Shown in pieces: positions 1 through 10,568 of a stretch of 10,568 nucleotides of DNA (within the stretch, counting starts at the first letter, position 1; each line of letters starts with the position of its first letter). The notes under the pieces were generated by a model. It worked only from the letters and a program-made list of their open reading frames with translations. It did no database searches and had not been told where the DNA came from. The stretch comes from an uncultured delta proteobacterium (GTDB taxonomy: Bacteria > Desulfobacterota > Desulfobacteria > Desulfobacterales > JAHEIW01). The stretch is from the NCBI GenBank assembly GCA_963706575.1, contig CAVPNL010000025.1:1-10568 (forward strand), written 5' to 3'. The position numbers were made by a program, and so were the translations under genes.

Positions 1-5
1 CTTTT

Positions 6-208
6 TTAGAAGTGGTTTCAAAACCTCAGATTAGGTCCAAGGGCAAGGCGTCAGGCCGACTGGGAAAGGCGTTGTTCTCAGCATACACGGTATGTGAGCA
101 TTTACCGGAGGCCTGTGCTGCACCTTAATTTAAAAAATCAGATGCGAATCCCGCTAGCGGGGCAACGCAGCCATTGGGCCTCAGATGGGGTTTTGAAACC
201 ACTTCTAA
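6..208. mobile_element. MITE-like non-autonomous palindromic element (~200 bp)
   Basis: Perfect 20-bp inverted repeat TTAGAAGTGGTTTCAAAACC (6-25) / GGTTTTGAAACCACTTCTAA (189-208). Imperfect complementarity continues inward (aggtccaagggc vs gccattgggcct). TA at 7-8 and 206-207 may be a target duplication. No transposase is encoded. Confidence 0.75.
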
Positions 209-361
209 TCCAGCACAGCAACCGCTTCAATCTCTACCATAAAATCCGGCAAAGCCAAACTTTCCACAATAAGCAGCGTATTGGCGGGTAGGGTTCCTGA
301 AAAAACTCATCTCGAACGCTGCGGTAAGTTTCGATGTAGTCATTTTGACAATGTTTTGCAT
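205..361 (-). pseudogene. RidA/YjgF (Rid family) C-terminal fragment, 5'-truncated and frameshifted
   Basis: Three minus-strand frames join into MQNIVKMTT / YIETYRSVRDEFFQEPY / (P)ANTLLIVESLALPDFMVEIEAVAVLD*, matching the Rid-family C-terminal half (..VK.T..., P..T...V..L....VEIEA.A). Stop TAG is at 207-205. There is no room for the N-terminus because trpD ends at 363. Confidence 0.75.
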
Positions 362-362
362 T

Positions 363-1442
363 TTAAATCGCCCGGCGCACAAAAAAGTCGAATTGCCGGG
401 AAAAATCGATCAAAGCATCCAGTTTGCTTTTTGCCCGGCCGGAATCAATAGACCCTTTTGCCCGCTCAACACCTTCCTTAAAACTGTCATCCAGCCCAGC
501 CGCTACAAATGCCGCCGCTGCATTCAACAGCACGACGTCTCTTTTCGGCCCTTTTTCACCGTCTAAAACGTTTCGGATTATTTCGGCATTGGCCTTAGCA
601 TTCCCGCCCTTGATTGCTTCAGGCGCTGCCCGCTTGAAACCATGCGCTTCGGGGATCATTTCAAAAGTATTTATTGCGCCGTCTTTCAGTTGAGAAACCT
701 GGGTGATGCCACAAATACTGATCTCGTCAAAGGTTTCTTCTCCGCATACCACAAATGCCTGCCGCATACCGAGTTTTTGAAGAACCTGAGCCATCTTCTC
801 GGTATGATGGGCATCATAGACACCCAACACCTGGGCAGTTGCTCCGGCAGGGTTTACCAAAGGCCCCAATAGGTTAAAGATAGACCGCAGCCCAACCTGC
901 TGCCGGGGTTCCGCCACCGCTTTCATGGCGCCATGAAAAAGCGGTGCATATAAAAACCCGATCCCGACATCCTGGATGCACTTCTCAACATTGGCAAAAT
1001 TGATATCCAGATTTACGCCCAGACTGATAAGCACATCAGCGCTGCCACACTGCCTGGAAGTTGCCCAGTTGCCGTATTTGGCCACCTTAAGTCCCGCACC
1101 GGCCACCACCAGCGCTGTTGCCGTAGAAATATTAAAGGTGTGGGTGCCGTTTGCTCCGTTACCGTGGGTATCGAGGATCGTTTCCTCTTCGACATTGATT
1201 TCATCTCGATCAATATTAATCAAAGGCTCATCGAGTCTAATTTTCTTTGTCTTGGCCTGCATGGCTTTAGCCGCCCCGGTAATCTCTTCGGCAGTCTCGC
1301 CTTTCATTCTCAGGGCAGTAATAAATGCGCCGATCTGAGCCGATGCCACCATACCGCTCAAAATCATCTCCATGACGTCGGTCATCTCTTTTTCGCTCAG
1401 GTGGTTTCCATTGGCTACCTGTGTGATTGCTTGAGTGATCAT
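363..1442 (-). CDS. trpD: Anthranilate phosphoribosyltransferase (TrpD family), with atypical PRPP-binding motifs
   Basis: 359 aa. Shows QIGAFITALRMKGETAEEI, TFNIST, GSADVL, FLYAPLFH, RSIFNLLGPLVNPA, DEIS and VLLNAAAA. Strong SD AAGGAGGT lies 8 nt upstream, and a Trp-rich leader precedes the gene. Confidence 0.93.
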   Translation of the reverse strand: MITQAITQVANGNHLSEKEMTDVMEMILSGMVASAQIGAFITALRMKGETAEEITGAAKAMQAKTKKIRLDEPLINIDRDEINVEEETILDTHGNGANGTHTFNISTATALVVAGAGLKVAKYGNWATSRQCGSADVLISLGVNLDINFANVEKCIQDVGIGFLYAPLFHGAMKAVAEPRQQVGLRSIFNLLGPLVNPAGATAQVLGVYDAHHTEKMAQVLQKLGMRQAFVVCGEETFDEISICGITQVSQLKDGAINTFEMIPEAHGFKRAAPEAIKGGNAKANAEIIRNVLDGEKGPKRDVVLLNAAAAFVAAGLDDSFKEGVERAKGSIDSGRAKSKLDALIDFSRQFDFFVRRAI

Positions 1443-1450
1443 GATTCAGT

Positions 1451-1458
1451 ACCTCCTT
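1451..1458 (-). promoter_or_regulatory. Shine-Dalgarno site of trpD (AAGGAGGT)
   Basis: Plus-strand ACCTCCTT at 1451-1458, 8 nt from the ATG at 1442. Confidence 0.85.
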
Positions 1459-1465
1459 GTTTTAG

Positions 1466-1590
1466 TAGAATCCATCTCAAAACTGTCTTGGCCCAATATC
1501 TTTGTTGGTGCCCCGCCGCGCGTGTCCCGGCGAAGCCTTTAGACGAAGACGGAATCTTGAACCAAAATCCTATTTTTGAGAAGGATTCTG
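1466..1590. mobile_element. Decayed MITE-like palindromic insertion in the trpD 5' UTR
   Basis: Terminal inverted repeat AGAATCCATCTCAAAA (1467-1482) / TTTTGAGAAGGATTCT (1574-1589), 15/16 match, with weaker inner complementarity. Ends resemble the 6-208 element (TAGAA....TCAAAA). Confidence 0.6.
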
Positions 1591-1592
1591 GT

Positions 1593-1635
1593 AAAAATTA
1601 AAAAGGCCATGGGATCCAAGCCCCACGGCCTTTAA
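1593..1635 (-). terminator. Second (distal) terminator-like hairpin of the trp leader
   Basis: Minus RNA AAAGGCCGUGGG-GCUUGGAU-CCCAUGGCCUUU followed by UUAAUUUUU. The 12-bp stem has one position (1626/1609) that is a G-U pair only on the minus strand. Confidence 0.7.
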
Positions 1636-1647
1636 TTGCGCTAAGAT

Positions 1648-1685
1648 AAAAAACCGTGGGCCTTCGGGAGGAGGCCCACGGTTTT
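1648..1685 (-). terminator. Attenuator terminator (3:4) of the trp leader
   Basis: Perfect 14-bp stem 1650-1663 / 1672-1685 (AAAACCGUGGGCCU...AGGCCCACGGUUUU) ending in U6 on the minus strand. Starts 13 nt after the leader stop codon. Confidence 0.88.
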
Positions 1686-1745
1686 GCTAAACGTTATGTC
1701 AGTTTACGATGGGTGGGCACAGCTCCCTGTTAGAGGTGCGCCACC
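1666..1745 (-). promoter_or_regulatory. Antiterminator (2:3) and protector (1:2) segments of the trp attenuator
   Basis: 2:3: minus RNA GGGAG-cugu-GCCCAC (1727-1713) pairs with GUGGGC-cuc-CUCCC (1679-1666) in the terminator 5' arm and loop. 1:2: GGUGG-c-GCAC (1745-1736, overlapping the Trp codons) pairs with GUGC-CCACC (1720-1712). Confidence 0.8.
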
Positions 1746-1794
1746 ACCAGTTCGTGCATAATCGTTCAAAATCGGTTGTTTGCTTGAGCTTCAT
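1699..1794 (-). CDS. trpL: Trp attenuator leader peptide, 31 aa MKLKQTTDFERLCTNWWWRTSNRELCPPIVN
   Basis: ATG 1794-1792, three tandem TGG at 1749-1741, TGA 1701-1699. Lies upstream of trpD and directly before a terminator. WWRTS is identical to the end of E. coli TrpL. Confidence 0.88.
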   Translation of the reverse strand: MKLKQTTDFERLCTNWWWRTSNRELCPPIVN

Positions 1795-1801
1795 TATGAT
1801 C

Positions 1802-1830
1802 TGAATAGAGGGGACCCGTAAAAATGTCAA
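1802..1830 (-). promoter_or_regulatory. Putative sigma70 promoter for trpL-trpD
   Basis: Perfect -35 TTGACA (1830-1825), 17-nt spacer, -10-like TATTCA (1807-1802), then 7 nt to the leader ATG. Confidence 0.6.
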
Positions 1831-1849
1831 GAAAAAAATTAAAAAGCGC

Positions 1850-1879
1850 TTGACAAGCGTCAAGGAATCCCTTTAGAAA
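1850..1879 (+). promoter_or_regulatory. Putative sigma70 promoter for the aro leader and operon
   Basis: Perfect -35 TTGACA (1850-1855), 18-nt spacer, -10-like TAGAAA (1874-1879). A-rich UP-like tract at 1832-1845. Confidence 0.6.
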
Positions 1880-1906
1880 GCGTAAAAACCACAATGAGGA
1901 ATAATG

Positions 1907-1990
1907 ATGGCAACAACCGAACATAACATCGATCAATCCCGGCAGTACTTTTATTTTTATTTCTACCGGAGGGGTCTGCCCATGGGTTGA
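1907..1990 (+). CDS. Tyr/Phe attenuator leader peptide, (M)MATTEHNIDQSRQYFYFYFYRRGLPMG
   Basis: SD GAGGA at 1896-1900, ATGATG at 1904-1909 (1907 has the better spacing), TAC TTT TAT TTT TAT TTC TAC at 1946-1966, TGA 1988-1990. Followed by a terminator and the DAHP synthase gene. Confidence 0.88.
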   Translation: MATTEHNIDQSRQYFYFYFYRRGLPMG

Positions 1991-2026
1991 TGGATCATCT
2001 AATTTGATTTTAAGCCGCGGGCAGAC
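1933..2026 (+). promoter_or_regulatory. Antiterminator (2:3) and protector (1:2) segments of the Tyr/Phe attenuator
   Basis: 2:3: GUCUGCCCauGG (1974-1985) pairs with CCgcGGGCAGAC (2015-2026), with 8 perfect contiguous pairs that invade the terminator 5' arm. 1:2: UCAAUCCC-GGCAG (1933-1945) pairs imperfectly with CUGCC-cau-GGGUUGA (1976-1990). Confidence 0.78.
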
Positions 2027-2051
2027 GAAAGCTCGCGGCTTTTTTGTTTTT
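2012..2051 (+). terminator. Attenuator terminator (3:4) of the Tyr/Phe leader
   Basis: AAGCCGCGGGC-AGACGAAA-GCUCGCGGCUU, an 11-bp stem with one G-U, ending in UUUUUUGUUUUU (2040-2051). Confidence 0.88.
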
Positions 2052-2083
2052 AAAGGCCGTGAAAAAGATTCACGGCCTTTTTT
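2052..2083 (+). terminator. Second (distal) terminator-like hairpin of the Tyr/Phe leader
   Basis: Perfect 12-bp stem AAAGGCCGUGAA-AAAGA-UUCACGGCCUUU ending in U6 (2078-2083). Confidence 0.72.
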
Positions 2084-2111
2084 AAGCGAATTAAACGCGA
2101 AGGGGAAAAAA

Positions 2112-3185
2112 ATGAAATCAACTGACGATCTGAGAATTAAAGGATATCAGCCACTGACGGCGCCACAGATCTTAAAACAGGAAATTCCGATCAGTGCCGG
2201 AGCAAATGAAACGGTTGTTTCGGGAAGAGCGCAAATCGAAGCCATCCTGCGCAAGGAAGACCGCCGCCTGCTGGTGATTGTGGGGCCGTGTTCCATCCAT
2301 GATGAAGCGGCGGCCATCGAATATGCAGCCCGGCTGAATACCCTACGCAAACAGGTGGCCGACACCCTTTTCGTCGTCATGCGCGTTTATTTTGAAAAAC
2401 CGCGTACCACTGTGGGATGGAAAGGGCTGATCAATGATCCTTATCTGGATGGCACCTGCGACATGACGGCCGGATTGCGCAATGCGCGCGGCCTGTTACG
2501 GCAGATAAATGAAATGGGGCTGCCCGCGGCCACCGAGATGCTGGACACGATCACCGCTCAGTATGTTGCCGATCTGGTCAGCTGGTCGGCTATCGGGGCC
2601 CGCACCTCCGAATCCCAGACCCATCGCGAATTGGCCAGCGGTTTATCCATGCCGGTGGGCTTTAAAAACAGTACGGACGGTAATCTCTCGTCCGCCATCA
2701 ATGCATTGATGGCAGCCCGCGCCCCGCAGAGTTTTCTGGGAATAGACCAGGACGGCAAAACCTGTGTCGTCAAAACCAACGGCAACCCCTGGGTACATAT
2801 CGTACTGCGGGGTGGCAAAAGACCGAATTATGACCCCATCAGCCTGGAGGAAGCGCGCCTGAAGCTGATTGAAAAGGATTTGCCGGAGACCTTGATGGTG
2901 GATTGCTCACATGCCAATTCGATGAAAAAATACCAGGGACAGGCCGTGGTCTGGAAAAGCGTCATTGGTCAGTATCTGGCCGAAAACGAAGCCTTGATCG
3001 GCCTGATGCTCGAAAGCAACCTGCAGGAGGGCAATCAGAAATTTTCCGGTGATACTGCGGCTCTCAAATACGGTGTCTCCATCACAGATGAATGCATTTC
3101 ATGGGAGACCACCGAACAATTGCTGCTGTGGGCCCATGAAAAAATTCGACAGACGGATCCTAAAAAATTTCAGCTGGCATCCTGA
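2112..3185 (+). CDS. aroF: DAHP synthase, class I alpha (AroF/G/H family), 357 aa
   Basis: Shows GPCSIHD, RVYFEKPRTTVGWKGLINDP, IGARTSESQTHRE, GFKN, DCSHANS and YGVSITDECI. Start reassigned to ATG 2112 behind SD AAGGGG (2100-2105). The core looks closest to AroF, but feedback specificity cannot be read from the sequence. Confidence 0.93.
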   Translation: MKSTDDLRIKGYQPLTAPQILKQEIPISAGANETVVSGRAQIEAILRKEDRRLLVIVGPCSIHDEAAAIEYAARLNTLRKQVADTLFVVMRVYFEKPRTTVGWKGLINDPYLDGTCDMTAGLRNARGLLRQINEMGLPAATEMLDTITAQYVADLVSWSAIGARTSESQTHRELASGLSMPVGFKNSTDGNLSSAINALMAARAPQSFLGIDQDGKTCVVKTNGNPWVHIVLRGGKRPNYDPISLEEARLKLIEKDLPETLMVDCSHANSMKKYQGQAVVWKSVIGQYLAENEALIGLMLESNLQEGNQKFSGDTAALKYGVSITDECISWETTEQLLLWAHEKIRQTDPKKFQLAS

Positions 3186-3192
3186 TAAATTG

Positions 3193-3370
3193 AAGATTGC
3201 TGAATTCGCAAAAAGTCGAATTCATCAGGTGTTTGGTGTTTCGTGTTTTGTGTTTAGTAGGACGCATATGATGTTACATCAATTTGTTAGATTTCGAAAC
3301 ACTAAACACCAAATACTAAACACTCTCGTAAAAGATTGTTTTTCTGACTTTTTACGAGACCATCAAGATT
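3193..3370. mobile_element. MITE-like insertion (3199-3364) with 6-bp target-site duplication AAGATT
   Basis: Ends GCTGAATTCGCAAAAAGTC (3199-3217) and GACTTTTTACGAGACCATC (3346-3364) are inverted repeats (14/19 match). Flanked by direct AAGATT at 3193-3198 and 3365-3370. Confidence 0.72.
3229..3323. repeat. Inverted heptamer arrays (GTGTTTN)x4 ... (NAAACAC)x4
   Basis: gtgtttg gtgtttc gtgtttt gtgttta (3229-3256) and gaaacac taaacac caaatac taaacac (3296-3323), with a central palindrome tgatgt-t-acatca (3269-3281). Confidence 0.85.
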
Positions 3371-3378
3371 GAATATTT

Positions 3379-4402
3379 ATGGAAACCCTTACCATCAAGG
3401 CGGACTCAGGCCCTTCCCACATATTAATCGGTGAGCGCCTGGAGAACCTGCAGCGCTATATTCCAGTGGTAAAGCCGATCATCATCACAGATGTTAATGT
3501 TGGCCAATTGTACCCCCTGGATTCAATGGCCAGCGATGTGATCACCATCGGTACCGGAGAAGAAATAAAGACCCTGGATACCGTACAGCGATATTTACGG
3601 TCACCTTATATCATCCGGGGCCGATCGCTCCGCATTTATCGTCGGTATTGGCGGCGGTATCGTCTGCGATATTACCGGATTTGTGGCTTCGACCTTTCTG
3701 CGGGGGGTGCGCTTTGGTTTTGTGGCCACCACCCTGCTGGCCCAGGTGGATGCCAGCGTCGGTGGAAAGAACGGTGTTAATTTTAAAGGATACAAAAATA
3801 TGGTCGGGCTGTTTCATCAGCCTGAATTTGTCATCTGTGATCCTGAATTATTAAAAACGCTGCCGCAGAAGGAAATCTCCTGCGGCCTGGCCGAAATTGT
3901 CAAACATGCGGCCATCGCGGATGCCGAACTATTCGGTTATCTTGAGAAGCATGCTGAAGCCATATTGGCGCTGGACCGCCAGGCGATTGCAAAGCTGGTG
4001 CGGGTGTCGGTGCGCATCAAATCATCGATTGTCAGCCGCGACGAAACCGAAAAAGGCGAGCGCCGCCTGCTGAACTTTGGCCACACCTTCGGGCATGCGA
4101 TTGAAAAAGTGACCGGTGCGACACACGGTGAGGCGGTCAGCACGGGTATGGTGATTGCGTCAGCCCTGTCTGTTAAAAAGGGCCTTCTGTCAGCGGAAGA
4201 TGACCAACGGCTGCGGGCCGTACTGAAGAATTTAAGACTTCCAACCCGTTTGGAGGCCCAACCTCAAAAAATCATGGATGCCATCACAAAAGATAAAAAA
4301 AGGGCGGGCAACCGCATCCATTTTATTCTGCTAAATGGAATCGGCAATGCCCGGGTGGATCAACTTACCTTGGAGGAACTCAAGGGTGTTTTAAATGAAT
4401 AA
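3379..4402 (+). CDS. aroB: 3-dehydroquinate synthase, interrupted by a +1 frameshift near 3586-3589
   Basis: Frame 1 reads ..GTGEEIKTLDTVQ; after skipping one base it continues DIYGHLISSGADRSAFIVGIGGGIVCDITGFVASTFLRG..TTLLAQVDASVGGKNGVN..LNFGHTFGHAIE. The restored product is 340 aa. Confidence 0.9.
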
Positions 4403-4697
4403 ATCGAATACATACAAAACCGGTGGCGACCCGAAGGCGGATATCGGCGTGCTACGTCAGGCCATCGATGAGATCGACGAAAAAATTTTGGACTTAATCA
4501 ATCAGAGGCTTTCACTGGCAAAACAAATCGGCGATTTTAAGAAACAGGGCGACATTCAGATTACAGACAGCGGGCGCGAAAAAGAAATTTTAAGCCGTTT
4601 GCTGGAGAAAAACAATGGCCCCATGGGCACCGACGGGCTGCGCAATATTTTTGAAGCCATCATCGCTGAGGGTCGCAATGTACAACGCACGGGTTAA
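4395..4697 (+). CDS. Monofunctional chorismate mutase (AroQ / CM_2 family)
   Basis: 100 aa with LRQAIDEIDEKILDLINQRLSLAKQIGDFK..D..REKEIL..IFEAII...R.VQ. Overlaps the aroB stop by 8 nt. Confidence 0.88.
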   Translation: MNKSNTYKTGGDPKADIGVLRQAIDEIDEKILDLINQRLSLAKQIGDFKKQGDIQITDSGREKEILSRLLEKNNGPMGTDGLRNIFEAIIAEGRNVQRTG

Positions 4698-4720
4698 AGC
4701 GCAAAGGGTATAAAGCAAAA

Positions 4721-5543
4721 ATGATTGATGCGGATACATCCCTTTTTGGCCTGATCGGCAATCCGGTGGCACATAGCTTAAGCCCGGTGATGCACAATCA
4801 GGCGTTTGCAGCGACCGGTTACAACGGGGTTTATTTAGCGTTCAGGGTCACTGATCCGGCTACGGCGGTAAAAGGCATCGCGGCTCTGAATTTTAAAGGT
4901 GTCAGTGTCACCCTGCCCCACAAAGTTGCGGTTATGGAATACCTCGATGAGATCGACGAGACAGCAGCGCGGATCGGAGCGGTCAACACCATTATCAACA
5001 AGCAGAGCAAACTGATCGGATACAACACCGACTGTCCGGGCGCCCTGCAAGCTTTGAGGACCCGGACATCGATAAAGGATAAATCGGTGGCACTCATCGG
5101 TGCCGGCGGGGCGGCCCGGGCCATCGGATTCGGCTTGGTGGCTGCCGGCGCGGCGGGTGACCATTCTGAACCGCACGCGGGTATCCGGAGAACGTCTGGC
5201 GGCGGATCTGCAGGCTGAATTTTTACCTTTAGACGAATGGGCACCAGACCACTATGAGATTCTGATTAACACCACACCGGTGGGCATGCATCCTGACATC
5301 GATGCAACTCCGATTGCGCAGGAGAACATATCAGAAGATCTGGTGGTCATGGACATCGTTTACAATCCGCTTGATACCCGATTTTTAAAGGCAGCGGCCG
5401 CCAGAGGATGTCGCACCATCAATGGCGTTGACATGTTTGTATTTCAGGGAGCGCAGCAATTCGAACTCTGGACCGGCAAAAAGGCCCCGGTGGATGTCAT
5501 GCGTAAGGCGGTATTAGAGGCGCTGAAGAATAAAGAAACATGA
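4721..5543 (+). CDS. aroE: Shikimate dehydrogenase, interrupted by a +1 frameshift at ~5152-5153
   Basis: GNPVAHSLSPVMHN, SVTLPHK, GAVNT, GYNTD and GAGGAARA are in the first frame; VTILNRT, INTTPVGM, DIVYNP and GVDMFVFQGAQQFELWTG are in the second. Removing one G in GCG-G-CGG restores 273 aa. Confidence 0.9.
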
Positions 5544-5611
5544 AGCGATTTCAAATCTTCATTGAAGCCAGAGCGCAAGAAAACGGAATTTCATCTATTT
5601 TTACTTAATTT

Positions 5612-5681
5612 CTCACGCAAAGTCGCTAAGTCGCAAAGAATAATAATTTAACTATAAAAACACTTGGCGCCTTTGCGTGAG
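5612..5681. repeat. Palindromic element built from octamer repeats (CGCWAAGW)
   Basis: ctca-cgcaaagt-cgctaagt-cgcaaaga (5612-5639) and inverted cttggcg-c-ctttgcgtgag (5663-5681). The outer 11-bp inverted repeat CTCACGCAAAG/CTTTGCGTGAG is perfect. Confidence 0.7.
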
Positions 5682-5692
5682 GCCTAAAGCCA

Positions 5693-6958
5693 ATGAAAGA
5701 AATAAAGCCTCATAAAATTAACAACTGCCAGGTGACGGTGCCGGGCTCGAAGAGCTATACGCATCGCATGTTGATTGCTGCTGCCTTGGCCAAAGGCGTG
5801 TCTACCCTTAAAAACGCCCTTGTCAGTGAAGATACGCAATTTACCATGGAAGCCCTCAGGCAGATGGGCATTCAAATTGAAGTTAACAGCGCTGGGGTGT
5901 GCGTTGATGGAAAGGGAGGTCGTCTGGAACCGTGCGACGCACCGATCTATCTCGGGAATTCCGGAACCTCCATGCGCCTGCTGACCGGGGTGGCGGCACT
6001 GGGCACAGGAACCTATACCCTGACGGGCAATGCCCGTATGCAAATGCGGCCGATAAAGGACCTGCTGGATGCATTGCAACAAATGGGCATTAAAGCCCGA
6101 TCCGTCAAAAACACCGATTGTCCGCCGGTCGAGGTAACTGGGGCGGCGATCAAGGCCGAACAGGTGGACATTAACTGCCAAAACAGCAGCCAGTATCTTT
6201 CAGCCTTGCTTTTGATGGCGCCGCGCACTCTGCGGGGACTTGAAATTCGGGTAACCGGCGGCCCGCCGGTATCCAAACCCTATGTCGACCTGACGGTGGA
6301 GCTGATGGAAGCCTTCGGGATACAGCTGGTTCGAGAGGGCTATAAAAAATTTAACGTTGCGGGAAAACAGCTTTATCGTGCCGGCAATTATGTCGTGGAG
6401 ACGGATTGCTCGCAGGCTGCCTATTTCTGGAGCGCGGCTGCGATTAGCGGTGCCGAAATCAATGTGGCAGGGCTACAGTCTGACTCCGTCCAAGGGGATG
6501 TACGCTTTGTCGACCTGCTGCAACAAATGGGATGCCGCGTTTCCAAAACATCAGACGGCATTGGTGTTGCCGGGGGCCCGCTGCATGCAATTGAAGCCGA
6601 TATGGCGGATATGCCCGACCAGGTGCCCACACTGGCCGTGGTCGCCGCATTTGCTGAAGGCACAACCGCGATCAAAAATGTGGCCCATCTTAAATCAAAG
6701 GAAAGCGACCGCTTGAGCGCCACGGTAGCCGAGCTCAACAAAATGGGCATCGACGCCACCTGCACCGCAAATGCCCTGATAGTAAAGGGCGGAAAGCCAA
6801 AAGGCGCCATCATTGACACCTATAATGATCACCGCATCGCCATGAGCTTTGCCATCGCGGGATTGAAGGTGCCGGGCGTATGCATCCGGAACGAAGCCTG
6901 TGTTGAAAAATCCTTTCCGGCCTTCTGGCAGGTTTTTGAGGGACTATATTCGTCATGA
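5693..6958 (+). CDS. aroA: 3-phosphoshikimate 1-carboxyvinyltransferase (EPSP synthase)
   Basis: 421 aa with PGSKSYTHR, LGNSGTSMR, SSQYLSALL, KESDRL, DHRIAM and KSFP. Confidence 0.96.
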   Translation: MKEIKPHKINNCQVTVPGSKSYTHRMLIAAALAKGVSTLKNALVSEDTQFTMEALRQMGIQIEVNSAGVCVDGKGGRLEPCDAPIYLGNSGTSMRLLTGVAALGTGTYTLTGNARMQMRPIKDLLDALQQMGIKARSVKNTDCPPVEVTGAAIKAEQVDINCQNSSQYLSALLLMAPRTLRGLEIRVTGGPPVSKPYVDLTVELMEAFGIQLVREGYKKFNVAGKQLYRAGNYVVETDCSQAAYFWSAAAISGAEINVAGLQSDSVQGDVRFVDLLQQMGCRVSKTSDGIGVAGGPLHAIEADMADMPDQVPTLAVVAAFAEGTTAIKNVAHLKSKESDRLSATVAELNKMGIDATCTANALIVKGGKPKGAIIDTYNDHRIAMSFAIAGLKVPGVCIRNEACVEKSFPAFWQVFEGLYSS

Positions 6959-7494
6959 ATCTTTTTTTGATTGGCTACCGCTGCAGCGGTAAAACAACCA
7001 CCGGCAAATCAATTGCCAGGGCAATTGACTGGGCTTTTGTAGATTCCGATTTGATTGTCATCAAAGAAAACGGAAAAAGTATTAAAGATATCATCGACAC
7101 CGAAGGCTGGGATGCTTTTCGTCGCATGGAGCGTTCGGCTTTGAAGCAAATCTGCGCAAATGATCGCCAGGTAGTGGCCACCGGCGGCGGGGTGGTGCTT
7201 GACCAATCGAATATCAAGGCAATGAAAACCAGCGGTATGGTTATCTGGTTAAATGCAGGGGCTGAAACCATTCAGAAAAGAATGCTGCAGGATAAAAACA
7301 CCGACGATTTTCGACCGGCATTAACCGACAAGGGGCGGATGGAAGAAATCGAAGACATGCTGCTAAAAAGGAATCCTTATTATGGAAGCGCCAGTGATTT
7401 TTCCATCCATACCGATAATGCGCCGATTGATGAGATTACTCAAAAAATCATTCAAAAGCTATCGGTTGGGCCGCCTTGTTCTGTTACCCGTTAG
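6955..7494 (+). CDS. aroK: Shikimate kinase
   Basis: 179 aa with P-loop GYRCSGKTT, DSD, GWDAFRRME, ATGGG and the RP lid motif. ATGA overlap with aroA. Confidence 0.93.
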   Translation: MNLFLIGYRCSGKTTTGKSIARAIDWAFVDSDLIVIKENGKSIKDIIDTEGWDAFRRMERSALKQICANDRQVVATGGGVVLDQSNIKAMKTSGMVIWLNAGAETIQKRMLQDKNTDDFRPALTDKGRMEEIEDMLLKRNPYYGSASDFSIHTDNAPIDEITQKIIQKLSVGPPCSVTR

Positions 7495-7516
7495 CCCGCC
7501 GTTGGCGCACTTAATC

Positions 7517-7600
7517 GCAAAGGGCTAAGCGCATAGCGCAAAGAGCTAAAAATCGAATTTCCTTGTTTTTAATCTAAACGCTATGCTCTATGCGCTATGC
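7517..7600. repeat. Inverted heptamer arrays (GCWWAGN)x5 ... (NCTATGC)x3
   Basis: gcaaagg gctaagc gcatagc gcaaaga gctaaaa (7517-7551) and gctatgc tctatgc gctatgc (7580-7600). Confidence 0.78.
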
Positions 7601-7667
7601 TTTAGTTTCCGCGGTAATCCGCCTGCGGAGGACTTAATGCAAACTATAAATTAGGAGATTACAAACC

Positions 7668-8762
7668 ATGTCCAGCACATTTGGCACTCTATTTCGTGTC
7701 ACCACCTTTGGTGAGTCCCATGGTCAGGGGGTCGGTGCCGTGATTGACGGCTGTCCTCCCAAAATGTCCCTGGACGAAACCGATATCCAGCCCCAGTTGG
7801 ATCGACGCCGGCCGGCCCAGAGCGAATTGACGACCCCGCGAGAAGAGGCCGACCGAATTGCTATCCTTTCGGGGGTCGATAACGGTATAACGCTGGGAAC
7901 GCCGATCGCGTTAATGGTCAAAAATACGGATCAGCGACCGGCGGATTATCGCCGCATGCGTTCGGTGCCGCGACCCTCACATGCGGATTACACCTACCGC
8001 ATGAAGTACGGCATTCAGGCTTTAAGCGGCGGCGGCCGCGCCAGTGCCAGAGAAACCGTTGGCCGCGTTGCCGCCGGCGCTGTTGCTGAAAAATTTTTAT
8101 CCGAGCGATACGGTATTGAAATCGTTGCCTGGGTCAGCGCCGTCGCTGCGATTGAGGCACCGTCACCCGACATGGGGAGCCTAATCCGTAAAGACGTGGA
8201 TCGATCGCCGGTCCGCTGTCCGGACTCACCTTCTGCCGAAAAAATGCAGGAGGCTATCATTGCAGCGCAAAAGGCAGGGGACTCTGTGGGAGGTATCATT
8301 TCCTGTGTGTGCCGTAATATCCCTGCCGGGCTGGGCGAACCTGTATTTGACAAAATAGAAGCATTGCTGGCCCAGGCCATGCTGTCGATCCCGGCGACCA
8401 AAGGCATTGAAATCGGCTCGGGCTTTGCGGGTTCACGCATGCGCGGATCCGAGCATAATGATGTATTTATTAAAAAAAGAGCTCAATTAGGCACGAAGAC
8501 CAATTACAGCGGCGGTATTCAAGGCGGCATAACCAATGGCGAACCGATTACGTTTCGGGTCGCTTTCAAACCGCCGGCAACCATCAGCCTGTCCCAAAAA
8601 ACAGTTGATTTCGAGGGCAACGATACGGTTCTCGAGGCCAAGGGCCGTCACGACCCCTGTGTGGTGCCGCGGGCCGTACCTATTGTCGAAAGCATGGCCG
8701 CATTGGTTTTGGTCGACCTCGCGCTGCGGCAGAAGATGAGAGAAAATGAAACTATCCAGTAA
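7668..8762 (+). CDS. aroC: Chorismate synthase
   Basis: 364 aa with [41 protein letters not shown] and [18 protein letters not shown] at 7653-7657. Confidence 0.97.
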
Positions 8763-9876
8763 AATTCAGGCCGTTGCAGGATCACAAACGGTTGCCTTTA
8801 CGACCTTGATTCAACAGCACCGGCAGGAAGGCCGAAAGATTATCGATTTGGCTGTGGGCGAACCGCAATTTGATACGCCGGATACTGTGATTGACGCCAC
8901 CAAAAGCGCTCTGGACGCCCAAAAGACCCGCTACAGCCCGGTAAACGGTCTTTCTGAGCTCAGAACGCAGCTGGCGGCGCAATTCTGCGGATATGATATC
9001 GACAACATTCTGATCACGAATGGATCCAAGCAGGCATTGTTTATGATCTTTCAGGTTATTTGCGATCCTGCAGATGAAGTCATTATCCCCACGCCTTACT
9101 GGGTAAGTTTTATCGAGCAAGTCAAACTTGCCGGTGGCAAGCCGGTGCCGGTGGCAACGAAAGACCACCAGCTGAACTGCGAAGCCATTAAGCGTGCCGT
9201 TACGCCGCGGACAAAAGCCATTTTGATCAACTCGCCAAACAACCCCAGCGGGGCGGTGTATCCAATGGCCGACTTGCATGAAATCGCGCGGCTGGCAGCG
9301 GATCACAACCTGTTTATTGTCGCGGACGAGGCCTATGATGCCTTTGTATACGACGGTTACACACATGCGAGCCTATTCGACATAGAGCGTGTTCGTAACC
9401 GGGTAATCGTGACACGCAGTTTTTCAAAAAGCTATAGCATGACCGGATTCAGAATCGGGTACGTTGCAGCTCCCGGGAAGATCATTGCGGCCCTGTCTAA
9501 AATTCAGAGCCATCTGAGCGGCAATGTTTGCACCTTTGCCCAATACGGCGCGCTGGCCGCCCTGTCCCTGGATGCCCATTTGCTTTCAGACCGGCAAACC
9601 GAGCTGCAGCAAAAAAGAGACATGGCCTTTCAGACCGTTTCAAGGTTGTTTGACTGCATTAAACCCCAAGGCGCATTTTATCTTTTTCCGGATGTTTCAG
9701 CAGTTTTAAAAAGCGATGAAACATCCGAGGATTTGGCCCGGCGGCTTTTAAAACAGGCCGGTGTGGCGGTTGTCGCCGGAGAGGCCTTTGGCAAGGCAAA
9801 GCATTTGCGCATATCGTTTGCTGTTTCAGAAGAAAACCTAAAAAATGGGCTTGAACGCATAGCAGAGGTATTATGA
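8746..9876 (+). CDS. PLP-dependent class I aminotransferase (subgroup Ib AAT-like), candidate prephenate/aromatic aminotransferase
   Basis: 376 aa with [48 protein letters not shown] and GAFYLF. Overlaps both aroC and tyrA. Confidence 0.88.
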
Positions 9877-10568
9877 TCGGAATCATTGGGTTCGGACGCT
9901 TTGGCAAACTAACCGCCGGATATCTGGCCGAAGATTTTGACGTTTTTGTTTTTAATCGCACCGATAAATCCGGCGCGATTAAAAAATGCGGTGCTCGTAA
10001 CGCATCGCTAAGAACTGTTTGCCGGCAAAAAATCGTGATTTTATGTGTTCCGATTTCCACCCTCAAGGAGGTTCTCGTCGAAATCGGGCCGCTTTTAGAT
10101 AAAGATTCTGTGGTTGTCGATGTCTGCTCGGTAAAGGTCTATCCAACCGAGTGGATGAAAGCGTCGCTGCCTGAAACGGTCTCGATTCTGGCGACCCACC
10201 CGATATTTGGACCCGATAGCGCTTCGGATTCTTTAAAGGATCGTAAAATCTTTTTAAGCCCGATCCGAATCAATAAAAAGAAATATCAAAAAATCAAAAC
10301 TTATCTGGCTTCAAAAGAACTCGTTCTTATCGAATCCACCCCGCAGGATCATGATGAGCAAATCGCCGTCAGCCTGGCGCTGACCCATTATATCGGAAGA
10401 ACCTTGTCTGAATTCGGCGCTGCTCCGCTGGACATAGACAGCGAGGGCTATAAACGGCTGCTGCATATCCTGGAGGTCGTGGAGCATGATACCTGGCAAT
10501 TATTTTATGACATGCACCGCTATAACCCTTACGCGCAAGAAAAACGGACCGCATTCAGGCATGCTATG
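9873..10568 (+). CDS. tyrA: TyrA-family prephenate/arogenate dehydrogenase (plant-type TyrAa-like), 3'-truncated by the window edge
   Basis: Absent from the ORF track because there is no stop in the window. ATG 9873 overlaps the aminotransferase stop (ATGA). Translation: [42 protein letters not shown]....LTHYIGR..EGYKRLL..EHDTWQLF..RYNPYA. Confidence 0.9.
   Translation, partial: MIGIIGFGRFGKLTAGYLAEDFDVFVFNRTDKSGAIKKCGARNASLRTVCRQKIVILCVPISTLKEVLVEIGPLLDKDSVVVDVCSVKVYPTEWMKASLPETVSILATHPIFGPDSASDSLKDRKIFLSPIRINKKKYQKIKTYLASKELVLIESTPQDHDEQIAVSLALTHYIGRTLSEFGAAPLDIDSEGYKRLLHILEVVEHDTWQLFYDMHRYNPYAQEKRTAFRHAM

Follow-up and report, generated by a model that had tools for sequence, protein, structure and literature searches.

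The window analysed here, a stretch of 10,568 nucleotides from an uncultured delta proteobacterium, is the entire contig C25 of the source genome. It carries trpD on the minus strand and an aroFGH-type DAHP synthase gene on the plus strand in divergent orientation, with two leader ORFs in between. The features of this interval and of the two genes, with the RNA segments of each leader numbered 1 to 6, are given below.

363..1442, minus strand: trpD, anthranilate phosphoribosyltransferase, downstream of the Trp leader (TIGR01245, 365 bits; cut-off 199)
1466..1594, no strand: repeated MITE-like insertion that separates trp terminator 2 from the trpD ribosome-binding site (23-nt terminal inverted repeats, 1460-1482/1574-1596)
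1599..1633, minus strand: Trp hairpin 2 (5:6, 1633-1622 with 1613-1602) and U tract, candidate terminator 2 (-21.6 kcal/mol)
1618..1664, minus strand: Trp relay helix 4:5, 1664-1649 with 1633-1618 (-22.0 kcal/mol)
1647..1685, minus strand: Trp hairpin 1 (3:4, 1685-1672 with 1663-1650) and U tract, candidate terminator 1
1666..1727, minus strand: Trp antiterminator 2:3, about 1727-1713 with 1681-1666 (constrained folds)
1699..1794, minus strand: Trp leader ORF of 31 aa with three Trp codons (WWW) at 1749-1741 (from sequence)
within 1802..1879, minus strand: promoter candidate, TTGACA 1830-1825, 17 nt, TATTCA 1807-1802 (read from sequence)
within 1802..1879, plus strand: promoter candidate, TTGACA 1850-1855, 18 nt, TAGAAA 1874-1879 (read from sequence)
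1904..1990, plus strand: Aro leader ORF of 28 aa with YFYFYFY codons at 1946-1966 (from sequence)
1974..2026, plus strand: Aro antiterminator 2:3, 1974-1988 with 2012-2026 (inverted repeat; -29.2 kcal/mol, z -4.0; masked folds)
2012..2045, plus strand: Aro hairpin 1 (3:4, 2012-2022 with 2031-2041) and U tract, candidate terminator 1
2033..2062, plus strand: Aro relay helix 4:5, 2033-2043 with 2052-2062 (-15.8 kcal/mol, z -3.7)
2052..2083, plus strand: Aro hairpin 2 (5:6, 2052-2063 with 2069-2080) and U tract, candidate terminator 2 (-18.5 kcal/mol)
2112..3185, plus strand: aroFGH-type DAHP synthase, gene 1 of the aromatic operon (TIGR00034, 472 bits; cut-off 173)

The nearest named relatives of the AroG protein belong to Desulfobacteraceae (75% identity), Desulfococcaceae (66%) and Desulfobacterales (60%), which points to the order Desulfobacterales of the phylum Desulfobacterota. 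A single trpE query (L204, E 1e-14) found no match in the source genome or in G004. The aroB gene (3379-4402) and the gene at 4721-5543, which we take to be shikimate-dehydrogenase-like, each occupy two overlapping frames, possibly due to assembly errors, and a long imperfect hairpin with a weak Rfam listing lies between aro operon genes at 5612-5681. A second copy of the trpD-aro locus on contig C15 (G000:C15:499472-506502) is 89-95% identical to the window, and 91% identical over the leader region. Its trpD is spread over two frames and its aroB occupies a single one, the reverse of the window, where trpD is intact and aroB is split. This copy is either a paralogue or the product of a strain mixture (genome contamination 6.39%). 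The MITE-like insertion, which gives 130 BLAST pieces in the genome (7 of at least 100 nt), is absent from the C15 copy and skipped by two contigs of relatives. Its partial copies are numerous in the genome and in relatives, and the insertion is outside the switch described below.

The two back-to-back promoter candidates are similar in relatives from the genus, and neither was called by the promoter scan. The Trp leader ORF is probably leaderless, because its ATG sits where the transcription start would fall: in all 10 genus-level trpD leaders, an in-frame ATG follows the start of TTGAC at a distance of 36-37 nt (1830-1792, minus strand of the window). The aro leaders of relatives, like that of the window, are Phe/Tyr(/Trp)-rich. 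Segment 2 has an alternative partner in each leader, namely a segment 1 near 1940-1945 on the Aro side and one across the Trp codons on the Trp side.

Each leader contains two consecutive U-tailed hairpins, as the earlier note had observed. Three of the four were called by the terminator pattern scan (1685-1650 and 1633-1602 on the minus strand, 2012-2041 on the plus strand), which gave 6 sites versus 1.3 in shuffles; the fourth, Aro hairpin 2 (2052-2080), was unlisted by the scan and is a perfect 12-bp inverted repeat followed by U6. Such tandems are rare in the source genome, with 9 entries among 1110 terminator-like sites, four of which are these leaders in the window and the C15 copy, one is the trp pair as seen from the opposite strand, and four lie elsewhere. 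Tandem U-tailed hairpins whose stem is of the GGACATCC type also occur at G000:C8:21039-21116 and on C4 near 275654 (minus strand); the C8 pair has a cross-pairing of -20.1 kcal/mol and no obvious leader peptide.

The cross-pairing claimed between the 3' arm of the first hairpin and the 5' arm of the second was reproduced base for base in both leaders, with the same coordinates, pair counts and G-U counts. The Aro 4:5 helix has 11 bp including 2 G-U, and none of 200 shuffles matches it. The Trp helix consists of 15 pairs, 2 of them G-U, and is interrupted by one G.G mismatch; the fragment 1615-1668 that contains the latter folds at -24.4 kcal/mol (z -3.35, 1 of 200 shuffles as good). Neither helix is followed by a U run, again in agreement with the first reading. 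The finding of one design in two different primary sequences had also been offered as independent evidence, and this argument fails: the second hairpins share 12 identical bases and a CCGYG core is common to all four stems, so that the two leaders are probably homologous and not independent inventions. A REP/BIME-like repeat was rejected, as the hairpin core was found at the two locus copies and one chance place only.

We propose that both leaders would function as ribosome-coupled transcription attenuators in which six segments provide two successive intrinsic terminators. With an ample supply of charged tRNA, the ribosome would reach the leader stop codon and cover segment 2, 3:4 would form, and the polymerase would be stopped; polymerases leaking past terminator 1 would meet a free segment 5, and formation of 5:6 would provide a second stop. 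When the ribosome is stalled at the Trp or Phe/Tyr codons, 2:3 would form and terminator 1 would be absent, while the freed segment 4, together with its U tail, would capture the emerging segment 5 before segment 6 exists. Terminator 2 would then be blocked kinetically by 4:5. Judged from sequence and computed folds, this two-terminator relay is the probable mode of action of both leaders; leader translation, termination at each hairpin and the lifetime of 4:5 are steps that we infer.

Folds with a masked ribosome, which describe equilibrium at chosen lengths and not kinetics, gave the two outcomes that the relay predicts. With the regulatory codons masked, both leaders formed 2:3 and then, just before segment 6, 2:3 together with 4:5; with the ribosome at the stop codon, both formed 3:4 with segment 5 free, and 5:6 was added. 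The Trp 4:5 helix is the minimum-energy state of the stalled masked fold before the synthesis of segment 6. In the stalled trp leader at terminator 1, 3:4 is the lowest state and the barrier from 2:3 is 19.5 kcal/mol, and the antiterminator step therefore depends on a kinetic trap. Of the two helices that compete at terminator 2, 5:6 is ahead of 4:5 by 2.7 kcal/mol in the aro leader, with a displacement barrier of 8.7 kcal/mol, and the two tie in the trp leader, where the barrier is 15.8 kcal/mol.

These energies were compared over 108 of 152 leader rows in which all four arms could be anchored on the shared core, the rest lacking a hairpin or an anchor and some of the 108 being mis-anchored. 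Helix 2:3 averages -21.5 kcal/mol; the medians are -17.8 for 4:5, -18.1 for 5:6 and 10.0 kcal/mol for the barrier, and 5:6 is the more stable helix in 64 of the 108. For the relay of the E. coli his leader we computed -16.7 for D:E, -26.3 for E:F and a barrier of 15.6 kcal/mol. Compared with his, the energy gap is thus smaller but the barrier in most cases lower, so some leak of terminator 2 is possible in the open state. A direct pairing of segment 2 with segment 5 was rejected, since segment 2 favours segment 3 over segment 5 in 106 of the 108 leaders and is unlikely to disarm hairpin 2 directly.

The architecture recurs in related genomes. The pattern 'segment 4, U run, hairpin 2' was matched in 105 of 301 genomes of the order, and the reversed pattern used as control gave 8 hits. 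Among 30 order matches listed, 28 lie behind a visible Trp- or Phe/Tyr-rich leader ORF, one is cut by a contig end and one is a chance match; the genes downstream of the order loci are trpD, trpE, DAHP synthase, an ADH-synthase-like gene and an amino-acid ABC binding protein. At two loci (L213, L214) a Tyr-rich leader and tandem precede the ABC binding protein, which suggests an aromatic amino acid transporter. Scans with AroG of genome and metagenome collections returned mostly distant taxa, with the pattern in 3 of 159 loci, and of 13 RNA runs matching the window, each with at most 10% of words, the four that were examined are contigs of relatives and were left out of the evidence.

In the phylum, a looser pattern was found in 58 of 251 genomes (control, 24 hits in 21 genomes). 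The 29 new loci comprise 18 aromatic leaders, one Leu-rich leader, one TPP riboswitch, five apparent chance matches and four that read on the opposite strand only; some of the genes at phylum loci are presumably trpB2, DAHP synthase I-beta, leuA and thi4. The Leu-rich leader (L344:1606-1743, minus strand) shows the same two hairpins and the 4:5 fold before a downstream gene that we assume to be leuA-like. A LeuA search (8 of 61 genomes) found the full tandem at the seed locus only, and the Leu-rich leaders L368 and L370 have one clear hairpin each. At L340:1369-1570, a TPP riboswitch (58.9 bits) is followed by two hairpins of similar core, ahead of what we take to be a thi4-like gene.

A feature-blind sample was gathered by protein from the regions upstream of 49 of 53 AroG matches and 70 of 129 TrpE matches, mostly the best scoring, and contained 105 leaders with a scored leader ORF and 102 with a first hairpin. 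By automatic hairpin calls, which include misses (L276, L280, L309, L312 and others), a U-tailed hairpin 2 is present in 68 of the 102 (19 of 41 aro and 49 of 61 trpE leaders), and 63 of these 68 have both U tracts. Every one of the 68 leaders with terminator 2 carries a complement to segment 4 with a pairing energy of -8.5 kcal/mol or below, and in 53 of them 4:5 passes z <= -2 against shuffles. The 34 leaders in which terminator 2 was not detected are divided equally into 17 with neither part and 17 that keep the segment-4 complement, so 4:5 may have another use. In eight leaders (L228, L242, L245, L240, L250, L263, L296, L298) the complement between segments 4 and 5 is kept while segment 6 or its U tract has degenerated or is lacking, which may reflect decay or another output of the relay. 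Three trpE leaders (L282, L328, L337) have a good U tract at the second hairpin only, a his-like arrangement.

Two similar hairpins in tandem may cross-pair as a mere result of duplication, and the mirror helix 3:6, which is equally favoured by duplication and has no role in the relay model, served as the control. The main test set was reduced to a single protein-anchored leader for each combination of family and gene (n=48, 44 families). Its mean energy is -13.2 kcal/mol for 4:5 versus -10.7 kcal/mol for 3:6, and 33 of the 48 leaders have the stronger pairing in 4:5 (p=0.0013). When arms are given the partners of other loci of the same gene, 4:5 becomes weaker (observed -13.16, null -11.71, 0 of 5000 permutations) but 3:6 does not (p=0.31). 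Only one stem position varies freely; there, C occurs in segment 5 of 2 out of 22 leaders with A in segment 4, and of 9 out of 18 with G (p=0.006). The base in segment 3 is no predictor of segment 5 (p=0.45) or of segment 6 (p=1.0) at that position, and with segment 3 held at U the link between segments 4 and 5 persists (1/20 versus 5/7, p=0.0014). All 108 rows agree (4:5 stronger in 81 of 108; p=4e-5 at the variable position), kin rows not being independent in these statistics. By eye, segment 5 fits segment 4 in L023, L235 and L261, where both terminator stems are imperfect.

Conservation and covariation of 4:5 in orthologues had been named in the earlier note among the checks on the relay. 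Conservation was observed, as was the covariation revealed by partner swapping; a tree-based pairs test on 115-column protein trees, in which 2-4 independent pairs per gene stood on supported branches, went in the expected direction, almost never in the opposite one, and was too small to reach significance. Helix 4:5 thus looks selected in these alignments.

The selection of 4:5 does not by itself imply that hairpin 2 terminates. In an alternative that we regard as unlikely, terminator 1 is the sole regulated stop, hairpin 2 is a pause or stabilising hairpin with little termination, and 4:5 is selected for a job after read-through, such as locking the open state, shielding the U-rich linker from nucleases or signalling to translation. 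The 17 of 34 complement-only leaders fit this explanation, as do the eight leaders that by eye keep segment 5 with segment 6 degenerate or missing, and the low displacement barrier in the aro leader. However, the detection missed terminator 2 in some of the 17 (L014, L276, L306, L322), and at least 5 U in 8 nt follow the second hairpin in 91 of 108 leaders (fewer than 5 in 17 of 108), with base pairs that are mostly G-C; L282, L328 and L337 even have their good U tract at hairpin 2 only.

The latter three leaders, in which U tract 1 is missing, agree with the converse explanation of a plain his-type attenuator, where hairpin 2 alone terminates and the first U run serves to pair with the A runs that precede segments 3 and 5. 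The segment logic is the same as in his, and the U run does pair within 4:5, but at least 5 U follow hairpin 1 in 97 of 102 leaders, and hairpin 1 with its U tract was called alone in 17 of 102 (at least two being miscalls, L280 and L312). The same hairpin must be the terminator in such leaders, and we consider the his-type explanation very unlikely. The least probable explanation regards hairpin 2 as an unregulated partial terminator that arose as a tandem duplicate of hairpin 1 or shares a protein-binding motif with it, with 4:5 as a by-product; the CCGYG core of all four stems, the 12 bases common to the second hairpins and the unrelated look-alike tandem at C8:21039 (4:5 at -20.1 versus 3:6 at -17.3) are in its favour, but it predicts that 3:6 behaves like 4:5 and that segment 5 follows segment 3, neither of which holds, and in L023, L235 and L261 segment 5 matches segment 4 by eye despite imperfect 3:4 and 5:6.

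Returning to the two-terminator relay, we tentatively extend it, with somewhat less than even confidence, to a phylum-wide class of leaders in which one stalled ribosome would disable two real terminators via a strand relay and the leak would be multiplied down. If this is true, leaders rich in Trp, in Phe/Tyr and, in at least one case, in Leu share the reused module, whose one-terminator, two-terminator and his-like forms in living relatives would mark a path by which trp-type attenuators could become his-type. Some lineages would keep the relay strand without terminator 2, which may feed another output. A single-terminator attenuator is limited by the leak of its own terminator; two serial terminators would presumably lower this leak, as the earlier note had supposed, and if one signal opens both, the range of control would be widened without a repressor. 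TrpR had no match in any of the 31 genomes searched, which would favour a tighter attenuator. The family, which Rfam misses, is common in a phylum that has been little studied. Since natural variants have one, two or only the second terminator, the origin of six-segment his-type attenuators becomes testable, and a compact two-terminator relay is a useful part for low-leak synthetic switches.

To judge from their sequence, the window leaders are ribosome-mediated leader-peptide attenuators. As in the classical trpL and pheL attenuators (RF00513), there is a leader ORF with cognate codons, a set of 1:2, 2:3 and 3:4 alternatives and a U-tailed 3:4; unlike these, the window leaders add a segment 5-6 terminator tied to segment 4, and the Trp leader looks leaderless. 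No Rfam family reached its cut-off in the whole window. The Trp_leader model (RF00513) gave a weak match at 1752-1644 (25.4 bits, E 0.12, below the 41-bit cut-off), and His_leader (RF00514) gave no match in the window up to E 5, with 131.6 bits for the E. coli control. The window leaders are members of neither the Trp_leader nor the His_leader family.

Searches of the literature, covering main texts mostly outside subscription journals, found no description of a leader-peptide relay between two terminators. The portions available of PMC3896937, PMC10989985, PMC3766115 and PMC4615214 contain nothing on a second terminator, and the 'two terminator hairpins' in the portion of the last source are the classical 1:2 and 3:4. 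In the rimP leader, according to an excerpt of its description (PMC2965389), there is a second terminator in tandem, and the upstream one has a predicted antiterminator. It resembles the window leaders in having two terminators in one 5' leader; unlike them, its stems have inverse motifs, and the excerpt describes neither a leader peptide nor a relay between the terminators. An extension of attenuation to 'chains of RNA helices' is credited, in the accessible part of PMC4833913, to the comparative survey of Lopatovskaya, Seliverstov and Lyubetsky (2010). That survey may already show these leaders. It is said to cover the delta-proteobacteria.

The closest known system is the his operon attenuator of Salmonella and E. 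coli (hisL, RF00514), whose six segments and two-step relay the window leaders share in our computed and comparative analysis. The earlier note had assigned four segments and one terminator to his, and the count of four is wrong: in the Salmonella attenuator, as given in the portion of PMC4046918 at hand, A:B and the terminator E:F alternate with B:C and D:E on stalling, and D:E blocks the last hairpin. The logic of the domino relay proposed in the earlier note is supported by conservation, by the 4:5-specific covariation and by the masked folds, but its novelty is not. In E. coli his, segments C and E are look-alikes, as are segments 3 and 5 in the window leaders. The E. coli his leader has no U run after the middle hairpin C:D and hence has one terminator, whereas the middle hairpin of the window leaders is U-tailed and homologous to the only terminator of single-hairpin relatives. 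The amino acids sensed also differ from his, being Trp and Phe/Tyr in the window. The six-segment domino is therefore already known from his, and the part that seems new is only the U-tail on the middle hairpin.

What the first reader, a model, noticed from the sequence alone, without database searches (positions are those of the whole stretch)
1904..2051. Unannotated dual Tyr/Phe-sensing leader peptide (YFYFYFY) controlling a whole shikimate-tyrosine operon
Seen: a 27-28 aa ORF with its own SD and seven strictly alternating Tyr/Phe codons, an antiterminator (1974-1985 with 2015-2026) and a terminator directly upstream of the DAHP synthase gene. Established: E. coli attenuates pheA with Phe codons only and controls aroF-tyrA through the TyrR protein; multivalent leaders are known for thr (Thr/Ile) and ilv. 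Inference: ribosome stalling on either Tyr or Phe starvation derepresses at least nine genes, aroF through tyrA. Tyr-codon attenuation of a complete common pathway is unusual, and I know of no characterised case in deltaproteobacteria.
Basis: partly seen in the sequence, partly recalled or inferred. Interest (0 to 1): 0.82.

Follow-up and report, generated by a model that had tools for sequence, protein, structure and literature searches.

The report
Tyr/Phe leader attenuator, twin terminators
A 28-codon mini-gene packed with tyrosine and phenylalanine codons, followed by two linked stop-transcription hairpins, lies in front of the aromatic amino-acid operon of this sulfate-reducer relative and is kept across its order; a ribosome stalling there likely switches the operon on when these amino acids run short, which is a textbook principle with a less usual wiring.

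Summary
Observation confirmed: leader ORF 1904-1990 (YFYFYFY), antiterminator 1974-1985:2015-2026 and terminator 2012-2045 precede a class Ia DAHP synthase gene and eight more aro/tyr genes. It is not just a T-rich tract: 100 of 111 related DAHP-synthase loci carry such a leader; in frame TTY/TAY codons number 574 of 747, TTR/TAR 2; all helices covary. Strict Y/F alternation is not conserved. The principle is known, and a Phe-Tyr-Phe leader before a DAHP synthase is characterised in Corynebacterium (aroR; responds to Phe, not Tyr), so Tyr sensing here is inferred only. No expression data. The scan noted this leader and the relay before on other DNA (e1-9859361, e1-7369689). New variant of a known kind.

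The parts
1850..1879 (+). candidate sigma-70 promoter of the leader (-35 TTGACA 1850-1855; weak -10 at 1873-1879)
   Evidence: sequence; a -35-like hexamer lies within 130 nt of the aromatic run in 89 of 96 leaders vs 16 of 96 shuffles, 64 of the 89 at 80-99 nt; not listed by the consensus scan
1896..1900 (+). Shine-Dalgarno-like GAGGA of the leader ORF
   Evidence: sequence; 6 nt before ATG 1907
1904..1990 (+). leader peptide ORF, 27-28 aa
   Evidence: homologues in 100 of 111 DAHPS loci
1946..1966 (+). control codons: 4 Tyr + 3 Phe
   Evidence: codon test
1935..1945 (+). segment 1 (pairs with segment 2; protector hairpin 1:2, -15.5 kcal/mol)
   Evidence: fold; covariation helix 1, 5 of 7 pairs with two-sided change
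1974..1988 (+). segment 2 (pairs with 1 or with 3)
   Evidence: begins 8 nt after the last Tyr codon
2012..2026 (+). segment 3: 5' arm and loop of terminator 1; antiterminator partner of segment 2
   Evidence: 90.7% of cells paired, 5 of 9 pairs with two-sided change
2012..2045 (+). terminator 1 (3:4) with U tract
   Evidence: 94.2% paired
2033..2062 (+). relay helix 4:5 (2033-2043 with 2052-2062, -15.8 kcal/mol), predicted second antiterminator
2052..2083 (+). terminator-like hairpin 2 (5:6, -18.5 kcal/mol) with U tract
2112..3185 (+). class Ia DAHP synthase, first gene
3379..10568 (+). aroB (split), chorismate mutase, aroE (split), aroA, aroK/L, aroC, aminotransferase, tyrA (runs off the contig)
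   Evidence: other runs' contigs lack one base at 3587 and 5151, so the splits are likely assembly errors
1699..1794 (-). divergent Trp leader ORF, 31 aa, three Trp codons at 1749-1741; -35 TTGACA at 1830-1825, no SD seen, possibly leaderless
   Evidence: Rfam Trp_leader 25.4 bits, below gathering 41
1602..1685 (-). two terminator hairpins of the Trp attenuator (1685-1650, 1633-1602) with the same 4:5 relay (-21.2)
363..1442 (-). trpD, anthranilate phosphoribosyltransferase
   Evidence: TIGR01245 above cut-off

Best explanation
This is a conserved leader ORF with seven Tyr/Phe codons set in alternative, covarying RNA helices, and it likely works as a ribosome-mediated transcription attenuator with two terminators in series. 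When charged tRNA-Tyr and tRNA-Phe are plentiful the ribosome would reach the stop at 1988-1990, cover segment 2, and terminator 1 (then terminator 2 as a back-up) would end the transcript. When either is short the ribosome would stall on 1946-1966, leaving segment 2 free to capture segment 3; the freed segment 4 would then capture the 5' arm of hairpin 2, so both terminators are disarmed and polymerase would read into the shikimate/Phe/Tyr genes. Shown: sequence, conservation, covariation, folding energies, gene identities. Inferred: translation, stalling, termination, the response to each amino acid, one transcript.
For: Leader plus terminator in 100 of 111 class Ia DAHPS loci examined (101 flagged, 1 spurious). 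In 83 unique leaders, 747 control codons: TTY 223, TAY 351, TTR 2, TAR 0; Y+F 574 vs 252+-9 in 1000 base shuffles; other frames 21% and 23%. Gaps in the control region of the 74-sequence alignment are all triplets. Covariation of 1:2 and 3:4 (72 two-sided cells vs 22.3 shuffled, 0/500) and of 2:3 (26 vs 9.2, 0/500); slid controls fall to 19-52% paired. With ribosome occlusion, segment 3 is paired in 95/97 leaders stalled at the first or middle aromatic codon, 87/97 at the last, 18/97 at the stop. Relay: 96 of 180 parsed leaders have hairpin 2; 94 of 96 give a 4:5 duplex of -9 or better; cognate mean -16.6 vs -15.0+-0.2 swapped vs -8.2 with generic terminators; in 70 unique pairs the four variable positions pair 232/280 vs 208+-3 (0/2000), with A-T/G-C and C-G/T-A exchanges. 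Only 5 tandem pairs among 282 terminator-like sites of the genome, 4 of them at these aro and trp leaders. Model hits in 138 of 150 genomes of the order, almost all before aromatic-pathway genes.
Against: No expression evidence: the four RNA runs laid hold only contigs of 85-95% relatives and may contain DNA. In C. glutamicum the Phe-Tyr-Phe leader responds to Phe but not Tyr (review passage). 84 of 180 leaders lack hairpin 2 by my criteria, so it is dispensable. At equilibrium hairpin 2 (-18.5) beats 4:5 (-15.8), so the relay needs co-transcriptional kinetics. Without a ribosome the 2:3 fold (-33.4) beats 1:2, so the untranslated outcome is uncertain. Five of 100 leaders stop before segment 2 or shift frame and were left out of the codon test. 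Genomes are kin, so shuffle counts are not probabilities. Gaps of 149-193 nt with repeats lie between three genes; internal promoters are not excluded.
Confidence: 0.86

Rival explanations
1. Same attenuator, but only Phe-tRNA is sensed in practice; Tyr codons are passengers, as reported for C. glutamicum aroR.
For: [quoted passage not shown] TAY and TTY differ by one base.
Against: Tyr outnumbers Phe across the family (554 vs 362 codons in 133 unique leaders; none lacks Tyr, 3 lack Phe); some leaders are almost pure Tyr; in the operon's own genes Tyr and Phe codons are 40 and 49 of 1697.
Confidence: 0.15
2. Attenuation uses terminator 1 only; hairpin 2 is a duplicated terminator, pause or 5' stabilising hairpin, and its fit to segment 4 is a by-product of duplication.
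For: Absent in 84 of 180 leaders; its 5' arm resembles that of terminator 1; hairpin 2 is more stable than 4:5.
Against: Cognate 4:5 pairing beats all swaps and shows two-sided changes; same wiring in 13 of 14 parsed Trp leaders; an undisarmed U-tailed hairpin would block the operon.
Confidence: 0.25
3. The peptide itself is an arrest peptide (TnaC-like; recalled) whose conserved G-L-P end senses free amino acid in the exit tunnel.
For: G-L-P-x-V-R-stop is conserved at fixed distance from the stop (74 of 88 have 3 residues after Pro).
Against: Codons are fixed (CTG 71 of 83, CCT/CCC 82 of 83), Leu changes to Pro via CCG, and these bases covary with segments 1 and 3: RNA, not peptide, constraint.
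Confidence: 0.05
4. A T-rich tract beside an ordinary terminator; the ORF is chance.
For: The tract is T-rich and the genome's intergenic DNA is AT-rich.
Against: Third positions avoid A/G (TTR 2, TAR 0 of 747), triplet-only gaps, start and stop conserved, alternative helices covary.
Confidence: 0.01

Closest known systems
Corynebacterium glutamicum aroR leader before aroF (DAHP synthase) (Mentz 2013, PMC4046766, passages read; Neshat 2014 seen only as summarised in PMC11802643)
   Same: Leader peptide with Phe and Tyr codons controlling a DAHP-synthase-led operon by attenuation.
   Different: Three control codons (F-Y-F), responds to Phe only; here about seven, Tyr-majority, two terminators, another phylum; no sequence relation tested.
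E. coli pheL-pheA attenuator (Rfam Phe_leader; PMC3082878, section 10 read)
   Same: About seven aromatic codons, 1:2/2:3/3:4 logic; a pheL was predicted there for Desulfobacterium autotrophicum.
   Different: Phe only, controls pheA only; no Rfam Phe_leader match here at E<=5.
Salmonella/E. coli his attenuator, six segments A-F (recalled, not from a call)
   Same: Three hairpins in the terminating state, two shifted helices in read-through: a relay.
   Different: In his only the last hairpin is a terminator (recalled); here hairpins 3:4 and 5:6 both carry U tracts.
thr and ilv multivalent attenuators (recalled)
   Same: Interspersed codons for two end products.
   Different: Aromatic pathway; no homology.
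Acholeplasma uORFC-13-1 before aroF (PMC8632094, passage read)
   Same: Predicted uORF and terminator before DAHP synthase.
   Different: Phe codons, Tenericutes, untested.

Membership tests
Ribosome-mediated transcription attenuators | Short leader ORF with start signal and clustered codons of the pathway's products | tested here: met
Ribosome-mediated transcription attenuators | Intrinsic terminator between leader and first gene | tested here: met
   (sequence features only)
Ribosome-mediated transcription attenuators | Antiterminator that excludes the terminator, freed by a stalled ribosome and covered at the stop | tested here: met
   (folding model)
Ribosome-mediated transcription attenuators | Downstream genes make the amino acids encoded | tested here: met
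Ribosome-mediated transcription attenuators | Leader translated; read-through rises on starvation | not testable with these tools
   RNA runs uninformative
Rfam Phe_leader (pheL family) | Match to the covariance model | tested here: not met
   no hit at E<=5 in 1400-2200
Rfam trpB motif RF04312 | Score above gathering 59; Firmicutes/Fusobacteria | tested here: not met
   20.4 bits, E 3.5; description in PMC11109978
aroR (Corynebacterium) | Sequence homology to aroR | not tested
   aroR sequence not fetched; treated as analogue
his-type six-segment attenuator | Relay of two shifted helices | tested here: met
   (his architecture recalled)
Trivalent Phe/Tyr/Trp sensor | Trp codons selected as control codons | tested here: inconclusive
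   absent in the window; Trp in 60 of 133 leaders, but 51 of 65 TGG sit where GG is paired in the fold, like 47 of 50 other NGG codons

The most novel reading that the evidence does not exclude
A Desulfobacterota-wide, portable attenuator in which Tyr-tRNA is the main signal, one ribosome stall disarms two terminators in series, and the same cassette has been re-attached to whichever unrelated enzyme opens the aromatic pathway (DAHP synthase Ia, DAHP synthase Ib, or archaeal-type ADH synthase with DHQ synthase II), with a Trp attenuator of the same wiring facing the other way.
Probability: 0.5. Interest if true: 0.62.

Novelty: new variant of a known kind. Interest (0 to 1): 0.45.

Why it matters
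It would show how a large group of sulfate reducers controls aromatic amino-acid synthesis without an obvious protein regulator, give a clean test case for Tyr-tRNA sensing (the one characterised Phe/Tyr leader ignores Tyr) and for a two-terminator relay that could tighten an RNA switch. The leader also works as an annotation marker: it points to ADH synthase/DHQ synthase II as the working entry route in most of the order and flags transporters and CoA ligases as likely aromatic-related.

Tried and rejected
Rfam search of 1400-2200: no family at gathering score. RNA runs X15, X16, X17, X19: contigs only, relatives at about 85-95%, nothing on ends or levels. Genome-wide pattern scan stopped at 10 of 64 parts; of 120 loci 26 passed my terminator filter, 25 true leaders and 1 chance hit inside a gene; the rest are chance. 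Strict alternation as a feature: rejected. Y:F ratio tracking tyrA vs pheA content: not evident (DAHPS-led 325 Y:195 F; others 229:167; leaders before pheA without nearby tyrA stay Tyr-rich). Trp as a third signal: inconclusive. Sequestration of the DAHPS ribosome site by hairpin 2: they do not overlap (2083 vs about 2099-2105). No prephenate dehydratase found in G000, but 15 of 21 same-genus genomes have it, so missing assembly is the likelier cause. Lopatovskaya 2010 not held; supplements of PMC3082878 and PMC11109978 could not be read and may list this element. Paper searches gave no description of this leader in Desulfobacterota; the library covers open-access papers only. No protein-database, structure or complex job was run: none bears on a leader peptide.

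Full report
What is there. The window is a whole 10.6-kb contig of its genome. The ORF at 1904-1990 encodes 28 residues with YFYFYFY at 1946-1966. GAGGA at 1896-1900 suits the second ATG (1907). A -35 hexamer lies at 1850-1855. Nine same-strand genes follow from 2112: class Ia DAHP synthase, aroB, chorismate mutase, aroE, aroA, aroK/L, aroC, an aminotransferase and tyrA. aroB and aroE are split; contigs of other runs lack one base at 3587 (1 of 4 runs) and 5151 (3 of 4 runs), so these are likely assembly errors. Named records labelled Desulfobacterales carry leaders of nearly the same peptide (L193, L219), which places the window in or near that order.

Is the reading frame what is conserved? 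The DAHP synthase was found in 22 of 41 close relatives and 95 of 251 genomes of the order. I examined 111 loci: 100 have a Y/F-rich ORF and terminator upstream (one further flag, L060, was spurious). Of the 11 without, one has no upstream DNA, two genes are internal to an operon, four are stand-alone paralogues of about 50% identity, and four are unexplained. For the codon test I dropped 5 leaders with an early stop or shifted frame and 7 without the anchor; the 88 left gave 83 unique. Of 747 control codons, TTT/TTC number 223, TAT/TAC 351, TTA/TTG 2, TAA/TAG 0; Y+F is 574 against 252+-9 in base shuffles, and 21% and 23% in the other frames. All gaps in that region of a 74-sequence alignment (74 of the 100 given) are triplets. 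The order of Y and F varies freely, so the alternation is incidental.

The switch. Segment 1 (1935-1945) can pair with segment 2, segment 2 with 3, and 3 with 4. All three helices covary beyond shuffled and slid controls, with the caveat that the genomes are kin. Masking the bases under a ribosome leaves the antiterminator formed in 95 of 97 parsed leaders for a stall at the first or middle aromatic codon, 87 at the last, 18 at the stop. The conserved G-L-P end is fixed at the codon level and covaries with its RNA partners, so it is structure, not an arrest peptide.

A second U-tailed hairpin (2052-2083, -18.5) lies before the gene, and 2:3 cannot prevent it. But segment 4, once freed, pairs with its 5' arm (2033-2043:2052-2062, -15.8). 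Of 180 leaders parsed, 96 have such a hairpin and 94 of these give a duplex of -9 or better; cognate pairs average -16.6 against -15.0+-0.2 when swapped and -8.2 with generic terminators of the genome. In 70 unique pairs the four variable positions pair 232 of 280 times against 208+-3, with two-sided changes. Among 282 terminator-like sites in the genome there are 5 tandem pairs; 4 are the aro and trp leaders. Against: 84 of 180 lack it, and at equilibrium the hairpin wins over the relay helix, so the relay must be kinetic.

The neighbour. On the other strand a 31-codon ORF (1794-1699) with three Trp codons precedes two terminators and trpD; Rfam Trp_leader scores 25.4 bits, under its cut-off. 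The same relay shows in 13 of 14 Trp leaders parsed from 19 loci. So Tyr/Phe and Trp are sensed by two back-to-back leaders of one design (inferred).

The family follows the function, not the gene. A covariance model hits 138 of 150 genomes of the order and 66 of 150 of the phylum (weak hits unverified). Of 97 order-level hits not at a class Ia gene that I fetched (19 matches were not listed), 75 precede ADH synthase, 5 aroK-aroC-DAHPS Ib, 2 DAHPS Ib, 4 aroE, 2 aroA, 1 pheA, 1 aroD; 4 are Trp leaders and 3 other. ADH synthase passed TIGR01949 in 5 of 5 proteins tested and the next gene is DHQ synthase II in 2 of 2, the route known from archaea (recalled). Of 26 hits outside the order: 10 ADH synthase, 6 DAHPS Ib, 2 DAHPS Ia, 3 aroK, 2 periplasmic binding proteins, 1 CoA ligase, 2 tandem attenuators. 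Thirteen more distant class Ia loci of the phylum show no leader. In 4 of 5 close relatives with enough DNA the window's gene run continues aroQ - DAHPS Ib - prephenate dehydratase, which explains sensing both Phe and Tyr. Tyr codons outnumber Phe (554 to 362 in 133 unique leaders); Trp occurs in 60 but mostly where GG is base-paired, so a third signal is undecided.

What is known. E. coli uses TyrR for aroF-tyrA and attenuation for pheA (PMC5343134, passages). C. glutamicum has a Phe-Tyr-Phe leader before aroF (PMC4046766, passages) that answers to Phe but not Tyr (PMC11802643, review passage on Neshat 2014; the original not read). A pheL was predicted in Desulfobacterium autotrophicum (PMC3082878, section 10) and a Phe uORF before aroF in Acholeplasma (PMC8632094, passages). 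Shewanella attenuators listed do not include Tyr (PMC3223726, passages). A tandem terminator is mentioned for the rimP leader (PMC2965389, passage). Lopatovskaya 2010 predicted attenuators in delta-proteobacteria (recalled; citation seen in PMC4833913; paper not held) and may include this one. Ten searches found no description of it. The six-segment his attenuator is the architectural precedent (recalled). The scan's own notes hold 50 findings matching my aromatic-leader words, the relay in several lineages and this leader in another Desulfobacterales genome; these are unchecked notes, looked up after my own relay result.

Verdict. A real, well-conserved attenuator (0.86); both amino acids sensed about 0.75; relay functional about 0.7. 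It works like pheL, aroR and hisL and is a member of the general class, not of any Rfam family. The additions are the Tyr majority, the twin terminators and the re-use before three unrelated entry enzymes. Nothing is shown in vivo (uninformative). Interest 0.45.

Noticed in passing
window 1602-1830 (- strand): Trp leader with twin terminators controls a stand-alone trpD; -35 and spacing put the likely start of transcription at the leader ATG, so it may be leaderless. No trpE match was found in G000 at the threshold used.
   Followed up: partly
G000 C15:499472-506502: Second copy of the locus, 89-95% identical, with many frameshifts; the contig then turns into unrelated-looking DNA. Likely strain mixture and a chimeric join (bin contamination 6.4%) rather than paralogy.
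   Followed up: partly
window 1-210, 1510-1597, 3188-3366, 5578-5690, 7509-7646: Intergenic repeats with many copies in the genome sit between operon genes and between the Trp attenuator and trpD; relatives' contigs skip some of them.
   Followed up: no
L399:230-850, L401:1460-2080: Two complete Y/F attenuators in tandem, then a third short ORF of about 60 codons ending near a single Tyr and a further hairpin.
   Followed up: no
L125 (leader near 3429, + strand): Two aromatic leaders of different subtype back to back: one before DAHP synthase, one before aroK-aroB. Within the genus both subtypes precede 85-93% identical DAHP synthases, hinting at leader swaps.
   Followed up: partly
L050, L055, L061: Leader stops right after the aromatic run; the usual C-terminal motif survives in another frame, so termination would rely on 1:2 re-forming after ribosome release.
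   Followed up: partly
L405, L415, L373, L392, L379: Phe- or Tyr-rich leaders before two Peripla_BP_6 binding proteins, an AMP-binding CoA ligase, an acyl-CoA synthetase and a protein with no Pfam hit: candidate aromatic uptake or salvage genes.
   Followed up: partly
L126-L138 (one family outside the order): Phe-majority leaders (FFFWFYF type) before class Ia DAHP synthase.
   Followed up: no
L056, L062, L068, L081, L110: A second, diverged class Ia DAHP synthase gene lies inside the same operon after aroB; other relatives carry a class Ib gene near the end.
   Followed up: no
L052, L063, L064: trpE-trpG lies head to head with the aro operon here too; no WW leader was parsed there.
   Followed up: partly
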